From Escherichia phage vB_EcoM_ULIM3, in the sequence record OQ850289: a stretch of DNA of 64,000 nucleotides; one strand, written 5' to 3'. Positions 1-64,000 of this stretch are shown here, piece after piece. How positions within the stretch are numbered: position 1 is the stretch's first letter; the number at the start of each line of letters is the position of its first letter. Under the pieces are notes generated by a model. The model was not told where the DNA came from and did not search any database. It was given only the letters and a program-made list of their open reading frames with translations. The position numbers and the translations under genes were made by a program.

Positions 1-34
1 AAAAAAAAAAAAAAGGCTCCCGAAGGAGCCTATG
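1..34 (-). terminator. intrinsic terminator (minus strand) 3' of endolysin
   Basis: A14 on plus strand then ggctcc-cgaa-ggagcc; on minus strand a hairpin followed by a U-tract. Confidence 0.7.
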
Positions 35-40
35 AAGATA

Positions 41-505
41 TTACTTTGGATATACACTGTCAAGATAAATGTTAGCTTCCATTCTACGTCTGTTTTTCAG
101 GCCGTTTGAAGTGACCTTCTCACCTTTGACTGTAATCTTGTTCCACCACTGCATAGCTTCTGCACAACCTACCTTATTACCATCATTGTGGCGCTTGATA
201 AATGTAGAGTCCTGCATAGCTGTGATGCCAATGTTGTATGTTTCACTTACAAGTGCATCAAACTCGTTCTGAGAAGTTGGAACCTTGATGGCTTTGTTCA
301 CTGCTGCAACGAACTTTTCAACATCTGCGAGAAGATACTGTTCAGCTTGTTCAGCGGTAATCTTCATACCCATCTTAACAGGTTTGCCAGCAATACGGAT
401 TGTCCCATACCCAATTGTGGGGATTCCAGCAGAATCTTCGTAAGCCTCCAGCTTGAGACCTTCAAAGAACTTAATAGCTTCTAAACCTTTTCTTGAGAGT
501 TGCAT
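41..505 (-). CDS. endolysin, T4-lysozyme-like (GH24) muramidase
   Basis: 154 aa; N-terminal EG..L.AY.D..GIPTIGYG signature of T4-type lysozymes; terminator hairpin immediately 3'. Confidence 0.85.
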   Translation of the reverse strand: MQLSRKGLEAIKFFEGLKLEAYEDSAGIPTIGYGTIRIAGKPVKMGMKITAEQAEQYLLADVEKFVAAVNKAIKVPTSQNEFDALVSETYNIGITAMQDSTFIKRHNDGNKVGCAEAMQWWNKITVKGEKVTSNGLKNRRRMEANIYLDSVYPK

Positions 506-1641
506 TATGCCCCTCCTGCTGGGTTAACTGTAACTGTTGCTGCATTAGATGTTACAGAGCCACCTGCACCAGTCACTACGCAAGTGTAGCTTCCTGTATC
601 AGTAGTGGTTGCACCTTCTTTGGTGTAAGTTGCAGTTGTTGCGTCTGGGATGTCTTCCTCACCCTTCTTCCACTGATAACCTGTTGCACCTGTTGCTACA
701 ACGTTGAGTGTCAATGTCTCACCTTCGGTGATTTCCTGATTGGTTGGTTGTTGAGTGATTACCGGAAGAGCATTAACAGTAACTGTCGCTGCATTAGAAG
801 TAACTGTTGTACCACCTGCACCAGTAACTACACAGGTATATGAACCAGCATCAGCAGGGGCTGCTTTAGCTTTCGTGTAAGTTGCACCAGTTGCACTAGG
901 GATGTTCACATTGTCTTTCTTCCATTGGTAACCTGTTGCACCTGTTGCAGCCACTTCCAAGTTGATATTTCCACCCTCATTGATGGTCTGACTAGAAGGT
1001 TGCTGTGTAATCACAGGTAGTGCATTAACAGTAACTGTTGCCGCGTCTGAAGTAACACTTGTCCCAGCCTCTCCAGATACAACACAAGTATATGAACCAG
1101 CATCAGAAGGTACTACAGACTGCTTTGTGTAGGTTGCAGATGTGGCGCTAGTGATATCCTCACCATCTTTTTTCCATTGATATCCAGTGGCATTAGTTGC
1201 AATAACGCTTAGGTTAAGTGTACCACCTTCATTTACTGTTTGATTGGTTGGTTGCTGAGTGATTGCTGGTGGCTTGATAGCATCCTTCAACTTAGCATTC
1301 AACATTGAGAATGGTTTAACTCTTGCCAGCCATTCACAATAAACTGTATCAACGTCTTTACCATTGATAATTGCATATTGTAAGTCCATGAAGAAGTCAG
1401 AAGTTCTCATTTGAGCACCAACGCTGTAAAGCAACTCATCACTAAATGGGACTTTGTAGTCTGGTTTGTAGTCAAACTTCTCAACTTCTGCGATATCAGC
1501 TTCAGGCCAATATGAGCTATAGGTGAGTGGTAAAATAGCCTCTTGATATGTTCTAAAATCATATCTCTTACCAGCCTTTACATTTGCAACGAAGCCCTTC
1601 ACAAACTCTTTGAAGTCTGGGTAAGTCTTTGCTTTAATCAT
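505..1641 (-). CDS. Ig-like repeat protein (N-terminal domain plus three tandem ~87-aa Ig-like repeats)
   Basis: three repeats each containing GYQWKKD...SYTCVV (I-set/Big-like); ATGA start/stop overlap with upstream gene. Confidence 0.6.
   Translation of the reverse strand: MIKAKTYPDFKEFVKGFVANVKAGKRYDFRTYQEAILPLTYSSYWPEADIAEVEKFDYKPDYKVPFSDELLYSVGAQMRTSDFFMDLQYAIINGKDVDTVYCEWLARVKPFSMLNAKLKDAIKPPAITQQPTNQTVNEGGTLNLSVIATNATGYQWKKDGEDITSATSATYTKQSVVPSDAGSYTCVVSGEAGTSVTSDAATVTVNALPVITQQPSSQTINEGGNINLEVAATGATGYQWKKDNVNIPSATGATYTKAKAAPADAGSYTCVVTGAGGTTVTSNAATVTVNALPVITQQPTNQEITEGETLTLNVVATGATGYQWKKGEEDIPDATTATYTKEGATTTDTGSYTCVVTGAGGSVTSNAATVTVNPAGGA
508..1312 (-). repeat. three tandem ~260-bp imperfect repeats encoding Ig-like domains
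   Basis: repeated peptide blocks ITQQP..Q.(I/V)NEGG..NL.V.ATGATGYQWKKD...ATYTK....DAGSYTCVV.G.GT.VTS.AATVTVN. Confidence 0.6.
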
Positions 1642-2009
1642 TTCTTTTTAGCCTCTAAATGTGCGTTTAGTCTAAAATAACCTTTGTGATGCGGAGATAC
1701 ATCACCAACAACAATGCCTTTAACCTTATAACCTTTACCAATTACATACTGGATATCCATAAGGAATCTTCCAAGTCCAACAATATGGAACATTGGATAT
1801 AATAGGTTCTCAGAATCTGGAATATTGATTTCAGGTTTGTAGGTGCGTTGTTCGATTGTTGGTGTAATATCTTCTTCAGGCCATTTACTGAGTCTCCATG
1901 TCAAAGGTGTTGGGATAACATCATTAAGGTTGTACCTTTCACCATTTCGCACGGAATTGATATAGGATTGTAGGAAGCAATAAAAGTCTTTTGCACTCTT
2001 AGCTTTCAT
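1638..2009 (-). CDS. hypothetical protein, paralogous to N-terminal domain of 505-1641
   Basis: 123 aa; shares W-PE-DI...YKP...LLY...MD-QY-I-GK pattern with the first ~110 aa of the adjacent Ig-repeat protein. Confidence 0.5.
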   Translation of the reverse strand: MKAKSAKDFYCFLQSYINSVRNGERYNLNDVIPTPLTWRLSKWPEEDITPTIEQRTYKPEINIPDSENLLYPMFHIVGLGRFLMDIQYVIGKGYKVKGIVVGDVSPHHKGYFRLNAHLEAKKK

Positions 2010-2056
2010 TAAATATCCTTATAAATAGTTAAAGGGGCATCAGCCCCTATTCACAC

Positions 2057-2647
2057 TTAAGCTTTGGTCTTAAGTAGGTTCTTAAGTTTTTTAAGATTCA
2101 TACTCTCATCAAACTTAAAACCAAATCCATTGACATAATCAATGAACTCGGATTTCTTACTGAGTGACAATGCGTAACTCATATCAAAGTTCTTACTTGT
2201 TTCTGCGTCTGGACTAGAGTTCACATCAAATGAAATTTCTGTAGGCTCTTGCTTACTTTTTCTCATATTATCAACCAACAAACATGTATAGTTTGCTGGA
2301 TAGAAATTTACACTACCATCAACGTAGCTGTACTTATTATTATGGATAAGGTTTGAAAATACCTTAAGGAATGTTTCTGAGTCGTGGCAAACAAGTTTGA
2401 ATTGGCTGCTCTCTCCAAGCGCAACTAATGAGTACGGACTTTCACTATCAAAGTCATAATTTGGATTCGATGCCGTTACTGTTACACGCATCAAATTATT
2501 AGCAATAGTCTTCTGTTTAAAAGAATTTTGAACATAGTGAAGACCTCTATCACACTGATTGACTAGCTCTTTAAGTAGGTCATTTGCATATGGCGAATTA
2601 ATTGATACAGAGCCATCACTATTGTAATTAAAACTTACTGTTAACAT
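2057..2647 (-). CDS. hypothetical protein
   Basis: 196-aa ORF in minus-strand operon; no motif recognised. Confidence 0.45.
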   Translation of the reverse strand: MLTVSFNYNSDGSVSINSPYANDLLKELVNQCDRGLHYVQNSFKQKTIANNLMRVTVTASNPNYDFDSESPYSLVALGESSQFKLVCHDSETFLKVFSNLIHNNKYSYVDGSVNFYPANYTCLLVDNMRKSKQEPTEISFDVNSSPDAETSKNFDMSYALSLSKKSEFIDYVNGFGFKFDESMNLKKLKNLLKTKA

Positions 2648-2874
2648 TTTTCAGTTCTCCTGCGATTTATAATTTTGCTGCAATAGAGAAACGAAGTAAA
2701 CTCACTGGAAGAAACCATTAAGTGTTGTTCACTAGATTGAGCCATTGCCCTGAAATACATTCCAGTCAAAGCATCATAGTGACTATTCTTTCCAATTGAG
2801 GTTATATAGCCATGACTCTTTGCAGTTTGATATAAATCTATAATATCTGCGATTTCTAATTGGGAACTACACAT
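2641..2874 (-). CDS. hypothetical protein
   Basis: 77-aa ORF, overlaps stop of next gene. Confidence 0.35.
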   Translation of the reverse strand: MCSSQLEIADIIDLYQTAKSHGYITSIGKNSHYDALTGMYFRAMAQSSEQHLMVSSSEFTSFLYCSKIINRRRTEKC

Positions 2875-3018
2875 AGATAATCCTCTTGTCTTCTGTAATT
2901 TTGAAAGAACAGGTACAGACCAATTTCAGAGGACGAATAGTAGATTAATTCTACCCTTTTTGATTCCTTACAGTGATTGGTATTCTTACCTTTCTTCGGT
3001 TTATTTGATTTTCTCATT
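2856..3018 (-). CDS. small basic protein (start moved to internal ATG with GGAG RBS)
   Basis: ATG at 3018 preceded by AAAGGAG 6 nt upstream; MRKSNKPKKGK... lysine-rich N-terminus. Confidence 0.3.
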
Positions 3019-3115
3019 AAGTCTCCTTTGTAGAACAAGGCAGACCTACAGCTTTAAGTAAGATGGTACAGTAATCCATACAACAAGTCAAGAACTATTG
3101 CAAGTTAAAAAAGTT

Positions 3116-3157
3116 GTTGACAAAGTACTTGACAAGGTGTAGGCTTATAAATACTTA
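3116..3157 (+). promoter_or_regulatory. tandem TTGACA promoter-like block at divergent junction
   Basis: gttgacaaagtacttgacaaggtgt (3116-3140), near-identical to 44996-45020; TAnnnT -10 candidates downstream. Confidence 0.5.
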
Positions 3158-3266
3158 GAAGATAACTTAAAAGGTTCCTCTAAAAAGGCTATTTAAACAG
3201 ATATCTTTCTGGATATCTATCTTTTATCTTAAAAGCCTTTTAAGAGGTCTTATAAGAGGCATACCA

Positions 3267-3638
3267 ATGAAAAACAGAACAAACAAAGGCCAGTTTAAAA
3301 AAGGCCAGTCTGGAAACCCATCTGGAAGACCGAAAGGCTCACGTAACAAAAGTTCACTCGTAAAAGCTCAACTGACCATTGATAATTCTGCTGAGTTTGC
3401 TGCAAAGTTGTTTGAAGCGATTGTTACAAGGGACGCTGCTAAGCTTGCAGAGTTCGGGTTAAACACAGACGACGTAACCATCAAGAGCATGATTGAGGTC
3501 GGTAAAACTATCATGACTCACTCAGCAGGTGAGATGAAAGCAATTGCAGCAGACACTAAGAAGACTACTGATAACGGCGGTCAGTCTCAGACAGATAACA
3601 AACCAACGTTCTCTGCTGTTGCAACCCTCAAAAAATAA
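3267..3638 (+). CDS. hypothetical protein with N-terminal GNPxGRPKG motif (putative DNA-binding)
   Basis: 123 aa; KGQSGNPSGRPKGSRN motif that I recall from small phage DNA-binding proteins (not verified). Confidence 0.45.
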   Translation: MKNRTNKGQFKKGQSGNPSGRPKGSRNKSSLVKAQLTIDNSAEFAAKLFEAIVTRDAAKLAEFGLNTDDVTIKSMIEVGKTIMTHSAGEMKAIAADTKKTTDNGGQSQTDNKPTFSAVATLKK

Positions 3639-3650
3639 TTTTAAAAGGTG

Positions 3651-3686
3651 TTGACAGACTCTACAAAGTTGCTCTAAAGTCTGTCA
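3651..3686 (+). promoter_or_regulatory. sigma70-type promoter with overlapping 9-bp inverted repeat
   Basis: TTGACA 3651-3656; TAAAGT at 3675-3680; inverted repeat tgacagact (3652-3660) / agtctgtca (3678-3686). Confidence 0.5.
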
Positions 3687-3719
3687 CATCAAACAACAAA
3701 TGAGAGAAGAGAGTAAAAT

Positions 3720-5135
3720 ATGAGCGAATTATTTAAACATGCGCACCTTCATGCAGGTCGAACTGAAAATGGTGCTGTAAACCATACTTCATCAATGTCT
3801 GCTCTTGTAGACTTTTACAAAGCTGCTGGTTCAAGCCGTAGCAACGTAGAAATCTTACCAGACCTGTTCTGCAAAGCTTTGCGTGAGGATGTTGATGTCG
3901 CAGTTCGTATTTTGCTTCATATGCGAGATGTACGAGAAGGTATGGGTGAGCGTAAAGCCTTCAGAACTGTTTTGCTTCAAGCGATTGAAGACAAAGTTTT
4001 AGAGCCTACGCAGGTTCTTCGCATTATGGATAAGATTGCAGAACTTGGTCGTTTTGATGACTTCAAAATCTTCGTAGGTACTCGTTTCGAGACAGATGCC
4101 TTCAAACATTTAGAAGCAGCATTACTAGACCCTGCAACAGCAGGTTTGGCGGCTAAGTGGTTACCACGAGTCAAACCACGTCATAAGCAGTTTGTAAAAC
4201 GTTTCTGCAAGTTTGCCAACTTAAGTGAGAAAGAGTACCGCACACTATTGTCTGCACTATCTGATACAGTTGAGCAAAAAATCTCTGCTAATGAGTTTGG
4301 TAAGATTGACTACAGTAAGATTCCTTCACTTGCTGCTGCACGTTACCAAAAACTGTTTAACCGTAAAGATGGAGAACGCTACAAAGCTTACATCGAGTCA
4401 TTATCAAAGGGTGAGGCTAAGATTAATGCTGGTGCTGTTTACCCATACGATGTGATTAAATCTGTTAAGTATGGTAATGCAGATGTTGCTAATGAGCAGT
4501 GGAAAGCACTACCAAACTGGATGGCAGAGGGTGAGAACATTTTGTGTATGACTGATGTCTCAAGCTCAATGTCTTGGGTGAATTTCGGTTCAATCACTGC
4601 TCTTGATATTGGTGTATCTCTTGCACTGTATGTAGCAGAACGCAATACTGGTTGTTTTAAAAATGAGTTAATGGTTTATTCAACAAACCCTCACTTCATC
4701 GAACTGAGTGGTGATTTACGAAACCGTCATCGTCAGGTAATGCGTTATACTGAATATGGTTCAACTAACTTACAAGCAGCTTTTGACCGTATTCTTGAGA
4801 CAGGTAAAAGAAACAACTTGACTCAGAAAGATATGCCAAGTAAGCTTATCATCTTCTCCGATATGGAGTTCAATCAGGTTGATGGAGCTAACGGTCGTAC
4901 AAACTTTGAAGCAATTCAGAGTAAGTACAAAAAAGCTGGATATGAGATGCCACAACTGGTATTCTGGTACTTAGCAAACCGTAATGGTACTTGCGAAGTA
5001 TCTGTTAAGGATAACGGTGTAGCAATGGTATCAGGGTTCTCTCCAGCCACTTTAAAAGCTCTGCTTGGTGGTGAGAAGTTTGACCCAATCAGCGTAATGC
5101 TCAAAGCAGTAATGGTTGACCGTTATATCTGGTAA
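3720..5135 (+). CDS. vWA-domain protein with MIDAS motif; helical N-terminal domain (Ro60/TROVE-like architecture, hypothesis)
   Basis: 471 aa; perfect DxSxS MIDAS (D-V-S-S-S, nt 4549-4563) in C-terminal half; N-terminal RDVREGMGER motif; own promoter at 3651. Confidence 0.65.
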   Translation: MSELFKHAHLHAGRTENGAVNHTSSMSALVDFYKAAGSSRSNVEILPDLFCKALREDVDVAVRILLHMRDVREGMGERKAFRTVLLQAIEDKVLEPTQVLRIMDKIAELGRFDDFKIFVGTRFETDAFKHLEAALLDPATAGLAAKWLPRVKPRHKQFVKRFCKFANLSEKEYRTLLSALSDTVEQKISANEFGKIDYSKIPSLAAARYQKLFNRKDGERYKAYIESLSKGEAKINAGAVYPYDVIKSVKYGNADVANEQWKALPNWMAEGENILCMTDVSSSMSWVNFGSITALDIGVSLALYVAERNTGCFKNELMVYSTNPHFIELSGDLRNRHRQVMRYTEYGSTNLQAAFDRILETGKRNNLTQKDMPSKLIIFSDMEFNQVDGANGRTNFEAIQSKYKKAGYEMPQLVFWYLANRNGTCEVSVKDNGVAMVSGFSPATLKALLGGEKFDPISVMLKAVMVDRYIW

Positions 5136-5145
5136 AAAGTTTTAA

Positions 5146-5182
5146 AAAGGGTATTGACAATGTGTTTAATACCCTTTAATAT
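5146..5182 (+). promoter_or_regulatory. sigma70 promoter within palindrome, upstream of tRNA island
   Basis: TTGACA 5154-5159, exact 17-nt spacer, TAATAT 5177-5182; inverted repeat aagggtatt/aataccctt spans -35 and spacer. Confidence 0.7.
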
Positions 5183-5244
5183 GTTCTACATAGAAACGAA
5201 ATGAGAGCTTTTCTAAGATACTGAAAAATATTTTAAAAAAGTTC

Positions 5245-5278
5245 TTGACAACCACTAAAAAATAATGTTAAAGTGGTT
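5245..5278 (+). promoter_or_regulatory. second promoter-like element upstream of first tRNA
   Basis: TTGACA 5245-5250 preceded by TTTTAAAAAA; inverted repeat aaccact/agtggtt; weak -10. Confidence 0.4.
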
Positions 5279-5300
5279 ACATAGAGTTTGAAAAGTTTAT

Positions 5301-5377
5301 CTCTGTTTAGCTCAGCTTGGTAGAGCGTTCCGTTTGGGGCGGTAAGGCCGGAGGTTCAAGTCCTCCAACAGAGACCA
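5301..5377 (+). tRNA. tRNA-Pro (TGG)
   Basis: acceptor ctctgtt/aacagag (C1-G72, disc A, CCA encoded); anticodon loop tttgggg; T-arm ggagg-ttcaagt-cctcc; one mismatch in anticodon stem. Confidence 0.6.
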
Positions 5378-5384
5378 AATTAAT

Positions 5385-5462
5385 GTTCCAGTAGACAAAA
5401 TGGTAAAGTCACCACTCTTTCAAAGTGGATATTTGAGGGTTCAAATCCCTTCTGGAACGCCA
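5385..5462 (+). tRNA. tRNA-Glu (TTC)
   Basis: acceptor gttccag/ctggaac; anticodon stem ccact/agtgg, loop ctttcaa; T-loop ttcaaat; CCA encoded. Confidence 0.7.
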
Positions 5463-5467
5463 GTTTT

Positions 5468-5544
5468 GACAGAAGACCAATTGCAGCAAACTTAATCTTA
5501 TTCATCTGAAGGTAAATCGGACAAAGAAGAGATTTGGTCTGGTC
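5468..5544 (+). ncRNA. stem-closed element A (CAGAAGACC...GGTCTGG family)
   Basis: 7-bp helix 5474-5480/5534-5540 (AGACCAA:TTGGTCT) closing a 53-nt AT-rich interior; fills the tRNA-sized spacer between two tRNAs. Confidence 0.4.
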
Positions 5545-5553
5545 ATTAAGAAT

Positions 5554-5630
5554 TGCGGGTATAGAGAAAGGGCGTCTCACATGTCTCATTAGCATGGTAT
5601 CGGCAGGTTCGACTCCTGCACCCGCCTCCA
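5554..5630 (+). tRNA. tRNA with CAT anticodon (Met or Ile2)
   Basis: anticodon stem catgt/gcatg, loop ctcatta; T-arm gcagg-ttcgact-cctgc; acceptor 6/7 paired; CCA encoded. Confidence 0.55.
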
Positions 5631-5634
5631 AATT

Positions 5635-5704
5635 TACAGAAGACCGTTTACAGCAAAATTGAATGAAATTTTTAGCGGAAAAAATTGAAAGATACGGTCT
5701 GGTA
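5635..5704 (+). ncRNA. stem-closed element B (CAGAAGACC...GGTCTGG family)
   Basis: 7-bp helix 5641-5647/5694-5700 (AGACCGT:ACGGTCT); first 28 nt identical to element D. Confidence 0.4.
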
Positions 5705-5715
5705 ATACTAAACAT

Positions 5716-5792
5716 GGTTAGGAAGCACATAAGGTATGTGCGGTCGCCTGTTAAGCGAATGGCACAGGGTTCGAATCCCTGACTAACCGCCA
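5716..5792 (+). tRNA. tRNA-Asn (GTT)
   Basis: acceptor ggttagg/actaacc; anticodon loop ctgttaa; T-arm caggg-ttcgaat-ccctg; CCA encoded. Confidence 0.65.
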
Positions 5793-5801
5793 AATTTAAA
5801 T

Positions 5802-5889
5802 GTGTCGTTATCCCGTAGATGGTAGCGGTGGGGACTGTAAATCCCTTGTCATTGAGACTCGGTAGGTTCGACTCCTACACGGCACACCA
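5802..5889 (+). tRNA. tRNA-Tyr (GTA), long variable arm
   Basis: acceptor gtgtcgt/acggcac; anticodon stem gggga/tccct, loop ctgtaaa; ~15-nt variable arm; T-arm gtagg-ttcgact-cctac. Confidence 0.7.
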
Positions 5890-5894
5890 ATAAA

Positions 5895-5971
5895 GGCTAT
5901 GTAGTTTAACTGGAGAAAATACTCCCCTGTCACGGGAGATGATGTGAGTTCAAGTCTCATCGTAGCCGCCA
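5895..5971 (+). tRNA. tRNA-Asp (GTC)
   Basis: acceptor ggctatg/cgtagcc; anticodon stem ctccc/gggag, loop ctgtcac; CCA encoded. Confidence 0.7.
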
Positions 5972-6056
5972 AATTATAATAAGTATTTCAAAATGATGTT
6001 TTGAGAGGGCTATTTAGCCCCTCCCTTAAAGGGTTCTTACGAGTATCCTTTAAAGG

Positions 6057-6134
6057 AGCAGAAGACCAAATTCAGCAAGTTACTTAAAATTTCAAGCCAA
6101 TTTAATTTTGAAAAATTTAAAACTTGGTCTGGCT
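6057..6134 (+). ncRNA. stem-closed element C (CAGAAGACC...GGTCTGG family)
   Basis: 7-bp helix 6063-6069/6124-6130 (AGACCAA:TTGGTCT); interior AT-rich hairpin. Confidence 0.4.
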
Positions 6135-6143
6135 CAACAAATT

Positions 6144-6278
6144 TACAGAAGACCGTTTACAGCAAAACTTAAACAATCTATTTCTCGGTAAAGAAAAGGC
6201 GAAGGTTCGATTCCTTCACTCGGCAGATGTCGAGTTGGTGTAATGGCAGCACTTAAGATGATAAACAACGGTCTGGTA
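6144..6278 (+). ncRNA. stem-closed element D with internal tRNA-like module
   Basis: 8-bp helix 6150-6157/6267-6274 (AGACCGTT:AACGGTCT); interior has T-arm-like gaagg-ttcgatt-ccttc (6201-6217) and D-loop-like agttggtgtaatgg (6231-6246) but no full cloverleaf. Confidence 0.4.
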
Positions 6279-6421
6279 ATTATCTTTGTAGATAAGTTAT
6301 TAAGCTTACCTGTGAGTATGCGACCACAAAGGGTGAAAGGGTAAATTCTAGATTTAAACCCAAAAAGGCACATCGCTACAGACCTTAAGCAAGTCTGGGT
6401 AGCTTATCTACAAAGATAATT
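6278..6421 (+). repeat. 19-bp perfect inverted repeat (6278-6296 / 6403-6421) enclosing 106 nt
   Basis: aattatctttgtagataag and its exact reverse complement; lies between element D and tRNA-Lys. Confidence 0.75.
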
Positions 6422-6425
6422 TAAT

Positions 6426-6501
6426 GGAAGTGTAGCAGAATGGTGATGCGGCAGACTTTTAATCTGACAGGCGATGGGTTCGAATCCCTCCACTTCTACC
6501 A
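6426..6501 (+). tRNA. tRNA-Lys (TTT)
   Basis: acceptor ggaagtg/cacttct; anticodon loop cttttaa; T-loop ttcgaat (T-stem only 3 bp); CCA encoded. Confidence 0.6.
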
Positions 6502-6505
6502 AAAT

Positions 6506-6582
6506 GGTTCAGTCGCAGATAAGGTAATGCAAGGGTCTCATAAGCCCTATGAATGTGGGTTCGATTCCCATCTGAACCTCCA
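6506..6582 (+). tRNA. tRNA-Met (CAT)
   Basis: acceptor ggttcag/ctgaacc; anticodon stem agggt/gccct, loop ctcataa; CCA encoded. Confidence 0.7.
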
Positions 6583-6584
6583 AT

Positions 6585-14617: not shown

Positions 14618-15964
14618 ATGAGTTCGAATATCTTCAGACTTGCTGATAGATTATTCAACCAACCTTTACTAGCCACTGAATCATTAGCTCACTCAGCAGC
14701 AACTTATGTGAATAACAGATTGCTGGGTGATGTCCAAGCAGCAGTAAACTTTGATAAACCTAAAGGTGAAGCAAGAAGTCTTTTAAAAGTAAAAGATGAT
14801 ATTGCTATTATCCCTATTATGGGTGGCTTAACCCATCGTATGACATTCATTGATGCAATGTGCACAGGTGGTTTAAGTTCTTATGAAGGTTTACGCAGAG
14901 GCTTTGACGAAGCTTTAGCAGATGAGTCAATTAAGACTATTGTTCTGCACATTGATTCTGGTGGTGGTGAAGCTTCAGGTTGCTTTGAATTAGCACGTCA
15001 CATTATGGCTTCAAGAGGCCAAAAGAAAATTATTGCTTATGTAGATGAGTTCGCTTGTTCCGCTGCATATGCTCTTGCATCTTCTGCTGAAGAAATTATT
15101 GCATCACCAGATGCAGATGTTGGTTCTATTGGTGTAATCATGGTTCATCAGGAATTAACTAAGGCATTTGAAAAGAATGGCGTAACAATTAACGTCATCA
15201 AAGCTGGTGAGTTTAAAGGTATGGGTTCACCATTCCAAGCACTTTCAGAAGAAAGCAAAGAAAGACTTCAAAAGAGAATTAACGATACCTACGCAACCTT
15301 TACAGGTTTTGTAGCTGAATCTCGTAATCTCTCTGAAGAAGCTGTAAAGAATACTGAGGCGAATGTTTATTCTGCTCAGGAAGCTCTTGAACTTGGTTTA
15401 ATTAATTCAATCATGTCTCAAGATGATTTCTTAAATTACTTACAAGGTTCTGAAGAGGCTCCTGTAAGTTTAAACGTTAACAATTCAGGTGAAGAAATGA
15501 CTGAACAAGAAAAGCAAGAACTAGAAGCTTTGCGTCTTCAGGTTGCTCAAATGAAAGCTAAAGAACAGGAAGCTGCTTTGTCAGATTTGACTAATAAGAT
15601 TTCTGCTTCTGCTGAAGCTTTTGGATTTGATGCAAAAGAAGCTGCAACGACTATTTTAGGTGCTGGTCTTGATAACCCTCTGAGTGTTCTGTTTATGAAT
15701 GCTATGGAAGGTGCTAACCAGAAACTTAATGAAACTATCGCGTCCCATGCTTCTGCAATGGAAGAAAAAGAATCAGAAATTACCAAGCTGAAAGAAACTG
15801 CTGGTGCTGTTCTTGAACATTCCAACGCTATGGAAGAAATGGGTAATGACGGCGAAGCTGATTTGGTTGAAGAAGAAAAAGAACCAGCTAAGAATGCTTC
15901 CGAAGACACCGCTGAACAACGCAAACTGGCTCTCCAGAATGCTCTAAAATCTCTTATCAAATAA
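14618..15964 (+). CDS. prohead protease (S49/ClpP-like) fused to scaffold-like C-terminus
   Basis: IPIMGG...LHIDSGGGEASG...AYVDEFACSAAYALAS S49-type motifs; C-terminal acidic coiled-coil region. Confidence 0.7.
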   Translation: MSSNIFRLADRLFNQPLLATESLAHSAATYVNNRLLGDVQAAVNFDKPKGEARSLLKVKDDIAIIPIMGGLTHRMTFIDAMCTGGLSSYEGLRRGFDEALADESIKTIVLHIDSGGGEASGCFELARHIMASRGQKKIIAYVDEFACSAAYALASSAEEIIASPDADVGSIGVIMVHQELTKAFEKNGVTINVIKAGEFKGMGSPFQALSEESKERLQKRINDTYATFTGFVAESRNLSEEAVKNTEANVYSAQEALELGLINSIMSQDDFLNYLQGSEEAPVSLNVNNSGEEMTEQEKQELEALRLQVAQMKAKEQEAALSDLTNKISASAEAFGFDAKEAATTILGAGLDNPLSVLFMNAMEGANQKLNETIASHASAMEEKESEITKLKETAGAVLEHSNAMEEMGNDGEADLVEEEKEPAKNASEDTAEQRKLALQNALKSLIK

Positions 15965-15975
15965 GGAACACAATA

Positions 15976-16353
15976 ATGGCATATCAAGGTTTTACTAAGT
16001 TAGGTAAAAGAGAACCTCTGAATGATATCATTCTTTGGGAACAGGTTACCCCAACAGGCCACTCTCGTAAAGAGTACACTCCACAGGCATCTACAGAATA
16101 TCGTGTAGGTGAAGTTCTGAAGGAAGACGGTACTAAAGTCGCAGCAGGGGAAGAAGCTCAGGCTGATTCTGTATGTATCGTTAACTTTTATTCAGACCTG
16201 CAACTGTCTTACCACGGTCAGTTGAAAGTTGTTGGTATTTACCGTGACGCAGAACTGAAAGACATGCTTACTCTTGAGTCTGGTGTTAATGCTGAGAACG
16301 TCAAGAAAGCTCTGGCTGCTAAAGGTATTGATTTCGTACCAACTGGCCTGTAA
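15976..16353 (+). CDS. head decoration-like protein (putative)
   Basis: 125 aa between protease and major capsid gene, the position of lambda gpD-like proteins. Confidence 0.4.
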   Translation: MAYQGFTKLGKREPLNDIILWEQVTPTGHSRKEYTPQASTEYRVGEVLKEDGTKVAAGEEAQADSVCIVNFYSDLQLSYHGQLKVVGIYRDAELKDMLTLESGVNAENVKKALAAKGIDFVPTGL

Positions 16354-16386
16354 TAACAATAATAAGACATTCTGGAGAATTTTACA

Positions 16387-17490
16387 ATGTTGACTAATTC
16401 TGAAAAAAGCAGATTTTTCCTTGCTGACCTGACTGGTGAAGTCCAGTCTATCCCAAATACTTATGGGTATATTTCCAACTTAGGTCTGTTCCGTTCAGCA
16501 CCAATCACCCAAACTACTTTCCTTATGGACTTGACTGATTGGGATGTTAGCTTGCTTGATGCGGTAGACCGTGATAGCCGTAAAGCAGAGACTAGCGCAC
16601 CTGAGCGTGTTCGTCAAATCAGCTTCCCAATGATGTACTTCAAAGAAGTTGAAAGCATCACTCCTGATGAAATTCAGGGTGTACGTCAGCCAGGCACTGC
16701 AAACGAACTGACTACTGAAGCTGTAGTACGTGCTAAGAAGCTGATGAAGATTCGTACCAAGTTCGATATTACTCGTGAGTTCCTGTTTATGCAAGCTCTG
16801 AAGGGTAAAGTTGTTGATGCTCGTGGTACTCTGTATGCTGACCTGTACAAGCAGTTCGACGTTGAGAAGAAAACTGTTTACTTCGACCTTGACAACCCTA
16901 ATGCTGACATCGACGCTTCTATTGAAGAACTGCGTATGCACATGGAAGACGAAGCTAAGACTGGCACTGTAATCAACGGTGAAGAAATTCACGTAGTTGT
17001 TGACCGTGTATTCTTCAGCAAACTGGTTAAGCATCCTAAGATTCGTGACGCTTATCTTGCACAGCAGACTCCGCTGGCTTGGCAACAGATTACTGGTTCT
17101 CTGAGAACTGGTGGTACTGACGGCGTTCAGGCTCACATGAACACCTTCTACTACGGTGGTGTTAAGTTTGTCCAGTACAACGGTAAGTTCAAAGACAAGC
17201 GTGGTAAGGTTCATACTCTGGTGAGCATTGATGGTGCTGGTGCAGAGGTTGGTGTAGGACACGCTTTCCCTAACGTTTCTATGCTTGGTGAAGCAAACAA
17301 CATCTTCGAAGTGGCTTATGGTCCATGTCCTAAGATGGGTTACGCAAATACACTTGGTCAGGAACTGTACGTATTCGAATATGAAAAAGACCGTGACGAA
17401 GGTATTGACTTCGAAGCTCACTCTTACATGCTGCCATACTGTACTCGTCCTCAGTTGCTGGTAGATGTTCGTGCTGACGCTAAAGACTAA
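16387..17490 (+). CDS. major capsid protein
   Basis: 367 aa; highly-expressed-type codon usage; position after protease and decoration genes. Confidence 0.7.
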   Translation: MLTNSEKSRFFLADLTGEVQSIPNTYGYISNLGLFRSAPITQTTFLMDLTDWDVSLLDAVDRDSRKAETSAPERVRQISFPMMYFKEVESITPDEIQGVRQPGTANELTTEAVVRAKKLMKIRTKFDITREFLFMQALKGKVVDARGTLYADLYKQFDVEKKTVYFDLDNPNADIDASIEELRMHMEDEAKTGTVINGEEIHVVVDRVFFSKLVKHPKIRDAYLAQQTPLAWQQITGSLRTGGTDGVQAHMNTFYYGGVKFVQYNGKFKDKRGKVHTLVSIDGAGAEVGVGHAFPNVSMLGEANNIFEVAYGPCPKMGYANTLGQELYVFEYEKDRDEGIDFEAHSYMLPYCTRPQLLVDVRADAKD

Positions 17491-17511
17491 TATTCTTAAG
17501 GAGGGTTATGA

Positions 17512-17961
17512 ATGTGTTATACAGGCGACCCAGCCAATAACCCTCTTGATAGAGTAAGAATCCTCTGCACAGACACCAATAATGATGAAATTCTTATTGA
17601 ACAGTCTGTGCTAGAGTGGTTCTATCTAGAATCTGGAAAGGATGAAAAGAAAGCAGCCATCAAAGCTCTTAAATATTTACTCTTTCAAGTAGCCAAGATG
17701 GGAGATGAGAAGGTTGGTGGTGTTTATTTACGTAACTCTTCCAGATTCAAATCTCTGAAAGCTGTTTATGACGACCTTGTTAAAAGCTCTGTTTCAGGAC
17801 TACCCTATGCAGGTGGTATTAATCAGTGTGACATTGATATGCGTCGTCAGAATCCTTGCTCTGTCAAGAAATACACAGAATATGGTGATGCTGCCAGATA
17901 CGAAGGCAGAGATTACTGCAACCGTGTTAATGGCGTATTTATTATCGAGCGAGATGAATAA
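17512..17961 (+). CDS. head-tail connector/completion protein (putative)
   Basis: 149-aa ORF in structural operon. Confidence 0.4.
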   Translation: MCYTGDPANNPLDRVRILCTDTNNDEILIEQSVLEWFYLESGKDEKKAAIKALKYLLFQVAKMGDEKVGGVYLRNSSRFKSLKAVYDDLVKSSVSGLPYAGGINQCDIDMRRQNPCSVKKYTEYGDAARYEGRDYCNRVNGVFIIERDE

Positions 17962-18443
17962 TGGTTAAAAGGGTTATTCACCCCGCTAGAGCAAAATTAG
18001 TCGGGGCTATGAAGAACTTGCAAACGGCTAATGCTCAAGTTGGGTATTTTCAAGAACAAGGTCAACATAGCTCTGGTTTTTCTTATCCTGCTTTAATGTA
18101 TTTACAAGAAGTTATTGGGGTTCCTTCAGCTTCTGGTAAAGTATATCGTAGGTTGTTTGAAATCACTATGATGCTAAACAGACAGACCTTGTTAGAGCAG
18201 ACTAAGAAGAATCTATATAAGCAACTTAGCAGTCTCAACGTAGACCCCTCAGATACCTTAGAAGCATTTGCAAAGAATGCTCAAAAGGCAATTAAAAGAG
18301 GTTTTGGTAATTCTGCTATCCTCCCTCCTAACGCACCTTCCACAGTCAAGAAAAAAGGCTTTAATGCACCTCTTGTTGAGACAGGTGACTTAAGGGATAA
18401 CCTTGCTTATAAAATTTCTACTAAGAAGGGTATTAAAAAATGA
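17961..18443 (+). CDS. head-tail connector/completion protein (putative)
   Basis: 160-aa ORF in structural operon. Confidence 0.4.
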   Translation: MVKRVIHPARAKLVGAMKNLQTANAQVGYFQEQGQHSSGFSYPALMYLQEVIGVPSASGKVYRRLFEITMMLNRQTLLEQTKKNLYKQLSSLNVDPSDTLEAFAKNAQKAIKRGFGNSAILPPNAPSTVKKKGFNAPLVETGDLRDNLAYKISTKKGIKK

Positions 18444-18841
18444 GGCTCTTAAACAGACACAGCTTTGTAGTAAAGCGTAAAGTCTCTGAAGACGGTTATT
18501 ATAATGACGATGGTGATTGGGTAGCTTCACAAGATATTGTAGAGGTTAACTGTAAAGGTAATATCCAGCCATATATCAAAGGTTCTGTAAAGAACGGTAC
18601 ACAGATTGCTTTACCGGAAGGTATTAGACTAACCGATACAAGAATCCTGTATACTACATATAAACTTAGAACTTCAGATGATGTAGAGTGGAATGAGTCT
18701 GATATTGTTATGATTGATGGTCATGAGTATGAAGTATTTATGACTATGGATTGGTCACAGCAATTAGCCCATACATCCCATTATGAATATATCATTATTA
18801 GAAGGGATAAAATGAATGCAGTTAGAAACAGCAGAACTTGA
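18440..18841 (+). CDS. structural protein (putative)
   Basis: 133-aa ORF, overlapping starts and stops. Confidence 0.4.
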   Translation: MRLLNRHSFVVKRKVSEDGYYNDDGDWVASQDIVEVNCKGNIQPYIKGSVKNGTQIALPEGIRLTDTRILYTTYKLRTSDDVEWNESDIVMIDGHEYEVFMTMDWSQQLAHTSHYEYIIIRRDKMNAVRNSRT

Positions 18842-19415
18842 AAAAGGTCTAGTTAGAACCTTAGTGGATGTTATTGGTCACAGATTAGCTCGTGATAAAA
18901 ATAATAGACCAAACGTAATTAGAGCTTACCCTTCTGATAACTCAAATGACAAAGGTTTAAAACCTGACCAGCCATTTATTACCGTATATTGTCAAGATGC
19001 TGCAACACCTTATGGTTGGGTTCTTGATAAGTTTGTTGAAGATGATGTAGTTTGTTACAGAATCGCTTTTCAGATTCCTGTATTGATTACGGTAAATGGT
19101 AAAGGTGCTCACAGTATTATGCTTGAGCTTAAACAAAGATTAGAGATGAGTTCAGTCAGAGGTTTAATCCTTGAAGAAACAGGAGCTACAGTATTAGACA
19201 CTGGAGCAATCCCTAACGATTACACTTATCTCAATACAGATTTCGAAAATTCTGCGCCTCTTGTTGTAACTCTTGTAAAAAACTCAGTCCTGAAAGATGA
19301 ACGTGGAAGTATTATTGAGCGTGTCATTGTTGATGGTGAGTTGGTTTATGAAGAAGGGCAAGAGCCACCAGAATATACTATCCATCTAGATGTAGACTCC
19401 AAAGGGGTAAAATAA
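18816..19415 (+). CDS. structural protein (putative)
   Basis: 199-aa ORF preceding sheath gene. Confidence 0.4.
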   Translation: MQLETAELEKGLVRTLVDVIGHRLARDKNNRPNVIRAYPSDNSNDKGLKPDQPFITVYCQDAATPYGWVLDKFVEDDVVCYRIAFQIPVLITVNGKGAHSIMLELKQRLEMSSVRGLILEETGATVLDTGAIPNDYTYLNTDFENSAPLVVTLVKNSVLKDERGSIIERVIVDGELVYEEGQEPPEYTIHLDVDSKGVK

Positions 19416-20768
19416 ATGTGGAATCCAATTGTTAATGTAGATATTACATTGAACACCGCAGGAACTACAAGAGAAGGTTTTGGTTTGCCACTATTCTTAG
19501 CTTCAACAGATAACTTTGAAGAAAGAGTGCGTGGTTATACTTCCTTAACTGAAGTTGCTGAAGATTTCGATGAGAATACTGCTGCATATAAGGCTGCTAA
19601 ACAACTTTGGAGTCAGACTCCTAAAGTAACTCAGCTTTATATTGGTAGACGCGCTATGCAGTACACTGTATCAATTCCTGATGAGGTTACTGAGAGCACG
19701 GACTACTCAATTACTGTAGCTGTCGGTGGGGGAATGTCACAACCATTCCAGTACACCTCACAAGGTGAAGATACTGCCGAGAATGTATTACAACAGTTTA
19801 AAACACAGATTGAAGCTGACCAATCAATTAAAGATAAAGTTTCAGTCAATGTTACTGGTAGCAACGGTTCTGCCACAATGGTCATCTCCAAAGCTGGTGA
19901 CAATGATTTCGTGAAGGTAACCACTACAGCACAAACTGTGTCTATTGCAAGCACAACTGCTGATACAGCGTCAACTGCTCTGGCAGCTATTGAAGCTTAT
20001 TCTACCGACTGGTATTTCATTGCAGCAGAAGACAGAACTCAACAGTTTGTCTTAGCAATGGCTTCTGAGATTCAGGCTCGTAAGAAAATCTTCTTCACAG
20101 CTAACTCTGATGTAGCAGCACTACAAGGTACAGAATTAAACAGTGCAAATGATGTTCCAGCACAGCTTGCTAAGAGTATGTATACTCGCACAGTTTGCTT
20201 GTGGCATCACACAGCGGCAGAAGATTATCCAGAGATGGCATATATTGCTTATGGTGCTCCATACGATGCAGGGTCAATTGCTTGGGGTAATGCTCAGTTG
20301 ACTGGTGTAGCTGCTTCTTTACAGCCAGCTAATAAGAGACCTCTGACAAGCATTCAGAAGTCAGCTTTAGATGTACGTCACTGTAACTTTATCGACCTTG
20401 ATGGTGGTGTTCCAGTGGTTCGTAGAGGGATTACTTCTGGTGGGGAATGGATTGATATCGTCCGTGGTGTTGACTGGTTAGAATCAGACCTGAAAACTTC
20501 TCTGAGAGACTTGCTAATTAACCAGAAGGGTGGTAAGATTACTTATGATGATACTGGTATTACCCGTATTCGTCAAGTCATTGAAACCTCTCTACAAAGA
20601 GCAGTCAACAGAAACTTCCTGTCATCTTACACAGTTAATGTTCCTAAAGCCTCTCAAGTTGCTTTGGCAGACAAGAAAGCTCGTATCCTGAAAGATGTTA
20701 CCTTCGCAGGTATCTTAGCAGGGGCTATCTTGGATGTTGACTTGAAAGGTACAGTGGCTTACGAATAA
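19416..20768 (+). CDS. tail sheath protein (putative)
   Basis: 450 aa immediately upstream of tube-sized gene, chaperone pair and tape measure. Confidence 0.55.
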   Translation: MWNPIVNVDITLNTAGTTREGFGLPLFLASTDNFEERVRGYTSLTEVAEDFDENTAAYKAAKQLWSQTPKVTQLYIGRRAMQYTVSIPDEVTESTDYSITVAVGGGMSQPFQYTSQGEDTAENVLQQFKTQIEADQSIKDKVSVNVTGSNGSATMVISKAGDNDFVKVTTTAQTVSIASTTADTASTALAAIEAYSTDWYFIAAEDRTQQFVLAMASEIQARKKIFFTANSDVAALQGTELNSANDVPAQLAKSMYTRTVCLWHHTAAEDYPEMAYIAYGAPYDAGSIAWGNAQLTGVAASLQPANKRPLTSIQKSALDVRHCNFIDLDGGVPVVRRGITSGGEWIDIVRGVDWLESDLKTSLRDLLINQKGGKITYDDTGITRIRQVIETSLQRAVNRNFLSSYTVNVPKASQVALADKKARILKDVTFAGILAGAILDVDLKGTVAYE

Positions 20769-20783
20769 TAGAGGTAAATTGGA

Positions 20784-21230
20784 ATGGCTATGTATCAGCA
20801 ATATTCCCCTAAAGACGTTGTATGTAGCTGGAATGGTATTGCCATTGAAGGCTTTGCCCCAGACTCATTTTTACGTCTACAGAGAACATCACCACTTATC
20901 ACACCAGTTGTAGGTGCAGGTGGTCAGGTTGCTCTGACAAGAAATGCAGACAAGACAGGTACTATTGAGATTGAGCTAATGCAGACTTCTCTCTCTAACC
21001 AGATGCTTTCTGCAATTCAAGCTAAACAAGACAACATGGAACTTGAAGAAGATATCTCTTCTAACTTCGTAATCTACGACCCATCAGGCTCTGTTCTGGC
21101 AACTGGTATTAATGCTTGGTTGCAGGAATTACCACAGATTGAACTTGGGCGTGACCAGAACTCTAAAACTTGGATTTTTGGTTGTGAGAAGCTAGACTAC
21201 ACTTCTACAATTCCAGCGTCAAGTGTTTAA
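20784..21230 (+). CDS. tail tube protein (putative)
   Basis: 148 aa; followed by strong terminator. Confidence 0.55.
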   Translation: MAMYQQYSPKDVVCSWNGIAIEGFAPDSFLRLQRTSPLITPVVGAGGQVALTRNADKTGTIEIELMQTSLSNQMLSAIQAKQDNMELEEDISSNFVIYDPSGSVLATGINAWLQELPQIELGRDQNSKTWIFGCEKLDYTSTIPASSV

Positions 21231-21242
21231 TAAATCCTATAA

Positions 21243-21276
21243 GGGGGAGACTTTAAAAGGTCTTCCCCTTTTTTGT
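21243..21276 (+). terminator. intrinsic terminator after tail tube gene
   Basis: gggggagac...gtcttcccc stem followed by TTTTTTG. Confidence 0.7.
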
Positions 21277-21303
21277 TTCTTTTAAAAGTATTAAGGAATC
21301 ACA

Positions 21304-21702
21304 ATGAAAACAGAATCTAAAGTAATTAATGGTAAGAAAGTAAATATCGTTCTGCTTGGGGCAAGAGATGGGATTAAGATGTCTATGAAGCTGGGTAAAA
21401 TTGTTGTTCCAACATTTGCACAGATGCTATCAAGTCTGACTGATAAAGATAAGAAAGAAGCTCCAATGGTTCCATTTAAAGACCTTGTTGAAGCTTGTTT
21501 TGACAGAATTGAAGAAATTAACCTTGAAGAAATGGCTACCCTGTTATTTCAAGGGGCAACTGTTGATGACTTCCCACTCAATATTGATACATACTTCCAA
21601 GCAAACTACGGTGAGTTTATTGATTACTTAGCATTTGCGCTGGAGGCAAACTTCGGAAGTTTTTTCGAAGCAAGCATTTTCAAAAGCCTAACTTCTCAGT
21701 AA
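21304..21702 (+). CDS. tail assembly chaperone
   Basis: 132 aa directly upstream of tape measure; slippery T_TTT_TTC at 21660-21666. Confidence 0.55.
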   Translation: MKTESKVINGKKVNIVLLGARDGIKMSMKLGKIVVPTFAQMLSSLTDKDKKEAPMVPFKDLVEACFDRIEEINLEEMATLLFQGATVDDFPLNIDTYFQANYGEFIDYLAFALEANFGSFFEASIFKSLTSQ

Positions 21703-21704
21703 AC

Positions 21705-21943
21705 ATGGGTAATACTCTACAGACACCACTAACTGATGCTGCTGTAGAGGCAACCTATGAAGAAGCAGACGAGATGAAATTTGTGCTTGCTATTTATGGT
21801 ATGGAAGGGTGTAAAGAAACACTTGACCAACTCTTTGCTATGACATTCTCTGATTTATTATCATTGAGACAATTTCTTGAAATTCAGAGGTCGTATAAAG
21901 AGGAAATTGCTTACAACGAACTTAGAAGAGCAGGAAAAATGTA

Positions 21944-21944
<1 letters not shown>
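21705..21944 (+). CDS. tail assembly chaperone extension (likely made as -1 frameshift fusion)
   Basis: ORF in -1 frame relative to 21304-21702, open from 21660 through 21941. Confidence 0.5.
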
Positions 21945-29960
<8,016 letters not shown>

Positions 29961-29962
29961 TA

Positions 29963-31135
29963 ATGGCAGTAGGTGAAATTCAAATTAGTGCCTTGCCTCA
30001 AGCATCCTTACCAATTGACCTTAGTGATATCTTCCATCTTAAGCAGGGTATTGAGGATAAGAGGTGTACTCTTGAGCAATTACTTGCTCCACACGCAAGC
30101 CTAAGAAATAACCCTCATGGTGTTACTAAAACACAAATTGGTTTAGATAATGTTATTAATGCTCTTCAGTTAGTCGCTGAAAATAACTTATCAGATATTG
30201 TTAATGTAGCTGAGGCAAGAGCAAATCTACAGATTATGTCTTCAGAAGAGGTTAATAACCTTGTCCAGCAACATATCAAGGACAAGAGTAACCCACACAA
30301 TACAACTAAGGCACAGGTTGGTTTAAGTAATGTTCAGAACTGGACAACATCTAATCTGTATAACGAAGATGCAGATAAGTATGCTACAGCAAGAGCAGTA
30401 AATAACTTGTACAAGGCTGTTCAGGCTTCTTATCCAGTAGGTACTATCCATCTTTCTATGAACTCTGCAAACCCTTCCACATACTTAATTTGTGGAGGTA
30501 CTTGGGAGTTAGTTTCAAAAGGCAGGGCATTGGTTGGCTATGACTCTGATACAAGACCAGCAGGTTCTGTATTTGGCGCTTCAACTGTCACTTTGTCAGT
30601 TAATAACATACCTCAGCACTCCCACTCTGTGTCTCTTAGCGGTGGTGGTCACACTCATAATGCAACTGTGTCAATTTCAGCTTTTGATTATGGGACTAAG
30701 ACTACAAACTCTTTTGACTATGGGACAAAAGCTACTAACACAACTGGTAACCATACACACAGTGTGTCAGGTAACACTAGCACCAATGGTACTCACAACC
30801 ATGATGTGTATCCTAGAGAAAATGATGGCACTGGTAATGCTGTGGCTGACTCTGATGGTGGTGGTGCAAGAAGGACATCAAGGACTTCTAGTGATGGTGC
30901 GCACTCACACAGCTTTAACGTCACATCTGGTGCATCAGGTGACCACAGCCACACGGTTGGTATTGGTGCTCACAGTCATACAGTTGGTATTGGTTCACAT
31001 ACGCATAGTGGCACTGTAACAGTTTCTTCTTCTGAACATACACATAGTGGCAATACAAATAGTGTTGGTGGAGGTCAGGCAGTTAATATTGAACAGCCAT
31101 CCTTCGTACTGTATGTATGGCAGAGAACAGCTTAA
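29963..31135 (+). CDS. tail fibre protein with C-terminal His-x-His repeat tip
   Basis: nine HxH motifs (HSHS, HTHN, HTHS, HNHD, HSHT...) in last ~170 aa; C-terminus similar to next gene. Confidence 0.65.
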   Translation: MAVGEIQISALPQASLPIDLSDIFHLKQGIEDKRCTLEQLLAPHASLRNNPHGVTKTQIGLDNVINALQLVAENNLSDIVNVAEARANLQIMSSEEVNNLVQQHIKDKSNPHNTTKAQVGLSNVQNWTTSNLYNEDADKYATARAVNNLYKAVQASYPVGTIHLSMNSANPSTYLICGGTWELVSKGRALVGYDSDTRPAGSVFGASTVTLSVNNIPQHSHSVSLSGGGHTHNATVSISAFDYGTKTTNSFDYGTKATNTTGNHTHSVSGNTSTNGTHNHDVYPRENDGTGNAVADSDGGGARRTSRTSSDGAHSHSFNVTSGASGDHSHTVGIGAHSHTVGIGSHTHSGTVTVSSSEHTHSGNTNSVGGGQAVNIEQPSFVLYVWQRTA

Positions 31136-31142
31136 TTTCTTT

Positions 31143-31166
31143 ACAGGGGCTTTATAGCCCCTTTTA
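31143..31166 (+). terminator. intrinsic terminator
   Basis: ggggc-tttata-gcccc followed by TTTT. Confidence 0.6.
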
Positions 31167-31181
31167 AGAGGAAAATTTATA

Positions 31182-33536
31182 ATGGCAGATTACAAATTGA
31201 GTGAGCTAAACTCAATCGACACAATCCGTTCAGATGACCTTCTTCATGTCAGAGTTAAAAAGAGACCTGAAATGCTGGGTGATGAAGACCGTCGAATGAC
31301 CTATCAAGATTTCTTAGCATCTTTTAAGCTTGAAAGATTTGTTCAGATTGCTGGTAGCACTATGACGGGTGACTTAGGAATTGTTAAGCTACTTTACGGT
31401 GGCAAGGCTGTATTCGACCCCACAGGCTCTTCTGAGATTACTGTTGGTGATGTTTTAAAGACTTTTAAAATCAACGCAAACGGCCTTAAACTAACTATTG
31501 CAGACGCTTCAAGGTCGGCAACTGTTTATCATACTTTGAATAAGCCAAGCCCTAATGAACTTGGGATGAGAACTAATGAAGAGAATGACGCAAGGTATGC
31601 AAGACTAGCCGTGAATAATACCTTTAGAGGTACTCAAGCTATCCTCTCTGACAATGAAGCGCTCATTATTAAAAATATCACTCAAGGTGCTCCACTCTAT
31701 CTTCGTGGTCAAGATGCAGATGGTACTAACAGATGGTATCTAGGTAATGATAATAGGGGTACAAATAATCTTGTATTGAAGAATGTAAAGTCTGACGTTT
31801 CAATTGCTATTTTAGAGAATTTGGTGACAGTCAACAGAACTCTTCAAATTGCTGGCCAAGTTCAGCCTTCAAGTTTTGCTAACTTAGATGCTAGGTATTT
31901 TACCCAGACAGCAGCTAATCAGAGATTTGCGCAGTTAGCTGGCAATAATACATTTAGTGGTTCTAATATTTTCACTAATTTTGTTATTAAGAAGAATGCT
32001 AATGCTATTACTATTCAAAATGTAGATACAACTGCGGCTTTGTATATCCAAGCAAGGAAATCAGATGGAACTAATAAGTGGTACATTGGTAATGATGGTG
32101 ATGAAAACATTGTAAACATCTATAACTATTTAGCAAAAACACAAATCTCATTAGGTAACACCATTACCATGAGCAGAACAGTCCAAATTGGTGGTCAAGT
32201 ACAACCTTCTGATTGGACTAACATTGATTCTAGATATATTCCGGCAGCCACTTTGAGTAATCTCCCTAAACTTAATGTGTCTAATACTTTTACAAATGTG
32301 CAAACTATTGTATCTAACAACGAGGGTTTGGTATTAAGGAACTTGACACAGGGGCAGCCACTATATATCCGTGGTGTTGATACTGAGAATGTTTCTAGAT
32401 GGTGGTTAGGTGTAGGTGGTCCAAACTCTAATGTGGTAACACTTAACAACAACTATTCTGACACTAAAATCTCACTTGGTGGCTCATCAGTAATGACTAA
32501 TAAGAGCTTAGCTATTACTGGTCAAGTACAACCTTCTGACTTCTCTAACTTAGATGCTAGATACTATACCCAAGCTGCCGCAAACGCAAGATATATGCTT
32601 GCAAGCATCACTGGTTCGGCTTCTGAAGCAGATGGTGGTGATGGTGTTGCATGGGATGCAAAAACAGGTCTTTATAAGGTTACTAACACCACTGGACAGT
32701 CTTCTTCACTTGTATATCACATGTTTTTAGGGACTAGTTCTACACCATCTGCACAATTAAAGTTTTCGTTTAAAAATGGTGGGATGTGGTATAGAACATC
32801 AAGAGATGCCTATGGCTTCGAAGTTAATTGGTCTAAAGTTTACACGGAAGCACAAAAACCAACCCCTTCAGAGATTGGTGCATACACTAAAGCTGAAACT
32901 GACCAGAAAATTGCAACAGCAATTAGTGACTCTACAGACCTTAACAAAATCTATCCAGTTGGTATTGTAACGTGGTTTAACAGTAATGTTAACCCTAATA
33001 CAGCACTCCCTGGTCTAACTTGGACGTACCTGAATAATGGTGTTGGTAGAACTATCAGAATCGCAGCAGCAAACGGTTCAGATGTTGCTACAACTGGTGG
33101 TTCAGATTCTGTGACATTAGCTGTTGGTAACTTACCATCACACACTCACAGTTTCTCTGCTACCACTTCATCTTTTGATTATGGTACGAAGAACACTAAC
33201 AGTACTGGTGCACATACCCATTCAGTTAGTGGTACTGCTGCATCTGCTGGGCAACACGCACACAGAATTTCACAGGGTGACAACGCTAACGTTTCATCAG
33301 GTAGAGTCGCATCTTCAAACTCTGCTCAGACCCATGTTGGTTGGACTGAAAATGATGGTGTTCACACCCACTCAGTTAGTGGTACTGCTGCATCTGCTGG
33401 TGGACATGCTCACTCTGTAGGTATTGGTGCTCATAGCCACACAGTTAGTGGTAACACTGGTGGTACAGGTTCTGGTTCAGCATTTAGTGTTACTAACCAG
33501 TTCTACAAGTTAATGGCTTGGGTAAGAACTGCTTAA
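31182..33536 (+). CDS. long tail fibre protein with internal repeats and His-x-His tip
   Basis: 784 aa; three repeats of GQVQPS..NLDARY.TQ.AAN; C-terminal HTHS/HAHS/HSHT motifs paralogous to 29963-31135. Confidence 0.7.
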   Translation: MADYKLSELNSIDTIRSDDLLHVRVKKRPEMLGDEDRRMTYQDFLASFKLERFVQIAGSTMTGDLGIVKLLYGGKAVFDPTGSSEITVGDVLKTFKINANGLKLTIADASRSATVYHTLNKPSPNELGMRTNEENDARYARLAVNNTFRGTQAILSDNEALIIKNITQGAPLYLRGQDADGTNRWYLGNDNRGTNNLVLKNVKSDVSIAILENLVTVNRTLQIAGQVQPSSFANLDARYFTQTAANQRFAQLAGNNTFSGSNIFTNFVIKKNANAITIQNVDTTAALYIQARKSDGTNKWYIGNDGDENIVNIYNYLAKTQISLGNTITMSRTVQIGGQVQPSDWTNIDSRYIPAATLSNLPKLNVSNTFTNVQTIVSNNEGLVLRNLTQGQPLYIRGVDTENVSRWWLGVGGPNSNVVTLNNNYSDTKISLGGSSVMTNKSLAITGQVQPSDFSNLDARYYTQAAANARYMLASITGSASEADGGDGVAWDAKTGLYKVTNTTGQSSSLVYHMFLGTSSTPSAQLKFSFKNGGMWYRTSRDAYGFEVNWSKVYTEAQKPTPSEIGAYTKAETDQKIATAISDSTDLNKIYPVGIVTWFNSNVNPNTALPGLTWTYLNNGVGRTIRIAAANGSDVATTGGSDSVTLAVGNLPSHTHSFSATTSSFDYGTKNTNSTGAHTHSVSGTAASAGQHAHRISQGDNANVSSGRVASSNSAQTHVGWTENDGVHTHSVSGTAASAGGHAHSVGIGAHSHTVSGNTGGTGSGSAFSVTNQFYKLMAWVRTA

Positions 33537-33615
33537 TCCCTTGTTGACTGATTGTTAAGATGGTGTTAATATTCTTTATGGGTATTCTCACCATCTTGGC
33601 TGATGAGGTGATTAA

Positions 33616-33813
33616 ATGCCTACAATCCTAGCAATTCTTCTAAAAAATCTAGGCAGCTTCTTCTGGAAACTCATTTTATCCCTTCTAAGTGAATACATGA
33701 TTGAGAAAGTGTTCTTTAAGCTTGCAAGATACCTTGCGAGTAAAACAGACACACCTATTGATGATGAGTTCGTAGATAACTTAGAAAAAGCTTTTAAGGG
33801 GGAGAATAAATGA
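33616..33813 (+). CDS. small membrane protein (holin-like, speculative)
   Basis: 65 aa; N-terminal hydrophobic segment, charged C-terminus. Confidence 0.35.
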   Translation: MPTILAILLKNLGSFFWKLILSLLSEYMIEKVFFKLARYLASKTDTPIDDEFVDNLEKAFKGENK

Positions 33814-34181
33814 AGTGGCTAGAGGAAGCTTTTAAAAATAATATTGGTGCAATTGTAGTTGGTATTTTTAGTGTTATTGGGATGTATACCACGATGCAAG
33901 TTTCAAGTGGTAAACAAGAAGTGTCTGTCACAACAAAGTTACAGCAGCTAGATAATTATTCCAAAAGTAACTATTCAGCTATTCGTGATTTACAGTCTGA
34001 CATGAGACTGATTCAGCTAGGGATGGAGAACCAGAAAGTTCAGTTAGAGAATGTTAAGGGTGAAAACGCAAAACTTACCAAAACTCTTGATAAATTCTCT
34101 GACAGTGTGAACAATCTGGCTCAATCAGTATCAGCCTTGCAAGCTATTACTGAGAAGAACACAAAGAATACTGAAAAATAA
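33810..34181 (+). CDS. membrane-anchored coiled-coil protein
   Basis: 123 aa; N-terminal TM helix then coiled-coil heptads. Confidence 0.35.
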   Translation: MKWLEEAFKNNIGAIVVGIFSVIGMYTTMQVSSGKQEVSVTTKLQQLDNYSKSNYSAIRDLQSDMRLIQLGMENQKVQLENVKGENAKLTKTLDKFSDSVNNLAQSVSALQAITEKNTKNTEK

Positions 34182-34185
34182 AATT

Positions 34186-34217
34186 TTAAGGCTCCTTTTT
34201 ACGGGAGCCTTTTTTGT
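34186..34217. terminator. bidirectional intrinsic terminator at convergent gene junction
   Basis: ggctcc...ggagcc hairpin flanked by A-tract upstream and T-tract downstream. Confidence 0.7.
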
Positions 34218-34218
34218 T

Positions 34219-35118
34219 TTACTTGCCTACTGACAGAGGTGCTTCAATCTTCCCTGCATGTTGGTAGTTGTTAATACCACCAATAAAGTCACTTGCAGTA
34301 AGGTGTTTTAGGTCACTTAGTGTGTTAAGCTGCACACCAATCTCAAAAGTAGGTGCATGGAACTCTTTATTGTTCATCAGTTCATAAACCTGCTTCATAT
34401 GATTCTGATAAATCTGAGTGTCTCCAAAGACACCTATCAAGTATCGTGGAGTGTATCCAGTCATCTTACAAAGAACTTCTAAGATGAAGCCATAAGACGC
34501 AATATTAAACGGAAGCCCTAAAAAGGTGTCTACAGAACGTTGATACCATTGCAAATCCACTTCACCTTCGTTAGTGATATAAATCTGAAACAGTACATGA
34601 CAAGGTGCTAAAGCCATCGAATTAGCTGCAATATCTGCTGCATTCCAAGCATTAACAAGCATGTAGCGGTCTGTGATATCACCTTTCATCTTCGTTACTA
34701 AGGTTTCTAACTGGTCTACAACACAACCATTATGACCTTCAAAGTTTCTCCACTGAACCCCGTAGATTCTCCCACCTGCATCTTCTAACCAGTCTTGTTC
34801 AGAAGAATAGTTAGAGCTTAACCAGCGTTTAAAATCATCTGACCAGATAGTCCAGCGTTCCCCATCATTTTCACCCCAAGTACGGTAACGGAGTTCACCA
34901 AGTTTATTCTCACCGTTCAGGAACCATAAAGCTTCCCCAATAACTTGCCGTGTAAACACCTGTTTAGATGTTAAGAGTGGGAAACCAGTTCTCATATCAA
35001 AACGAAATTGTGGTGGAGCAAATGCAGAGATAACGTCTCCAGTTCGTGTAGTACGCAGTTCACCAACGGATAGAACATGGTTCAGAATATTTTTGTAACT
35101 TGAATCTGCTTGTGACAT
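34219..35118 (-). CDS. thyA: thymidylate synthase (ThyA family)
   Basis: ALAPCH catalytic-Cys motif, RSVDTFLGLPFNIASY, GDTQIYQNH; collinear with the E. coli ThyA sequence as I recall it. Confidence 0.85.
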   Translation of the reverse strand: MSQADSSYKNILNHVLSVGELRTTRTGDVISAFAPPQFRFDMRTGFPLLTSKQVFTRQVIGEALWFLNGENKLGELRYRTWGENDGERWTIWSDDFKRWLSSNYSSEQDWLEDAGGRIYGVQWRNFEGHNGCVVDQLETLVTKMKGDITDRYMLVNAWNAADIAANSMALAPCHVLFQIYITNEGEVDLQWYQRSVDTFLGLPFNIASYGFILEVLCKMTGYTPRYLIGVFGDTQIYQNHMKQVYELMNNKEFHAPTFEIGVQLNTLSDLKHLTASDFIGGINNYQHAGKIEAPLSVGK

Positions 35119-35119
35119 A

Positions 35120-35665
35120 TCAAAAGTGTCCTTTTACTTGTGGAACATAAATTTCAAAGGTTGCTTTACCATCATCTGAGGGTCTTGACTGCACCTTTGC
35201 AAATACACGGCTATCATACAATTTATCGAAGAAGTTTTCAAAAGGTAAATACACAGTGGCCTCTTCAGTGACTTTATGGAAAACTGTATGGAAAACCACA
35301 CCAGCATACGGCAAAGCATCGACAAGAACACCTGCACCACCAATTACAAAGACATCTTCATCAATAGAGCTGTCAAGATACTTCAAAAATGCTCCAAAGG
35401 ATTCTTTACTAGCCTTAGCATACATTACATCGTCTTTGTCAAAGTCTATACCCAAATATGGAACAGAGTTCGTTAAGACGAGGTTTGTACGTTCTGGTAA
35501 TGGTTTGCTACCCAGAGTCTTAAAAGTTTCATTACCCATGACTACTAAGTTATCTTTAGTGAGTCTCTTAAACTCTTGCATATCCTGTTTATGTCGAGGC
35601 CACGGCATACCAGTTGGAGTACCAAACTCCCCATTTTCACCACTTGCAAAGATTAATTTAATCAT
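35120..35665 (-). CDS. folA: dihydrofolate reductase
   Basis: MIKLIFA...GMPWP N-terminal motif; 181 aa; adjacent to thyA. Confidence 0.8.
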   Translation of the reverse strand: MIKLIFASGENGEFGTPTGMPWPRHKQDMQEFKRLTKDNLVVMGNETFKTLGSKPLPERTNLVLTNSVPYLGIDFDKDDVMYAKASKESFGAFLKYLDSSIDEDVFVIGGAGVLVDALPYAGVVFHTVFHKVTEEATVYLPFENFFDKLYDSRVFAKVQSRPSDDGKATFEIYVPQVKGHF

Positions 35666-35922
35666 TTTGTAAATCCTTTCTTAATGAACCAGTTGATAAC
35701 ACTCTTCACAGCTTTATTGCTATGGTAGATTAAGTGTGGTGTAGGTTGGTATGAACCATAAGCCCAGAAAGCAATGATTTCATTACATCCTGTACACCTT
35801 GTACTCTCTTCAGCAATATGACCGTTGACTATTTCACTTACCTCGCCTTGTAAGTCTGTACACCCACAATGTGGACATCGGATAGGTGTTCCATCAGACT
35901 CATAGCAGTGTTCAATTTTCAT
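35662..35922 (-). CDS. Cys-rich zinc-ribbon protein
   Basis: CPHCGC...CTGC paired CxxC motifs, 86 aa. Confidence 0.45.
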   Translation of the reverse strand: MKIEHCYESDGTPIRCPHCGCTDLQGEVSEIVNGHIAEESTRCTGCNEIIAFWAYGSYQPTPHLIYHSNKAVKSVINWFIKKGFTK

Positions 35923-36438
35923 CTATTTAACCTCAAAAACTGGCTCAAGAACCAATATAAAGTCTACACAGTCATCTTCTTCATCCAGAATACCATCAAA
36001 GTTCTTAGGAACGAAGTCGAAGAGGCTCATAACAAAACAGTCAGAAGTGACCTTAATAGTTCCTCCCATGTTCTCTACAGTTAACACTGTACGACTTTCT
36101 TTTACCTCCCTCAGAAGATTACCCACAAAGTCATCTAAGAAATACTTCATCAGTGACTTGAAACCTTTAGGGTAATCTGTACCAGAGTATGTTTCAATCT
36201 GAGGAACAAGTTTAACATTTATACTCGTCTTTGTTAAGAACGTGCTAGAGAACATACTATCAGGTAACTTACAAACAGTCTTTCCAGTACCTTCATGCTC
36301 AATCTCAACAAAACCAGCTTCATCGCCACATGTAACTATTTTAAAAGATGCTTCATTCTCATACTGTGAAGCCATAAACTTTTTAAGCATCTCTTTAAGG
36401 AAATCTGCATGAGCATCTTGTAAGTAGATATCAATCAT
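35923..36438 (-). CDS. hypothetical protein
   Basis: start moved to internal ATG 36438 (AGGTG RBS) to remove overlap with upstream gene. Confidence 0.4.
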   Translation of the reverse strand: MIDIYLQDAHADFLKEMLKKFMASQYENEASFKIVTCGDEAGFVEIEHEGTGKTVCKLPDSMFSSTFLTKTSINVKLVPQIETYSGTDYPKGFKSLMKYFLDDFVGNLLREVKESRTVLTVENMGGTIKVTSDCFVMSLFDFVPKNFDGILDEEDDCVDFILVLEPVFEVK

Positions 36439-36451
36439 AGTTAAACACCTA

Positions 36452-36811
36452 TTATGGGAACAGACACTTAATGTCATCGTTTTTGAAAACGAAGCTTGTG
36501 TAGTTGTGACCATCAACATCCAACCAAACAGCCTGAACATCTACACCATCAAGATTCTGGTAAAGCTCTTTGATGAAGTGGTCTTTCACAATCTGACTGC
36601 TAGTTGTTTCCAGCTTAATGTTCGAGATTGCTGAACCTACAGCCATATAGCCCATGACACGTTTCTTCTCAGTATGCTTAATCTTACCATCTTTGTAAGC
36701 CATAATGAGATTGGAGAGAATCTTCACACCATAATACTTTTCAAGGTGAGTTGGTACGCCATAAAAGCCTAATGCGAAGTTTTCAGAGTGGATAATGTTT
36801 TCACGTTTCAT
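36452..36811 (-). CDS. hypothetical protein
   Basis: 119-aa ORF. Confidence 0.4.
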   Translation of the reverse strand: MKRENIIHSENFALGFYGVPTHLEKYYGVKILSNLIMAYKDGKIKHTEKKRVMGYMAVGSAISNIKLETTSSQIVKDHFIKELYQNLDGVDVQAVWLDVDGHNYTSFVFKNDDIKCLFP

Positions 36812-36812
36812 A

Positions 36813-37142
36813 TTAATCTGCCAACCTTAAATTGAAATTAACACCAAATTTTTCACATACTTCCAACATATACTCAAGGGAGACGTTACCAGTGAGATGG
36901 ATTATGTTGGATACACGAGCCTGAGAGATACCACAAATTTTAGCAACTTGCTCTTGAGAAAGGCCTCTGGATTTAATCTCTCTCTTAAAACGATGTGCAA
37001 CGAAGTCTCTCATTTCGTCTACATCCATTGGACAAATATAACTCTCCATTTCAGCCTCTCTATCAGCCTCCCAATCATCTTGTGGGGCATAAGGGTCAAA
37101 AACCTCATTCATCTTTCTTCTTCCGTTTGCGTGAAGTGTCAA
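36813..37142 (-). CDS. XRE-family helix-turn-helix transcriptional regulator
   Basis: LSQEQVAKICGISQARVSNI helix-turn-helix signature. Confidence 0.6.
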   Translation of the reverse strand: MTLHANGRRKMNEVFDPYAPQDDWEADREAEMESYICPMDVDEMRDFVAHRFKREIKSRGLSQEQVAKICGISQARVSNIIHLTGNVSLEYMLEVCEKFGVNFNLRLAD

Positions 37143-37317
37143 TCAATGAATCTATGTTTGTAGCCCTAACCTTTTCACGTTCATCATTAAGATAATCATC
37201 AAGAGCCTTTTCAATCTGTGAATCATCTTGACAGATAACTGTAAAGACTGTAAATCCGTCTGTATCGTCAATTATCTTACCATAACCGCTTCTGGGATGT
37301 AACTTTTTAAGAGCCAT
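37105..37317 (-). CDS. hypothetical protein
   Basis: 70-aa ORF. Confidence 0.35.
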   Translation of the reverse strand: MALKKLHPRSGYGKIIDDTDGFTVFTVICQDDSQIEKALDDYLNDEREKVRATNIDSLIDTSRKRKKKDE

Positions 37318-37318
37318 A

Positions 37319-37702
37319 TCAAATACCTGTGCAGCTTCTGTTTTCTAAGAAATACTCCACACCATACATAGCTTTTTGCATTAAATCTTCTTTAAACTGG
37401 ATACGATGATTGAGCATAGCCTGTACATCAATATCATCAGGGTGCTTCTCTTTAATGTTTGCAGATTGCAGGAAGTACTCTGCAAGAACGCGATACTGGT
37501 AGTCAGTCACCTTATCAGTCATCTCTGTCAAAGACTCTTCAGAGATGGGTTTAAGTAACTCACCATTAGCTAGAGCAACACCTTTTACAATCTGGCAAGT
37601 GTCTTCTGGAACACCTGATAAGTCCACATTTGGAAGTTCTGTTGCATTGACTGGTAAATTCATTGCCATAACCATTGCAGCAGCTAATAAAATCTTTTTC
37701 AT
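37319..37702 (-). CDS. secreted/periplasmic protein (signal peptide)
   Basis: MKKILLAAAMVMAMNLPVNA signal-peptide-like N-terminus; own promoter in repeat region R1. Confidence 0.5.
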   Translation of the reverse strand: MKKILLAAAMVMAMNLPVNATELPNVDLSGVPEDTCQIVKGVALANGELLKPISEESLTEMTDKVTDYQYRVLAEYFLQSANIKEKHPDDIDVQAMLNHRIQFKEDLMQKAMYGVEYFLENRSCTGI

Positions 37703-37746
37703 AATGACCTCAAAGTTATATTAAATTTTGTATTACATTGAGTATA

Positions 37747-37775
37747 AAAATAAGCTATAACACCTGACTTGTCAA
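37747..37775 (-). promoter_or_regulatory. sigma70-type promoter (minus strand) for 37319-37702
   Basis: minus-strand TTGACA (37775-37770), 17-nt spacer, TATTTT (37752-37747); flanked by 9-bp inverted repeat taagctata/tatagctta. Confidence 0.5.
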
Positions 37776-38140
37776 CAGATTTTATAGCTTATTTGGCAGA
37801 TTTTTTATAAGGCTACTGCCATCCTTCCATACCAAACCTCACCTGACCTCGCCTAACCCTACCTTACTCCACCATACAGCACCTTATTAAAACACCCTGT
37901 TTAAAGACCTTTTAAAAAGGTAAGTCTCATTTTAATGTAGCTGAGACTAACTACCCATACCTCACCCTACCAGACCCTACCGAACATCACTTAAAAACCC
38001 TCTTAGAAGACTCTTAAGTGATGTAATCGAATTTTAATGTAGCTCCGATTAACTACCCATACCTCACCTCACCCAACCATACCATGCCTTGCCAGACCGC
38101 ACCTTACCTCATTAAAAGACCCTCTTAAAAGACCTTTTAA

Positions 38141-38166
38141 AAAGGAGCCTCCGAAGAGGCTACCTA
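38141..38166 (-). terminator. intrinsic terminator (minus strand) after 38173-38613
   Basis: minus-strand ggtagcctc-ttcg-gaggct(a)cc hairpin followed by TTTTT. Confidence 0.7.
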
Positions 38167-38172
38167 GTCAAC

Positions 38173-38613
38173 TTAGAAAGGTTTTCTACGTTGCTTGTTA
38201 ATGTTAGCTTTCATAGCAGCTAAATGGTTTTGCTGTTCAATCAGTCGTGAACGTTCTTGATGACTAAGCGCCATAGTGTTCACATTCTCAATTGCTTGAG
38301 TGGCTTGCTTTAAAGCTCGACCAATCTTACCAGACATTTTGCGTTTTGCAATAGTTGCTTGATGCTTAGGTTCAACCACACGATAACCAACACCCATTGA
38401 AGCAACCAGATAAATCTTCTCTTCTTTAAGAAGCTTTTCAATAAACTTCTCAAGTCGGTTTAGACGTGTAAGTGCATAAGCCTTCATTTCATCTTCGTAC
38501 TTAACAATGTCACCTTGATAAGTTGGCTTCACAATACCTAAGAAGGTGTCCATCTCGGAATGTGATACAGTGTCGCCGTAACTAAACTTTGCTGCTAATG
38601 CTTTTGTATTCAT
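38173..38613 (-). CDS. hypothetical protein (cassette gene 2)
   Basis: 146-aa ORF, basic C-terminus. Confidence 0.5.
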   Translation of the reverse strand: MNTKALAAKFSYGDTVSHSEMDTFLGIVKPTYQGDIVKYEDEMKAYALTRLNRLEKFIEKLLKEEKIYLVASMGVGYRVVEPKHQATIAKRKMSGKIGRALKQATQAIENVNTMALSHQERSRLIEQQNHLAAMKANINKQRRKPF

Positions 38614-38615
38614 AA

Positions 38616-39638
<1,023 letters not shown>

Positions 39639-40739
39639 TTACTCATAATCCCTAATAACTAACCCAACAGGGAACTGTAAAGACCCCTTACGAGTCATCT
39701 TCTGGAACTGAACCGTTAAAGGCTTCCCGATAAACTCTTCAGGATGCTCAGCCAGATACTGCTTTTTCTCATGAGTGGTTTTCCATGAGACATCTACAAA
39801 GACGTTAGGAAGAGTCTCTACAACGAACTTACCATGACCACGTTTATCAGTCTTTACACCAGTTACTTTAAACTCTTCAGTGTGCATCTTCTTGTGCTTA
39901 ATCAAGAAGTATGAACGGTGACAACACTCATAGAAGGAGTCTTCAGAGATTGAACGGTACATTGCACCTTCAAACTTAGCTTCAACCCACTTATCATGAG
40001 CTTCATCAAATTCTTCCCAAGAATTTACACGGATAGTCTGCACAGGAACAACTCTACAGGTATCCCCAAGCTCAACAATAGGTGAGTTATCAATAACTTC
40101 ACGACGCTCAGGCCAAGATTTTGAATTGTCACAGATATCATACCAGTAGAATTTAAGAAGGTGACGGTCTGGATTGTCAGCATTCTTAATCATAGACACA
40201 ATATCTTCTAAGTCCCAACCATGAGCATAAATCTCTCCATCAAAGTCTTCAACTTGCGGATGTAATTTAAGCAACAAAAGTAAGTCTGGTATTAGTTCTG
40301 CTGGAACGTTGTAAACAGTATTCTCACGAGAATAAGCTGTGAAACCGACTGAATCAGCATCTCTTGAAATTCTACAACGTACACCATCCAGTTTCGGTTG
40401 AGCATCAGCAGGGAACTTCAGATACTTTGCATGACTAACCTTTGCAGCATCATGAGCAAGCTGTACACCTACCTTCTCAGTATTCTGTGCAGACTCTTTT
40501 GTGTAAGCATACCCTTTACGGTCAACTTGCTTTTTATACTTAGCAGCAACTTCAAAGAGAGCTTGCTGTTCAGCATTACGCTCATTCTTTTTACCGATGT
40601 TTTTAGGTTCTGCTGTATACTCTTCAAACATCATCTTGCCATTTTCTTTGCCATAGGTTGTAATAACCTTGTCACCTACAGCAGTACATGACCAGATGTT
40701 AAAAGAGCCATCTTTATTTTGTTTGTACAGTATTGTCAT
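39639..40739 (-). CDS. ATP-dependent DNA ligase
   Basis: KLDGVRC motif I (adenylation lysine); start set at ATG 40739 with AGGAA RBS. Confidence 0.8.
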   Translation of the reverse strand: MTILYKQNKDGSFNIWSCTAVGDKVITTYGKENGKMMFEEYTAEPKNIGKKNERNAEQQALFEVAAKYKKQVDRKGYAYTKESAQNTEKVGVQLAHDAAKVSHAKYLKFPADAQPKLDGVRCRISRDADSVGFTAYSRENTVYNVPAELIPDLLLLLKLHPQVEDFDGEIYAHGWDLEDIVSMIKNADNPDRHLLKFYWYDICDNSKSWPERREVIDNSPIVELGDTCRVVPVQTIRVNSWEEFDEAHDKWVEAKFEGAMYRSISEDSFYECCHRSYFLIKHKKMHTEEFKVTGVKTDKRGHGKFVVETLPNVFVDVSWKTTHEKKQYLAEHPEEFIGKPLTVQFQKMTRKGSLQFPVGLVIRDYE

Positions 40740-40740
40740 T

Positions 40741-40932
40741 TTATTCCTCTGAGTGATACCAAGTATTGCAAGCATTACATGCGTAAAGCTCTAAATCATT
40801 TTTATCTGGTTTATGAAAACAGTTTGCTCCGCAGTGGCAACGAAACGGTTTTCCACCAACTGTCAGGATGAAGGATTGAACCTTTCCATCAGGAGTTCGT
40901 ACAGCATTTTTATGCTTATCTTCTTTGTTCAT
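40741..40932 (-). CDS. zinc-finger protein
   Basis: CHCGANC...CNAC Cys4 pattern, 63 aa. Confidence 0.45.
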   Translation of the reverse strand: MNKEDKHKNAVRTPDGKVQSFILTVGGKPFRCHCGANCFHKPDKNDLELYACNACNTWYHSEE

Positions 40933-41135
40933 TTTCTCTTACCACCAATCTCTACGTCAATCACTTGAACATCACCAGCAACATCGAACTTATGAATGAT
41001 GCTTTCCACAGTGTAAGTCCAACCCTCGATTCGAACCAACTCACCTTCTCGTGGAACTATTGGATTACGTTGAGCTACGGTTGTAGTGGAGTGAACAACA
41101 TCATAACAGTAGATATAGTTTACTAGGACTTCCAT
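40929..41135 (-). CDS. hypothetical protein
   Basis: start moved to ATG 41135 with GGTGAGGTG RBS. Confidence 0.4.
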   Translation of the reverse strand: MEVLVNYIYCYDVVHSTTTVAQRNPIVPREGELVRIEGWTYTVESIIHKFDVAGDVQVIDVEIGGKRK

Positions 41136-41145
41136 CTTGAGCACC

Positions 41146-41403
41146 TCACCCAATAACAGTAGTGTGTGATTGACCATTTTTGCCATAGCTATAAGATGTT
41201 GTTGTTTGAGAGTTTGGACACCTGACAACAACAATGTCTCTGCTTATGGCATCACCATGTAACTTATAGACTCTGCAATCTTGCATCTCTGGTGGGAGGC
41301 TATAAGAAGCGTTTTTGTCCTCGTAAGAGGGATTACAGCCAGATAGAAAAATTACTCCAAGTGCAACCATTGCTTTCACACAACTCTCAACCTTATTGTT
41401 CAC
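41146..41403 (-). CDS. lipoprotein (putative)
   Basis: signal peptide with LSGC lipobox; GTG start. Confidence 0.45.
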   Translation of the reverse strand: MNNKVESCVKAMVALGVIFLSGCNPSYEDKNASYSLPPEMQDCRVYKLHGDAISRDIVVVRCPNSQTTTSYSYGKNGQSHTTVIG

Positions 41404-41535
41404 GATAGTCTACCTCTCTGTATGTTTTTAAATAGTGAGTGATGAGTTCTGGTAATTCACTACGTTTAACGTTTGAACGAAGAAGTGTCCAGTCAAAACC
41501 TTTACCAACCCTTCCCCAGAGACTGTACATTTTCT

Positions 41536-41769
41536 TCATAGCAACTCCAGAATATCAATACGTTCACCTTTGAGTACTCCAGTACGGTCTTTTGCAATCT
41601 TACCTTCAACAATAAGAATGTGTGCAGACCTTAAAGTGTCACTGTTAAAGGCTTTTACGAACTTGCTAGGCATCACTACAATACACATCTCCTGAATCAA
41701 CTCTGGAGTATAGCAATTGTCGTGAAGTTGCTGAATAACGTCTGCAAGTGTCATTTTTGATGTCTCCAA
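41536..41769 (-). CDS. hypothetical protein, paralogue of 41957-42175
   Basis: shared C-terminal GKIAKD.TG.LKGER..I..LL motif. Confidence 0.5.
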   Translation of the reverse strand: METSKMTLADVIQQLHDNCYTPELIQEMCIVVMPSKFVKAFNSDTLRSAHILIVEGKIAKDRTGVLKGERIDILELL

Positions 41770-41960
41770 TACTCAATATCAATAAGTTCTTGTGCAATGC
41801 TTTTCAGATTACCTTTCAAGAAAACCTTCTCAGAACCTGAAAGAGATGAATTGTCAATTAACCTGTTCATTCTCTCAAACAACTTCTGCTTACGATTCTT
41901 GATAGTTTCCTTTGAAGCACCTTTCATCATCGCTGCATGGGTTCTTCCACGGTGGCTCAT
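41751..41960 (-). CDS. hypothetical basic protein
   Basis: 69-aa ORF between the two paralogues. Confidence 0.4.
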   Translation of the reverse strand: MSHRGRTHAAMMKGASKETIKNRKQKLFERMNRLIDNSSLSGSEKVFLKGNLKSIAQELIDIEYWRHQK

Positions 41961-42175
41961 AGTAAACTCTCAATATTTACACGCTCACCTTTCAAGTATC
42001 CTGTCTTATCTTTTGCGATTTTGCCTCCAGCGATAAAGATATCTACTCTACGTAGAACTTCAGGGTTTACCTTCAAATTCCTACAGCTACTGCAAAGAAC
42101 AATAAACAGCCCTTCAATCTCTTTTTGAGAGTAACCAGCACATTGCAACTGGACTTCAATTTCTGAAAGTGTCAT
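41957..42175 (-). CDS. hypothetical protein, paralogue of 41536-41769
   Basis: shared C-terminal GKIAKD.TG.LKGER motif. Confidence 0.5.
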   Translation of the reverse strand: MTLSEIEVQLQCAGYSQKEIEGLFIVLCSSCRNLKVNPEVLRRVDIFIAGGKIAKDKTGYLKGERVNIESLL

Positions 42176-42236
42176 GTGACCTCCTATACAAGATACAGTA
42201 TAAGGTACTCTTCCATGAGCACCTTGTCAATACTAA

Positions 42237-44936
42237 TTAGTGTACTTCAAGCCAGCTTTTACCAACCTTACCAGTACCTGTAACAAGCGTTTCTTTCTTA
42301 AGGCCTAAGTTCTTAGAAGCTTGTCCATAATACCAGTCAGTAACTGCTTTCACTTCTGCCGTCATACTTTCTGGGCATTCCCAACTCGTCTCATCGTGAT
42401 ATGCGCAGAGTAAGCGAGCACCAATAGCTGGTTGACGACCATTCAACTTCATCAAACCTTCGTCAATCATACGACGACAAGCAAGGTTAATTGCCTCATT
42501 TTGAATCTGAGCCTCTGAACCCATCAAAAGATAGTTCAATAATTTGTGTGGAGATTTACACCACAACCAAGCTCCAGCAACCTTTACAAAGCCCCCTTTA
42601 GAAATTGCAGCAGTCTTACCAAACACCTCTTCAAGAGCCTTTTTAGTTGCTTTGTAGTCAGCTTCCAAGTCATCTAGTAGCTTCTTAATTTTAGGCAAAC
42701 GGATAAAGTAAGTCTGTTTAGTCAGCGCACCTTCCTGAGTAGTCGCAGCTTTAATCGTCTTAGCAAACTTCTCATCACCTGCACCGAATAGCAGTGCATA
42801 GATACCATTCTTAGCTTTCTTACGACCTTTGCTAATCTCATGAAGAAGATTCTCATCCTGAGTAGCTCGACAAGTCAAGATGTCCTGCTCATCGTTCAAG
42901 CTAAAGTAGATACTGTTCAGTGTATGTGCATCAGTCCCTGAATAGACAACGTACAGGTCATTCTCAGAGTCATAGCGAAGGTACTTATCAATCTCTGGGT
43001 TTAGGTACTCATCAAAATGTTTGCAGTAATAGCGTCCATCTTCTTGACGAATGAACTCAATCTCTTCTTTACCTTGCGTTACCGCTTTGGTGAAGTCTTT
43101 GTCACCCATAAAGTTACAAAGGAGAACTAGCTGGGCTGAGTTCATGTCTACAGAGACAACGTTAGTACCTTCTTCACAAATCCACACTGCCCTCATTGGT
43201 TCCCCATAGACAGCAGCACCAGATGGTACGTTTACAATACCATATTGTGTCATACGTCCAGTTGAAGTACCAAACACCATTGCACCAGCACTAAGGCGAC
43301 CATCGGGACGAATCTGGTTCAACCAACCTTTTTCATCATCCTTTGAGTTCTCAATAGTTCTGCGTCGGTGCATCAAAGTATAGTACTTAGCAATCTTCTG
43401 TCCAAGTTCACCTTCAATCGTATCATAAGATGATTCAGTAAGTTTTGGTGAAGTACGGATTAAGCAAGGCTCAAGCAAATCTGTGTATTTCTTCACAGAC
43501 CAGTTATGCTCAATGTACTGGACACCTTCATGTTCAACATAACTTAAACCACATCGTTCCACCATTTCCTGCCACTTAGGATGTTTTGTAATCATCTTTT
43601 TATTGTCTTTGAAACGACAAACTTTGACAGGGCGACCGTCTGAGTCTTTCTTGTAGTTCCAGTCATCTGGAATCCAACCAACTGATTTCAAGTAGTCTTT
43701 AACAACTGCTACCTGAGTCATACGAGAAACTTCAAACTCAATTGGTGTATATGGTGCATCAATCAAACCTGTGTAGCGACTTGACTCAAGTTCAAAGTGG
43801 TTAACAACGTGGCTGTTATAGTACTTCACAGTTTTGACTGTTTTTACTGGCTTCCAGTCTTTGCACTTCTTACCAATCTTTGCATTCAACTCATTGCAAA
43901 TTGCACGAGCATCCTTCATTGCTACAAAACCTTCCTTGTACTCTTCACCAGTTACAGAGTTGGTTGGTGTATAGCAATTTCTCTTTTCAATGTTAAAAAT
44001 CTTCGTAGTTGGCTTACCAAATGGTTTGATTTCGTATGTCTGCATCTCACCATTACGTACCTGCTGACGATACTTTGTCTTAGGGTACTTGGTAATTCTT
44101 TTCAGTCCATCTGCATGACCAAATGTTTCAACATACTCATTCCAAGCTTTTGCAAACTCTTCTCCAGTGACTTTACCTTTGGTCTTAATAGTTGGAGGTA
44201 GATGTGGTTCAACCTCTGAAGCAAGCTCATTAGTCAACTTGTCAAGTTCCTTTACATGGAACTCCATAAGCTCTTTATCAGCTTTCCAACCATTGATAGC
44301 TTGCTGGCTCATCCAGAAAGATGTCTCTTTAGCTCGCATGTAGGTTTCATAAGTGTCTATGCCACACTTCTTAAGCTTGAGATACTCGTTATCAAGTGCC
44401 CGTTTAGTTTTGGCGTTAATACGGATATCTTCTACAACACGAGTGAAGATTTCTGCATTCCACACACCCCAATGCTCAATCTCTGGCTTACGAACACCAA
44501 CACGAGCACCCCATGCAGCCAAGCCATGAGCACCTTTATAACCCTTTGGAGTTGGTCTATCCATCCACTGAACACGAGACTGGATAAGAGAATCCTGAAA
44601 GAAATTACTCCACGGCTTACACTTTGGATTATCAAAGTTCCATAAATCAGGTGCAATGTGATTAAAAACCCACCAGTCATAACCGAGACCGTTATGGATG
44701 CAAAGACGTTTCGCCTTTAATGCAAACTCAATACCTTCACGCAAACCACCCTTAATGTACTTGGTGTACTTGTGACCGAGGATAGGCTCATCTGTAAAAA
44801 CCCATACAGGTGGCTCTTCATCATCAGATTTATAGTCTGCGAAAGCCATTACGTGCACTTTAGTGAACTCAAGGAGTAAACCATCAGTTTCTGTATCACC
44901 AACTAAATGTAAGTTTTTAAAATCTACGTTTTCCAT
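42237..44936 (-). CDS. DNA polymerase, family A, with 3'-5' exonuclease domain
   Basis: exo motif VGDTETDGL; motif B-like KGRKKAKNGIYALLFGAG; motif C YHDE; start set at ATG 44936 with AGAGGGAG RBS. Confidence 0.85.
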   Translation of the reverse strand: MENVDFKNLHLVGDTETDGLLLEFTKVHVMAFADYKSDDEEPPVWVFTDEPILGHKYTKYIKGGLREGIEFALKAKRLCIHNGLGYDWWVFNHIAPDLWNFDNPKCKPWSNFFQDSLIQSRVQWMDRPTPKGYKGAHGLAAWGARVGVRKPEIEHWGVWNAEIFTRVVEDIRINAKTKRALDNEYLKLKKCGIDTYETYMRAKETSFWMSQQAINGWKADKELMEFHVKELDKLTNELASEVEPHLPPTIKTKGKVTGEEFAKAWNEYVETFGHADGLKRITKYPKTKYRQQVRNGEMQTYEIKPFGKPTTKIFNIEKRNCYTPTNSVTGEEYKEGFVAMKDARAICNELNAKIGKKCKDWKPVKTVKTVKYYNSHVVNHFELESSRYTGLIDAPYTPIEFEVSRMTQVAVVKDYLKSVGWIPDDWNYKKDSDGRPVKVCRFKDNKKMITKHPKWQEMVERCGLSYVEHEGVQYIEHNWSVKKYTDLLEPCLIRTSPKLTESSYDTIEGELGQKIAKYYTLMHRRRTIENSKDDEKGWLNQIRPDGRLSAGAMVFGTSTGRMTQYGIVNVPSGAAVYGEPMRAVWICEEGTNVVSVDMNSAQLVLLCNFMGDKDFTKAVTQGKEEIEFIRQEDGRYYCKHFDEYLNPEIDKYLRYDSENDLYVVYSGTDAHTLNSIYFSLNDEQDILTCRATQDENLLHEISKGRKKAKNGIYALLFGAGDEKFAKTIKAATTQEGALTKQTYFIRLPKIKKLLDDLEADYKATKKALEEVFGKTAAISKGGFVKVAGAWLWCKSPHKLLNYLLMGSEAQIQNEAINLACRRMIDEGLMKLNGRQPAIGARLLCAYHDETSWECPESMTAEVKAVTDWYYGQASKNLGLKKETLVTGTGKVGKSWLEVH

Positions 44937-44995
44937 TTTTACTCCCTCTAAAATCATTAACCTCATACATTACTGCAAAAAATTATAAAAAGCAA

Positions 44996-45037
44996 GTTGA
45001 CAATGTACTTGACAAGGTGTTAATCTTTGCGAAGTGG
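44996..45037 (+). promoter_or_regulatory. tandem TTGACA promoter-like block at divergent junction
   Basis: gttgacaatgtacttgacaaggtgt (44996-45020); upstream of first plus-strand replication-block gene. Confidence 0.5.
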
Positions 45038-45193
45038 GTTTTTACTTAAAAGGTTACTTAACAGTTTAACTATACAGATACTTTAAAACTCTTAAAAGAT
45101 TATTTAATAGCTTTTAAAAAGCTTTAAAGTATAACGTATAGAATACGTTAAGATAAAAGATTAAAACTTAATAGTTACTTAAAAGAGGCTTAC

Positions 45194-45616
45194 ATGCAGA
45201 AAATGTTTGTTCACCCAGACATAGCTGACTTTGTTAGAGCTTTGCAGAAGTTGGAAGAACTTGACATTGCTGCTCAACGGGAATATGCTCACCATCACAG
45301 GAGAATGGTTGATATACAACATGAAATAGAGTTGTCTGAAAACTATGAAGATGACTTAAAATGCTCTGTATTTGAGCATATGAAAGATGTTGCTACAGCT
45401 AGACGTAAAGCTAAAGACACAGTTGCTTTACTAGATTCTCTTAAAAAGAGGTTGCAAAGTGGTACAGACCTGTGTAATCTAGCGTCACTGATTAATGATG
45501 TTGAAACTTCTTGGGATAGACATTACTATCCACGTTCTGAAAAGACACTTGACTTTTCTTCATCCGAAAACTTAAAATGTTCTAGAAAGAAACTTAACCA
45601 ACTGAGAGAGAAATAA
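45194..45616 (+). CDS. hypothetical protein
   Basis: 140-aa ORF, first gene after divergent promoter region. Confidence 0.45.
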   Translation: MQKMFVHPDIADFVRALQKLEELDIAAQREYAHHHRRMVDIQHEIELSENYEDDLKCSVFEHMKDVATARRKAKDTVALLDSLKKRLQSGTDLCNLASLINDVETSWDRHYYPRSEKTLDFSSSENLKCSRKKLNQLREK

Positions 45617-45617
45617 T

Positions 45618-46430
45618 ATGAATATCAATGTAGAACAAATGCTTGAAGAAAAAGGTATTGACGAAGCATTCTTAATCAATGCCGTAGAAAGCATGGCTAT
45701 GATTCTTCGTGGAAACAACTATACAGAACAGTTTATGCCTGCAAGCTATAACCTGCCTAAAGACAAGTCTGATAACGGTGCTTTTGCAGAACAGGTTAAT
45801 ATGATGCTGTGTGACAAAACACTTGCTTTAGCATCTATTGTTGTAGGTGTTGATGCTCTTGCAGAGTTCATTTTTTATGAGATGCAGAAAAATGACTATA
45901 TCGCCATGACCTCTGAAGAAAAAGACTCGCTACTGCTCTTAGGTTATGATGAGCTAGTTAACCTATTAATTTCGTCAACGAGTGCTGTTATGGCTGCTCT
46001 TGAGAAGCGCATGGAAGAGAAGCTGTCACGATATGGAAAACTTGATTGGGGTGTAGAGGAATTAAACCCACGAATCAAAGAGATTATCCAGCAAACCAAA
46101 GATTCTTTGGAAGAAGCTGTAAAAAATGATTCTGTAGCTGACATAGAGCCACTTCAGGTGAAAGTTGCATTGATGATTCCAGCCATCTCCACGATGATGA
46201 ATATCGTTGCACTAATCCAGCTTTCACAGATGATGGGCACAAGCATTGAGTTCATTGAGAGTATGACTGGTGGTGTGAGTATGCAAGCAATCAATGATGT
46301 TCTGGTGAGCATTGGTGCTTCAATCATTGAAGAGAAGCTGCGCATTAACTTTGGTGATGATTTTGTGAAGCAAATCTCAGCTATGGCTGAAAAAGAGTAT
46401 TCACAGACTAATACTGACCAACTGCACTAA
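45618..46430 (+). CDS. hypothetical protein
   Basis: 270-aa ORF. Confidence 0.45.
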   Translation: MNINVEQMLEEKGIDEAFLINAVESMAMILRGNNYTEQFMPASYNLPKDKSDNGAFAEQVNMMLCDKTLALASIVVGVDALAEFIFYEMQKNDYIAMTSEEKDSLLLLGYDELVNLLISSTSAVMAALEKRMEEKLSRYGKLDWGVEELNPRIKEIIQQTKDSLEEAVKNDSVADIEPLQVKVALMIPAISTMMNIVALIQLSQMMGTSIEFIESMTGGVSMQAINDVLVSIGASIIEEKLRINFGDDFVKQISAMAEKEYSQTNTDQLH

Positions 46431-46447
46431 GTCTTTATAAACCTTAC

Positions 46448-46472
46448 AAGCCTCCTTAGTTGGGGGCTTTTT
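46448..46472 (+). terminator. intrinsic terminator
   Basis: aagcctcc-ttagtt-gggggctt 8-bp stem followed by TTT. Confidence 0.6.
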
Positions 46473-46491
46473 AGTAATTAAGGGAGATAGA

Positions 46492-47235
46492 ATGAGTAAT
46501 ATTATCGCATTTACTGGAAAGGCACGTTCTGGAAAAGACACCTCATGTTCTATTGTTAAGAATATCCTAGAAGATGAGTATGGCTACAATGTTGCAGTAA
46601 TGGCCTATGCAGACAACCTTAAACTCTCTGCATCAAGGATATTTGACTTGACTTGGAATGACCTGTACGGTGAAACTAAAGAGACTCCACAGGTTTTTGA
46701 TTTATCATACTCTGAACTGATGTTCAAGGTCACAGAAGCTATGGAGTTTACCTTCAGAGGCGAACGTTATCATACGGACTTCAAACTCATGTCAGAGTTA
46801 ACCGGACGATTAATTATGGAACTAAAGAAGGTTGCTAAACCGACTCTATTAACACGTCTGGGATTTAGTAAAAAGTATAAATTTTCATCAAGACAGATTC
46901 AACAGATTTGGGGTACTGAAGTTATCCGTAAAGTTATGGGTGACAAATTCTGGGCTAAAGACCTCGAAAAACGAATGGTAAATTTCTTTGACGTTTGCTC
47001 ACTTAAGAATCAGGACGGTGTTGTTTTAATCAGTGACTTAAGGTTTGACTCTGAAGCTGAGTGGCTGAGCAGATTTGCACACCAAACTATTGAAGTAAAA
47101 AGAGACAATGTGGATAAGGTTTCGTCACATGTTTCAGAAAATGGGATTTCTACCAAATATGCGCGTGACATTATTCATAATAATGGTACTCTTGCAGACC
47201 TTGAAAGCAAGTTAAGAGCTATCCTGAAAATTTAA
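46492..47235 (+). CDS. P-loop kinase, dNMP-kinase-like
   Basis: N-terminal IIAFTGKARSGKDT resembles the T4 dNMP kinase P-loop as I recall it. Confidence 0.55.
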   Translation: MSNIIAFTGKARSGKDTSCSIVKNILEDEYGYNVAVMAYADNLKLSASRIFDLTWNDLYGETKETPQVFDLSYSELMFKVTEAMEFTFRGERYHTDFKLMSELTGRLIMELKKVAKPTLLTRLGFSKKYKFSSRQIQQIWGTEVIRKVMGDKFWAKDLEKRMVNFFDVCSLKNQDGVVLISDLRFDSEAEWLSRFAHQTIEVKRDNVDKVSSHVSENGISTKYARDIIHNNGTLADLESKLRAILKI

Positions 47236-47243
47236 AAGAGAGA

Positions 47244-47444
47244 ATGAAGATGAGAGTAAAAGATAATTTTAAAGTTATTGACCATCGTTTAGTGGAACTC
47301 TCATCTCTTTCCAATGAGGTAATGATTGAACGTCTTAAGAGAGTTGAATCACGAAGGAAAGAGATTGCAGATGAGATTCATGAACTGGACAAGATTGAAA
47401 ATGGATTGAAGGCAGAACTACAACGAAGAGGTGCTAATGTCTAA
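47244..47444 (+). CDS. hypothetical coiled-coil protein
   Basis: 66-aa ORF. Confidence 0.35.
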   Translation: MKMRVKDNFKVIDHRLVELSSLSNEVMIERLKRVESRRKEIADEIHELDKIENGLKAELQRRGANV

Positions 47445-49422
47445 AGGTCGTAAATTGAAAGAGGCTGGTCAGTTTGTTGGTCATTGTGCATGTCCACGTT
47501 GTGGTTCATCAGATGCTGGTTCAATCTACCATCACGACGATGATTCTTATTCAATGACTTGCTTTAGTTGTAATAAAGGTTTCCCAGAGTGGGATTTTGA
47601 TAAAGGACAAATTGTGAGCACTTATTCTACTGGTTCAGATAATAAAAACCGTACTTTCCGTGGGATGGATTTAGACGATGTAAAAGAAAACCTTGAAGCA
47701 ATGGACTTGAAAGACAGGAAGATTCCTGCAAAAGTTCTTGAACGCTTAGGTATCAAGGTTGACATTGACAGTGATGGTGAAATTGATGCACATTTCTATC
47801 CGACTTACAAACGTAATGAAGATGGCAAACTAGAACATGTTGGCTACCGTGTTCGTCACCGTTACCCAGAGGACCATCCAAAAGAACACCTACGTGGTAA
47901 GCTAAAAGACTTTTCAGGTGGTGTTGGAGACATTAAAGGTGAACTGGCAATGTTCGGTTCATGGATTGCTCCAGAAGGTGGCAACCGTCTATTCATCTGG
48001 GAAGGTGAGATGGAATGTGCTACGGCAATCTACATGACTTCTCTGGCAATTAAAGATAAGTCTCGTCGTAAGAACTACTGTCACGTATCTGTTCCATCAG
48101 GTGCAAACATTAAGTCTATCAAAGACAACTATCAGTACATTACATCATTTGATGAGATTTACTTGTGCTTTGATAACGATGAAGCAGGTGCTAAAGCAAC
48201 AAAAGAGGCTGCTGGCATCCTACCTATTGAGAAGGTTCGTTTATTCCAGTATCCAGAAGGTGTAAAAGACCTTAATGAATGGTGGACAAAGTTCTATAAA
48301 GAGAAAGATACAGTTCTGGAAGGGTTTAAGCAGCGTATCTACAATGCACCTCGTTACTGCCCTGCTGGTATCAAGAACTTTGCAGACGGTTTTGAGGCAA
48401 TGAAGAATCGTGGTCAGATTCCATTGATTCCTTTTCCAGAATCTTTCGGAGACTTGAACAGGCTAACTTACGGTGGTTACGGTTTAGGTGAGATTACGAC
48501 TATTGCAGCACCATCTTCAGTAGGTAAGTCAGCTTACACTCGTGAGATGATTTATTCAGCTTGGAAAGAAACTGATTATAATATCGGTGTAATTCCTGTA
48601 GAAGATACCTATGAAGAGTTGATGGAAATGCTCTGTGCAATCCACCTGAGCAAACAGATTTCTGAGATTCCTTATGATGAACGGGATTGGGATGAATTAA
48701 AGGGAGCACACGCAGAGCTTTCAAAAGGTCGTCGCATCCATATCGTTGACCATCAAGGGGCGATTGACCAAGATAACCTGCTGGAGTTTGTTGACTATCT
48801 TGTTAACAGTTTAGACTGTAAGATTATTATTCTTGACCCTATTACATTGGCTCTGTCACGTTCTGATACGGATGAAGAGGAAGTCTTGTCTGAACTATTG
48901 CGTCGTTGCAAACGCTACCAGTATGCACAGGTAAACGTTTGTCACGTTCGTAAGAGTGCAGGTGGTCAGAAAGCTAACTCTGAAGGTGGAGATATCTCTG
49001 AAGAGGATATTAAGGGTTCTGGTGCGTATTTCCAGATTTCCATGAACAACATTCTGTTAATGCGTAACAAGGTTGACCCAGACCCTGTTAAGAAAAACTT
49101 GACAAAAATCAAGTTAACTAAGTGTCGTCGTCATGGTAAGTCAACAGGTATTGCTGGTCATACTTGGTACAATCCAGACACAGGACGTCTTATCAAAGCT
49201 TCTGGATGTGGTGTTGACATTGATGGTGCAGCAGAAAATATTCGTCAACAGTTTGGTATTGGTGAAGCTGAAGACCATTATGACGACTCTTTACCTCATT
49301 ATGAGGATGAAGTGTTTGACCGTGAGACTGGTGAAGTCTATACTGAAGAACAGCGTCAAAGCTCAACGATTCCACCTGTATTAAGTGAGGATGCAGATGA
49401 CTGCCCGTTTGAAACTGAGTGA
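47431..49422 (+). CDS. bifunctional primase-helicase (T7 gp4-like)
   Basis: N-terminal Cys4 zinc ribbon (CPRCGSSD...CFSCNKGF); helicase Walker A APSSVGKS and Walker B IIILDP. Confidence 0.85.
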   Translation: MLMSKGRKLKEAGQFVGHCACPRCGSSDAGSIYHHDDDSYSMTCFSCNKGFPEWDFDKGQIVSTYSTGSDNKNRTFRGMDLDDVKENLEAMDLKDRKIPAKVLERLGIKVDIDSDGEIDAHFYPTYKRNEDGKLEHVGYRVRHRYPEDHPKEHLRGKLKDFSGGVGDIKGELAMFGSWIAPEGGNRLFIWEGEMECATAIYMTSLAIKDKSRRKNYCHVSVPSGANIKSIKDNYQYITSFDEIYLCFDNDEAGAKATKEAAGILPIEKVRLFQYPEGVKDLNEWWTKFYKEKDTVLEGFKQRIYNAPRYCPAGIKNFADGFEAMKNRGQIPLIPFPESFGDLNRLTYGGYGLGEITTIAAPSSVGKSAYTREMIYSAWKETDYNIGVIPVEDTYEELMEMLCAIHLSKQISEIPYDERDWDELKGAHAELSKGRRIHIVDHQGAIDQDNLLEFVDYLVNSLDCKIIILDPITLALSRSDTDEEEVLSELLRRCKRYQYAQVNVCHVRKSAGGQKANSEGGDISEEDIKGSGAYFQISMNNILLMRNKVDPDPVKKNLTKIKLTKCRRHGKSTGIAGHTWYNPDTGRLIKASGCGVDIDGAAENIRQQFGIGEAEDHYDDSLPHYEDEVFDRETGEVYTEEQRQSSTIPPVLSEDADDCPFETE

Positions 49423-49674
49423 TAGTTACAAAAGAGAGGGGTTCATACCCTTCTTTGAAGAAAAAAGTTTAAATGAATTTCAGGAAGAGTGTTTGACAAA
49501 GGTTGATAGGTTCTATAGAATGCTCTACATGAAATGTGATGGAGGCGTTGAGGTAGAAGAAAAGTTCCATCACAGTATGATAACAGTCACTATTACTATA
49601 CCTCGACATAATATTGGTTGGCTGTTTATAATTAAAGAAAATGTGTTTGAATATCAAGTATATCGGAGAATATC

Positions 49675-49824
49675 ATGAAACACTCTAAAGCATTTGAACA
49701 AGTTTTTGGGGATTCCTTAAAAGCCACTGCTGGTAAACCAGCAAAATACTATGAAGAGAAGCGTGTAAGAACTGGAAAAACTGCACGTAAAGCAGCTTCT
49801 AAAGATAAGCACAACTTCCAGTAA
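49675..49824 (+). CDS. small basic protein (below ORF-track cutoff)
   Basis: 49-aa ORF MKHSKAFEQVF... with GGAG RBS 7 nt upstream. Confidence 0.3.
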   Translation: MKHSKAFEQVFGDSLKATAGKPAKYYEEKRVRTGKTARKAASKDKHNFQ

Positions 49825-49896
49825 TTAATGTTTGACAATAGAGTATCAACAAATTAGAATTGGTACTCTTCATAAATTGAGATAGAGGTTTAAATA

Positions 49897-50754
49897 ATGT
49901 CTAAAGTTGTTAAAATGAAAGCTCCGGTAGAGAAGTACAACGGCACTGAACGTCAAACTCTGCGTTACCTTCTGAAAGATGTCTGGTTTTATTACCTGAA
50001 CACTTCACCACGTCCGGGAAAAGGTAAATCTATTGATAAGAAATTCCCAGGCAAAGACTGTAACTACAGCGTATCAATTCTGGCAGAAGACGGTAACAAA
50101 CTTTTTAAAGAGTTTACTAAGTCTAAGAAAAATCCAGAAGGCTGGGATAAAGTTACTACTGAAGCAGTTGATGCAGATGACTTCGAAGAGAAGTTTGGTT
50201 GTAAACCACCTTTTGAAGCAGACACTTACTACATCTTGAAAGTAAGTCGTGCAGCAGCTTATAAAGATGGTGCTGTATGGACAGCTAAACAGTCATTCCC
50301 TGTAATGCTGATTGAAGAAGTAAATGGTAAGCGTGTAGCTGTTAAACAGCCGATGAAGAAAATCAAAGCTCAAGCATCTGATAAACATGAAGATGACAAG
50401 AACTATGATGTAATTCATCCAGATATTGCAGTTGGTAACGGTTCTTTCGGTAGTGTGATTCTCTCTACTCACTTCTACACTTTTGAGAACAATGTTCTGA
50501 CAAAACCTATTCAGGAACAGTTTATCATTGATACTCTTGTACCTTACACTGGTGGTAACGGTGCTAATGGTGAACCTGAACTGGATGAAGATGAACTGGC
50601 TATGCTTGGCCTTGACGGTGTTGAAGATAACGGTGAAATCACTGAAGAAGACGCAACAGACCACAAACCTTCGAATAATTCTGATGATGGTGACGATGAA
50701 GACTTGCCAGACCCAGATGACGAAGAAGATGAAGACTTCGATACAGAAGACTAA
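49897..50754 (+). CDS. single-stranded DNA-binding protein (T7 gp2.5-like, putative)
   Basis: position between helicase and exonuclease; strongly acidic C-terminal tail ending DEEDEDFDTED. Confidence 0.55.
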   Translation: MSKVVKMKAPVEKYNGTERQTLRYLLKDVWFYYLNTSPRPGKGKSIDKKFPGKDCNYSVSILAEDGNKLFKEFTKSKKNPEGWDKVTTEAVDADDFEEKFGCKPPFEADTYYILKVSRAAAYKDGAVWTAKQSFPVMLIEEVNGKRVAVKQPMKKIKAQASDKHEDDKNYDVIHPDIAVGNGSFGSVILSTHFYTFENNVLTKPIQEQFIIDTLVPYTGGNGANGEPELDEDELAMLGLDGVEDNGEITEEDATDHKPSNNSDDGDDEDLPDPDDEEDEDFDTED

Positions 50755-50772
50755 TCTCTAAAAAGTTACTTT

Positions 50773-50802
50773 AAAGCCCTGTACTTAGTATGGGGCTTTT
50801 TC
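50773..50802 (+). terminator. intrinsic terminator
   Basis: aaagccc...gggcttt stem with trailing T-tract. Confidence 0.5.
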
Positions 50803-50817
50803 ATATGGAGAGCCATA

Positions 50818-51858
50818 ATGGAGAAGTACACATTAACAAAACTTCCCGATTCAGTTACACATGTTTTTATTGACTCTGACAGTATTGCCTATAAAGGTGC
50901 TTGTGTAGTTGAGAAAGCAAAATATAAATATGTCAATAAACTCACAGCAGAGGAATCTGATTCGTTTGATAATGCAAAAGATGCTGCAAGATGGTTAGCA
51001 GACCAGAGAATCCTTGTGGAAGAGCTTGGCCTGACATTTGATGAAGATGAATGGGAAAGACAGACTTGGAAAGAAGCTAAGAGTGAGAAAGAAGCTATCA
51101 TGGCGACTCAACAGGTGCTTCAGGAATGGCTTAAGGTTGTTGGTAAAGAAAGAACTTGGGTGGGTTATTTAACAGAGAAAGGTGTGCATAAGCATAAAGA
51201 CATTAAAGGTCTTGAGCACCAATATCAAGGTAACCGTAAAGATGCTGTCACACCAACACACTTAGTTGCTTGTCGTGAATATCTTCTGTCAAGACCAGAG
51301 TTCAAACTCTTAAGGGGTGGCTTCGAAGCCGATTCAATCGTAATTGCTAAAGCTGAAAAGATGGGTAAGAAAGCTGCTCTTATGAGTATTGACAAAGACC
51401 TTCGACAAGCTGAAGGGACTTATTGTATTGATATGACTTATGAAAAGTCACCACTGATTTTTATTGCTGACAACAATGTTGGTGATATCTGGGATTGCCC
51501 TATCAAATCAAAACCAAAAGCTGCAAAAACAGTTGGTGTAGGTTTTAAATTCTTGTGTTATCAGGCTGTTGCTGGAGATAATGCAGACAACTACTTTGGC
51601 CTTAAAGGTGCTGGTAAAGTAGCTGTGATGAATGCTTTAGATGGTAAAGAGACCTACAAAGAGTGTCTTGATGCTATCTATGAACTCTATGCTAAAAAAG
51701 AGTCTTACACCTATGTGTCATGGGATGGACAGACTGTTACCAAAACACCATTAGAGTTAATGGAACAACATTTCTGGGTAGCATATCAAGAGAGAAATCC
51801 AAAAGATAATTTCTCTTTTAAGAAATATAATTGGGAGCCGTGTATGAATGAAGATTAA
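50818..51858 (+). CDS. 5'-3' exonuclease / flap endonuclease
   Basis: N-terminal VFIDSDSIAYKGA (PIN-like) and ADSIVIA...SIDKDLRQ motifs typical of FEN/Pol I 5' nuclease. Confidence 0.65.
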   Translation: MEKYTLTKLPDSVTHVFIDSDSIAYKGACVVEKAKYKYVNKLTAEESDSFDNAKDAARWLADQRILVEELGLTFDEDEWERQTWKEAKSEKEAIMATQQVLQEWLKVVGKERTWVGYLTEKGVHKHKDIKGLEHQYQGNRKDAVTPTHLVACREYLLSRPEFKLLRGGFEADSIVIAKAEKMGKKAALMSIDKDLRQAEGTYCIDMTYEKSPLIFIADNNVGDIWDCPIKSKPKAAKTVGVGFKFLCYQAVAGDNADNYFGLKGAGKVAVMNALDGKETYKECLDAIYELYAKKESYTYVSWDGQTVTKTPLELMEQHFWVAYQERNPKDNFSFKKYNWEPCMNED

Positions 51859-52345
51859 AGGATTTGGCAATTGCCCCACCTATGGTCATTGGGTATCTTT
51901 GTGTGGGGAAGTTGACCCCACTAAACATTTTGGCTTTGTCTATTTAGTATACTGTAAGAAAACCGGACAATATTATATCGGAAAGAAACAGCTTAATAGT
52001 GTGACCAAAAGAAAAGTTGCTGGCAAGACTCGGAAGAAGGTAGTCACTAAGGAAAGTGATTGGATGACTTATGAGACTTCTTCTGAGTATATTAAAAAAG
52101 ATATTGAGAGCTTTGGAAAAGAATTTTTTGACTTTTATATTATTCAAACCTACCACACAAAAGGTGGTCTAGTTTATGGTGAAGCAAACCTTCAACATAA
52201 ATTCGATGTAATGACAAAAAGGATTGACTCTAAGCTCAGACTCTTCTACAATGCCAATATTGCAGCAATTAAGTTTATTACTAAAGAAACTTATGAAGAT
52301 GCTGAAAAAAGAATCCATAAGGTAATGAAAGCAAACTGTGCTTGA
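51848..52345 (+). CDS. GIY-YIG-like nuclease domain protein
   Basis: FGFVYLVYCKKTGQYYIGKK resembles the GIY...YIG motif; 165 aa, free-standing. Confidence 0.45.
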   Translation: MKIKGFGNCPTYGHWVSLCGEVDPTKHFGFVYLVYCKKTGQYYIGKKQLNSVTKRKVAGKTRKKVVTKESDWMTYETSSEYIKKDIESFGKEFFDFYIIQTYHTKGGLVYGEANLQHKFDVMTKRIDSKLRLFYNANIAAIKFITKETYEDAEKRIHKVMKANCA

Positions 52346-52351
52346 TAACTA

Positions 52352-52615
52352 TTGAGAGAGAATAAAATGTTTAACAAAAGTAAAGCTGTGAGTCATGTAG
52401 CAAAAGTTGACAGCAAGATTGAAGAACTTGAGCGCATTCTTGCAAATGCCAGAGAGTCAATAATTAAAGAGGTTGAAGCTGTTGAATCTCAAATGCAGCA
52501 CCTAATGCTTAAACGTCAAGAGCTACGTGAGCATCTGGAATATATTGAAACACGAGAGCTAAAGGTTAACAGATATTTTAAGGAGTCAGAATGTTTAACT
52601 CAAGAGAATCAGTAA
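52352..52615 (+). CDS. hypothetical coiled-coil protein
   Basis: 87-aa ORF. Confidence 0.35.
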   Translation: MRENKMFNKSKAVSHVAKVDSKIEELERILANARESIIKEVEAVESQMQHLMLKRQELREHLEYIETRELKVNRYFKESECLTQENQ

Positions 52616-53346
52616 AAAACTGGAATCTTCGTTGTGGAAACACTCAAAAGCAACCCTACAGCAATGAGTATTGGGAATCTTTGAAATCTCAATCTCTATG
52701 TATGCTTGAAGAAGCAAAAGAGCTTGTAAAAGCAATTGAAGAGAAAGACCCCATTGAGACACTGGATGCTCAGGCAGATTTGCAATATGTTCTTGACGGT
52801 TTGATTTACCTGTCACAACATGACCATAATGGTGCTATGGAAGCTGTTTGCCATAACAATGACCTAAAATACACAGACAACTATGAAGAAGCTTTAAAAC
52901 GTCTTGCAGATATTGAGAAGCGTACTGGTCAAGAGTGTATCATCAGAATGTCAGTAGTTGATGGCAAAGAATGGTATGCAATTGTTCGTGCAGCCGATGG
53001 GAAGATTATGAAGCAATCTAATCTCCCTAAAGTTCAGCTTGGTGAATACATTGTAGAACTTGAAAGCCAAGAACTTTTTGTGGTAGTATCTGAGACATGC
53101 GTTATCTGCAAAGGTATTGTATGTAGCTTAAAGGATTTGGGTGTAGATGGTTTTGTAGAAGTTAATCCAATTACCTCTAAAGCAGATAAAGATTTCTGTA
53201 AAGAGAATGGACTATGGATTGCAGATATTGTCTACTATGATGGTGAGCAGTTCCATGTAACCTCATACCCAAAACTGAATTATGATGCTAATAACCTGAA
53301 GTGCTGGTTAAAAGGGGTTGGTTATAATGGATTCACAGAACATTAA
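52591..53346 (+). CDS. MazG-like nucleotide pyrophosphohydrolase domain protein
   Basis: EEAKE ... ETLD spacing matches the EExxE-x(12-28)-ExxD all-alpha NTP-PPase motif. Confidence 0.45.
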   Translation: MFNSRESVKNWNLRCGNTQKQPYSNEYWESLKSQSLCMLEEAKELVKAIEEKDPIETLDAQADLQYVLDGLIYLSQHDHNGAMEAVCHNNDLKYTDNYEEALKRLADIEKRTGQECIIRMSVVDGKEWYAIVRAADGKIMKQSNLPKVQLGEYIVELESQELFVVVSETCVICKGIVCSLKDLGVDGFVEVNPITSKADKDFCKENGLWIADIVYYDGEQFHVTSYPKLNYDANNLKCWLKGVGYNGFTEH

Positions 53347-53650
53347 TAAAGAAGGTGTGGCTCAGAAGAGCCACTTCTCAAACTACAATATCTCTATGAC
53401 GGTGTTTATGAATGACCCGTTACTTGAGAAGTATGGTGAGACTCCAGATACACTTCTGGATAATGAACAAGTTTTAAAAGCAGTTCTGTACAAATACGGG
53501 ATTGATATTGAGAAAGAGTATTCTTTTGAAATCTGTCAACACAGGAATACTTTTGGTAAAGTTGTAATGGCTCCACTCTTCATGGGTGTAGAAAGAACTG
53601 ACTATGGTTGGTTATATCTAAAAAGAAACTTGGAGAAATACCGTGTCTAA
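53318..53650 (+). CDS. hypothetical protein
   Basis: 110-aa ORF. Confidence 0.35.
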   Translation: MVIMDSQNINKEGVAQKSHFSNYNISMTVFMNDPLLEKYGETPDTLLDNEQVLKAVLYKYGIDIEKEYSFEICQHRNTFGKVVMAPLFMGVERTDYGWLYLKRNLEKYRV

Positions 53651-53975
53651 AGCAAAAAAGCTATCTTATGATGACATTATCTCAGGTGCTAAATTAGGTG
53701 TTGATAGTATCGGACAAGATGTTAAGCACGGGGACACAGTCATGTACTGTGACGACAGAAGAGGCAGAAGTGCAATCTTGTTTGGAAGAGTTGTGTGCAA
53801 GATGCGAGGTAATTACGTTGTTGAAGACATGAATGTGGATGTCACAAAACAGCTTGAAATAATTATGAATAGTAATATATCATGGTTCGTGAATTGTATG
53901 CACACCTCTTCAGTCACAAAGGTAAGTGATAAGTTTTACGATATGTGGCAGAATGAGCAAATTTTCAAGATTTAA
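53643..53975 (+). CDS. hypothetical protein
   Basis: 110-aa ORF. Confidence 0.35.
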   Translation: MSKAKKLSYDDIISGAKLGVDSIGQDVKHGDTVMYCDDRRGRSAILFGRVVCKMRGNYVVEDMNVDVTKQLEIIMNSNISWFVNCMHTSSVTKVSDKFYDMWQNEQIFKI

Positions 53976-53978
53976 ACT

Positions 53979-54005
53979 AGGGAGCCTCTTCGGAGGCTCT
54001 TTTCA
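53979..54005 (+). terminator. intrinsic terminator
   Basis: ggagcctc-ttcg-gaggctc hairpin followed by TTTTC. Confidence 0.75.
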
Positions 54006-54021
54006 TCTGTAGGATTCAAAA

Positions 54022-56256
54022 ATGATTAAGACAATTAAAAAATCAAACGGTACAGTAGTAAGCTTTGACCCAGAAAGACTGAATAAGTGGGCATCATGGG
54101 CAGATAAGCGTGGAATCATCTGGTCAGAAGTCACTATGGAAGCCATGAAACGTGTCTATGAAGGTTGCACTACAAAAGAGATGCACCAAGCTATGATTGA
54201 TGTTTGTGTTGATAAACAAACTCAAGAGTACTCAGACATGGCTGGGCGGCTACTTCTGGGGATTATCTACAAAGAAGCCTTTGGGGGCTTTACTAAGGTT
54301 CCTACGCTGATTACCTTCGTTAAAAATATGGAGAGAGCAGGACTTTGGGAGAAGATGGATTATTCACAGGAAGAGCTTGAATACCTGCAAGGTTACATCG
54401 TGCACTCAAAAGATATCTCTTACGGTTATGCAGTCTTGAAACAGTTCAGAGACAAGTACGGCATCCGTGATATTAAAACGGGAAGACTGTTTGAGTCACC
54501 ACAATTTATGTTTATGGGTATGGCTATGAAAGCCTTTGAGAAGCAACCAAAGCACCGTAGACTGCAAGATGTTATCAAGCTGTACACTTACCTATCTGAC
54601 CTGAAGATTAACGCTCCTACGCCTTATTTAAACGGTTTAAGAGCCACCAAGTCAGGCTATGCGTCATGCTGTTTGATTAAGGCAAATGATACTGCTGAAT
54701 CACTTGGTATTGCTGCAAAGGTTGCTTATGATATGACTACAAAGCAAGCTGGTATTGGTATGCTGATGGAGACTCGCACTATTGGTGATGGTATCCGTCA
54801 AAATACTATTGAGCACATGGGTAAACTACCTTATTACAAGCTTGTACGTTCATCTGTAGAGGCAAACAAACAGAAGAGTCGTGGTGGTTCAGCTAATAAC
54901 TTCTACACTGCTCTAGACCCGCAGATTGAAGATTTACTGCGTTTGAAGCACCCTACAACGGTTCCTTCTAAACGTATTAATGAGATGGACTACTCATTCG
55001 GCACAAACGATTATTTCTGGCAGTGTGTTCAGTATGATACAGATTGGTTGCTATTCTCTTACAAAGATGCACCAAAACTCTATGATATGTTCTACACAGC
55101 ATCTGCTGATGAGTTTGCTATGGCAGTTGGTCACGCAGTACATTCAGGAGTTAAGCACAGACGAGTCAAGGCTCGTGAAATTGCTAAGCTGTTTATTCAA
55201 CAGCGTTATGCTACAGGTCGTGTGTATCCATTCTTCACTAACAACGCAAACACACATACACCATTTAAAGAACCATTGAAGATGTCAAATCTTTGTATGG
55301 AAATTGTATTGCCAGTGTATGGTTTTGAGAAAGAGACAGACCTTTACAGAGACGATGCTGTGAAAGAGGATGGTGAGGTGGCTCTTTGCTTCCTAGCTAG
55401 TTTGGTTGCAGGGAGAATTTCAGAAGATGAATACGCTGACGTTGCTTATTATGCTCTTGCAATGGTTGACTCCGTTATTGACCTTATGGATTATCCGTAT
55501 CCGTCGATGCGTAACCATGTTCAGAAGCGTCGTTCTGTTGGGATTGGCCTTACAAATGTGGCTCATTACCTTGCGAAGAACTACGTGAACTACTCTTCAC
55601 GAGCAGGTAAAACGAAACTTCATGAACTTGCAGAGATGCACTCTTACTATCTGCATGAAGCCTCGCTGAGACTTGCTAAAGAACGTGGCGTGCCAGAGTA
55701 CATGAAGTTCACTAAGTATCCTGAAGGCTGGGTTCCTCCAAAGACAGCTAACAAGAAGATTGATGAAAAGCATGATGCAAAACTACGATATGATTGGGAT
55801 GACTTAGCACAACGTATCAAAGAAAATGGTGGAATCCGAAACTCTGTATTAGAAGCTTACATGCCTAATGAGAGTTCTTCACTAGCAACTAATACGACAA
55901 ATGGCTTGTACCCAATTCGTGACTTTATTTTAACTAAAAAGTCTGCAACTGGTAACGTGCTGTTTATTGTTCCAGATTATGAAGAGTTGAAGTATGTCTA
56001 TGAAATTGCTTGGGGTATTGACACCTTTGACCTGATTGATTGTTATGCAATTGTTCAAAAGTTCACTGGTCAAGCTATCTCTTCAGATTTCTATGTTGAC
56101 TACGCAAAAGCTAAGAAGGTATCATTGGCTCAAGCTTTGAAGTACATGATTTATGCCAACTCGGTAGGTATGAAAACCATGTACTACCTTAACAGTCGCA
56201 TTGGTGTAGGTAAATCTGCACTGCAAGATGCTTATTGCGAGGGTTGTGGTGTTTAG
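54022..56256 (+). CDS. nrdA: ribonucleotide reductase class I alpha subunit
   Basis: 744 aa; C-terminal CEGCGV redox cysteine pair; followed by beta subunit. Confidence 0.85.
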   Translation: MIKTIKKSNGTVVSFDPERLNKWASWADKRGIIWSEVTMEAMKRVYEGCTTKEMHQAMIDVCVDKQTQEYSDMAGRLLLGIIYKEAFGGFTKVPTLITFVKNMERAGLWEKMDYSQEELEYLQGYIVHSKDISYGYAVLKQFRDKYGIRDIKTGRLFESPQFMFMGMAMKAFEKQPKHRRLQDVIKLYTYLSDLKINAPTPYLNGLRATKSGYASCCLIKANDTAESLGIAAKVAYDMTTKQAGIGMLMETRTIGDGIRQNTIEHMGKLPYYKLVRSSVEANKQKSRGGSANNFYTALDPQIEDLLRLKHPTTVPSKRINEMDYSFGTNDYFWQCVQYDTDWLLFSYKDAPKLYDMFYTASADEFAMAVGHAVHSGVKHRRVKAREIAKLFIQQRYATGRVYPFFTNNANTHTPFKEPLKMSNLCMEIVLPVYGFEKETDLYRDDAVKEDGEVALCFLASLVAGRISEDEYADVAYYALAMVDSVIDLMDYPYPSMRNHVQKRRSVGIGLTNVAHYLAKNYVNYSSRAGKTKLHELAEMHSYYLHEASLRLAKERGVPEYMKFTKYPEGWVPPKTANKKIDEKHDAKLRYDWDDLAQRIKENGGIRNSVLEAYMPNESSSLATNTTNGLYPIRDFILTKKSATGNVLFIVPDYEELKYVYEIAWGIDTFDLIDCYAIVQKFTGQAISSDFYVDYAKAKKVSLAQALKYMIYANSVGMKTMYYLNSRIGVGKSALQDAYCEGCGV

Positions 56257-56569
56257 TTTTAACAACTATGAGGGTCGTAAAAGACCCTCTAAAAATAACT
56301 TTGGAGAGACCATGAAAGATTTAATAGAAAAACATGAGCGACCAATATACTTGCTCTACAAACCCCGCAAAACATTGTACTATGTGAGCAGCACAGGTAT
56401 CATGATAAAGCAGAATGATGACTTATGGGTCACTGGAGCATCTTACATCTCTACAGCAGATGGTAAAATCTACGCAAGACCTTATGAGATGTTTAACAAA
56501 GAGAATTGGGAAGTTTTAGACAGAAAACAAGCCTTAGAAATGATAAAGAAAGGAGAAATCACGCTATGA
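56228..56569 (+). CDS. hypothetical protein between nrdA and nrdB
   Basis: 113-aa ORF; stop overlaps nrdB start (ATGA). Confidence 0.4.
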   Translation: MLIARVVVFSFNNYEGRKRPSKNNFGETMKDLIEKHERPIYLLYKPRKTLYYVSSTGIMIKQNDDLWVTGASYISTADGKIYARPYEMFNKENWEVLDRKQALEMIKKGEITL

Positions 56570-57639
56570 TTAACCAGCACCCAATCTTTTTAGGTGGTGA
56601 GAGAAAAACTTTTGACTCACTTAATAAGCACTACCCAAAAATCTTCGAACTTTATAAACAACAAAAAGCACAAGACTGGTCAGAAGATGAGTTCCCTTTT
56701 GAACAATCACGTCTTGATTTTGAGAGTGTCCCAGCATCAATGTCAGGTGTAATGCTTGAGATTCTTAAGTGGCAGTGGGAAGCAGACACTCAAGTTGCTA
56801 AGAGCTTGGCATTTGCCTTTGCACCCTTTATCTCTGATGACATCTATGCAACTGCAATTATGAAGCAGTCTGAGATTGAAAACCTACACGCTCTTACTTA
56901 CTCAGAGATTGTAAGACAATGTATTAAAAACCCTGAAACAATCTTAGATGAGATTAACCAGAATGTTGCTGTACAAGACCGATTAAAAACTGTGAATCGT
57001 GTTCTTGAAGAATTACTGGATGAAGGTATAAACTATCGTCTGAGTTATGTGCGTGACTCACTTCTGGACAAAGACCCTTTACACTTCCATAAAGTGATTC
57101 TAAAAGGTCTATTTGCAGTGACTGCACTTGAAGGTATTTCTTTTATGGCATCTTTTGCATGTACTTTTGCACTTGATGCTCAAGATAAATTTCAAGGTAT
57201 TGCTCAAGCTGTCCAGAAAATTATGCTTGACGAAATCCTTCACACTAAAATTGATATTGAAGTTTTAAAAGAAACTTTAAGAGATGATGAGTGGCAAAAA
57301 GCTTTCCAACAAATTCTTCCAGAGATTAAAGTAATCTTAGATGAAGTAGTTGAAAGTGAAGAGAAATGGTCGTATTATATCTTCTCCGAAGGACGTGCTG
57401 TAGTTGGGTTAAATACAAAGCTTCTTCATGAGTGGGTTTACTATAATGCTGCCCCACTGTATGATATGTTTGGCATTCCCAGAGATTTTGTAGCTCCTAA
57501 AGAACCACCTTTGAAGTATATGATTAAGAAGATGGAAATTGATAAAGAGCAGAATGCTAATCAGGAGCAACAGAACGGTGCGTATTTATTGAATACTATT
57601 GTAGATGATTTGAATAGTGGATTTTTAGAGGTTCCTTAA
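56566..57639 (+). CDS. nrdB: ribonucleotide reductase class I beta subunit
   Basis: 357 aa; start set at ATG 56566 with AAGGAG RBS rather than 56506; immediately downstream of nrdA. Confidence 0.8.
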   Translation: MINQHPIFLGGERKTFDSLNKHYPKIFELYKQQKAQDWSEDEFPFEQSRLDFESVPASMSGVMLEILKWQWEADTQVAKSLAFAFAPFISDDIYATAIMKQSEIENLHALTYSEIVRQCIKNPETILDEINQNVAVQDRLKTVNRVLEELLDEGINYRLSYVRDSLLDKDPLHFHKVILKGLFAVTALEGISFMASFACTFALDAQDKFQGIAQAVQKIMLDEILHTKIDIEVLKETLRDDEWQKAFQQILPEIKVILDEVVESEEKWSYYIFSEGRAVVGLNTKLLHEWVYYNAAPLYDMFGIPRDFVAPKEPPLKYMIKKMEIDKEQNANQEQQNGAYLLNTIVDDLNSGFLEVP

Positions 57640-57881
57640 TGACTTATGTAATTTACTCCAAAACTGGATGCCCTCAGTGTGAGACTGCAAAGAATTTTGC
57701 GAAAGCTCGTGGTATTGACCATGTTGTGAGAATGTTAGGGCAGGATTATGAACTGCCAGACCTGATGGATATTGCACAGATGCCAGTTCGTCAGATGCCA
57801 TTCATCATGAAAACTGACGGTCAAAACCTAAAACCTGTTGGGACGCTACAGAATTTTATGGCAGAGGTGAATAATGCTTAA
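57639..57881 (+). CDS. glutaredoxin/NrdH-like redoxin
   Basis: 80 aa with CPQC active-site motif. Confidence 0.7.
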   Translation: MTYVIYSKTGCPQCETAKNFAKARGIDHVVRMLGQDYELPDLMDIAQMPVRQMPFIMKTDGQNLKPVGTLQNFMAEVNNA

Positions 57882-58080
57882 ACGCATTTGGGAAGGTTTG
57901 GTTGTTGATGCACCAGCTATTGTGATTGGTATGCTGATTGTTAACCTATTTACTGACTTTGAACAAGGTTCATTGTTTGGAGCCATGTTACTATGGGTTA
58001 TCTTCGAAATATTAGAGATACAGCTAGGCATCACTGAAAAACTAAGAAAACTCGTTTCAAAGTTTTCTAAAAAGATTTAA
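57874..58080 (+). CDS. small membrane protein
   Basis: 68 aa, hydrophobic. Confidence 0.3.
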   Translation: MLKRIWEGLVVDAPAIVIGMLIVNLFTDFEQGSLFGAMLLWVIFEILEIQLGITEKLRKLVSKFSKKI

Positions 58081-58085
58081 AATGA

Positions 58086-58110
58086 AAGGGTCTCTTCGGA
58101 GACCTTTTTA
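58086..58110 (+). terminator. intrinsic terminator
   Basis: gggtctc-ttcg-gagacc hairpin followed by TTTTTA. Confidence 0.75.
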
Positions 58111-58128
58111 GCATGTAAAGGTGCAATA

Positions 58129-60273
58129 ATGAACAAAGTACAGATTATTAAAAAGAATGGCTCACTTGAAGAACCTGATATCAAAAAAGTTTTAGCAGCA
58201 GTAACTAAGTCAGCTAACAGGGTTGGATATAAAGAACTCCCACCAGATGTTACCCAAGCTCTTGAGTCAGCATTCATGAGGATTCTGGTAAAGTCCACTA
58301 AGCAGAATAATTTACTCATCTCAGTCAATGATATTCACAGCATTGTTGAGGGTGCTTTGGCAGAAGTCAATCACGAGATTTATGAGTCTTACTCAACATA
58401 CAGAAATTACCGGAAAGAGGTTGCTCAAAATTGGGATGAGCTTTACCAAAAGACTAGAGACACGCTCTTCTTAGGTGACCGTGAAAACGCTAACTTTGAC
58501 AGCAGTTTAATTTCTACAAAAGGTTCAATTATTCGTGGTTACCTGACTAAAGAAATCTTTAAGCAGTACCATTTAACACCAGAGGAACTTGAAGCCATTG
58601 AAAAAGGGTTTATCTACATCCATGACTTAAGAGACCTGATTTTTGGCGGCATTAACTGTTGCTTGTTTGACATTGGTAAAGTACTGAAAGGTGGCTTTGA
58701 AATGTCTGGCATCGAATACTGTGAACCGAAGTCTGTACTGTCAGCCTTACAGGTTATTGGTGATGTAGTTCTTTCAGCAACTGCACAGCAATTTGGCGGC
58801 TTTACTTTAGCAGAGATTGATAAGGTACTTGTACCGTATGCTAAGAAGTCTCTACGCTACCATGCTGAGAAAGCAGCATCTTATGGTATTCCTAAAGAAC
58901 ATTACCATAATTATATCATGGAGCAGCTACAGATTGAATTAACTCAAGGTTTTCAGTCACTTGAAATGAAACTGAACACTGTACCTTGCAGCCGTGGTGA
59001 TTTCGCATTCACAACTTTAACATTTGGTTTACTTGACTCAGATATGTCTAATGAAGACAACCGACTACAATACATGATTGCAAGTACTCTCCTAGATGTT
59101 CGTATGAATGGACAAGGTAAGAGCAAAAAACCTGTTGTATTCCCTAAACTTGTTTATATCTACGACCAGAAGAGACATGATGAAAATATCTGTCAAGGTC
59201 ACCTGTACAGTAAAGCTATTGAGTGTTGCTCTAAAGCAATGTATCCAGATTTCTTAAGTGTATCTGGTCATGGTGCTGTAGCAGAGGCTTTTGAGCGTTC
59301 TGGTAAGGTGATTTCACCGATGGGTTGCAGAGCCTTCTTATCTCCATATCTTAATGAGGATGGGGAAGAGTTCTATGTTGGTCGTGCTAACATTGGTGCT
59401 GTATCTTTGAACTTGCCAATGATTTACCAGTATTCTAAAGAGAATGGTTTAGATTTCTGGAAAGAGCTTGATAAGTACCTAGAGATGATTCGCAGCTTCC
59501 ACAAGAAACGCTACGAAATGATTGCTAATATGCCAGCAAGTTCTAACCCTCTTGCATTCACACAAGGTGGTTTGTACAAAGGTATTAAGAAACCTACTGA
59601 TAAGGTTGGTTGGGATATTGTGAAGTCCTTCACAGCTTCTTTTGGGGTTACCGCACTGGATGAGTTATCTGTTCTTGCTGAAGGTAAACGGCTGCATGAA
59701 GCTGGGAGCTATAGTTTTGCATACGATGTTCTGGCATACATTAACATGAAAACTGAAGAGTTTAAAAATGAAGATGGCTTCTTATATGCTGTCTATGGTA
59801 CTCCAGCAGAATCACTTTGTGGAACTCAGCTAAAACAGTTCAGAGAAATGTTTGGTGTTATTAAAGGCGTTTCTGACAAGGAATACTTTACAAACAGTTT
59901 CCATATGAATGTTACGGCAGACATCTCACCATTTGAGAAGCAGGACTTAGAAGAGCCATTCTTCCATATCTGTAGAGGTGGCAGAATCCAGTATGTAAGG
60001 GTAGCTAACCCAGAAAACTTAACAGCACTTAAAAGTTGTATTACCAGAGGGATGTTGAAGGGTTTTTATCAGGGACTTAACTTTGACTTAGCAATCTGTG
60101 AGCATTGTGGTAACAGACCAAAGGCTGATGTTGAAGAATGTGAGGTTTGCCATTCACATGATATCTCTGTGATTAACAGGGTGTGTGGGTATCTTGGGTG
60201 GACTAAGATTAAAGGCGAATCCCGAATGAACGATGCAAAAATTGCTGAGATTCGTGACAGAATCTCTATGTAA
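58129..60273 (+). CDS. nrdD: anaerobic ribonucleoside-triphosphate reductase (class III)
   Basis: 714 aa; C-terminal Zn-ribbon CEHCG...CEVC and glycyl-radical motif RVCGYLG. Confidence 0.85.
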   Translation: MNKVQIIKKNGSLEEPDIKKVLAAVTKSANRVGYKELPPDVTQALESAFMRILVKSTKQNNLLISVNDIHSIVEGALAEVNHEIYESYSTYRNYRKEVAQNWDELYQKTRDTLFLGDRENANFDSSLISTKGSIIRGYLTKEIFKQYHLTPEELEAIEKGFIYIHDLRDLIFGGINCCLFDIGKVLKGGFEMSGIEYCEPKSVLSALQVIGDVVLSATAQQFGGFTLAEIDKVLVPYAKKSLRYHAEKAASYGIPKEHYHNYIMEQLQIELTQGFQSLEMKLNTVPCSRGDFAFTTLTFGLLDSDMSNEDNRLQYMIASTLLDVRMNGQGKSKKPVVFPKLVYIYDQKRHDENICQGHLYSKAIECCSKAMYPDFLSVSGHGAVAEAFERSGKVISPMGCRAFLSPYLNEDGEEFYVGRANIGAVSLNLPMIYQYSKENGLDFWKELDKYLEMIRSFHKKRYEMIANMPASSNPLAFTQGGLYKGIKKPTDKVGWDIVKSFTASFGVTALDELSVLAEGKRLHEAGSYSFAYDVLAYINMKTEEFKNEDGFLYAVYGTPAESLCGTQLKQFREMFGVIKGVSDKEYFTNSFHMNVTADISPFEKQDLEEPFFHICRGGRIQYVRVANPENLTALKSCITRGMLKGFYQGLNFDLAICEHCGNRPKADVEECEVCHSHDISVINRVCGYLGWTKIKGESRMNDAKIAEIRDRISM

Positions 60274-60282
60274 AACTTGACA

Positions 60283-60323
60283 AGGTGATGTGGGTGTTGA
60301 TAGGCTTACATCACCTTTTTTAT
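60283..60323 (+). terminator. intrinsic terminator after nrdD
   Basis: aggtgatgt...acatcacct 9-bp stem followed by TTTTTT. Confidence 0.7.
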
Positions 60324-60427
60324 TGGATGTTAGACATGGCAGAGAGTATTATTGGGTTGTTCATAGGTTCTGTCTTACTAGGGTTCTTTTTAGGACTCTC
60401 TTATTGTGAGTTGAGAGATAAGTTAAA

Positions 60428-60628
60428 ATGTTTAAAATACCAAAAACGTTGATATACATACTACATATTCTAGTCTTCTTCTTTGGGGTTAGTGTTATGG
60501 TATGGGGTTTCTCAGACCCACAATGGAGTTTTGCATATCATGGTCAGATGGATTTATGGTCATGCTTCAAACCATTTTTAGGGTTAGCTATAGCATTCAG
60601 TGCATTGCCAACTAAGGTGAAATTATGA
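60428..60628 (+). CDS. small membrane protein
   Basis: 66 aa, hydrophobic. Confidence 0.3.
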   Translation: MFKIPKTLIYILHILVFFFGVSVMVWGFSDPQWSFAYHGQMDLWSCFKPFLGLAIAFSALPTKVKL

Positions 60629-61020
60629 TTAAGTTGAACCAAAAACAGTTAGAGTGGATTAAAGATTATGCCTCAGAGTGTGGCTCTTATGAAAAGAATC
60701 ACGTAAGATACTCAACATTCCACACGACCTTTACATTGTACATTAGTGACAACGTTCTAAGTGATTCCGTAGAAGATTGTGCAGCGTTGCCTAATGAGTT
60801 GCTTGACAAATTAGTTGTAGTCACTGGAACTTGGTCTGAAGAAGACGGCCATGAATTATCTAACGATGTTGTCTTCTACAGTATTGATAACATTATGAAT
60901 CCAGAGTACATTATGTTAATGACTTGTGCACAAGACTGTGTGCCATTGCAAAACTTCATTAAAGAGCACTGTGAAGAGTTTATTACTAAACTGGTTCCTT
61001 ATCAGGTGGTATTTGAATGA
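60625..61020 (+). CDS. hypothetical protein
   Basis: 131-aa ORF. Confidence 0.4.
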   Translation: MIKLNQKQLEWIKDYASECGSYEKNHVRYSTFHTTFTLYISDNVLSDSVEDCAALPNELLDKLVVVTGTWSEEDGHELSNDVVFYSIDNIMNPEYIMLMTCAQDCVPLQNFIKEHCEEFITKLVPYQVVFE

Positions 61021-61079
61021 GTAAAACAATTCGAAGAAAAGGTTTAAATAATATTTATATGTATTGGTGAGGTAACTAG

Positions 61080-61565
61080 ATGAATTACATGGAGATTAGG
61101 CCATTTGACACAGCTAATGGTGAAGGGGTTCGTGTAAGCCTCTTTGTAGCTGGTTGTAAGCACCACTGTGAAGGCTGCTTCAACAGGGAGTCTTGGAAGT
61201 TTAATGCTGGTAAAGAGTTTACTTATGCAAACCTCTACGGCATCATTAAGTTAATGGATGATGAGGCCATCAGTGGGTTGTCAATACTCGGTGGAGAACC
61301 TCTGGATGATAGAAATATTCGGGAGGTCACCAACATTTGTAAACGTATTAAAACTGTTTACCCAGAAAAGTCTATCTGGCTCTGGACAGGGTTTCAACTA
61401 CACGAAAAAATTCACTTAGATGTGATGAAATATGTTGACGTGGTGATTGATGGTAAGTATGATTCATCTAAACCAACAGTCAAACCTTATCGTGGTTCTG
61501 ATAACCAAAACCTCTGGAGAAAAGAGTATGGGTGGCAAGGTGATTGTCAATGGCGAGCAGAATAA
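61080..61565 (+). CDS. nrdG: anaerobic RNR activating enzyme (radical SAM)
   Basis: CKHHCEGC (CxxxCxxC) radical-SAM cluster motif near N-terminus; 161 aa; follows nrdD. Confidence 0.8.
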   Translation: MNYMEIRPFDTANGEGVRVSLFVAGCKHHCEGCFNRESWKFNAGKEFTYANLYGIIKLMDDEAISGLSILGGEPLDDRNIREVTNICKRIKTVYPEKSIWLWTGFQLHEKIHLDVMKYVDVVIDGKYDSSKPTVKPYRGSDNQNLWRKEYGWQGDCQWRAE

Positions 61566-61646
61566 ATTTAAATGTTGGTGACAGTATTGTTGGTGTCACT
61601 GAAAAGAACTTAAAACATTTTGTGAAAAGATTGAGAGAGATATGAA

Positions 61647-61904
61647 ATGGGACTCTGGAATAGTTTTAAATCAAAAGTAAAAGCAGCACTAGCTTCATTA
61701 GGTATGCTCACTGGTGTTGATGTGGCTCATCTTATGCAGAACTTCAAGATGGATGAGAAGCTGGCTAATGAGATTATGAAAAGTATCTATGTAGGCCGTG
61801 GTAAAGGTGGTAAGAAACAAGCACATCGACCAACTGGTGCAGCAGCTATTAAACGGGCAGCTAAGAAAGCTCGTAACCGTAAACGTAATAAGAAGGCTAA
61901 ATAA
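61647..61904 (+). CDS. hypothetical protein with basic C-terminus
   Basis: 85-aa ORF. Confidence 0.35.
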   Translation: MGLWNSFKSKVKAALASLGMLTGVDVAHLMQNFKMDEKLANEIMKSIYVGRGKGGKKQAHRPTGAAAIKRAAKKARNRKRNKKAK

Positions 61905-61906
61905 TC

Positions 61907-62227
61907 ATGAGCAAAGTTTATAACACTCGTAAATTACAGATTTTCGTACTGTGCCAGTTTATGGCTAAAGAGTATAACTACTACTACTGTGGCACAGGGT
62001 TCATCAGTGACAATGACGGCTCATATCTACCGTTCAAAGAGGCTGTAAAACTCTTCAATGAAGAAGTAAGCTCTAAGAAAGATATCGAAAAGGTTAAGCT
62101 AACCTACAGTAAGAAAGATAAGAAGATTATCTGCCTAGATAACTTTGTAAAAGTTACTGGAGAAGCAAAAGAGTTTATGGATGAGAGTGAGATTTCATTC
62201 ACAAGCATCTTGAAAGTAGCTCAGTAA
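61907..62227 (+). CDS. hypothetical protein
   Basis: 106-aa ORF. Confidence 0.35.
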   Translation: MSKVYNTRKLQIFVLCQFMAKEYNYYYCGTGFISDNDGSYLPFKEAVKLFNEEVSSKKDIEKVKLTYSKKDKKIICLDNFVKVTGEAKEFMDESEISFTSILKVAQ

Positions 62228-62238
62228 ACAGATACTAT

Positions 62239-62270
62239 AAGGGAACTGTAAAGGTTCCCTTTTTATTTTG
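62239..62270 (+). terminator. intrinsic terminator
   Basis: gggaac-tgtaaag-gttccc hairpin followed by TTTTTATTTT. Confidence 0.7.
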
Positions 62271-62278
62271 GAGATAAC

Positions 62279-62629
62279 ATGTATCTGTCAAACCTGAAAC
62301 GTTCTGCTGCAATGTCAGTGTTAAGACTCAGTTTTGATGAGCGTCAAGAGTTTATAGACTCCCACAAATATGACCCTTCAAATTCTAATCACATGGTTCT
62401 TTGGAATCGTGATAACTTCCGTGAAAGAGCACTTGTCCGTTATTACCCACACTACACAATAGATAACCTGTATGAATGGTGTGTTGTGAAGAACACCATT
62501 GCAACACTGAACAATCTTTGCAGGTATACGGGTAAGCAAACATTTACATTAGGTCATCACAAACCTGTTACAAAAGGTGGTGAACATCACTGTGCAAACT
62601 GGTTTATCCAAACTAAAGCTGATAACTAG
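62279..62629 (+). CDS. hypothetical protein
   Basis: 116-aa ORF. Confidence 0.35.
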   Translation: MYLSNLKRSAAMSVLRLSFDERQEFIDSHKYDPSNSNHMVLWNRDNFRERALVRYYPHYTIDNLYEWCVVKNTIATLNNLCRYTGKQTFTLGHHKPVTKGGEHHCANWFIQTKADN

Positions 62630-62786
62630 AAGCAAGGAGATAGCCTCCTAAGTATCCCTAAGATGACCTATGAAGAGCAAGAGAAATATATCAAAAATAA
62701 TATGCCAGATGTGCTTGACAACAACTATACAGATTTGGCAATATCTCTCCTGTTGAAGTTCGAGACAGTTTATAGGGCAACTTATA

Positions 62787-63065
62787 ATGGCTAAAGAAAA
62801 GTGGGAGATTTTACCATTAGTCAGTGAAGGAGGTAATGGTTGTGAAATGTACATGATACGTGGTCATGTTCCAGAGCCAATTGCACTTGAGATGGTAAAC
62901 AACTTTACAGATGGTTCTTACAAAGACTTAGGCGAACCAACTGTCAAGCAACAATGGGTTAAACCTGTACCAGACAGCACAGGTAACTGTAGTGTACTTT
63001 ATCACGTTGTAGACCCTGCAAAATGCAAATCTGCAATGGCAGTAACAAACGTAACTTTTGATTGA
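62787..63065 (+). CDS. hypothetical protein
   Basis: 92-aa ORF. Confidence 0.35.
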   Translation: MAKEKWEILPLVSEGGNGCEMYMIRGHVPEPIALEMVNNFTDGSYKDLGEPTVKQQWVKPVPDSTGNCSVLYHVVDPAKCKSAMAVTNVTFD

Positions 63066-63958
63066 GAGAGAAAACTATGAAAACATCTATCCGTGTCACA
63101 ATTCATTCACCGACTAAAGGAACTCATGAAGAAGAGTTTAACATAATCCAATTCCCTTCTGGTGAGATTGGTGGCCACTTTTCACAAGAGCTTGTTGATT
63201 TTACTGCTTATGCAGCATCATCTATTAACAATGTGGTTATGATTGTAAAGGGTTATGACAAAGACACACTGTTTGCTGTGGCACTGGCTAAAGAAGCAAT
63301 TGACGATTTAGTTCCTCATGATTATGCCCTGAAGACTGTCATTTTTTACTACTTGCCAAATGCACGATACGACCGTCACATGTTTAAAGGCGACGCAGCA
63401 GCTTTAAAGGTTTTTGCTAAACAGGTAAATGCAATGGGATTTGGTGCAGTCTGTGCAGTTGACCCTCACAGTTATGTACCAGATAACCTGTTTAACTGCT
63501 TCCAAAGTATTCCTCAAAAGGAGATTGCAGTCCACTATGCAAATGACCCTCTAATTGATTACTTAGTAGCCCCAGATGCAGGTGCTTCTAAGAAGATTGC
63601 AGAGACTGCTAAAGAGGTGGATAAACCATATATCACAATGTCTAAGGTGCGAAATCTTAAGACTGGAGAAATCACTGGTATGCGAATCCTTGACGATGTT
63701 GATTTGACCGATAAAACCGTCATGATTCTTGATGATATCTGTGATGGTGGTCGAACCTTCGTAGAGGCAGCTAAACACCTACGTGAAGCAGGTGCAAAAC
63801 GTGTTGAGCTTTATGTAACACATGGTATCTTCTCTAAAGGTGTTGAAAACCTTCTTGACAACGGTATCGACCATATTTACACTACAAACTCTTTAGGCGA
63901 AGCTAAAGACCGTGGCTTAACACATTATGGTCAAGTTACTGTAGCAAACATTGATTAG
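63062..63958 (+). CDS. prs: ribose-phosphate pyrophosphokinase-like (PRPP synthetase family; could be Prs or an ADP-ribose-specific paralogue)
   Basis: FPSGEI, NARYDRH, VDPHS and DDICDGGRT motifs line up with the E. coli Prs motifs FSDGEV, YARQDRR, VDLHA and DDMIDTGGT as I recall them. Confidence 0.8.
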   Translation: MREKTMKTSIRVTIHSPTKGTHEEEFNIIQFPSGEIGGHFSQELVDFTAYAASSINNVVMIVKGYDKDTLFAVALAKEAIDDLVPHDYALKTVIFYYLPNARYDRHMFKGDAAALKVFAKQVNAMGFGAVCAVDPHSYVPDNLFNCFQSIPQKEIAVHYANDPLIDYLVAPDAGASKKIAETAKEVDKPYITMSKVRNLKTGEITGMRILDDVDLTDKTVMILDDICDGGRTFVEAAKHLREAGAKRVELYVTHGIFSKGVENLLDNGIDHIYTTNSLGEAKDRGLTHYGQVTVANID

Positions 63959-64000
63959 GTAACAGTATGAATAAGGGTTATTTTGAAAGATACCTAATAT

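Follow-up and report, generated by a model that had tools for sequence, protein, structure and literature searches.

The DNA analysed here, a stretch of 64,000 nucleotides from Escherichia phage vB_EcoM_ULIM3 (OQ850289; hereafter the window), belongs to a Felixounavirus (a Felix O1-like myovirus of the Ounavirinae). Genes are read from the plus strand between ~3.2 and 34.2 kb and from the minus strand between 34.2 and 45 kb, and ARAGORN placed 26 tRNA genes on the plus strand between 5301 and 10245; the segment 5300-10300 matched 313 phage records (top identity 97.9%). We refer to 5.3-10.2 kb as the tRNA/structured-RNA array and to 37.7-39.6 kb as the early-gene leaders. The published account of the Felix O1 genome covers terminators, promoters and direct repeats, and gives both the passage of transcription past many terminators and temporal regulation as unknown (PMC3185647). 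The hairpins reported below are not described there (PMC3185647), and a literature search on Felixounavirus hairpins, transcriptomes and tmRNA found nothing relevant.

We found the motif GGGTTCTTACGAG exactly, and only, at 6031-6043 and 9139-9151; a first-pass annotation of the sequence had placed the hairpins correctly. When up to three mismatches were allowed, the window held 30 matches vs. 10.0 ± 2.6 expected, most of the matches with two or three mismatches being noise; the motif is real and occurs above chance. Related copies had also been proposed at 6873-6901, 7484-7548, 37995-38013 and 39545-39563, and these do lie in the hairpins that we call C, D, R1 and R2. Together with further minus-strand copies found by a hairpin scan (at 38112, 39412, 39245 and 37887), ~11 related copies were recognised, all of them non-coding and all on the transcribed strand; five lie on the plus strand (3228, 6021, 6868, 7482 and 9136) and six on the minus strand (37887-39574):

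3228-3256, plus strand: degenerate family member (model match) in the 5' UTR of the ORF 3267-3638
6021-6058, plus strand: hairpin A (fold, model match at 6026-6053, orthologues)
6868-6902, plus strand: hairpin C (fold, model seed, position before tRNA-Arg(tct))
7482-7563, plus strand: hairpin D (fold, orthologues, weak model match)
9136-9159, plus strand: hairpin B (fold, model match, orthologues)
37887-37915, minus strand: degenerate R-b hairpin with one G·G mismatch (model 44 bits)
37984-38024, minus strand: R1 hairpin, ACAUCACUUAAGAGUCUUC-UAA-GAGGGUUUUUAAGUGAUGU, 19 bp with 4 G·U
38112-38140, minus strand: R-b hairpin, UUAAAAGGUCUUU-UAA-GAGGGUCUUUUAA (model 49.1 bits)
39245-39272, minus strand: Rc hairpin, UAAAGAGUCUUC-UGUU-GAGGGUUCUUUA (z -3.3)
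39412-39440, minus strand: R-b hairpin, UUAAAGGGUCUU-UAAAC-AGGGUCUUUUAA (model 47.6 bits)
39534-39574, minus strand: R2 hairpin, core CUUAAGAGUCUUU-GAA-AAGGGUUUUUAAG with an outer CAUC/GAUG extension

The motif had been taken for a conserved loop carried on variable stems, an anatomy that fails: once G·U pairs are allowed, the so-called loop is mostly stem, and among the copies at 38-39.6 kb it is the stems that are conserved and the loops that vary (taa, gaa, gga, aaa, taag, taaac and tgtt). The motif is thus an RNA structure and not a conserved loop, namely the apical part of stem-loops that make up one family of sense-strand RNA structures (stems of 10-22 bp with abundant A-U and G·U pairs, many with UACG or UAA loops) and border tRNA, small-RNA and early-gene transcripts. 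The idea of a shared RNA-level signal survives, as the copies lie on the sense strand of transcribed non-coding spacers in both regions and carry substitutions that preserve pairing; its more specific form, a protein site recognised through the loop, is left without the proposed loop/stem anatomy, and because the ‘loop’ pairs almost completely, the argument for loop-specific recognition falls away.

Within the array, hairpin A has the core TTAAAGGGTTCT-tacg-AGTATCCTTTAA (12 positions, one of them a U·U mismatch) and an extra 4-bp outer stem, reading in full CUCC-c-UUAAAGGGU-u-CU-UACG-AG-u-AUCCUUUAA-a-GGAG; a GC-rich hairpin (6007-6020) adjoins its 5' side, and its 3' end falls at the start of the repeated element E3 (6058-6137). 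Hairpin B, with the core TAAGGGTTCT-tacg-AGAGTCCTTA in DNA and UAAGGGUUCU-UACG-AGAGUCCUUA in RNA (10 bp, 2 G·U), occupies the 31-nt spacer between tRNA-Gln(ctg) and tRNA-His(gtg), beginning 4 nt after the former and ending 3 nt before the latter. Hairpin C, AUCUUUAAGGGCUUUC-UAA-GAGAGUCUUUAAAGAU, is a perfect 16-bp helix with 3 G·U pairs; it adjoins a GC-rich hairpin (6841-6867), forms the 3'-terminal helix of a tmRNA-like RNA (6704-6906) and ends 4 nt before tRNA-Arg(tct). Hairpin D, which has GGGCTTCTAAG in common with C, pairs 7482-7503 with 7542-7563 in an outer stem of 22 bp (3-4 of them G·U) that encloses ~38 nt; a terminator-like hairpin (7468-7489) overlaps the 5' arm of D with its own 3' arm and T-tract, and D ends 5 nt before tRNA-Leu(tag). 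Three of the four array hairpins (B, C and D) thus stop 3-5 nt short of a tRNA 5' end, so that the original description of the motif as following tRNA genes was imprecise; hairpin A does follow one, 49 nt past tRNA-Asp, and stands directly before a non-tRNA structured element. The copy at 3228-3256 lies directly before the Shine-Dalgarno sequence of its ORF with 11 of 13 positions paired, and is conserved in 19 relatives with equal score.

Each family hairpin in the array also has a structure on its 5' side (GC-rich hairpins for A and C, the terminator-like hairpin for D, a tRNA for B). The remaining long array spacers likewise hold closed structures, ending 4-11 nt before the next tRNA, so that the array looks like a series of compact RNA modules with short AU-rich linkers between them. 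Comparable placements are seen in related loci, where 10 nt separate a copy in Erwinia phage Hena2 (Kolesnikvirus) from the tRNA-Leu(caa) downstream of it and an unrelated hairpin in L020 ends 6 nt before tRNA-Ser.

On the minus strand, R1 and R2 belong to the family as had been proposed; the minus strand is the sense strand there, a point on which the proposal was imprecise. Hairpins C and R1 agree at 23 of their 29 aligned positions. The R2 helix measures 13 bp or longer and lies within a long 5' UTR downstream of a promoter (39631-39604), and the R-b and Rc stems measure 12-13 bp and 12 bp, respectively. The R-b copy at 38112-38140 begins inside the U-tract of a canonical terminator (38161-38146), the two others (39412-39440 and 37887-37915) start in the U-tract after a conserved-loop hairpin, and Rc is found ~45 nt upstream of the start codon of a gene that ends at 39218. 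The copies at 38-39.6 kb adjoin no recognisable processing site.

Folding energies support several of these structures and, for some, the strand. Hairpin C folds at -17.4 kcal/mol in the sense orientation (z -5.1) vs. -5.7 in the antisense, and R1 at -20.0 kcal/mol on the minus, sense strand (z -5.9) vs. -11.3 on the plus strand, a difference that arises because G·U wobbles turn into A·C mismatches on the other strand; hairpin D reaches -36.1 kcal/mol (z -4.5). Hairpin B (-8 kcal/mol, z -1.4) is not significant by folding energy alone. For A and B the sense and antisense strands fold about equally well, without asymmetry in folding energy, and the case for these two hairpins consequently rests on comparative evidence.

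We built a covariance model from C and the minus-strand copies, leaving out A, B and Rc, and searched the window with filters off. The best non-seed match was Rc (25.4 bits, E 0.009), followed by 3228-3256 (22.7 bits, E 0.035), A (at 6026-6053; 19.8 bits, E 0.16) and B (17.7 bits, E 0.48), and every window match with E < 1 was on the sense strand; the match to D was weak (13.1 bits). In 50 related sources (533 kb) the model gave 192 matches, and every one above 17.3 bits was on the sense strand. A whole-genome scan of a close relative, PV700625, placed copies in the same three regions only. From model score alone the membership of A and B in the R/C family is weak, and it is strengthened by Hena2, in which the position aligned with hairpin C is occupied by a B-type hairpin (AAAGGTTCT-tacg-AGAGTCTTT), following the same conserved upstream RNA and sharing the 3' arm GAGAGTCTTT.

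Comparison among relatives showed that pairing is what is kept. One pair of hairpin A passes from G-C through G·U to A-U in its orthologues; hairpin B, present in 21/21 Felixounavirus/Suspvirus loci, changes in its stem from G·U to A-U only, twice independently; in hairpin C the change is from G-C to G·U, joined in Suspvirus by changes from C-G to U·G and from G·U to G-C; and the orthologues of hairpin D (L018/L020 and phiSUSP1-like phages) differ at many positions with every pair kept, including a change from U-A to G-C. In a model-derived alignment of 40 distinct sequences, 96.1% of the positions were paired and 5/13 pairs had changed on both sides, and the covariation score was 0.373 vs. 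0.223 ± 0.014 for shuffled controls (0/500 reached it) and ≤0.21 when the partners were slid. This alignment was fitted to the model structure and its sequences are related paralogues and orthologues; the independent orthologue comparisons agree with its result. Wobble and Watson-Crick pairs swap in both directions among relatives, which fits selection for pairing and not for a fixed sequence. In four relatives, moreover, the site of hairpin C holds a different, larger hairpin (AACAUUcUAAAGGGUA...UACCCUUUAaAAUGUU), so that structure is kept where sequence has been replaced. With pairing maintained by compensatory and wobble substitutions in a strand-specific manner, the family has the hallmarks of a structured RNA.

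The same comparisons bear on whether the repeats could act as DNA, that is, as 12-13-bp tandem direct repeats or AT-rich palindromes serving as protein sites, promoter UP elements or cassette recombination junctions. Tandem Repeats Finder does read the R-b copies as a 12-13-nt unit repeated 2.4-2.8 times (the copy at 38112-38140 as a 12-nt direct repeat of 2.8 copies), but the covarying positions are antiparallel, in hairpin register, and not parallel, and slid controls collapse; we therefore favour a hairpin over a tandem direct repeat as the primary nature of these copies. The G·U pairs, too, would be A·C mismatches on the complementary strand. At hairpin C, breaks in homology between relatives fall precisely on its edges; across the 21 related tRNA regions compared, however, the breakpoints lie mostly at tRNA borders, only the edges of C coincide, and hairpins as breakpoints in general were rejected. 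At the early-gene leaders the intergenic repeats that contain R1 and R2 lie on either side of a two-gene cassette (38173-39638) that roughly half of the relatives lack, and in L022 the 3' arm of an 18-bp hairpin (5720-5759) runs into an A/T-rich stretch just upstream of a TTGACA promoter; most copies nevertheless have no promoter beside them (none next to A, B, C, D or most R copies in a consensus scan of 5100-10400 and 37200-39800). We consider a DNA-level signal highly improbable. These arrangements also recall the PeSL (promoter-early stem-loop) cassettes of T4-type phages, reportedly described by Arbiol et al. in 2010, in that repeated intergenic stem-loops border variable cassettes, R1 and R2 flanking an indel cassette and the L022 hairpin preceding a promoter. 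They differ from PeSL cassettes in that most copies here lack an adjacent promoter and the array copies adjoin tRNAs and not ORF cassettes.

Could the conserved stem instead be a specific site for one RNA-binding protein or endoribonuclease, of phage or host, that reads its G·U pairs and coordinates the regulation or processing of the RNAs bearing it? Several observations point that way. The paralogues conserve the sequence of the stem and not just its pairing; the apex GGUUCUUACGAGAGUC is identical in two genera (Felixounavirus B and the Kolesnikvirus copy) amid diverged surrounding RNA; particular wobbles persist, G8·U53 in 38/40 sequences and U13·G50 in 35/40; and the copies are restricted to three genome regions. 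The identity of the apex together with the persistent G8·U53 wobble is a hint of sequence-specific recognition over generic structure. A gene annotated as RNA-binding (PHROG 850; Pfam DUF2828 + DUF7788) lies just upstream of the array at 3720-5135 and is a candidate by position; this ORF had no match in a PDB sequence search and none in NCBIfam. On the other hand, the sequences compared are close paralogues and orthologues, so their common sequence may reflect ancestry or gene conversion, changes from wobble to Watson-Crick pairs are tolerated at several positions, the loops differ between subtypes, and the C site accepts a quite different hairpin in some phages. We regard such a site as the main rival to the reading we prefer, and as a rather unlikely one.

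Searching IMG/VR (2.9 million viral contigs) for exact copies of the 14-mer GGTTCTTACGAGAG gave at least 120 matches, most of those listed being chance. In Erwinia jumbo phages, a Hafnia phage and a few others the 14-mer stands at the apex of intergenic hairpins whose outer stems differ, which may represent convergence or chance, UNCG hairpins being common.

Reading the hairpins as weak intrinsic terminators, attenuators or pause sites that tune downstream transcription has some precedent, as an R1-type hairpin is labelled a Rho-independent terminator in the GenBank record of phage ASO1B (a TransTermHP/WebGeSTer prediction). Like intrinsic terminators, these are sense-strand stem-loops at the end of a transcribed unit, and some overlap a genuine terminator or come just after one. 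Hairpin D and a terminator-like hairpin overlap, and the R-b/R-a stems have an A-tract and a U-tract within them (AAAAGG...CUUUUAA), a trait of bidirectional terminators. We scanned 5100-10400 and 37200-39800 for G+C-rich stems followed within 0-2 nt by a T-run (≥5/8); no family copy was flagged, whereas the canonical terminator at 38161-38146 was. The tails are AGCAGAAG (A, past the outer stem), AAATGTGG (B), TAATGCAC (C) and TTAATGGG (D), and with no U-tract after any stem we rejected termination as the function of the family, a reading that we hold to be very unlikely. The upper stems are weak, rich in G·U and A-U with few G-C pairs, and B, C and D lie a few nt before tRNAs into which transcription must continue. 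The lack of a T-run fits elements that let transcription reach the downstream tRNAs.

Several other identities were tried and set aside. A tRNA remnant or anticodon-loop mimic was suggested by CUUCUAA, CUUUUAA and CUUACGA, which resemble Arg, Lys and Val loops, but folding with a 7-nt loop breaks the closing pairs; an RNase P minihelix substrate does not suit stems without a following CCA; and a match of hairpin D to a plant miRNA precursor was a generic long-hairpin match obtained at a permissive E-value (32.7 bits vs. a threshold of 52). Rfam held no family for the hairpins at gathering or permissive thresholds, and only tRNAs passed gathering.

Short repeated stem-loops between genes are known from other systems, and each comparison is partial. 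The intercistronic C(UUCG)G hairpins of phage T4, which Tuerk et al. are said to have described in 1988 and which are thought to stabilise or punctuate RNA, are likewise short stem-loops on the sense strand between genes, with a UNCG-type loop (UACG in A, B and Hena2). Here, however, the UACG loop is closed by U-A and not by C-G, which sets these hairpins apart from the T4 type; the stems are weak and A-U/G·U-rich, the C, D and R types have UAA or other loops, and the copies are paralogous, with stem sequence in common. REP/BIME palindromes act as 3' stabilisers inside operons, and the family resembles them as imperfect palindromes repeated in transcribed spacers without terminator U-tracts that would protect upstream RNA from 3' exonucleases; it differs in comprising ~11 copies in three regions of a phage genome without a REP consensus or a known associated RAYT transposase, and the PV700625 scan, with its same three regions only, gave no sign of REP/MITE-like dispersal.

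The early region of phage T7 carries RNase III sites of roughly at least 20 bp with an internal loop, and hairpins that separate modules between genes are the classical phage use of this enzyme. The present hairpins share with them an intergenic, sense-strand position, the separation of polycistronic modules and the protective stem-loops that would be left at RNA ends, and C (16 bp), R1 (19 bp) and D (at least 22 bp) are long, nearly perfect duplexes in transcribed spacers. The RNase III dimer accommodates ~22 bp of dsRNA, or two helical turns (PMC6212723). D and R1 come close to this length and C has 16 bp; most copies have 10-16 bp, and B (10 bp), A (12-15, with mismatches), R-b (12-13) and Rc (12) fall far below it. 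That the family consists of RNase III sites cutting polycistronic transcripts, as in T7, is in our judgement unlikely.

We reasoned that the family is most likely an ordinary form of processing or stability punctuation, and the account that we tentatively prefer is that of boundary hairpins that do not terminate transcription and that, once endonucleases have processed the transcript, would cap and insulate the resulting RNAs. RNA polymerase, which hairpins lacking a U-tract would not stop, would transcribe through them in the RNA array and the early-gene leaders; endonucleases would then part the modules, RNase P by cutting at the 5' end of the following tRNA (for B, C and D, 3-5 nt past the hairpin) and RNase E-type enzymes by cutting in the AU-rich linkers. 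A hairpin would thereby be left as the 3'- or 5'-terminal structure of the neighbouring RNA, where it could block 3'-to-5' exonucleases and keep neighbouring folds from interfering. The structures, their strand and conservation and their places in the transcripts are observed, and from these we infer the processing steps and the stabilising effect. Some observations sit awkwardly with boundary hairpins: B, in the 3' trailer of tRNA-Gln, should hinder exonucleolytic trimming, and the stems are weak as exonuclease barriers, as the folding energy of B illustrates. Also against this account are the copies at 38-39.6 kb, which have no recognisable processing site beside them, and the identical apex and persistent G8·U53 wobble noted above. 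In Hena2, tRNA-Leu is followed by tRNA-His across a 3-nt spacer with no hairpin, so B is not needed for tRNA-His. Judged by sequence, the element may be a processing site, a protein-binding site or a mere stabilising structure.

A bolder proposal, to which we give about as little credit as to the RNase III sites, is that the hairpin is a dedicated handle common to the stable RNAs and early leaders of the phage, including the tmRNA-like RNA and the array spacers, by which one phage or host factor would mature, stabilise or deliver them together, with the conserved G·U-containing stem as the recognition code.

The RNA that ends in hairpin C is an observation in its own right, and its tag frame is more interesting than the hairpin motif. 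It is ~200 nt long (6704-6906, plus strand) with hairpin C as its last helix, would start from a strong predicted promoter (6675-6703), and aligns to the tmRNA consensus at the resume region. Its tag frame, AAAAUAAAU-GCA AAC GAC AAU GUU UUU CUG GCA GUA GCU UGA UAG, encodes ANDNVFLAVA followed by two stops, and has the features by which we recognised a tmRNA mRNA-like domain, namely a GCA resume codon in an A-rich context, a short tag with a hydrophobic end and stops in helix 5. The frame is conserved in Suspvirus and Kolesnikvirus, with four variants across three genera that differ mainly by synonymous or stop-to-stop changes; the stop codons lie in a predicted hairpin loop, and a downstream helix covaries. 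A tRNA-like domain (G3·U70 acceptor, T-arm, CCA) could not be recognised in 6704-6906, where no acceptor strand is apparent at the 5' end; ARAGORN called no tmRNA for it, and it scored below the Rfam threshold of 47 (RF00023 16.1 bits, RF04321 32.5 bits). In some relatives a separate tRNA-like element, D-arm-less and with G3·U70, comes just downstream of the tmRNA-like RNA; the window lacks this element. In a survey of 543 RefSeq bacterial viruses, ssrA was found in eight mycobacteriophages only, and Bacillus phage G and mycobacteriophage DS6A were named as carriers outside that set (PMC4131195).

Felix O1-like phages are used in Salmonella typing and in phage therapy, and their map of transcription and RNA processing is poorly understood. 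To this map the hairpins add a conserved, previously undescribed punctuation element, useful as a landmark that marks the ends of the non-tRNA RNAs in the array, and it was by tracing hairpin C that the conserved RNA with a tmRNA-like tag frame was exposed. If a specific factor turned out to recognise the hairpins, they would open a way into a phage-specific RNA maturation pathway.

We found that the tRNA array (+ strand, 5.3-10.2 kb) contains a conserved RNA, transcribed from its own promoter, whose last helix is hairpin C (6868-6902), a member of the recurrent stem-loop family, and which has counterparts in other phages:

6704-6906, + strand: conserved tmRNA-like non-coding RNA of ~200 nt, promoter at 6675-6703
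L059 4515-4745, L060 about 3990-4200 and L020 about 3630-3860: counterparts of this RNA

This RNA holds a reading frame resembling the mRNA-like domain of tmRNA, AAAAUAAAU-GCA AAC GAC AAU GUU UUU CUG GCA GUA GCU UGA UAG, that encodes the tag ANDNVFLAVA followed by two stops, and the stop codons lie in the loop of a predicted hairpin. Four variants of the tag RNA occur across Felixounavirus, Suspvirus and Kolesnikvirus (tags include ANDAQFLAVA and ANDNAFLAVA, each likewise ending in two stops); the changes among them are mostly synonymous or stop-to-stop, and one helix covaries (UGAGG/CCUCA to UAGGG/CCCUA). No tRNA-like domain was found when one was looked for within 6704-6906, ARAGORN made no call there, and the Rfam scores for tmRNA (16 bits) and tmRNA_permuted (32.5 bits) both fell below the threshold of 47; the RNA is also absent from the phage ssrA list in PMC4131195. 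This could be a tmRNA analogue, either MLD-only or split.

After hairpin C, many relatives have a tRNA-like element in place of tRNA-Arg(tct); the window lacks this element:

L001 4576-4657: D-arm-less tRNA-like element, the same in L003, L004, L005, L007, L009, L011, L015 and L016

Its acceptor stem (CGGGGCG/CGCCUCG, with G3·U70 and A73-CCA) carries alanine identity elements, its anticodon loop contains UCU, and its variable arm is long. The Rfam tRNA model, its D-arm deleted in the alignment, gives it 31.7 bits, and it is not among the ARAGORN calls. In L007 the element follows an alternative, larger hairpin at the C site.

Further structured elements, and two protein-coding genes, lie in or next to the array:

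3720-5135, + strand: ORF directly 5' of the array, with DUF2828 and DUF7788 (PHROG 850, 'RNA-binding protein')
5466-5548, 5636-5712, 6058-6137 and 6143-6278, + strand: four repeated elements
6278-6421, + strand: large structured RNA, a 24-bp closing stem (UUAUCUUUGUAGAUAAG...) around a ~95-nt multibranch
7028-7051, + strand: motif GGAGGTGGTCTGTATCTC, shared with Erwinia phage Hena2
7128-7211, + strand: uncalled tRNA-like element downstream of this motif
8328-8885, + strand: DUF7338 membrane-protein gene embedded in the array

In all four repeated elements the two ends are conserved (CAGAAGACCnnTTnCAGCAA ... nnGGTCTGG) and pair as a covarying closing stem. The fourth (6143-6278) encloses a circularly permuted tRNA-like domain made up of T-arm, loop-closed acceptor stem and D-arm, and in this respect resembles the YrlA-type bacterial Y RNAs (PMC4201824), but Rfam returned no match. 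The product of the ORF at 3720-5135 has a MIDAS-like motif (DVSSS), and a PDB sequence search with it gave no match. For the large structured RNA the folding energy is -48.3 kcal/mol (z -6.3), and it stops 4 nt short of tRNA-Lys. The tRNA-like element at 7128-7211 combines an acceptor stem (AUGGGAC/GUCCCAU), discriminator G, CCA and a T-loop (UUCAACU) with an odd anticodon region. Hena2 also has an RNA of ~175 nt (L059 4340-4510). Its closing stem is acceptor-like and adjoins a T-arm, and its 5' end (GGGUGAUUCUG) resembles that of tmRNA. Homologues of the DUF7338 gene are 58-79% identical and lie on contigs of 121-180 kb (L023-L031), lengths that would be typical for T5-like and T4-like phages.

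The 14-mer GGTTCTTACGAGAG was also found in unrelated phages:

L067, L072, L094 and others: Erwinia jumbo phages of about 265 kb
L170, L157, L118 and L113: Hafnia phage Meifeng-like
L071; L081: further carriers

Among the matches listed, it sits at the apex of intergenic hairpins of 8-13 bp whose outer stems are unrelated, placed after a stop codon and before the next ribosome-binding site, and the identified carriers are phages of Enterobacterales hosts.

Two promoters, sharing a doubled -35 motif (TTGACAnnGTACTTGACAAGGTG), mark the window's two points of transcription divergence:

3117-3150 and 44998-45030, + strand: promoter pair

Within the early-gene leader region, the family hairpins R1 (37984-38024) and R2 (39534-39574) are accompanied by the following:

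37829-37883, 37957-37981, 38059-38108, 39314-39373 and 39482-39531, minus strand: GGY triplet arrays
37922-37949, 38024-38051 and 39448-39473, minus strand: hairpins with the conserved loop AGCUACAUUAAAAU
38173-39638: cassette of two genes, with the repeated R1/R2 intergenic regions at its borders

The GGY arrays, which alternate with family hairpins, comprise 5-11 triplets at an exact 5-nt spacing (GGUNN repeats, e.g. GGUAU x6), and neither strand of the 64-kb window has any other such run. Such spacing is reminiscent of the RNA sites, built of triplet repeats, of TRAP-like ring proteins; on the sense strand, which is G-rich, R-loops or two-tetrad quadruplexes could form more readily. The loop AGCUACAUUAAAAU sits on differing stems (AGUCUCA/UGAGACU and UAAUCG/CGAUUA), and CCUUUUU follows two of the three hairpins. 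Finally, the cassette is absent in about half of the related phages (their matches span only about 50-60% of the query), and this absence, together with the R1/R2 repeats at its borders, suggests that the cassette has been gained or lost via recombination between the repeats.

What the first reader, a model, noticed from the sequence alone, without database searches (positions are those of the whole stretch)
6144..6278. Element D carries a tRNA-like module (T-arm plus D-loop mimic) closed by an 8-bp terminal helix: candidate tRNA-mimic/Y-RNA-like RNA
Between the terminal helix strands (6150-6157 / 6267-6274) lies a perfect T-arm-like hairpin gaagg-TTCGATT-ccttc (6201-6217) followed by a D-loop-like AGTTGGTGTAATGG (6231-6246). 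No 7-bp acceptor pairing or anticodon arm can be built around them, so this is not a canonical tRNA. An RNA whose 5' and 3' ends form a stem enclosing a tRNA-like domain is the architecture described for bacterial and phage Y-RNA-like (YrlA) RNAs, which are typically encoded near the gene for their Ro60-like protein partner.
Basis: partly seen in the sequence, partly recalled or inferred. Interest (0 to 1): 0.7.

Follow-up and report, generated by a model that had tools for sequence, protein, structure and literature searches.

The report
Phage Y-RNA-like permuted tRNA mimic
This stretch of a Felix O1-like phage encodes a small RNA shaped like a tRNA turned inside-out on a conserved stalk, and it and three shorter sister RNAs sit beside a distant relative of the Ro60 RNA-surveillance protein, a pairing that recurs widely in phages and that I could not find described anywhere.

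Summary
Element D (6143-6279, + strand) lies in the tRNA array of a Felixounavirus, 1 kb downstream of ORF 3720-5135 on the same strand. Pfam calls that ORF DUF2828+DUF7788, but its predicted structure matches only full-length Ro60. D is not a tRNA by ARAGORN or Rfam. This is the YrlA topology. After in-silico re-permutation, ARAGORN calls it and six relatives tRNAs.

D, A (5467-5545), B (5634-5705) and C (6056-6135) share a stalk: a 7-bp covarying helix with conserved A-U/G-C base pairs, an invariant CAGCAA, and an invariant 3' G. Covariance models of this stalk give 107 hits in phage loci and 74 in an independent genome set. All 181 are on the strand of a DUF2828 gene, and most lie within 1 kb of it.

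The stalk lacks YrlA's GNCGAA motif and matches no Rfam family. Known TROVE-type phage Bxz1 has YrlA but not this stalk. Verdict: a new variant of the Ro60/Y-RNA system. Binding and function are inferred, not shown.

The parts
3720..5135 (+). Gene for the presumed protein partner: a divergent Ro60 homolog (helical ring plus vWA domain), 471 aa
   Evidence: Pfam DUF2828 + DUF7788, no TROVE hit. AlphaFold2 model pLDDT 86.8. Foldseek top 12 PDB hits are all full-length Ro60, E 1e-9 to 1e-7, TM 0.44-0.65. MIDAS-type residues D279, S281, S283, T349, D381 are invariant in 30 homologs.
5154..5274 (+). Two sigma-70-like promoter matches (5154-5182, 5245-5274) between the gene and the tRNA/Y-like RNA array. 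A 12-bp hairpin at 5146-5177 follows the stop codon.
   Evidence: Consensus scan. The number of sites in the region does not exceed shuffles, so this is weak evidence.
5467..5545 (+). Element A: short paralog (stalk plus simple apical hairpin), between tRNA-Glu and tRNA-Met
   Evidence: R1 56.4 bits, R2 52.0 bits.
5634..5705 (+). Element B: short paralog, between tRNA-Met and tRNA-Asn
   Evidence: R1 62.4 bits, R2 59.6 bits. Outer stem is UUAC/GUAA here and UUGC/GCAA in orthologs L001 and L081.
6056..6135 (+). Element C: short paralog, 7 nt upstream of D
   Evidence: R1 60.3 bits, R2 54.7 bits.
6143..6279 (+). Element D, whole RNA as delimited by the outer 4-bp stem (6143-6146 / 6276-6279)
   Evidence: R1 42.4 bits E 8e-6, R2 50.1 bits E 1.5e-7. 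MFE z -2.2. RNAalifold consensus. Conserved in about 245 phage records.
6147..6149 (+). 5' side of the asymmetric internal loop (AGA); the last position is a family-conserved A
   Evidence: Family consensus, column 7 A 80%.
6150..6156 (+). 5' strand of the conserved 7-bp helix (AGACCGU). The first two pairs, A-U and G-C, are near-invariant. An eighth pair, 6157/6267, forms in D only.
   Evidence: Covariation counts.
6160..6165 (+). CAGCAA: C, G, C, A, A invariant and the first A 95% across 65 hits; signature of the family and presumed protein-contact loop
   Evidence: Also seen in alignments A3 and A4.
6168..6172 (+). CUUAA, pairs with UUAAG 6253-6257: the anticodon-stem equivalent in this phage; not conserved in SUSP2, KMM2 or HP1
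   Evidence: Absent from the RNAalifold consensus.
6181..6196 (+). Variable-arm hairpin (UUUCU / CGGUAA / AGAAA). The V region 6173-6200 ends in the pyrimidine C6200.
6201..6217 (+). T arm: GAAGG-UUCGAUU-CCUUC
6218..6235 (+). AS: closed acceptor-stem mimic, 7 bp (ACUCGGC / AGAU / GUCGAGU)
   Evidence: Three unrelated AS sequences occur among Ounavirinae orthologs, all paired: ACACGT/GCGTGT in SUSP2 and KMM2, ACCCTTC/GAAGGGT in HP1.
6236..6252 (+). UG connector (UA in most relatives) plus D arm GUGU-AAUGGCA-GCAC, with the G18/G19-equivalent GG
6253..6257 (+). UUAAG, 3' partner of 6168-6172
6268..6274 (+). 3' strand of the conserved helix (ACGGUCU)
6275..6275 (+). Unpaired G directly after the helix, 100% invariant in the family
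   Evidence: column 222.

Best explanation
Element D is a roughly 135-nt noncoding RNA of the Y-RNA type. It is the YrlA-like member of a set of four paralogous RNAs (A-D) embedded in the phage's tRNA operon.

SHOWN: All four share a stalk. It consists of a 7-bp helix with a conserved A-U/G-C base, a purine-rich 5' bulge, an invariant CAGCAA just above the 5' strand, an A-rich 3' side and an invariant G after the 3' strand. The helix covaries strongly. The stalk is co-inherited, on the same strand and usually within 1 kb, with a divergent Ro60-like protein gene across very distant phages. D's apical domain is a circularly permuted tRNA.

INFERRED: The stalk is the docking site for the ring-shaped Ro60 homolog encoded at 3720-5135. 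The apical part is an exchangeable effector module. In A-C it is a plain hairpin (YrlB-like). In D it should fold into the tRNA L-shape and present a tRNA elbow to tRNA-recognising factors such as modification enzymes, RNase P, the CCA-adding enzyme, RNA repair enzymes or tRNA-targeting nucleases. The RNAs are probably released from the polycistronic tRNA precursor by the same RNase P and 3'-end processing that frees the flanking tRNAs, which lie only 3-10 nt away. As with other Y RNAs, the RNA would gate or tether the protein; by analogy, the likely role is to couple it to tRNA or structured-RNA surveillance or repair during infection.
For: Protein: Foldseek top 12 hits are all Ro60 over full length, and the MIDAS residues are invariant.

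RNA structure of D: MFE fold; RNAalifold on 8 orthologs recovers the outer stem, helix, V, T, AS and D, with compensatory changes in AS.

Permuted tRNA: 0 of 7 modules are called tRNA in native order and 6 of 7 after re-permutation. D itself is called once its 28-nt V region is trimmed to 22 nt.

Family: model R1 gives 75 hits, 74 on the gene strand and none inside the gene. R2 gives 107 of 107 on the gene strand; 47 of 75 non-Felix viral loci have a hit; 87 of 103 hits lie within 1 kb. In an independent genome set, 74 of 74 hits are on the gene strand, in 52 of 80 loci. The helix is 99% paired with 306 double-sided changes, versus 29-44% paired when slid.

Reach: hits flank the gene in Listeria, Staphylococcus, Mycobacterium, Campylobacter and Klebsiella phages.

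YrlA link: the Rfam YrlA model hits family members in L083, L075, L077 and L009 over its full length at 25-40 bits; a bona fide TROVE-phage YrlA scores 32.5 bits.

Specificity: neither R1 nor R2 finds anything in TROVE-type phage Bxz1.

Context: the T-AS-D descriptor finds 24 modules on the gene strand and 1 on the other. An RtcB-like ligase lies 1.3 kb from the gene in a Listeria phage, echoing the Salmonella rsr-yrlBA-rtcBA operon.

Independent report: a preprint found the Felixounavirus Bas63 protein gp130 to be Ro60-like and speculated about Y RNAs among its tRNAs (PMC11482910).
Against: No expression, processing or binding data exist; the RNA-protein link rests on genomic association only. 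Protein homology to Ro60 is visible only at the fold level: sequence profiles give E about 1 and Pfam TROVE does not match. D itself gets no Rfam YrlA hit even at E<=10. The YrlA 5' motif GNCGAAN0-1G is absent from the stalk. The anticodon-stem equivalent is not conserved even among close relatives. The outer 4-bp stem is not supported family-wide. About a third of DUF2828 loci show no hit within the flanks searched, including KVP40 and Aeh1. In the PhageMaP preprint, Bas63 gp130 alone rescued T7 from the ppl defence, whether expressed from a plasmid or inserted into T7, which lacks these RNAs. So at least that activity does not need the phage RNAs. That gp130 is the ortholog of the window's ORF is my inference from synteny.
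Confidence: 0.8

Rival explanations
1. The elements are cis-acting signals rather than trans-acting RNP RNAs. They could be processing or punctuation sites or terminators of the tRNA operon, or UTR elements through which the Ro60-like protein autoregulates its own mRNA.
For: They lie between tRNAs in the window. In most other loci they directly abut the gene, upstream or downstream on the same strand, as UTR elements would. Many genome-set hits are in the 5' leader position.
Against: Position is not fixed: 38 hits upstream and 65 downstream. They often occur as 2-5 tandem copies. In the window they are separated from the gene by a hairpin, two promoter-like sites and two tRNAs. 17 of the 40 R1-hit loci have no tRNA within the flanks, so they are not tRNA-operon signals. 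A permuted-tRNA apical domain has no obvious role in termination or processing. Autoregulation would still imply that the protein binds the stalk.
Confidence: 0.1
2. D is a tRNA-like decoy or substrate that acts independently of the Ro60-like protein, for example by soaking up a tRNA-targeting host nuclease or modification enzyme. The shared stalk would serve another partner or only stability.
For: It is embedded in a tRNA array. Phage tRNAs are thought to counter tRNA-targeting defences (cited in PMC11482910). gp130 works without the RNAs against ppl.
Against: The stalk, not the tRNA-like module, is the constant feature, and it tracks the gene with 181 of 181 R2 hits on the gene strand across distant phages. 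Most family members have no tRNA-like module: 66 of 103 hits are 90 nt or shorter.
Confidence: 0.07
3. D is a decaying relic: the T-arm half of one tRNA fused to the D-arm half of the next, with no present function. Alternatively it is a small protein-coding gene on the minus strand (ORF 6143-6373).
For: YrlA-type RNAs are proposed to descend from dimeric tRNAs (bioRxiv 10.1101/312249). Chen et al. warn that tRNA dimers can mimic YrlA. Some database records annotate small CDSs or an odd 131-nt tRNA-Thr over this stretch.
Against: The two AS strands pair with each other and are replaced by unrelated yet complementary sequences in orthologs. The same architecture recurs in unrelated phage lineages with every stem covarying. 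Indels of 1 and 2 nt among orthologs break any reading frame. ARAGORN with introns finds no tRNA.
Confidence: 0.03

Closest known systems
YrlA (Y RNA-like A; Rfam RF02553) of Salmonella, Mycobacterium smegmatis and TROVE-encoding mycobacteriophages
   Same: Both have a closing stem that carries the presumed Ro60-binding module. Both have an apical circularly permuted tRNA in the order V, T arm, closed acceptor-like stem, 2-nt connector, D arm, with a pyrimidine ending V. Both are encoded on the same strand within a few kb of a Ro60-type gene. D's 7-bp AS matches the M. smegmatis YrlA, which RNase P cleaves. Family members in other phages hit the Rfam YrlA model over its full length.
   Different: The stalk motif is AG-helix-CAGCAA...CU-G, not GNCGAAN0-1G. 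D is not detected by RF02553 at all. The connector is UG, not UA. The V arm is unusually long at 28 nt. The partner protein is DUF2828/DUF7788, not Pfam TROVE/vWA_Ro60. The RNAs are embedded in a 26-tRNA array as four paralogs.
YrlB and other short bacterial Y RNAs
   Same: Elements A, B and C share the protein-binding stalk with D but carry only a simple hairpin. This parallels the YrlA/YrlB pairs next to rsr.
   Different: Different stalk motif, and three copies rather than one.
Thermus phage phiLo Ro60 with Yrl1/Yrl2 (PMC12135203)
   Same: A phage-encoded Ro60 ring with phage-encoded Y-like RNAs next to the gene. phiLo Ro60 is among the best structural matches of the window protein (9kop and 9l5y).
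   Different: The phiLo RNAs were picked by the CGAA motif and a stem-bulge-stem shape, and no tRNA-like domain is reported for them. The phiLo protein is reported as a Ro60 homolog with the canonical ring architecture; I did not run Pfam on it.
Metazoan Y RNAs bound by Ro60
   Same: Modular logic: a terminal helix with an internal loop or bulge binds the ring, and a variable apical module recruits effectors.
   Different: No sequence or Rfam-level similarity. Metazoan Y RNAs are pol III transcripts with a La-binding tail, and they lack a tRNA-like domain.
Other tRNA mimics (tmRNA, viral 3' tRNA-like structures)
   Same: T-arm/D-arm elbow mimicry.
   Different: Those have a free CCA acceptor end and are aminoacylated. 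D's acceptor stem is closed by a tetraloop and its anticodon end is open.

Membership tests
YrlA (Rfam RF02553; Chen et al. 2014) | T stem-loop with tRNA T-loop consensus | tested here: met
   GAAGG-UUCGAUU-CCUUC at 6201-6217.
YrlA (Rfam RF02553; Chen et al. 2014) | [quoted passage not shown] | tested here: met
   7 bp at 6218-6235. Compensatory replacement in orthologs.
YrlA (Rfam RF02553; Chen et al. 2014) | D stem-loop with GG, joined to AS by a conserved UA dinucleotide | tested here: inconclusive
   The D arm at 6238-6252 has GG. The connector is UG in D, SUSP2 and KMM2, but UA in HP1, FBKp34, L075, L009, L077 and Samty.
YrlA (Rfam RF02553; Chen et al. 2014) | Variable region upstream of T, ending in a pyrimidine | tested here: met
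   V region 6173-6200 with hairpin 6181-6196, ending in C6200.
YrlA (Rfam RF02553; Chen et al. 2014) | GNCGAAN0-1G motif near the 5' end (presumed Ro60 contact) | tested here: not met
   Found in the first 35 nt of 0 of 65 family elements. In D the string occurs only at 6198, at the V/T junction.
YrlA (Rfam RF02553; Chen et al. 2014) | Within about 4 kb of, and on the same strand as, the Ro60 gene | tested here: met
   D starts 1008 nt after the stop of ORF 3720-5135, same strand.
YrlA (Rfam RF02553; Chen et al. 2014) | Partner protein carries the Pfam TROVE domain | tested here: not met
   Pfam gives DUF2828 + DUF7788 only. The control, Bxz1 gp220, gives TROVE + vWA_Ro60. Ro60 similarity appears only at the fold level.
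YrlA (Rfam RF02553; Chen et al. 2014) | Match to the Rfam covariance model (gathering score 69 bits) | tested here: not met
   No hit for D at E<=10. The positive control works: Bxz1 scores 32.5 bits. Sister elements in L083, L075, L077 and L009 score 25-40 bits, all below gathering.
YrlA (Rfam RF02553; Chen et al. 2014) | L-shaped tRNA fold; modification by TruB/DusA; physical binding to Ro60 | not testable with these tools
   Needs structure probing, modification mapping and co-immunoprecipitation.
Canonical tRNA | Acceptor stem formed by the 5' and 3' ends, an anticodon arm, and detection by tRNA finders | tested here: not met
   ARAGORN finds nothing, with or without introns or relaxed thresholds. 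Rfam RF00005 gives no hit at E<=10.
Circularly permuted tRNA (as a fold description) | Becomes a detectable cloverleaf once the AS loop is opened and the anticodon ends are joined | tested here: met
   6 of 7 modules are called tRNA after re-permutation, 0 of 7 in native order. D is called once V is trimmed from 28 to 22 nt.
CAGCAA-stalk RNA family defined here (models R1 and R2) | 7-bp helix with A-U/G-C base, CAGCAA after the 5' strand, invariant G after the 3' strand, next to a DUF2828 gene on the same strand | tested here: met
   D scores 42.4 bits with R1, from whose seed alignment it was excluded, and 50.1 bits with R2.
Ro60 protein family (for ORF 3720-5135) | Helical-repeat ring followed by a vWA domain with a MIDAS motif | tested here: met
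   AlphaFold2 model pLDDT 86.8. Full-length Foldseek matches to Ro60 only. The DxSxS...T...D residues are invariant. Sequence-level homology is not demonstrable.
Metazoan Y RNA (Rfam RF00019; accession from memory) | Conserved bulged helix GGUCCGA / UUGACU | tested here: not met
   No Rfam match of any kind at the elements at E<=10. The stalk sequence is different. I did not verify that this model is in the library.

The most novel reading that the evidence does not exclude
The CAGCAA-stalk RNAs and DUF2828/DUF7788 proteins form a second, ancient Ro60-like RNP lineage with interchangeable RNA effector modules. It is spread through phages of Gram-negative, Gram-positive and actinobacterial hosts and into bacterial and archaeal assemblies. 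In the D-type members the 7-bp acceptor mimic is cut by RNase P and given a CCA end, as in M. smegmatis YrlA. This would yield a two-piece, possibly chargeable tRNA mimic held on a Ro60-like ring, which the phage uses to sense, decoy or repair damage from tRNA-targeting host defences.
Probability: 0.15. Interest if true: 0.9.

Novelty: new variant of a known kind. Interest (0 to 1): 0.75.

Why it matters
**Assigns a likely RNA partner to two DUFs.** The work links two 'domains of unknown function' (DUF2828 and DUF7788) to a specific RNA. These domains occur in thousands of phage and bacterial proteins. It therefore extends the Ro60/Y-RNA paradigm well beyond TROVE-annotated genes.

**Makes a published speculation testable.** A preprint on the Felixounavirus Bas63 proposed that some of its 'tRNAs' might be Y RNAs for its Ro60-like anti-defence protein. 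Exact coordinates, a conserved motif to mutate and a covariance model are now available.

**Supports the dimeric-tRNA origin idea.** Y-like RNAs embedded in a tRNA operon fit the proposal that YrlA-type RNAs arose from dimeric tRNA transcripts.

**Offers a route to Y RNA effector functions.** The modular stalk-plus-effector design includes a second recurrent non-tRNA module. That gives a handle on what Y RNA effector domains do, which remains unknown even for YrlA.

**Corrects annotation.** These roughly 70-140-nt genes are currently unannotated, or mis-annotated as small CDSs or odd tRNAs, in hundreds of phage genomes.

Tried and rejected
- **Rfam.** Gathering and E<=10 scans over the elements found nothing except the true tRNAs.
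- **Sequence-level protein searches against the PDB.** No significant Ro60 hit with the single sequence or the 30-member profile.
- **Exact frame AGAAGACC...GGTCT.** It is found only in Ounavirinae, so it is not the family signature.
- **Loosened CAGCAA regex descriptor.** Too noisy (121 versus 62 hits by strand), so I abandoned it for covariance models.
- **Outer 4-bp terminal stem as a family feature.** Not supported: mean best stem 3.7 bp versus 3.2 bp in shuffles. It is consistent only within Ounavirinae.
- **Eighth base pair of the helix.** Not real family-wide: 42 of 71 sequences are unpaired there.
- **Anticodon-stem equivalent 6168-6172 / 6253-6257.** Present in this phage but not conserved in SUSP2, KMM2 or HP1.
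- **Intron-containing tRNA.** A 131-nt tRNA-Thr is annotated in phage REP5, but ARAGORN with introns finds nothing in the window.
- **Minus-strand ORF 6143-6373.** Rejected because 1- and 2-nt indels among orthologs break the frame.
- **GGCGAAGG at 6198 as the YrlA motif.** Rejected: it sits at the V/T junction and occurs only in the Ounavirinae D orthologs.
- **Literature.** Searches for DUF2828, and for Felixounavirus with Y RNA, found no prior description beyond one speculative sentence. The main review, PMC10870794, is not held.
- **KVP40 and Aeh1.** No element within 2.5 kb either side of the gene. I did not scan the rest of those genomes.
Full report
**Setting.** The window is a Felix O1-like phage. 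Region 3700-6450 is 96-97% identical to many Felixounavirus genomes. ARAGORN finds 26 tRNA genes on the + strand between 5301 and 10245. The finding (6144-6278) lies in a non-tRNA gap between tRNA-Asp (ends 5971) and tRNA-Lys (starts 6426).

**Checking the observation.**
- The 8-bp helix is AGACCGTT 6150-6157 paired with AACGGTCT 6267-6274.
- The hairpin gaagg-TTCGATT-ccttc is at 6201-6217.

No tRNA is called by ARAGORN, even with introns allowed or thresholds relaxed. Rfam's tRNA model also finds nothing at E<=10.

With it the order is variable hairpin (6181-6196), T arm, closed acceptor-like stem (AS), UG, then the D arm (6238-6252, GTGT-AATGGCA-GCAC). That is a tRNA opened at the anticodon loop and closed at the acceptor end.

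I tested this directly. I opened the AS loop in silico and joined the two anticodon-side ends with a neutral 7-nt loop. ARAGORN then called 6 of 7 such modules from different phages as cloverleaf tRNAs, and none in native order. The window's D was called once its 28-nt variable region was trimmed to 22 nt.

A T-arm hairpin alone is not significant; about 10 are expected per 64 kb. The whole T-AS-D arrangement is expected only 0.1 times per 64 kb. The only other match in the window is a weak AT-rich chance hit.

**D is one of four paralogs.** The pattern AGAAGACC...GGTCTGG occurs three more times nearby, where 0.01 matches are expected by chance. Elements A (5467-5545), B (5634-5705), C (6056-6135) and D (6143-6279) share these parts:
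- an outer 4-bp stem that differs in sequence but stays paired
- an AGA/G internal loop
- the helix AGACCnn/nnGGUCU
- the hexamer CAGCAA

A-C carry only a small U-rich/A-rich hairpin on top. D carries the permuted tRNA.

**The neighbouring protein.** ORF 3720-5135 is on the same strand and ends 1 kb upstream of D. It matches Pfam DUF2828 and DUF7788, not TROVE. Sequence and profile searches of the PDB give no significant Ro60 hit. An AlphaFold2 model built on 30 homologs (pLDDT 86.8) has full-length Ro60 structures as its 12 best Foldseek matches, with E-values from 1e-9 to 1e-7. These include Xenopus Ro60, Deinococcus Rsr and Thermus phage phiLo Ro60. The next hits are isolated vWA/MIDAS domains. 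The MIDAS-type residues DxSxS...T...D are invariant in the family. The protein is therefore a divergent Ro60 homolog.

A preprint reached the same structural conclusion for gp130 of the Felixounavirus Bas63. It showed that gp130 counters the ppl defence system. [quoted passage not shown] That gp130 is the ortholog of the window's ORF is my inference from synteny.

**A conserved RNA family travels with the protein.** In Klebsiella phage FBKp34 (a different subfamily, protein 52% identical), the gene is again followed by a 480-nt gap and a tRNA array. The gap holds three elements of the same design with different helix sequences but the same CAGCAA. The third contains a T arm, a 7-bp closed stem and a canonical D arm.

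I built a covariance model (R1) from 19 short elements, with only the helix as structure. Over 971 kb of loci encoding relatives of the protein, it gave:
- 75 hits at E<=1, 74 of them on the gene's strand
- no hit inside the gene
- 40 hits within 300 nt of the gene and 60 within 1 kb

R1 was trained only on Gram-negative phage elements. It still found same-strand hits flanking the gene in Listeria phage LP-083-2, Staphylococcus phage SEP9, Mycobacterium phage Samty and Campylobacter phage NCTC12673, whose proteins are 29-36% identical.

A second model (R2) gave:
- 107 hits at E<=0.1, all on the gene strand
- hits in 47 of 75 non-Felix viral loci, with 1-5 copies per locus

On an independent set of 80 loci from bacterial and archaeal assemblies, never used in training, R2 gave 74 hits, again all on the gene strand. 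They fall in 52 loci, mostly just upstream of the gene.

The 7-bp helix is 99% paired over 717 cells with 306 double-sided changes. The slid registers are 29-44% paired and the shuffles 61%. The alignment was fitted to the model, which inflates pairing somewhat, but MAFFT alignments show the same pattern.

The family consensus is A-[A-G-R-N-N-N-N]-U-U-W-CAGCAA ... A-rich ... [N-N-N-N-Y-C-U]-G. Within CAGCAA, five positions are invariant and the first A is 95% conserved; the 3' G is invariant. The outer stem is not a family-wide feature.

**The tRNA-like module recurs and covaries.** Inside CAGCAA stalks, T-AS-D modules occur in SUSP2, KMM2, HP1, FBKp34, Samty and several metagenomic phages, with every stem different but paired. 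Among Ounavirinae alone the AS has three unrelated sequences between identical T and D arms: ACTCGGC/GTCGAGT, ACACGT/GCGTGT and ACCCTTC/GAAGGGT. A strict descriptor finds 24 modules on the gene strand and 1 on the other. RNAalifold on eight orthologs of D independently recovers the outer stem, helix, V, T, AS (three compensatory positions) and D. It does not recover an anticodon-stem equivalent. That pairing (6168-6172 / 6253-6257) exists in this phage but not in SUSP2.

Other long members carry a different recurrent module, CCUUUCUGGAGGGGAAAG...CUCGCC. So the stalk is constant and the apical module is exchangeable, which is the logic of Y RNAs.

**Comparison with YrlA.** Chen et al. define YrlA by a 5' GNCGAAN0-1G motif, V, T, AS and D stem-loops, and a position within about 4 kb of a TROVE Ro60 gene on the same strand. 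The crystal structure paper describes YrlA as a circularly permuted tRNA with a closed acceptor stem. It notes that a 7-bp AS makes the M. smegmatis RNA an RNase P and CCA-adding substrate.

As a positive control I took mycobacteriophage Bxz1. Its gp220 is TROVE + vWA_Ro60. Rfam's YrlA model (RF02553) finds the T-AS-D module just upstream at 32.5 bits, E 3e-4. My models find nothing in 28 kb of Bxz1.

Conversely, RF02553 matches family members next to DUF2828 genes over its full length: FBKp34 at 39.6 bits, L075 at 38.9 and 28.7, L077 at 36.7, and L009 at 24.7. It does not match the window's D, even at E<=10. The GNCGAA motif is absent from the 5' part of all 65 elements. In D it occurs only by coincidence, at the V/T junction.

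D therefore works like, and is built like, a YrlA. It fails three membership criteria: the stalk motif, the Rfam score and a Pfam-TROVE partner. I classify it as a new variant, namely the Y-RNA set of the DUF2828 branch of Ro60-like proteins.

**How it most likely works.**

Shown:
- the architecture
- the covariation
- the permuted-tRNA nature
- the tight, strand-specific co-inheritance with a Ro60-fold protein

Inferred:
- The stalk docks on the ring protein, and the apical modules recruit effectors.
- D presents a tRNA elbow to tRNA-recognising factors.
- Maturation rides on the processing of the flanking tRNAs, which lie 3-10 nt away.
- D's 7-bp AS predicts RNase P cleavage in the AGAU loop.

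An RtcB-like ligase lies 1.3 kb from the gene in a Listeria phage. Loci with hits also carry more tRNAs, a mean of 6.3 versus 0.8. Both point towards tRNA or RNA repair and surveillance.

One caveat matters. Bas63 gp130 alone rescued T7 from ppl, and T7 lacks these RNAs. So the RNAs are not needed for that activity; they may regulate the protein or redirect it.

**Prior art.** Searches for DUF2828, for Felixounavirus with Y RNA, and for phage Ro60 with tRNA-like RNAs found only the preprint's speculation and work on TROVE-type systems. In about 245 phage records D is unannotated, or annotated as a small CDS or an odd tRNA.

Noticed in passing
window 6278-6425: Directly after D and directly before tRNA-Lys lies a 148-nt stretch. 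It folds into a very stable multi-branch structure closed by a 24-bp stem (-47.9 kcal/mol, z -6.4, 0 of 200 shuffles as stable). No Rfam match. It may be another structured RNA of the array.
   Followed up: partly
window 7126-7215: A cloverleaf-like fold with a 9-bp closing stem, a T arm and a 9-nt anticodon-like loop containing CCA, but an aberrant D region. ARAGORN does not call it, and tRNA-Trp is missing from the 26 tRNAs called. It could be a non-canonical tRNA-Trp or another tRNA mimic.
   Followed up: partly
window 6602-6906: The best promoter match in the region is at 6675-6703 (TTGACA-17-TATAGT, 11 of 12). It is followed by weak sub-threshold Rfam hits to permuted tmRNA (32.5 bits) and tmRNA (16 bits). 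ARAGORN calls no tmRNA.
   Followed up: no
L012 1258-1378, L007 3126-3236, L022 5727-5833, L013 1406-1525, L009 146-286, L025 5671-5778: A second recurrent apical module, ...CCUUUCUGGAGGGGAAAG(C/U)AAAAACUCGCC..., sits inside the same stalk. It is often in tandem with a tRNA-like member. This looks like a distinct effector domain of unknown partner.
   Followed up: partly
L093 (Listeria phage LP-083-2) 2116-2389 and 5315-6458: Three stalk elements lie just upstream of the Ro60-like gene. An RtcB-like 'tRNA splicing ligase' gene lies 1.3 kb downstream, reminiscent of the Salmonella rsr-yrlBA-rtcBA operon.
   Followed up: no
L092 (Mycobacterium phage Samty) 4062-4256: The annotated hypothetical CDS gp55 overlaps a framed T-AS-D module (4068-4123) and a stalk hit (4157-4224), right after the 'Ro-like RNA binding protein' gene. 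The CDS is probably a mis-annotated RNA gene.
   Followed up: partly
L088 (phage REP5) 111-241; L086 (phage ESh20) 117-330: Database records annotate a 131-nt 'tRNA-Thr_GGT' running from element C into D's T arm. Others annotate small minus-strand CDSs over D. These are likely annotation artefacts.
   Followed up: yes
L083 (Klebsiella phage FBKp34) about 7818-7920 and 8003-8116: After the three stalk elements comes a stretch with UACAGCAAAUA followed by a T-arm-like hairpin. Further on, an annotated 114-nt 'tRNA-Asp' matches Rfam tRNA only with a large insertion.
   Followed up: no
L007 3259-3385, L013 1525-1639, L025 5782-5902: These are variants of the tRNA-like member in which the AS stem is reduced to 0-3 bp, so the T and D arms are almost directly joined. 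Some use CCGCAA instead of CAGCAA.
   Followed up: no
L104 (Pacearchaeota MAG), L165 (Clostridiales bacterium CCNA10, complete genome), L168 (Dysosmobacter segnis): The gene plus stalk-RNA pair also occurs in archaeal and bacterial assemblies, including isolate genomes. I did not determine whether these are prophages or cellular loci.
   Followed up: no

What the first reader, a model, noticed from the sequence alone, without database searches (positions are those of the whole stretch)
6278..6421. Perfect 19-bp inverted repeat enclosing 106 nt between element D and tRNA-Lys
aattatctttgtagataag (6278-6296) is matched exactly by its reverse complement at 6403-6421. As RNA this is a long perfect duplex (an RNase III-type processing substrate separating upstream elements from downstream tRNAs); as DNA it looks like terminal inverted repeats of a 144-bp miniature insertion. 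The interior contains its own hairpin (cagac...gtctg around 6381-6397).
Basis: seen in the sequence. Interest (0 to 1): 0.5.

Follow-up and report, generated by a model that had tools for sequence, protein, structure and literature searches.

The report
Structured RNA before phage tRNA-Lys
The inverted repeat is real and forms the roughly 23-base-pair closing stem of a previously undescribed, pseudoknotted small RNA that Felix O1-like phages keep just upstream of their tRNA-Lys gene; it is not a mobile DNA insertion.

Summary
The 19-bp inverted repeat is exact at the stated coordinates. As RNA it extends to about 24 bp (6278-6301 with 6398-6421).

The window is a Felixounavirus tRNA operon. 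The unit is never absent as a block. Every relative with tRNA-Lys(UUU) has a roughly 140-170 nt homologue directly 5' of that tRNA, including contigs whose neighbouring protein is only about 53-62% identical.

Three features are conserved:
- a 21-25 bp terminal stem (P1);
- a 5-6 bp hairpin (H3) that abuts the 3' strand of P1;
- pairing between the 9-nt H3 loop (CUUAAGCAA) and the strand just after the 5' arm of P1, which forms a pseudoknot.

All three show compensatory changes (92% of cells paired, against 60% when shuffled). G·U pairs favour the tRNA-sense strand.

No Rfam family, tRNA model, T4 or T5 stable RNA, E. coli genome or second genomic copy matches it.

Best reading: a new structured non-coding RNA, co-transcribed with tRNAs and four Y-RNA-like modules downstream of a Ro60-fold gene. 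Its two-turn stem probably acts as an RNase III-type processing or end-protecting stalk, but this is inferred and untested. The MITE reading is rejected. The function of the core is unknown.

The parts
6278..6301 (+).
   Evidence: Covariation: 22 of 23 P1 pairs change on both sides in the model-based alignment. P1 is 21-25 bp in all 12 lineages.
6304..6308 (+). Pseudoknot 5' strand (GCUUA), 2 nt after P1
   Evidence: Pairs with loop bases 6386-6390 (UAAGC). Covaries: type II GCUAA/UUAGC, L134 UUGUUCA/UGAACAA, L042 and Arno18 UUGCUUA/UAAGCAA.
6311..6328 (+). H1 hairpin (UGUG-AGUAUGCGAC-CACA); less conserved
   Evidence: L042 has GGGG-AGUAUGCGG-CCCC at the same place. Helix 2 is 89% paired, with the caveat that this alignment is fitted to the model.
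6339..6361 (+). H2 hairpin with the UUCUAGAUU apex; variable region (other lineages have 1-3 hairpins here)
   Evidence: The apex is conserved between type I and type II, while the stem covaries within type II (G-C/A-U, U-A/C-G).
6379..6397 (+). H3 hairpin: stem 6379-6383/6393-6397, 9-nt loop CUUAAGCAA 6384-6392 (pseudoknot 3' strand 6386-6390); abuts P1 with no spacer
   Evidence: 100% of cells paired. Pairs changed on both sides: 4 of 5 and 5 of 6. The loop motif C(U/C)UU(A/U)AGCAA is present in nearly all lineages.
6398..6421 (+).
6422..6501 (+). 4-nt leader UAAU plus tRNA-Lys(UUU), the invariable 3' neighbour of the element
   Evidence: ARAGORN. The element lies 0-28 nt upstream of a tRNA-Lys gene in every lineage: directly before tRNA-Lys(UUU) in all but L135, where tRNA-Lys(CUU) comes first and tRNA-Lys(UUU) follows it.
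6146..6277 (+). Context: 'element D', a YrlA-like module (bulged stem CAGA-AGACCGU/ACGGUCU-GG, T arm 6201-6217, closed 7-bp acceptor, D-like arm) ending 1 nt before P1
   Evidence: The order of parts is as described for YrlA in PMC4201824. Homologues with covarying stems were seen.
3720..5135 (+). Context: Ro60-fold protein gene (DUF2828 + DUF7788) heading the RNA operon
   Evidence: Pfam and PHROG 850 'RNA-binding protein'. The AF2 model has pLDDT 85. Its top 10 PDB matches are all Ro60/TROVE/Rsr.
5245..5274 (+). Context: promoter-like site upstream of the first tRNA. A second lies at 5154-5182; the next one downstream is at 6675-6703, after tRNA-Ile
   Evidence: No + strand terminator-like site lies between 5300 and 6660.

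Best explanation
The inverted repeat is the terminal helix (P1, about 23 bp) of a roughly 144-nt structured non-coding RNA. It is read on the + strand as part of the phage's tRNA / Y-like-RNA transcription unit.

The conserved module has three parts: P1; a short hairpin (H3) that abuts the 3' strand of P1; and a 5-7 bp pseudoknot between the H3 loop and the strand that follows the 5' arm of P1. One to three variable hairpins are inserted between them.

Inferred mechanism:
- The precursor folds so that P1 brings the 3' end of the upstream RNA and the 5' end of tRNA-Lys together.
- RNase P cutting at tRNA-Lys +1 leaves the element with a 0-10 nt 3' tail in most lineages.
- The two-turn, AU-rich duplex then either is cut by host RNase III (as with the stalks that flank rRNAs) or clamps the ends of a stable small RNA against exonucleases.
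- Either way the neighbours are released.
- The pseudoknot-capped core is under selection of its own, and its partner or function is unknown.

Shown here: the structure, the strand, the conservation and the position. Inferred: co-transcription, RNase P and RNase III processing, and stability.
For: Structure:
- Hand-registered constructs from 11 lineages give 92.1% of cells paired, against 59.6% shuffled and 31.6-42.7% when partners are slid. 17 of 22 pairs change on both sides; covariation score is 0.90 against 0.22.
- The covariance-model alignment gives 92.4% paired. P1 has 22 of 23 pairs with double changes, and H3 is 100% paired.

Pseudoknot covariation:
- Loop position 4 with its partner appears as A-U, U-A and G-C.
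- L134 carries two compensated changes.

Stem length:
- P1 is 21-25 bp, -25 to -33 kcal/mol, in all 12 lineages despite different sequences.

Strand:
- 9 of 11 stems are stronger on the tRNA-sense strand. Summed energies are -316 against -251 kcal/mol.
- For most lineages the model gives far higher + strand than - strand scores at the locus.

Conservation:
- A model built only from type II sequences finds the window element at E = 1e-13, and finds L042, L044, L135, L043, L134 and Arno18 at the equivalent spot.

Position:
- The element always lies directly 5' of a tRNA-Lys gene.

Transcription unit:
- Promoter-like sites occur only at 5154 and 5245, and then at 6675, with no + strand terminator between.

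Other leader hairpins:
- Two other long spacers in the window also end in hairpins that abut a tRNA leader: 7478-7567 before tRNA-Leu (26-bp stem, z = -5.3) and a 16-bp hairpin before tRNA-Arg at 6907.
Against: - No transcript data: neither accumulation of the RNA nor any cleavage has been seen.
- RNase III has no strict consensus, so length alone does not prove cleavage.
- A closing stem could be this long simply to insulate folding from neighbouring tRNAs.
- The pseudoknot is unclear in two lineages (L133 and L136). In L132 and L134 the minimum-energy fold uses the same complementarity as an extension of P1 instead of H3. A switch between two folds, rather than a static pseudoknot, is therefore not excluded.
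- With linkers of 0-2 nt, whether P1, H3 and the pseudoknot can coexist in three dimensions was not modelled.
- The constructs were registered by hand, and the alignment is fitted to the model, so both lean towards the structure.
- The element is dispensable. One sequenced phage (L019) lacks it through a T-arm to T-arm deletion. The tRNA genes of Bas63 scored mostly non-essential.
Confidence: 0.6

Rival explanations
1. Pure processing spacer. The long hairpin exists only as an RNase III / RNase P processing signal that separates the upstream Y-like RNA from tRNA-Lys. The interior is a tolerated filler that is degraded after cleavage.
For: The interior differs greatly between lineages: type I and type II share little in H1 and H2, and the number of hairpins is 3-5. 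Two simpler leader hairpins in the same window (7478-7567 and about 6868-6902) do without a complex interior. The element is dispensable.
Against: H3, its 9-nt loop motif and the pseudoknot are kept with compensatory changes even where the neighbouring protein has fallen to about 53-55% identity. A filler would not keep them. The H2 apex UUCUAGAUU and the H1 loop AGUAUGCG are also conserved between otherwise diverged types.
Confidence: 0.2
2. A fifth Y RNA. The element is a ligand of the phage Ro60-like protein, with the terminal stem as the Ro-binding stem and the interior as the effector module.
For: The overall plan resembles metazoan Y RNAs: the 5' and 3' ends pair into a stem of more than 20 bp that closes a large loop domain (own knowledge). 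It lies 1 nt after a YrlA-like module and about 1.1 kb downstream of a Ro60-fold gene. In Bas63 the Ro60-like gp130 counters the Ppl defence, and its RNA partners are unknown.
Against: It lacks what the four neighbouring modules share, namely the bulged stem CAGA-AGACC/GGUCU-GG and the single-stranded UUNCAGCAA. It has no T-arm or D-arm module. Pectobacterium phages Arno18 and Wc4 keep the element although no Ro60-like gene lies between the DUF5681 gene and the tRNAs in the region fetched. Its constant partner is tRNA-Lys, not the Y-like module, which sits on the other side of tRNA-Lys in L043, L133, L134 and L136.
Confidence: 0.1
3. DNA-level element: a miniature inverted-repeat transposable element, or a cruciform or protein-binding palindrome (for example a homing-endonuclease or recombination site).
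For: A perfect 19-bp inverted repeat bounds a 144-bp unit. HNH homing endonuclease genes come and go in this tRNA region in relatives.
Against: There is a single copy in the window; only 198 places were found in 195 phage records, so almost every record has one. No match was found in 5,426 complete E. coli genomes. No empty site exists: the Asp-to-Lys spacer stays 423-454 nt in relatives. The arm sequence is not conserved, but pairing is. G·U pairs make the stem strand-specific. The flanks (GGT | TAA) show no target-site duplication. The one genome that lacks the element lost it by a larger deletion with different end points.
Confidence: 0.03
4. Protein-coding or terminator feature. The stretch belongs to a small ORF, as annotated 'hypothetical protein' or 'unknown' in several GenBank records, or it is a transcription terminator between RNA genes.
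For: ORFs of 33 aa (6243-6344, +) and 76 aa (6143-6373, -) overlap it, and several records annotate a CDS there.
Against: Type I and type II differ by indels of 1, 2 and 4 nt, so no frame is kept. Substitutions follow base-pairing rather than codons. The stem is AU-rich and is followed by UAAU plus a tRNA, not a U-tract. The terminator scan finds nothing on the + strand here.
Confidence: 0.02

Closest known systems
Stable small RNAs of unknown function in phage tRNA clusters (T4 species 1 / rnaC and species 2 / rnaD; T5 RNA I, III, IV, 1, 2, 2H, X)
   Same: They are of similar size (about 100-170 nt) and sit among tRNA genes on the tRNA strand. Their ends pair into a closing stem around several hairpins, and no function is known (annotation; folds). 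From memory: T4 species 1 RNA is cut by RNase III in vitro.
   Different: No homology was found. The element's model finds nothing above noise in the T4 region, with no match at rnaC or rnaD (filters off), and nothing in the T5 region. T4 rnaC and several T5 RNAs are tRNA-like, with a T arm and acceptor end, whereas this RNA has no tRNA features. Its stem is much longer (about 23 bp against about 10-12 bp) and it has the loop-to-junction pseudoknot.
RNase III processing stalks (stems flanking 16S and 23S rRNA; phage T7 early-mRNA sites)
   Same: A duplex of about two helical turns, formed by sequences that flank an RNA embedded in a polycistronic precursor next to tRNAs. Its length is conserved but its sequence is not.
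   Different: Cleavage has not been shown. Here the stalk encloses a roughly 100-nt RNA of unknown function rather than rRNA. The duplex is nearly perfect, whereas many T7 sites carry an internal loop (own knowledge).
Bacterial and phage Y RNAs (YrlA / YrlB) with Ro60 / Rsr
   Same: It is encoded next to a Ro60-fold gene. Its terminal stem is made by the two ends. It neighbours a YrlA-like module.
   Different: It lacks the putative Ro-binding motif shared by the neighbouring modules and lacks the tRNA-like domain. It persists where no Ro60-like gene is adjacent.
Miniature inverted-repeat transposable elements
   Same: The size (144 bp) and the perfect terminal inverted repeat in this one genome.
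   Different: Single copy, no target-site duplication, no empty sites, and arms that covary instead of being conserved.

Membership tests
MITE / terminal-inverted-repeat mobile element | Several dispersed copies in the genome or host | tested here: not met
   The 19-mer (up to 3 mismatches) occurs only as the two arms. Only 198 places were found in 195 phage records, so almost every record has one. No match in the E. coli genomes.
MITE / terminal-inverted-repeat mobile element | Presence/absence polymorphism with precise empty sites, and a target-site duplication | tested here: not met
   All relatives keep a homologous unit. The only loss is a larger T-arm to T-arm deletion. The flanks GGT / TAA are not duplicated.
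RNase III processing stalk | Double-stranded RNA of about two helical turns (20 bp or more) formed by flanks of an embedded RNA | tested here: met
   P1 is 21-25 bp in 12 lineages. It abuts the upstream RNA and the tRNA-Lys leader.
RNase III processing stalk | Staggered cleavage in the duplex that depends on rnc | not testable with these tools
   Needs end mapping in wild-type and rnc hosts, or in-vitro cleavage.
Y RNA (Ro60 ligand) | Ro-binding helix or motif shared with the other Y RNAs of the locus | tested here: not met
   Modules A-D share CAGA-AGACC...GGUCU-GG and UUNCAGCAA. The element has neither.
Y RNA (Ro60 ligand) | Encoded next to a Ro60 orthologue | tested here: inconclusive
   True in the window and in the DUF2828-bearing contigs. 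However, Arno18 and Wc4 keep the element with no adjacent Ro60-like gene in the stretch fetched.
Y RNA (Ro60 ligand) | Physical binding to the Ro60-like protein | not testable with these tools
   Needs RIP-seq or a gel shift.
Any Rfam 15 family (including self-cleaving ribozymes, riboswitches, tmRNA, 6S) | Covariance-model match | tested here: not met
   No hit over 6278-6421 at E ≤ 5 in 5.8 kb or at E ≤ 10 in 301 nt.
tRNA / tRNA-like RNA | Cloverleaf with T-loop and D-arm signatures | tested here: not met
   ARAGORN and the Rfam tRNA model find nothing in 6278-6421. The H3 loop CUUAAGCAA is not a T-loop.
T4 / T5 tRNA-cluster stable RNAs | Lies within the tRNA cluster, same strand, ends paired, non-coding | tested here: met
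   For the comparison RNAs.
T4 / T5 tRNA-cluster stable RNAs | Sequence or structure homology to a described member | tested here: not met
   Model R1 finds nothing significant in the T4 region, and no match in the T5 region.
T4 / T5 tRNA-cluster stable RNAs | Accumulates as a discrete stable RNA in infected cells | not testable with these tools
   No transcript data are available. The literature searches found none for Felixounavirus.
Intrinsic terminator | G+C-rich hairpin followed by a U-tract | tested here: not met
   No + strand site here. The stem is AU-rich and is followed by UAAU and then the tRNA.

The most novel reading that the evidence does not exclude
The pseudoknot-capped RNA is a trans-acting phage counter-defence or tRNA-Lys-linked factor. 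It could be a decoy or cofactor that protects or replaces tRNA-Lys(UUU) when a host anticodon nuclease such as PrrC attacks. Alternatively it could be an RNA partner in the Ro60-like / Y-RNA particle that lets Felix O1-like phages overcome the Ppl defence. Its strict linkage to tRNA-Lys(UUU) would then be functional rather than a processing convenience.
Probability: 0.12. Interest if true: 0.85.

Novelty: new member of a known kind. Interest (0 to 1): 0.55.

Why it matters
Phage tRNA clusters have long been known to hide stable RNAs whose function is still unknown, in T4 and T5. This adds a well-defined, covariation-supported family from the Felix O1 group, phages used for Salmonella typing and biocontrol.

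The family gives concrete, mutable features to test: P1, H3 and a pseudoknot.

It also corrects 'hypothetical protein' annotations that lie over the element in many GenBank records.

Finally, it sits in an operon that starts with a Ro60-fold gene shown in Bas63 to counter the Ppl defence, and that contains four candidate Y RNAs never mapped before. The locus is therefore a compact system for asking what phage Ro60-RNA particles and their companion RNAs do.

Tried and rejected
- Rfam scans at permissive thresholds found nothing at the element.
- A pattern scan of IMG/VR for the pseudoknot strand plus the loop motif (TTGCTT-N65-95-CCTTAAGCAAG) returned 87 stretches. All of the 80 tested with the model, and the best-folding ones inspected by eye, were chance matches.
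- blastn with the Arno18, P778 and L043 versions added only Wc4.
All model searches therefore used R1, built from type II only.
- Model R1 found nothing significant in T4 rnaC/rnaD and no match in the T5 stable RNAs or the T5 fMet-Lys spacer. The folds also differ.
- Loci with more distant DUF2828 genes (L037-L041, Vibrio PG216, Klebsiella phi1_175008) gave no model hit.
- Kolesnikvirus phiEa104 and SB18 gave no model hit. An analogous hairpin with loop-junction complementarity (UUCACCUC / GAGGUGAA) at L007 about 2895-3065 was seen by eye only.
- The idea that the H3 stem mimics the anticodon stem of the adjacent tRNA-Lys (CAGAC against CAGA) was dropped. The H3 stem changes freely in other lineages, and the one tRNA-Lys anticodon stem compared by eye (Arno18) is unrelated to its H3 stem.
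- Hammerhead-, twister- and HDV-like readings were considered by eye and dropped. The strand order does not fit and Rfam gives no match.

Full report
**1. Observation**

The 19-mer AATTATCTTTGTAGATAAG lies at 6278-6296 and its exact reverse complement at 6403-6421, 106 nt apart. No other copy with up to 3 mismatches exists in the 64-kb window; 0.03 are expected by chance. The repeat extends to 22 nt with one mismatch. As RNA it extends to 24 pairs with G·U (6278-6301 / 6398-6421). The fold is far better than shuffles (-48.3 against -30.1 ± 3.8 kcal/mol, z = -4.8).

**2. Setting**

The window is a Felixounavirus genome. The 158-nt stretch is 100% identical in Felix O1 itself (AF320576 24698-24855) and at least 95% identical in 185 of 195 matching phage records. 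It lies in a run of 26 same-strand tRNA genes.

- Promoter-like sites occur at 5154 and 5245, before the first tRNA, and next at 6675, after tRNA-Ile. No + strand terminator-like site lies between them. The element is therefore most likely co-transcribed with tRNA-Pro through tRNA-Ile; this is an inference.
- Immediately upstream are four modules with one shared design. Each has a 4-bp stem, a 5' AGA bulge, a 7-bp AGACCNN/NNGGUCU stem and a conserved UUNCAGCAA. They lie at 5470-5547, 5637-5703, 6059-6133 and 6146-6277.
- The last module contains a T arm, a closed 7-bp acceptor and a D-like arm. This is the order described for bacterial YrlA Y RNAs (PMC4201824).
- The gene heading the operon (3720-5135; DUF2828 + DUF7788) models with pLDDT 85. 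Its ten best PDB matches are all Ro60/TROVE/Rsr, including a phage Ro60.
- A preprint on the Felixounavirus Bas63 reports that this protein (gp130) counters the Ppl defence. It speculates that some of the 'tRNA genes' are Y RNAs, without mapping any.

**3. Not a mobile block**

The tRNA-Asp to tRNA-Lys spacer is 423-454 nt in all close relatives. The alignment shows the unit present everywhere in two sequence types. The arms differ by compensated changes: GUAG/CUAC becomes GCAG/CUGC, and a 1-nt deletion occurs in both arms. The inner hairpin also covaries, CAGAC/GUCUG becoming CAAACC/GGUUUG.

- One sequenced phage (L019) lacks the unit. The loss is a larger deletion between the T arm of module D and the T arm of tRNA-Lys, not a precise excision.
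- No copy exists in 5,426 complete E. coli genomes.
- There is no target-site duplication.

The MITE reading is rejected.

**4. A conserved RNA family**

More distant genomes were reached through homologues of the Ro60-like protein and through Ounavirinae records. A covariance model built only from type II sequences (A4, R1) recovers full-length, + strand matches at the equivalent position in:

| Source | Bits | E-value | Note |
|---|---|---|---|
| window | 55.9 | 1e-13 | |
| L042 | 46.2 | | protein 62% identical |
| Yersinia phage P778 (L044) | 41.9 | | |
| L135 | 37.8 | | |
| L043 | 28.9 | | |
| L134 | 28.0 | | |
| Pectobacterium phage Arno18 (L008) | 26.8 | | |

Wc4, L133 and L136 were added by eye and by folding. 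In every case the element lies 0-28 nt upstream of a tRNA-Lys gene. In all but L135 that gene is tRNA-Lys(UUU); in L135 tRNA-Lys(CUU) comes first.

**5. Architecture**

Three features are shared.

- *P1.* It is 21-25 bp and -25 to -33 kcal/mol in all 12 lineages, with quite different sequences.
- *H3.* A 5-6 bp hairpin with a 9-nt loop C(U/C)UU(A/U)AGCAA. Its 3' strand runs into the 3' strand of P1 with 0-1 nt between.
- *Pseudoknot.* The H3 loop is complementary to the strand 0-4 nt after the 5' arm of P1.

| Lineage | Junction strand | Loop strand |
|---|---|---|
| window | GCUUA (6304-6308) | UAAGC (6386-6390) |
| type II | GCUAA | UUAGC |
| L042, Arno18, Wc4 | UUGCUUA | UAAGCAA |
| L043 | UUGCUU | AAGCAA |
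| P778 | GCUAA | UUAGC |
| L134 | UUGUUCA | UGAACAA (two compensated changes) |

The pseudoknot is weak or unclear in L133 and L136.

*Pair counts.* On gapless constructs from 11 lineages (P1 top 10 bp, pseudoknot, H3; A5) the count gives 92.1% paired. Shuffles give 59.6% (0 of 500 as high) and slid registers give 31.6-42.7%. 17 of 22 pairs change on both sides, and the covariation score is 0.90 against 0.22. On the model-made alignment A6 the figure is 92.4% paired, with 22 of 23 P1 pairs and 5 of 6 H3 pairs showing double changes.

*Caveats.* A5 was registered by hand and A6 is fitted to the model.

*Interior.* Between the pseudoknot strand and H3 the sequence is variable, with one to three further hairpins. 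Some motifs are shared: the H1 loop AGUAUGCG in the window and L042, the H2 apex UUCUAGAUU in types I and II, and a GUG-UAACGUU-CAC hairpin in the distant lineages.

**6. Strand and level**

G·U pairs make P1 stronger on the tRNA-sense strand in 9 of 11 lineages. Summed energies are -316 against -251 kcal/mol. The model also scores the + strand far above the - strand. Selection therefore acts on an RNA of the + strand, not on a DNA palindrome.

**7. What it is not**

- No Rfam family matches.
- No tRNA or tmRNA call was made in 6278-6421.
- It is not a terminator.
- It is not coding. Type I and type II differ by 1-, 2- and 4-nt indels, although several records annotate a 'hypothetical protein' there.
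- It is not a Y RNA of the local type, because it lacks the motifs shared by modules A-D. Arno18 and Wc4 also keep it without an adjacent Ro60-like gene.
- In L043, L133, L134 and L136 the YrlA-like module lies on the other side of tRNA-Lys. The constant partner is therefore tRNA-Lys.
- It is not homologous to T4 rnaC/rnaD or to the T5 stable RNAs.

**8. Mechanism (inferred)**

P1 begins 1 nt after the upstream RNA and ends 4 nt before tRNA-Lys +1; across lineages this distance is 0-10 nt in most and 28 nt in L135. RNase P would thus leave a short 3' tail on the element.

A nearly perfect, AU-rich duplex of two helical turns, with conserved length but not conserved sequence, is what E. coli RNase III needs (established knowledge). 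The arrangement mirrors the stalks around rRNAs. I therefore favour the view that P1 is a processing stalk that releases the neighbours and the core RNA. The close alternative is that it is not cut and instead clamps the ends of a stable RNA.

Two other long spacers in the window also end in hairpins that abut the tRNA leader: a 26-bp stem at 7478-7567 before tRNA-Leu, and a 16-bp hairpin before tRNA-Arg. Both end in AAAGAU + UUAAU. This supports a processing role for such stems.

A plain hairpin would suffice for processing, so the conserved H3 and pseudoknot argue that the core has a function of its own. That function is unknown. The same complementarity can instead extend P1 at the expense of H3 (minimum-energy folds of L132 and L134), so a two-state switch is not excluded.

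**9. Novelty**

The kind is known: stable, structured small RNAs of unknown function embedded in phage tRNA clusters, as in T4 and T5. This family is not described in Rfam, in the Felix O1 genome paper or in the literature searched.

My estimates:
- a selected RNA structure: about 0.9;
- RNase III actually cuts it: about 0.5;
- the core has a function beyond processing: about 0.6.

Noticed in passing
window 5470-5547, 5637-5703, 6059-6133, 6146-6277: Four modules share a bulged bipartite stem (NNNC-AGA-AGACCNN ... NNGGUCU-GNNN) and a single-stranded UUNCAGCAA. The fourth carries a T arm, a closed 7-bp acceptor and a D-like arm in YrlA order. They are candidate phage Y RNAs for the Ro60-fold protein encoded at 3720-5135. 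Homologues with covarying stems (GUGUC/GACAC, GACUGC/GCAGUC) and the same UUUACAGCAAA lie between tRNA-Lys and tRNA-Leu in L043, L133, L134 and L136.
   Followed up: partly
window 3720-5135: The DUF2828 + DUF7788 protein has a Ro60/TROVE + vWA fold; its top 10 PDB matches are all Ro60/Rsr. Relatives occur in 709 phage records, including mycobacteriophage 'Ro-like RNA binding protein'. The Bas63 orthologue gp130 is reported to counter the Ppl defence.
   Followed up: yes
window 7478-7567: A second long hairpin (26-nt arms, 85% complementary, z = -5.3) lies directly 5' of tRNA-Leu(UAG) at 7569. The base of its stem (GUCUUUUUAGAG / CUCUAAAAAGAU) resembles that of the finding, and it has the same ...AAAGAUUUAAU|GG junction. 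It may be a simpler paralogue or the same kind of leader stalk.
   Followed up: partly
window 6868-6906: A 16-bp hairpin AUCUUUAAGGGCUUUC-UAA-GAGAGUCUUUAAAGAU ends 4 nt (UAAU) before tRNA-Arg(UCU) at 6907. This is the third leader hairpin with an AUCUUU/AAAGAU base.
   Followed up: no
window 7209-7222 and 7311-7324: A 14-nt inverted repeat (93% complementary) brackets tRNA-Ser(UGA) 7223-7312, giving a stem that would enclose the whole tRNA like a processing stalk.
   Followed up: no
L019 6460-6545 (IMGVR_UViG_2706796742_000001): A natural deletion joins the T arm of module D to the T arm of tRNA-Lys. It removes the 3' half of D, the whole hairpin element and most of tRNA-Lys(UUU). The element is therefore dispensable for this sequenced phage.
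   Followed up: partly
L007 1650-1830, L008 1545-1830, L043 5575-5760, L044 6975-7210, also L009, L132, L136: Another conserved non-coding RNA is absent from the window. It is a tRNA-like core flanked by GAGAGCUUUAGAGG ... CUCUAAAGGUAGC and followed by AAUAACACGAGGCGACAG...GCGCCUACUCU, mostly upstream of tRNA-Pro (in L044 it lies after tRNA-Ala). ARAGORN or tRNAscan calls it an undetermined tRNA in some records.
   Followed up: no
L008 3068-3195 (Arno18), L132 1378-1495 (Wc4): A tRNA-like RNA with an acceptor stem and T arm but a roughly 55-nt insertion lies directly upstream of the hairpin element. Its layout is reminiscent of T4 species 1 RNA (rnaC), which also ends in a T arm and acceptor strand.
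   Followed up: no
L139 11398-11505 (Klebsiella phage phi1_175008, Stephanstirmvirinae): In this phage of a different subfamily, the 108-nt spacer just 5' of tRNA-Lys folds into a stem of more than 20 bp, AU-rich, closing small hairpins. The top of the stem is UAGCAA/UUGCUA, and a second UAGCAA lies inside. The covariance model does not match it. It may be an analogue or a very distant relative.
   Followed up: no
window 6243-6344 (+) and 6143-6373 (-): Short ORFs overlie the RNA elements. Several GenBank records (Felix O1 'unknown', wV8 gene 48 and others) annotate a hypothetical protein here; these are probably spurious.
   Followed up: partly
window, leaders of the 26 tRNA genes (5301-10245): Nearly every tRNA is preceded by an A/U leader of the form AAUUAAU or AUUUAAU, and adjacent tRNAs are spaced by only 1-9 nt. 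This suggests a uniform processing context.
   Followed up: no

What the first reader, a model, noticed from the sequence alone, without database searches (positions are those of the whole stretch)
21658..21705. Programmed -1 ribosomal frameshift in the tail assembly chaperone pair
The 0-frame codons AGT TTT TTC (21658-21666) contain the slippery heptamer T_TTT_TTC 36 nt before the stop of 21304-21702; the -1 frame is open from 21660 through the downstream ORF 21705-21944, giving a fusion product. This is the conserved G/GT-type chaperone frameshift upstream of tape-measure genes.
Basis: partly seen in the sequence, partly recalled or inferred. Interest (0 to 1): 0.35.

Follow-up and report, generated by a model that had tools for sequence, protein, structure and literature searches.

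The report
Tail chaperone frameshift in Felix-O1-like phage
The window comes from a Felix O1-like coliphage, and the flagged spot is the well-known "slippery" site where some ribosomes slip back one base to make a longer tail-assembly chaperone; it is real and strongly conserved, but already annotated in sister phages.

Summary
Observation confirmed. The window is a Felixounavirus, 100% identical to Escherichia phage vB_EcoM_ULIM8. Gene order is sheath, tube, chaperone ORF1 (21304-21702; Pfam Phage_TAC_15), ORF2 (21705-21944) and tape measure (21944-24172).

ORF2 lies in the -1 frame, which is open from 21624. The heptamer T_TTT_TTC (21660-21666) sits in the right register (AGT TTT TTC).

One genome alone is weak evidence: about 0.09 such heptamers are expected by chance in the 26-codon overlap. 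Comparison settles it:
- The heptamer is invariant in 45 distinct sequence contexts from 15 lineages, down to 28% protein identity.
- The preceding Ser codon is AGT or TCT, always ending in T.
- Between genera, blastn detects only the roughly 40 nt around the site.
- The -1 extension is always 79-106 aa, has a conserved core and ends at the tape-measure start.
- Several relatives have no usable start codon for it.
- ATG 21705 has no Shine-Dalgarno sequence.

No conserved 3' stimulatory RNA structure was found.

Interpretation supported: a lambda G/GT-type -1 frameshift giving a 213-aa fusion. It is already known: Salmonella phage Mushroom carries the same joined CDS, and the Moogle and Michonne genome papers state it. 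It has not been shown experimentally in this genus. Interest is low.

The parts
21304..21702 (+). Tail assembly chaperone ORF1 (132 aa), the 0-frame 'G-like' product
   Evidence: Pfam PF21822 Phage_TAC_15 E=1.2e-19, 71.6 bits against a cut-off of 22. phrog_1613 'tail assembly chaperone' 7.5e-49. Shine-Dalgarno AAGGA upstream, -6.1 kcal/mol.
21660..21666 (+). Slippery heptamer T_TTT_TTC (0-frame codons TTT 21661-63 in the P site and TTC 21664-66 in the A site)
   Evidence: Sequence read directly. Invariant in all 45 distinct contexts except the T7 variant of phage CL1. U_UU.U_UU.C is among the efficient -1 motifs measured in E. coli (PMC4066793).
21666..21944 (+). -1 frame extension ('T-like' part): 92 codons from CGA 21666-21668 to stop TAA 21942-21944. 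It includes the mechanically called ORF2, 21705-21944.
   Evidence: phrog_4963 'tail assembly chaperone' 2.8e-55 for ORF2. The extension is 79-106 aa with a conserved core (IY..CKE.L..L..M.F.DLL.L) in 15 lineages and always ends at the tape-measure start. ATG 21705 has no Shine-Dalgarno sequence (+0.7 kcal/mol against a median of -5.8).
21624..21702 (+). Overlap window in which a -1 shift from ORF1 can enter the open -1 frame (26 codons)
   Evidence: Last -1 frame stop is TGA 21621-21623. In relatives L024 and L026 this window opens only 7 nt before the AGT codon.
21642..21646 (+). GGAGG, a Shine-Dalgarno-like sequence 13 nt upstream of the heptamer; a possible lineage-specific stimulator (inference only)
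   Evidence: Read. Present in the Felixounavirus, Moogle and Arno18 lineages but replaced by AGAAG or GAAAA in Kolesnikvirus and L032, so it is not a conserved part of the signal.
21944..24172 (+). Tail tape measure protein gene (742 aa); its ATG overlaps the stop of the -1 extension (TAATG)
   Evidence: Pfam TMP_3 2.3e-17. phrog_4036, E reported as 0.
20784..21230 (+). Tail tube gene (148 aa), presumed binding partner of the T-like domain
   Evidence: Pfam KPP10_Orf10 3.6e-7 and phrog_280 9e-48. It lies directly after the sheath gene 19416-20768 (phrog_205, 4.5e-123).
21241..21280 (+). Intrinsic-terminator-like hairpin with T tract between the tube gene and ORF1
   Evidence: 13-bp stem, 6 GC pairs, TTTTGTTTCT tail. 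A 'terminator' feature is annotated under the match in ASO1A, ASO1B and KhF3 records.

Best explanation
This is a programmed -1 ribosomal frameshift in the tail assembly chaperone gene of a Felix O1-like myovirus.

Most ribosomes translate ORF1 (21304-21702) to its stop and make a 132-aa chaperone. A minority slip back one base. This happens with tRNA-Phe on TTT in the P site and tRNA-Phe on TTC in the A site of T_TTT_TTC (21660-21666). Both tRNAs re-pair on TTT/TTT, and translation continues in the -1 frame from CGA (21666) to TAA (21942-21944). The result is a 213-aa fusion that shares the first 121 residues with the short protein.

By analogy with lambda gpG/gpGT, the shared N-terminal part would coat the tape measure protein. 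The -1-encoded C-terminal domain would recruit the tube protein, and neither product would stay in the virion.

Shown here: gene identities, frame geometry, heptamer register, synonymous-site conservation, coding conservation of the -1 extension, and absence of an independent start signal.

Inferred: that slippage actually occurs, its efficiency, and the binding partners.
For: Gene context is sheath, tube, TAC, short ORF and TMP, with Pfam and PHROG support. Frame and register were verified.

Conservation of the site:
- The heptamer is identical in 45 distinct contexts from 15 lineages down to 28% identity. The Ser codon before it is AGT or TCT, always ending in T. The Phe codon two codons upstream varies between TTC and TTT.
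- Among 29 invariant, degenerate amino-acid columns in 8 lineages, only 5 have an invariant codon, and 4 of those are at S-F-F-(E)-A of the slip site. Fisher p=0.001.
- Against Erwinia phages (41-47% protein identity), blastn matches only query positions 346-386, i.e. window 21649-21689.

The -1 extension:
- It is 79-106 aa in every lineage, has a conserved core and always ends at the TMP start.
- In L033, L070 and L081 the first possible start codon in that frame is at extension codon 55, 61 and 80, inside or beyond the conserved core.
- L015, a 98% identical Felixounavirus, has ATA instead of the ORF2 ATG.
- ATG 21705 has no Shine-Dalgarno pairing: +0.7 kcal/mol, poorer pairing than at 88% of random positions, against a neighbour median of -5.8.

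Outside support:
- U_UU.U_UU.C is an efficient -1 motif in E. coli and shifts above 0.1% without a stimulator (PMC4066793).
- Curators annotated the same joined CDS in phages Mushroom and Moogle, and the frameshift is stated in print for Moogle and Michonne (PMC4319497, PMC4591319).
- The G/GT mechanism is described in PMC5009743.
Against: There is no experimental evidence for the fusion protein in any Felixounavirus in the literature searched.

No conserved 3' stimulatory structure lies at the usual 5-9 nt spacing. The first stable hairpin starts 38 nt downstream, and the alifold consensus is about -1 to -3 kcal/mol with no compensatory pairs.

The upstream GGAGG is not conserved.

In this genome alone a chance heptamer in the overlap has a probability of about 9%.

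Part of the nucleotide conservation just 3' of the site could come from dual coding rather than from an RNA signal.
Confidence: 0.9

Rival explanations
1. Transcriptional slippage rather than ribosomal slippage. RNA polymerase occasionally adds one extra U while copying the T6 run (21660-21665). The resulting mRNA encodes exactly the same 213-aa fusion (AGU UUU UUU CGA...).
For: The site is a homopolymeric T6 run. A genomic T7 variant (phage CL1) encodes the identical fusion in one ORF, which shows that a one-base insertion gives the same product. The protein sequence cannot tell the two mechanisms apart.
Against: Known productive slippage sites use longer runs, about 8-9 or more A/T (own knowledge; the review PMC5009743 covers these).

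The run is exactly six T followed by an invariant C in every lineage, and the preceding Ser codon is always T-ending. This is the pattern expected for an X_XXY_YYZ heptamer in a fixed register.

U_UU.U_UU.C has been measured as a ribosomal -1 motif in E. coli.
Confidence: 0.05
2. Two ordinary, independently translated genes. ORF2 starts at ATG 21705, possibly by re-initiation after the ORF1 stop 3 nt upstream, and the heptamer is incidental.
For: ORF2 has an ATG 2 nt after the ORF1 stop codon, an arrangement that can allow termination-reinitiation. Most GenBank records, including FelixO1 RefSeq and the window's own record, annotate two separate CDS.
Against: There is no Shine-Dalgarno sequence before 21705.

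The ATG is absent in L015 (ATA), L026, Moogle, L032, Kolesnikvirus and the distant lineages, where the first start codon can fall beyond the conserved core.

The -1 frame peptide upstream of that ATG (RSKHFQKP) is conserved.

The heptamer shows synonymous-site invariance that protein coding alone does not explain.
Confidence: 0.04
3. Chance heptamer next to a non-functional or degenerate downstream ORF.
For: The expected number of in-frame heptamers in the overlap is 0.09, which is not negligible for one genome.
Against: The heptamer and the -1 open frame are conserved across 15 lineages down to 28% identity, and the extension has a conserved protein core. ORF2 matches phrog_4963 at 2.8e-55.
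Confidence: 0.01

Closest known systems
Annotated tape-measure-chaperone frameshift of Felix O1-like phages Mushroom (KP143762), Moogle (NC_027293) and Michonne (KT001916)
   Same: Same genes and same slip sequence. The joined CDS of Mushroom spans the exact equivalent of window 21304-21944. The Moogle joined CDS of 638 nt fits the 212-aa fusion predicted here. The frameshift is stated in PMC4319497 and PMC4591319.
   Different: Nothing of substance. The window's own GenBank record (ULIM8), FelixO1 RefSeq and most other records simply do not annotate the join.
Bacteriophage lambda gpG/gpGT -1 frameshift (Levin et al. 1993; Xu, Hendrix and Duda 2004, 2013, 2014; reviewed in PMC5009743)
   Same: Two overlapping ORFs immediately upstream of the tape measure gene. 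An X_XXY_YYZ heptamer near the end of the first ORF. A fusion that shares the N-terminal chaperone part. The downstream ORF has no start signal of its own.
   Different: Lambda is a siphovirus and uses G_GGA_AAG; here the phage is a myovirus using T_TTT_TTC. No sequence similarity to gpG or gpT was detected; the only Pfam family above its cut-off is Phage_TAC_15. Efficiency and binding partners are untested here.
Myovirus P2 E/E+E' (T_TTT_TTG) and Mu gp41/gp42 chaperone frameshifts (Xu et al. 2004; own knowledge)
   Same: Contractile-tail phages with gene order sheath, tube, chaperone pair and tape measure. A -1 shift on a T-rich heptamer.
   Different: The last base of the heptamer differs (C versus G in P2). 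The protein family is different. P2's efficiency is reported as 2-3 fold higher than lambda's (PMC5009743); here it is unknown.

Membership tests
Conserved tail-assembly-chaperone -1 programmed frameshift (lambda G/GT type, Xu et al. 2004) | Two overlapping ORFs located between the major tail (tube) gene and the tape measure gene | tested here: met
   Tube 20784-21230, ORF1 21304-21702, ORF2 21705-21944, TMP 21944-24172. Identities come from Pfam and PHROGs.
Conserved tail-assembly-chaperone -1 programmed frameshift (lambda G/GT type, Xu et al. 2004) | The downstream ORF is in the -1 frame and that frame is open across the end of the upstream ORF | tested here: met
   The -1 frame is open from 21624 to 21944. 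The same holds in all 15 lineages examined.
Conserved tail-assembly-chaperone -1 programmed frameshift (lambda G/GT type, Xu et al. 2004) | Canonical slippery heptamer X_XXY_YYZ in the 0-frame register within the overlap | tested here: met
   T_TTT_TTC at 21660-21666 with codons TTT and TTC in frame. The motif is efficient in E. coli (PMC4066793).
Conserved tail-assembly-chaperone -1 programmed frameshift (lambda G/GT type, Xu et al. 2004) | Slip site and two-frame architecture conserved in divergent relatives beyond what protein coding requires | tested here: met
   Invariant in 45 contexts. The Ser codon is AGT or TCT only. A control Phe codon varies. Codon-invariance enrichment has p=0.001. 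Across genera blastn finds only the slip-site region.
Conserved tail-assembly-chaperone -1 programmed frameshift (lambda G/GT type, Xu et al. 2004) | The downstream ORF lacks its own translation initiation signal | tested here: met
   No Shine-Dalgarno sequence before ATG 21705. The start codon is absent or far downstream in relatives.
Conserved tail-assembly-chaperone -1 programmed frameshift (lambda G/GT type, Xu et al. 2004) | Both a short and a frameshift-extended protein are made, at a fixed low ratio, and both are needed for tail assembly | not testable with these tools
   This needs proteomics, a reporter assay or genetics. No such data for Felixounavirus were found in the paper library.
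Conserved tail-assembly-chaperone -1 programmed frameshift (lambda G/GT type, Xu et al. 2004) | Sequence homology to lambda gpG/gpT (not required by the Xu et al. definition, which is positional) | tested here: not met
   hmmscan against Pfam at E<=0.1 gives only Phage_TAC_15 above its cut-off for ORF1, and nothing for ORF2. There is no PDB relative. The system is therefore an analogue by position and mechanism, not a detectable homologue.
Pfam PF21822 Phage_TAC_15 | Score above the curated gathering threshold over most of the model | tested here: met
   71.6 bits against a cut-off of 22; residues 9-124 match model positions 1-124 of 127.
Transcriptional (RNA polymerase) slippage sites | Long homopolymeric A or T run, typically 8-9 nt or more, whose length rather than codon register is conserved | tested here: not met
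   The run is exactly T6 followed by an invariant C, in a fixed codon register, in all lineages. The length criterion is from own knowledge. The mechanism is not excluded experimentally.
Stimulator-dependent -1 PRF (dnaX or IS3 type) | Conserved 3' hairpin or pseudoknot 5-9 nt after the heptamer, and/or a conserved Shine-Dalgarno-like element 10-14 nt upstream | tested here: not met
   There is no conserved 3' structure. GGAGG lies 13 nt upstream in this genome but is lost in Kolesnikvirus and L032.

The most novel reading that the evidence does not exclude
The most novel reading not excluded concerns the stimulator. The only universally conserved nucleotides are AAG/TCT-TTTTTC-GA. No 3' structure or upstream Shine-Dalgarno-like element is conserved. 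The most conserved peptide of the whole protein (AFALEANFGSFFE) sits exactly where the nascent chain would occupy the exit tunnel and peptidyl-transferase centre during the slip. The shift might therefore be tuned by the nascent peptide or by the codon context (GAR in frame 0, the rare CGA in frame -1) rather than by an RNA structure. A second possibility is that part of the fusion arises from transcriptional slippage on T6.
Probability: 0.1. Interest if true: 0.4.

Novelty: already known. Interest (0 to 1): 0.1.

Why it matters
The main value is for annotation. The window's own GenBank record labels both ORFs 'hypothetical protein', and most Felixounavirus records, including the FelixO1 RefSeq, list two separate chaperone CDS. 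The biologically meaningful products are a 132-aa protein and a 213-aa frameshift fusion.

The comparative data give unusually clean synonymous-site evidence for the slip site across a wide clade. They could serve as a benchmark case for frameshift predictors. They do not change any concept of phage tail assembly or of recoding.

Tried and rejected
3' stimulatory structure:
- Folding 21667-21760 gives a hairpin at 21704-21759 (-24.5 kcal/mol, z=-3.1). It starts 38 nt after the heptamer, too far away, and is not conserved in Kolesnikvirus or L032.
- Folding 21630-21730 is no better than shuffled sequence (z=+0.39).
- RNAalifold on 8 and on 17 sequences gives about -3 and -1.3 kcal/mol with no compensatory pairs.

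Other signals and databases:
- Rfam has nothing relevant.
- The upstream GGAGG is present here but not conserved.
- The terminator scan flags a weak hairpin at 21640-21656 followed by the T run. The count is at chance level (2 found against 1.3 expected) and the site lies inside a conserved coding region, so I rejected it as a terminator.
- There is no PDB sequence relative.
- The second shifty tetramer T_TTC at 21678-21681 is conserved only in some lineages, so I rejected it as the main site.

Searches not made, as unnecessary for a known feature: the large protein-database searches and structure prediction.

The literature search for experimental proof in Felixounavirus found none.

Full report
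**What the window is.** Megablast of 19400-24200 against the phage collection gives a 100% identical, full-length match to Escherichia phage vB_EcoM_ULIM8 (OQ850290). About 250 further Felix O1-like phages (Ounavirinae, Felixounavirus) cover at least 80% of the query.

**Gene context.** The local gene order was established with Pfam and PHROGs.
- Tail sheath: 19416-20768 (phrog_205, 4.5e-123).
- Tail tube: 20784-21230 (phrog_280; Pfam KPP10_Orf10).
- ORF1: 21304-21702 (Pfam PF21822 Phage_TAC_15, 71.6 bits against a cut-off of 22; phrog_1613 'tail assembly chaperone').
- ORF2: 21705-21944 (phrog_4963 'tail assembly chaperone', 2.8e-55; no Pfam hit).
- Tape measure protein: 21944-24172 (Pfam TMP_3; phrog_4036).
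- A strong terminator-like hairpin at 21241-21280 separates the tube gene from ORF1.

**Checking the observation.** The sequence reads ...TTC GGA AGT TTT TTC GAA GCA... in the ORF1 frame. T_TTT_TTC at 21660-21666 is therefore an X_XXY_YYZ heptamer in the correct register. ORF2 is in the -1 frame relative to ORF1. That frame is open from 21624, after TGA 21621-23, to TAA 21942-44. The heptamer ends 33 nt before the ORF1 stop codon. A -1 slip would give a 213-aa protein with the junction ...ANFGSFF|RSKHFQKPNFSVNMGNT.... The only correction is that the -1 frame opens 36 nt earlier than stated.

**Is it more than chance?** Within this genome alone, only weakly. Among 85 long ORFs there are 67 in-frame X_XXY_YYZ heptamers in 18,971 codon positions. 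About 0.09 are thus expected in the 26-codon overlap. Only two of the 67 lead into a -1 frame of 90 or more codons. The other one, A_AAG_GGG at 24954, is simply the Shine-Dalgarno sequence of the next gene, which starts in an ATGA overlap. The decisive evidence is comparative.

**Comparative evidence for the slip site.** I collected 84 related loci from IMG/VR and GenBank. They reduce to 45 distinct sequence contexts and about 15 lineages:
- Felixounavirus, the SUSP-like group, Mooglevirus, Kolesnikvirus (Erwinia) and Pectobacterium phage Arno18;
- several metagenomic lineages with only 28-50% protein identity to ORF1.

All 84 loci have TTTTTTC at the homologous S-F-F codons, in the same register, except phage CL1, which has T7. 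The codon pattern is telling.
- The Ser codon is AGT in most lineages and TCT in two. These are different codon families, but both end in T.
- The two slip-site Phe codons are always TTT then TTC.
- The Phe two codons upstream varies freely between TTC and TTT, and the following Glu between GAA and GAG.

In an 8-lineage codon alignment, 29 amino-acid columns are invariant and degenerate. Only 5 of them have an invariant codon, and 4 of those are at the slip site (Fisher p=0.001). At the nucleotide level, blastn between this phage and the Erwinia phages (41-47% protein identity) detects nothing except query positions 346-386, i.e. window 21649-21689.

**Evidence that the -1 frame is coding and depends on the shift.**
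- In all 15 lineages the -1 extension is 79-106 codons long, ends at or just before the tape-measure start, and has a conserved core (IY..CKE.L..L..M.F.DLL.L).
- The stretch between the slip site and the Felixounavirus ATG (RSKHFQKP...) is conserved as protein in the -1 frame.
- The ATG at 21705 is not conserved. It is ATA in a 98% identical Felixounavirus (L015) and TTA in the L026 and Moogle lineages.
- In Kolesnikvirus, L070 and L081 the first possible start codon in that frame is at extension codon 55, 61 and 80. That is inside or past the conserved core.
- In the window, ATG 21705 has no Shine-Dalgarno complementarity. The duplex energy with the 16S 3' end is +0.7 kcal/mol, poorer pairing than at 88% of random positions. 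The neighbouring structural genes have a median of -5.8, and ORF1 has -6.1.

**Mechanism.** The best-supported model is a tandem -1 slip of two tRNA-Phe on U_UUU_UUC. Sharma et al. (PMC4066793) measured all heptamers in E. coli. They place H_HH.U_UU.Y among the most efficient motifs. They list U_UU.U_UU.C among motifs that shift above 0.1% without any stimulator, and they find it in IS elements.

I found no conserved stimulator.
- The only stable downstream hairpin (21704-21759, z=-3.1) begins 38 nt after the heptamer and is not conserved beyond the Felixounavirus and Moogle lineages.
- Consensus folding gives no covarying pairs.
- A GGAGG 13 nt upstream, at 21642-21646, has dnaX-like spacing (own knowledge). 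It is lost in Kolesnikvirus and L032.

A low, unstimulated frameshift rate is what the lambda paradigm leads one to expect. There gpG and gpGT are made at about 30:1. The G part binds the tape measure protein and the T part binds the tail tube protein. Neither ends up in the virion (PMC5009743). Assigning these roles to the present proteins is inference by position. ORF1 belongs to Phage_TAC_15 and has no detectable similarity to lambda gpG or to any PDB entry.

**Rival explanations.**
- Independent translation of ORF2 is contradicted by the missing Shine-Dalgarno sequence, the non-conserved start codon and the synonymous constraint on the heptamer.
- Transcriptional slippage on T6 would give the identical fusion protein, so it cannot be excluded from sequence. 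However, the run is short, has exactly the same length everywhere, is followed by an invariant C and is held in a fixed codon register. All of this points to a ribosomal heptamer.
- Pure chance is excluded by the conservation.

**What is already known.** The feature is already in the databases and the literature. Salmonella phage Mushroom (Felixounavirus mushroom, KP143762) carries a two-piece joined 'tape measure chaperone' CDS that spans exactly the equivalent of 21304-21944. Citrobacter phage Moogle has the same. The Moogle and Michonne genome announcements state that the tape-measure chaperone uses a -1 translational frameshift, citing Xu, Hendrix and Duda 2004 (PMC4319497 and PMC4591319). 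Most other records, including FelixO1 RefSeq, VpaE1 RefSeq and the window's own record (both ORFs 'hypothetical protein'), list two separate CDS. I found no experimental demonstration in this genus.

**Verdict.** Novelty: already known. Interest is low. The practical consequence is an annotation correction, and the case is a clean comparative example of synonymous constraint at a slip site.

Noticed in passing
L035 (Escherichia phage CL1, OK040806.1) 955-964; equivalent to window 21658-21666: CL1 has seven T instead of six at the slip site. This fuses the two ORFs into one 213-aa 'tape measure chaperone' CDS identical to the predicted frameshift product. It is the only one of 317 phage records with a one-piece match, and the only one of 254 that matches the T7 query at 100%. 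It is probably a homopolymer sequencing error. If real, the phage would make only the fusion.
   Followed up: partly
window 21704-21759: A hairpin (-24.5 kcal/mol for the 94-nt fold, z=-3.1) sequesters the ORF2 ATG at 21705. In the SUSP-like and Moogle lineages the inner stem is CCCCA/UGGGG or CCCCG/CGGGG, an apparent compensatory change. It is absent in Kolesnikvirus. It lies too far from the heptamer to be a classical stimulator, and its function, if any, is unknown.
   Followed up: partly
window 21241-21280: A strong intrinsic-terminator-like hairpin (13-bp stem plus T tract) lies between the tube gene and the chaperone gene. It suggests attenuation of transcription after the abundant sheath and tube genes. 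'Terminator' features are annotated under the match in the ASO1A, ASO1B and KhF3 records.
   Followed up: partly
L003 (LR597658.1, VpaE1_ev108); also LR699048.1: Product names in these records appear offset from the genes. The tape measure gene is labelled 'Tail sheath protein', the sheath 'Ad1 adapter protein' and the chaperone 'Hc1 head closure protein'. This looks like an annotation error.
   Followed up: no
window 24954-24960: An in-frame A_AAG_GGG heptamer lies 6 nt before the stop of ORF 24172-24969 and opens a 116-codon -1 frame (ORF 24969-25310). It is best explained as the Shine-Dalgarno sequence (AAAGGGG, -7.8 kcal/mol) of the next gene, which starts in an ATGA overlap, and not as a frameshift site.
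   Followed up: partly
window 10337-10343: An in-frame T_TTT_TTA heptamer lies 15 nt before the stop of the small ORF 10134-10361 (mechanical GTG start) and has a 41-codon -1 extension. Neither its conservation nor the gene's identity was examined.
   Followed up: no
L015 (IMGVR_UViG_3300045988_004167), position equivalent to window 21705-21707: A 98% identical Felixounavirus has ATA in place of the ORF2 ATG. This shows that the start codon is dispensable even within the genus.
   Followed up: yes
GenBank MG065664.1 (Campylobacter phage A132, 70.7 kb) and one 'Staphylococcus' record: Records named for Campylobacter and Staphylococcus hosts carry this Felixounavirus chaperone region, about 95% identical at the protein level for A132. 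This suggests mislabelled or contaminated records.
   Followed up: no

Follow-up and report, generated by a model that had tools for sequence, protein, structure and literature searches.

Two tail fibres of a Felix O1-like coliphage with probable T4 gp37-type tips

Described relatives and the fibre locus

In phage VpaE1, gp74 and gp75 are homologous to T4 gp37, and the phage uses as its receptor a periodate-sensitive carbohydrate in the truncated core of the LPS (PMC4690856). In Bas63, the tips of the short tail fibre (STF) and long tail fibre (LTF) were described, using cryo-EM and modelling, as consisting of a collar, an HxH needle and a head, with fibre density in the maps insufficient for building side chains, and gp25 was named the 'LTF platform', the attachment point of the long fibre (PMC12609058). 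We use 'short tail fibre' as the length-based name from the Bas63 paper, and it implies no orthology to T4 gp12. T4 gp37 contains seven iron atoms, with Fe2+ as the metal in the octahedral sites, and H929 and H931 are essential; its His residues lie buried along the three-fold axis, and a His-free tip holds the receptor-binding residues (PMC6957217). The gp37 domain limits used here are those in PMC6957217, namely 932-959 for the tip subdomain and 1010-1026 as part of collar D10. An HxH site of T4 gp12 has been crystallised with Zn, and R-pyocin fibres, which are built differently, have one HxH iron site (PMC6116203).

The window is the whole stretch of DNA analysed (64 kb), and all features listed below are on its + strand. 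ORF A (29963..31135, 390 aa) and ORF B (31182..33536, 784 aa), which the ORF listing confirmed at the coordinates given in a preliminary description of this DNA, very probably encode the short and long lateral tail fibres of a Felixounavirus myophage (a Felix O1-like coliphage), with gp37-type tips. The 3,574 nt region shares 100 % identity with Escherichia phage vB_EcoM_ULIM8 (Felixounavirus), where the counterparts of both ORFs are annotated "tail fiber", and 99.6 % DNA identity with VpaE1_ev108, a VpaE1-type isolate with a tail-fibre annotation on each of the two genes. ORF A is the ortholog of Bas63 gp26 (80 % identity) and VpaE1 gp74, and ORF B is the ortholog of Bas63 gp27 (67 % identity; each 784 aa) and VpaE1 gp75. 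ORF A matched PHROG 2097 (tail fiber, E=1.7e-138) and ORF B matched PHROG 4277 over its full length, these matches spanning most or all of the protein length. Neither the fibres nor the ORFs next to them matched an NCBIfam family.

Gene order and lengths are identical to those of Bas63 gp23-gp27 (genome accession number MZ501086, from the BASEL supplement), namely wedge 2 (489 aa), wedge 1 (~285 aa), LTF platform (100 aa), STF and LTF, making the two loci syntenic. The 100-aa ORF (29658..29960) corresponds in length and position to bas63_0025 and matches PHROG 4141 (E=9.5e-62). By synteny with Bas63 gp25, it is the putative LTF platform, a role borrowed from that protein. The tips are, however, not the same in the two phages. 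The Bas63 STF has seven HxH motifs, compared with nine in ORF A, and lacks equivalents of those at aa 264 and 278. Its head also differs from that of ORF A, and the head-proximal motif of the LTF is QHAH in ORF B and HHxH in Bas63. That the two fibres are homologous to gp37 was already published in 2015 for the near-identical VpaE1, and a 2025 cryo-EM study of Bas63 already described collar-needle-head tips for the STF and the LTF; the present finding is correct but ordinary.

Inspection of the sequence between the STF and LTF genes revealed a hairpin (GGGGCT TTAT AGCCCC, then TTTT; 31146..31165), and in phage AYO145A a rho-independent terminator is annotated at the corresponding position. A consensus scan for promoters and terminators in the surroundings of the fibre genes did not call this hairpin and found no excess over the shuffled expectation. 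An alternative-frame ORF of 161 aa (30534..31019) exists inside the STF needle region, and its earlier interpretation as a repeat artefact was borne out. The open stretch over it is not conserved (168 codons here, 110 in two relatives that are 93-96 % identical and <80 in VSe11), an NCBIfam search with it found no match, and it is not annotated in the identical ULIM8 record. On these grounds, the reading of this frame as a true gene was rejected. An analogous open stretch with an equal frame offset lies over the LTF needle (33124-33420).

Domains of the two fibres and their alignment with gp37

Homology to the T4 gp37 tip extends across collar, stem and head in both proteins and was observed directly. 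Using phmmer, the crystal structure 2XGF of the gp37 tip (domains D10 and D11) was matched by ORF A aa 146-362 (E=4.8e-29), which includes the non-repetitive collar, and by ORF B aa 648-763 (E=3.8e-14). In tblastn searches of the 64-kb window with gp37, matches were confined to the tips of ORF A (E=1.5e-29) and ORF B (E=2.9e-18). The C-termini of A and B also align with one another (A 157-341 and B 591-755, 38 % identity, E=7e-28) and both finish ...W-x-RTA, in agreement with the related C-terminal ends noted previously.

The register of the motifs was likewise observed directly. The gp37 HxH motifs at 883, 915, 929, 966, 980, 989 and 998 align with A 219, 264, 278, 314, 328, 337 and 346, and the first six of these, at 883, 915, 929, 966, 980 and 989, align with B 654, 678, 692, 728, 742 and 751. 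Hence, A retains a counterpart of every one of the seven iron-binding HxH motifs of gp37, and B of six, at equal spacing (14, 36/37, 14 and 9 being common to the three proteins). ORF A has extra sites at 230 and 359, and ORF B has no counterpart of gp37 H998 in the alignment. Relative to the gp37 needle, that of ORF A is thus predicted to be two metal sites longer and that of ORF B one shorter. The preliminary description had proposed metal-binding, gp37-like receptor-binding tips, and this is supported by homology to a solved tip, beyond motif resemblance. A probable metal-binding geometry of the A and B tips was deduced from the alignment with gp37.

The N-terminal part of the STF (aa 1-145; 29963..30397) is the likely baseplate-binding region and shaft, the role being suggested by Bas63. 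It is conserved (identity 0.63-0.87 among 74 homologues), contains two NPHxxTKxQ(I/V)GLxNV motifs (aa 50-64 and 110-124) and includes DNA repeat D9 with a spacing of 180 nt. The N-terminal half of the collar domain (aa 146-218; 30398..30616) matches Pfam Gp10_C (63.9 bits, cut-off 27) and aligns to gp37 802-882 and to T4 gp10, in keeping with a needle-flanking collar of the gp10/gp11/gp12 type. On the basis of the gp37 alignment, it is followed by an outbound needle stem (aa 219-280; 30617..30802) with HxH motifs at 219, 230, 264 and 278, a His-free head (aa 281-313; 30803..30901), which is the predicted receptor-contact segment, and a return needle stem (aa 314-361; 30902..31045) with HxH motifs at 314, 328, 337, 346 and 359, which holds 27-nt tandem repeats. 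The C-terminal strand (aa 362-390 and the stop codon; 31046..31135), predicted to lead back to the collar, is conserved (identity 0.66-0.78), and its end, ...VWQRTA, is aligned to ...IVRLA of gp37.

The LTF has a shaft (31602..32606) consisting of three tandem repeats of ~110 aa (aa 141-253, 254-365 and 366-475). Pfam gp37_trimer matches the shaft three times (E=2.2e-62), pairs of repeats share 37-53 identical residues of ~115, and at the DNA level they form repeat family D2 (spacing 339 and 327 nt). Three tandem repeats had been recognized earlier, but with a length of ~75 aa; the real period is 110-113 aa, with GQVQPS at 225, 338 and 447. A knob domain (aa 480-585; 32619..32936) is related to tail fibre S of phage Mu. 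It matches Pfam gp37_C (E=8.3e-20), and aa 480-581 match Mu S 330-430 (PDB 8JU3; E=3.7e-21). This knob is the second variable block of the protein (identity 0.43-0.54).

The N-terminal half of the LTF collar (aa 588-653; 32943..33140) scored 26.0 bits with Gp10_C, just below the cut-off of 27. It aligns with the ORF A and gp37 collars, sharing invariant YP.G and G.TW, and is almost invariant across 119 homologues. The outbound needle stem (aa 654-694; 33141..33263; HxH at 654, 678 and 692) and return needle stem (aa 728-753; 33363..33440; HxH at 728, 742 and 751) were located using the gp37 alignment, and a Pfam Phage_fiber repeat was found at aa 724-736. Between the stems is the head (aa 695-727; 33264..33362), the predicted receptor-contact segment, which was recognized by its variability. 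The C-terminal strand leading back to the collar according to the alignment (aa 754-784 and the stop codon; 33441..33536) is invariant in the 119 homologues, and its end, ...MAWVRTA, is aligned with the ORF A and gp37 ends.

The STF head aligns with gp37 932-965, which includes the tip subdomain. It is the most variable stretch of ORF A (identity 0.14-0.24, ~3 bits entropy). The LTF head is a variable island, the most variable in the tip module (identity 0.45-0.57, compared with at least 0.97 in the flanks), and has two length classes among the homologues, 33 and 45 aa. Head length is 33 aa in A, 33 aa in B and 34 aa in gp37. Relative to gp37, the outbound and return stems are each 13 aa longer in A, and are 8 and 9 aa shorter in B. 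The lengths of the outbound and return stems of the STF co-vary (r=0.93, 13 distinct length combinations; n=75, A and 74 homologues); this co-variation, like the pattern of variability, was observed directly. The STF stems change together, apparently via 30-nt and 27-nt tandem duplications.

Because the chain of gp37 doubles back, the part that touches the receptor is its His-free head, midway along the array. A similar hairpin in A and B is supported indirectly by the equal head lengths, the matched length differences of the two stems and the co-variation of stem lengths. With such a hairpin, the head in contact with the receptor would be A 281-313 and B 695-727. The conserved C-terminal end would not be the tip but would run back to the collar. 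This refines the earlier picture, as does the fact that the metal sites in gp37 are structural staples within the stem.

AlphaFold2 (AF2) predictions of the full-length monomers (alignments of 56 and 40 sequences) were of low confidence for both ORF A (pLDDT 63.6, pTM 0.30) and ORF B (pLDDT 48.4). Confidence was moderate only in the STF collar, which was the best predicted part of the A model (pLDDT 75-89), and in the LTF repeat domains, and pLDDT in the heads was <50. A Foldseek search of the PDB, 2XGF included, with this low-confidence monomer model of the STF found no significant match; the best (E=0.27, probability 0.54) was to the gp10 C-terminal domain. This outcome was expected for a query that models one chain of an intertwined trimer.

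HxH arrays and alternative explanations

ORF A contains nine HxH motifs, as originally counted, and all 18 His in its last 175 aa are within HxH pairs. The HxH array reported for ORF B is also present, but contains six motifs rather than seven; H718 is a solitary, poorly conserved His. In composition-preserving shuffles restricted to the His-rich tail, the mean number of HxH was 1.7 for ORF A, with 1 of 100,000 shuffles reaching nine, and 1.2 for ORF B, with 20 of 100,000 reaching six. As shuffles of the His-rich tails rarely reach the observed counts, the HxH clustering is far above chance. The arrays are rich in Ser, Gly and Thr, as had been stated, with Ser+Gly+Thr making up 48 % (A) and 44 % (B), compared with 21 and 26 % in the remainder of the proteins.

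In ORF B, all 12 HxH His are at least 99 % conserved (at least 99 % for those of the outbound stem in 120 sequences and 100 % for those of the return stem). In ORF A, conservation reaches 96 % or more for 10 of the 18 and 69-83 % for the others, with a range of 69 to 100 % in the outbound stem. Where ORF A homologues lack one of the less conserved His, entire motifs are deleted or replaced, and the number of HxH among the 75 STF sequences ranges from six to 11, nine being the commonest. The pattern points to purifying selection on the HxH His against a variable background.

Other readings of these tips were considered. It is very unlikely that they are not direct receptor binders and that a separate adhesin or retained chaperone caps the needle, as in T2-/S16-type phages. 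T2-type T-even phages do carry the gp38 adhesin on the gp37 tip (annotation note), and two small conserved ORFs (65 and 123 aa) are always found 3' of the LTF gene. However, these ORFs matched no adhesin or chaperone family in Pfam, PHROG or NCBIfam, and one transmembrane segment is annotated in each of them in AYO145A. No homologue of gp38, the T4 chaperone, was found within the 64-kb window (tblastn, E≤0.01). In addition, both fibres retain a T4-type head of gp37 length that is hypervariable, as a direct adhesin would be, and in the Bas63 paper each fibre tip ends with a head domain and no cap protein is mentioned (PMC12609058).

We consider it equally improbable that the fold is gp37-like but the His sites form a functional surface, for receptor binding or for capture of host iron or siderophores (the 'Ferrojan horse'). 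HxH fibres have been proposed as attachment iron ligands (PMC11705849), and sites per virion would be many, ~54 and 36 being inferred with six fibres of each kind. However, the buried position of the gp37 His and the location of its receptor residues in a His-free tip (PMC6957217) do not fit a surface role, nor does the carbohydrate receptor of VpaE1 (PMC4690856). Moreover, the variable segment is the His-free head and the conserved part is the HxH array; the head is variable and so would be the specificity-determining part.

That slippage produced low-complexity His/Ser/Gly/Thr repeats with no specific metal role and only a compositional likeness to gp37 is scarcely credible: the biased composition (44-48 % Ser+Gly+Thr), the 27-nt and 30-nt tandem duplications and the open alternative frames typical of repeats are in keeping with it, but the His are largely kept amid varying neighbours, the HxH spacing is identical to that in gp37, the 2XGF match extends over the collar and at most 20 of 100,000 shuffles reach the observed counts, and a chance or low-complexity origin was rejected on the basis of the shuffles, the His conservation and this match.

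Comparison with other fibres and implications

With gp37-type, directly receptor-binding tips as the preferred reading, several differences from T4 remain. Each fibre of A or B is a single protein, much shorter than the T4 long fibre, and no homologues of gp34, gp35 or gp36 were found in the 64-kb window (tblastn). The receptor reported for the Felixounavirus group is the LPS core only, whereas T4 uses LPS or OmpC. In T4, folding of gp37 depends on gp38 and gp57A, which is a property of that system and not of the fold; a gp38 gene was not found in the 64-kb window, and fibre folding must therefore differ somehow from that in T4. The gp37-type needles in this phage seem to fold without a recognizable gp38 or Tfa-type chaperone.

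Comparison with R-pyocin fibres, which had been suggested, holds only as an analogy in the shared HxH chemistry. R-type pyocin and P2-like fibres and single-site spikes share the arrangement of three HxH forming an octahedral His6-Fe on the trimer axis (PMC6116203). However, these proteins have one site and not an array, have a shaft and a C-terminal lectin foot and no hairpin needle, and gave no match to A or B in the PDB search at E≤1. No R-pyocin fibre chain was among the PDB matches of A or B at E≤1, and membership of that family was rejected on this and on its knob-shaft-lectin foot architecture. Membership of the T4 gp12 family was rejected as no gp12 chain was among the PDB matches of A or B at E≤1. 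The match of the LTF knob to tail fibre S of phage Mu involves a domain that is internal in the LTF, upstream of the gp37-type tip; the Mu-type C-terminal receptor-binding domain is absent from the LTF, and no chaperone-family match was found.

For the trimer geometry, the bound metal, LPS binding and the order of fibre binding, we infer an arrangement or take it from homologues. Each fibre would be a homotrimer, with the N-terminus docked on the baseplate and the C-terminal 200-245 residues forming a T4 gp37-type receptor-binding tip of collar, needle stem and head. In the stem, every chain would go out and back, and the three chains would make a six-stranded beta needle. Each HxH would direct two His per chain to the three-fold axis, where six His would bind one metal octahedrally, so that nine buried metal sites are predicted for the STF needle and six for that of the LTF. 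These would be structural staples that set trimer register and stiffness. The His-free turn segments of 33 residues would form a small head in contact with the host receptor, presumably the LPS core as for the Felixounavirus group. The A and B heads differ, and the phage would therefore carry two specificities.

Nothing here is new in kind, as the gp37 homology (VpaE1, 2015) and the tip architecture (Bas63, 2025) had been published. What is gained is a precise map of the expected host-specificity sites in a group of phages employed in the diagnostics and biocontrol of Salmonella and E. coli. Host-range engineering would aim at the 33-residue heads (A 281-313 and B 695-727) rather than at the C-terminal ends, and would best keep the HxH stems intact. 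It is conceivable, though doubtful, that STF needle length is a tuned, evolvable variable affecting host range via reach or stiffness, or that the fibres are self-chaperoning. If metal-site number does set reach or stiffness and host range, or the fibres do chaperone themselves, this would go beyond the published work on Felixounavirus.

The fibre genes and their neighbours

Both tail fibre genes were found at exactly the positions claimed for them in the preliminary description, as consecutive + strand ORFs. The first (29963-31135, 390 aa) encodes the short tail fibre (STF) and the second (31182-33536, 784 aa) the long tail fibre (LTF). The 3,574-nt region containing them is 100 % identical to that of Escherichia phage vB_EcoM_ULIM8 (Ounavirinae, Felixounavirus), where both counterparts have the same boundaries and are labelled "tail fiber", and 99.6 % identical to that of VpaE1_ev108. 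It matched 240 phage records, almost all from Felix O1-like phages with Escherichia, Salmonella, Citrobacter or Shigella hosts. Upstream of the STF gene are genes for Baseplate_J (489 aa) and a baseplate protein of ~285 aa, and a 100-aa ORF. This order matches gp23-gp27 of Bas63, namely wedge 2, wedge 1, LTF platform, STF and LTF. The STF is 80 % identical to Bas63 gp26 (short tail fibre) and the LTF is 67 % identical to gp27 (long tail fibre), each of the latter pair being 784 aa.

Fibre tips of the gp37 type have already been described for Felixounavirus and for a near-identical phage, and are not new. In 2015, aa 146-362 of VpaE1 gp74 and aa 584-780 of gp75 were reported as homologous to the T4 gp37 adhesin (PMC4690856), and the same residue ranges were found here in the STF and LTF. 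The wV8 homologue is listed as "tail fiber protein GP37" in older annotations. The 2025 cryo-EM study of Bas63 found that both fibres terminate in a gp37-like collar, a His-x-His (HxH) needle and a head, with a chain that doubles back; its authors counted six di-His motifs for the LTF and seven for the STF, and noted that the receptor-binding tips are highly variable (PMC12609058). The module is also widespread. Using the STF tip alone (aa 146-390) as the query, 6,703 cluster representatives were recovered at E<=0.001, of which 503 passed E<=1e-10, mostly with C-terminal matches in proteins of ~200 to ~1,200 aa.

A GC-rich hairpin (31146-31165; GGGGCT TTAT AGCCCC) lies in the 46-nt gap between the two genes, ahead of TTTT and the LTF ribosome-binding site, in that order. 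A rho-independent terminator is annotated at this position in AYO145A, and the hairpin could make LTF expression lower than that of the STF. A further, bidirectional terminator-like hairpin with T-runs on both strands (AAGGCTCC...GGAGCCTT) is found at 34188-34211, with the late fibre operon on one side and convergent thymidylate synthase and DHFR genes on the other. At the equivalent site, the AYO145A annotation has a terminator on each strand.

HxH arrays and homology to the T4 gp37 tip

The STF carries the nine HxH motifs originally counted (first His at 219, 230, 264, 278, 314, 328, 337, 346 and 359), and these include all 18 His in its last 175 residues. In the LTF, seven motifs were claimed but only six are present (654, 678, 692, 728, 742 and 751), plus a lone His, H718. 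Shuffling of the His-rich tails alone gave a mean of 1.7 (STF) or 1.2 (LTF) motifs; the observed count was reached in 1 and 20 of 100,000 tail shuffles, respectively, and in none of the whole-protein shuffles. The arrays are Ser/Gly/Thr-rich, as described, with these residues making up 48 % (STF) and 44 % (LTF). The two C-termini were also said to be related and were examined for a failure to align; they clearly align (STF 157-341 with LTF 591-755, 38 % identity, E=7e-28), and both terminate in W-x-RTA. The three tandem repeats reported in the LTF exist (aa 141-253, 254-365 and 366-475; three matches to Pfam gp37_trimer, E=2.2e-62), but they are 110-113 aa each and not ~75 aa. With these two numerical corrections, to the LTF motif count and repeat length, the HxH observation is real. 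The STF shaft has a repeat of its own, two copies of the motif NPHxxTKxQ(I/V)GLxNV (30110-30154, aa 50-64, and 30290-30334, aa 110-124) that are 60 aa apart, with a DNA repeat spacing of 180 nt.

Judged by sequence comparison, both C-termini are homologous to the receptor-binding tip of T4 gp37. Among all PDB sequences (phmmer), the crystal structure of this tip (2XGF; collar, needle stem and head) was the top match for the STF (E=4.8e-29, aa 146-362) and ranked second for the LTF (E=3.8e-14, aa 648-763), and T4 gp37 as a tblastn query matched the window at these two tips and nowhere else. The gp37 needle has seven HxH (883, 915, 929, 966, 980, 989 and 998), each of which gives the six His of one buried iron site per trimer (PMC6957217). 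In a three-way alignment, all seven align with HxH in the STF (219, 264, 278, 314, 328, 337 and 346), which has one extra motif in the outbound stem (230) and one in the return stem (359). The LTF has aligned HxH for six of the seven and lacks a counterpart of H998. Successive motifs are spaced by 11, 34, 14, 36, 14, 9, 9 and 13 in the STF, 24, 14, 36, 14 and 9 in the LTF, and 32, 14, 37, 14, 9 and 9 in gp37, and on this alignment the core HxH register is identical in all three. A gp10-type collar precedes each array (Pfam Gp10_C, 63.9 bits in the STF and 26 bits, just under the cut-off, in the LTF). The 2XGF matches, together with HxH in register with the gp37 iron sites, support the proposal that these are metal-binding, gp37-like receptor-binding tips.

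R-pyocin fibre tips had also been suggested for comparison, and neither protein gave a sequence match to them in the PDB search. R-pyocin fibres have a single HxH-Fe site and another architecture, and share with the STF and LTF only the chemistry of that site. The AF2 monomer models were poor (STF, pLDDT 63.6, pTM 0.30, head <50; LTF, pLDDT 48.4), and a Foldseek search with the poor STF model returned nothing significant.

Predicted position of the head and variation in needle length

The collar of gp37 (D10, 811-881 and 1010-1026) is split by the inserted needle (D11, 882-1009). The needle stem comprises 882-931 and 960-1009 and the tip 932-959, and the chain runs out, makes the tip and returns (PMC6957217). 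As the gp37 chain doubles back, mapping it onto the STF and LTF would therefore bring their conserved C-terminal ends back to the collar, not to the tip. The predicted heads are the His-free segments between the last outbound and first return HxH, aa 281-313 of the STF (DVYPRENDGTGNAVADSDGGGARRTSRTSSDGA) and aa 695-727 of the LTF (RISQGDNANVSSGRVASSNSAQTHVGWTENDGV), each 33 aa long compared with 34 aa in gp37. We thus make one refinement to the supported interpretation, namely that the receptor site should be at the hairpin turn and not at the C-terminus.

Variability was assessed using 74 STF and 119 LTF homologues from a metagenome-scale protein search. In the STF, variability is highest in the predicted head (aa 281-310, identity to the query 0.14-0.24, entropy ~3 bits), compared with identities of 0.5-0.9 for the rest of the protein. 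In the LTF, aa 691-720 form a variable island (0.45-0.57) and the remaining tip is invariant (at least 0.97). The His of the HxH are conserved in at least 99 % of cases in the LTF and in 69-100 % in the STF, where losses are of whole motifs deleted or replaced. Relative to gp37, both the outbound and return stems are 13 aa longer in the STF, and the LTF stems are 8 and 9 aa shorter. A hairpin requires its two stems to change length together, and in 75 STF sequences the outbound/return lengths pair as, for example, 42/31, 58/44, 62/48, 66/53 and 68/52 (13 distinct combinations, r=0.93). Both the variability pattern and this co-variation support a head at the turn.

Most LTF head segments are either 33 aa long (50 of 120 sequences, including the one studied here) or 45 aa long (53 of 120), and the LTF stems have constant lengths of 41 and 26 aa in these 120 sequences. 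A second variable block in the LTF is an internal knob (32619-32936, aa 480-585; identity 0.43-0.54, flanks at least 0.9 in the 119 homologues) that matches fibre S of phage Mu (8JU3, E=3.7e-21) and Pfam gp37_C. LTF homologues of 841-855 aa align over only 60-66 % of the query length and lack the gp37_C domain. The knob may act as a second module for specificity or for mosaic exchange.

Among STF relatives, HxH number ranges from 6 to 11 and nine is commonest; the ULIM8/VpaE1-type STF has nine, whereas that of Bas63 has seven. Together with the co-varying stem lengths, these counts are the small additions made here. Two tandem duplications in the STF, FDYGTKxTN twice in the outbound stem (30-nt period, 30683-30742, aa 241-260) and an HSHTVGIG-type unit three times in the return stem (27-nt period, 30944-31009, aa 328-348), are a plausible simple route to such changes in needle length.

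The ORF at 30534-31019, a 168-codon open stretch at +1 offset, was rightly regarded as an artefact. The open stretch is down to 110 codons in two relatives (93-96 % DNA identity) and absent (<80 codons) in Salmonella phage VSe11, and the ORF has no NCBIfam match and no annotation in the ULIM8 record. A second such ORF (98 aa, 33124-33420), with the same offset, lies over the LTF needle. Both stretches are by-products of repeat codon composition.

Proposed assembly and receptor binding

Both fibres would be homotrimers. Based on roles in Bas63, the STF N-terminus would dock on a baseplate wedge protein, and that of the LTF on a trimeric platform encoded by 29658-29960. Each HxH, contributed by three chains, would make one axial His6 metal site, with nine sites predicted for the STF needle and six for that of the LTF, and these would staple the intertwined strands and set their register. 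Both the trimer geometry and the identity of the metal are what we infer.

A tblastn search of the window found no homologue of T4 gp38. Two small ORFs are located 3' of the LTF gene, one of 65 aa (33616-33813) and one of 123 aa (33810-34181), belonging to the function-unknown families PHROG 402 and 4038. Neither matched a chaperone family or had a significant Pfam or NCBIfam family. Both also follow the LTF gene in ULIM8, AYO145A and Bas63, the 65-aa ORF also occurs at the edge of the locus in another four relatives, and one transmembrane segment is annotated for each in AYO145A. Their putative products might have a role in lysis or fibre assembly.

The receptor of Felixounavirus-type phages is LPS, and VpaE1 adsorbs to a carbohydrate of the truncated LPS core that is sensitive to periodate and resistant to proteinase (PMC4690856). 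In the phage studied here, the variable head would touch the receptor, and both heads are predicted to bind LPS. Since the two heads differ and the fibres are of unequal length, they would provide two specificities, or bind in two steps, in a presumptive order.
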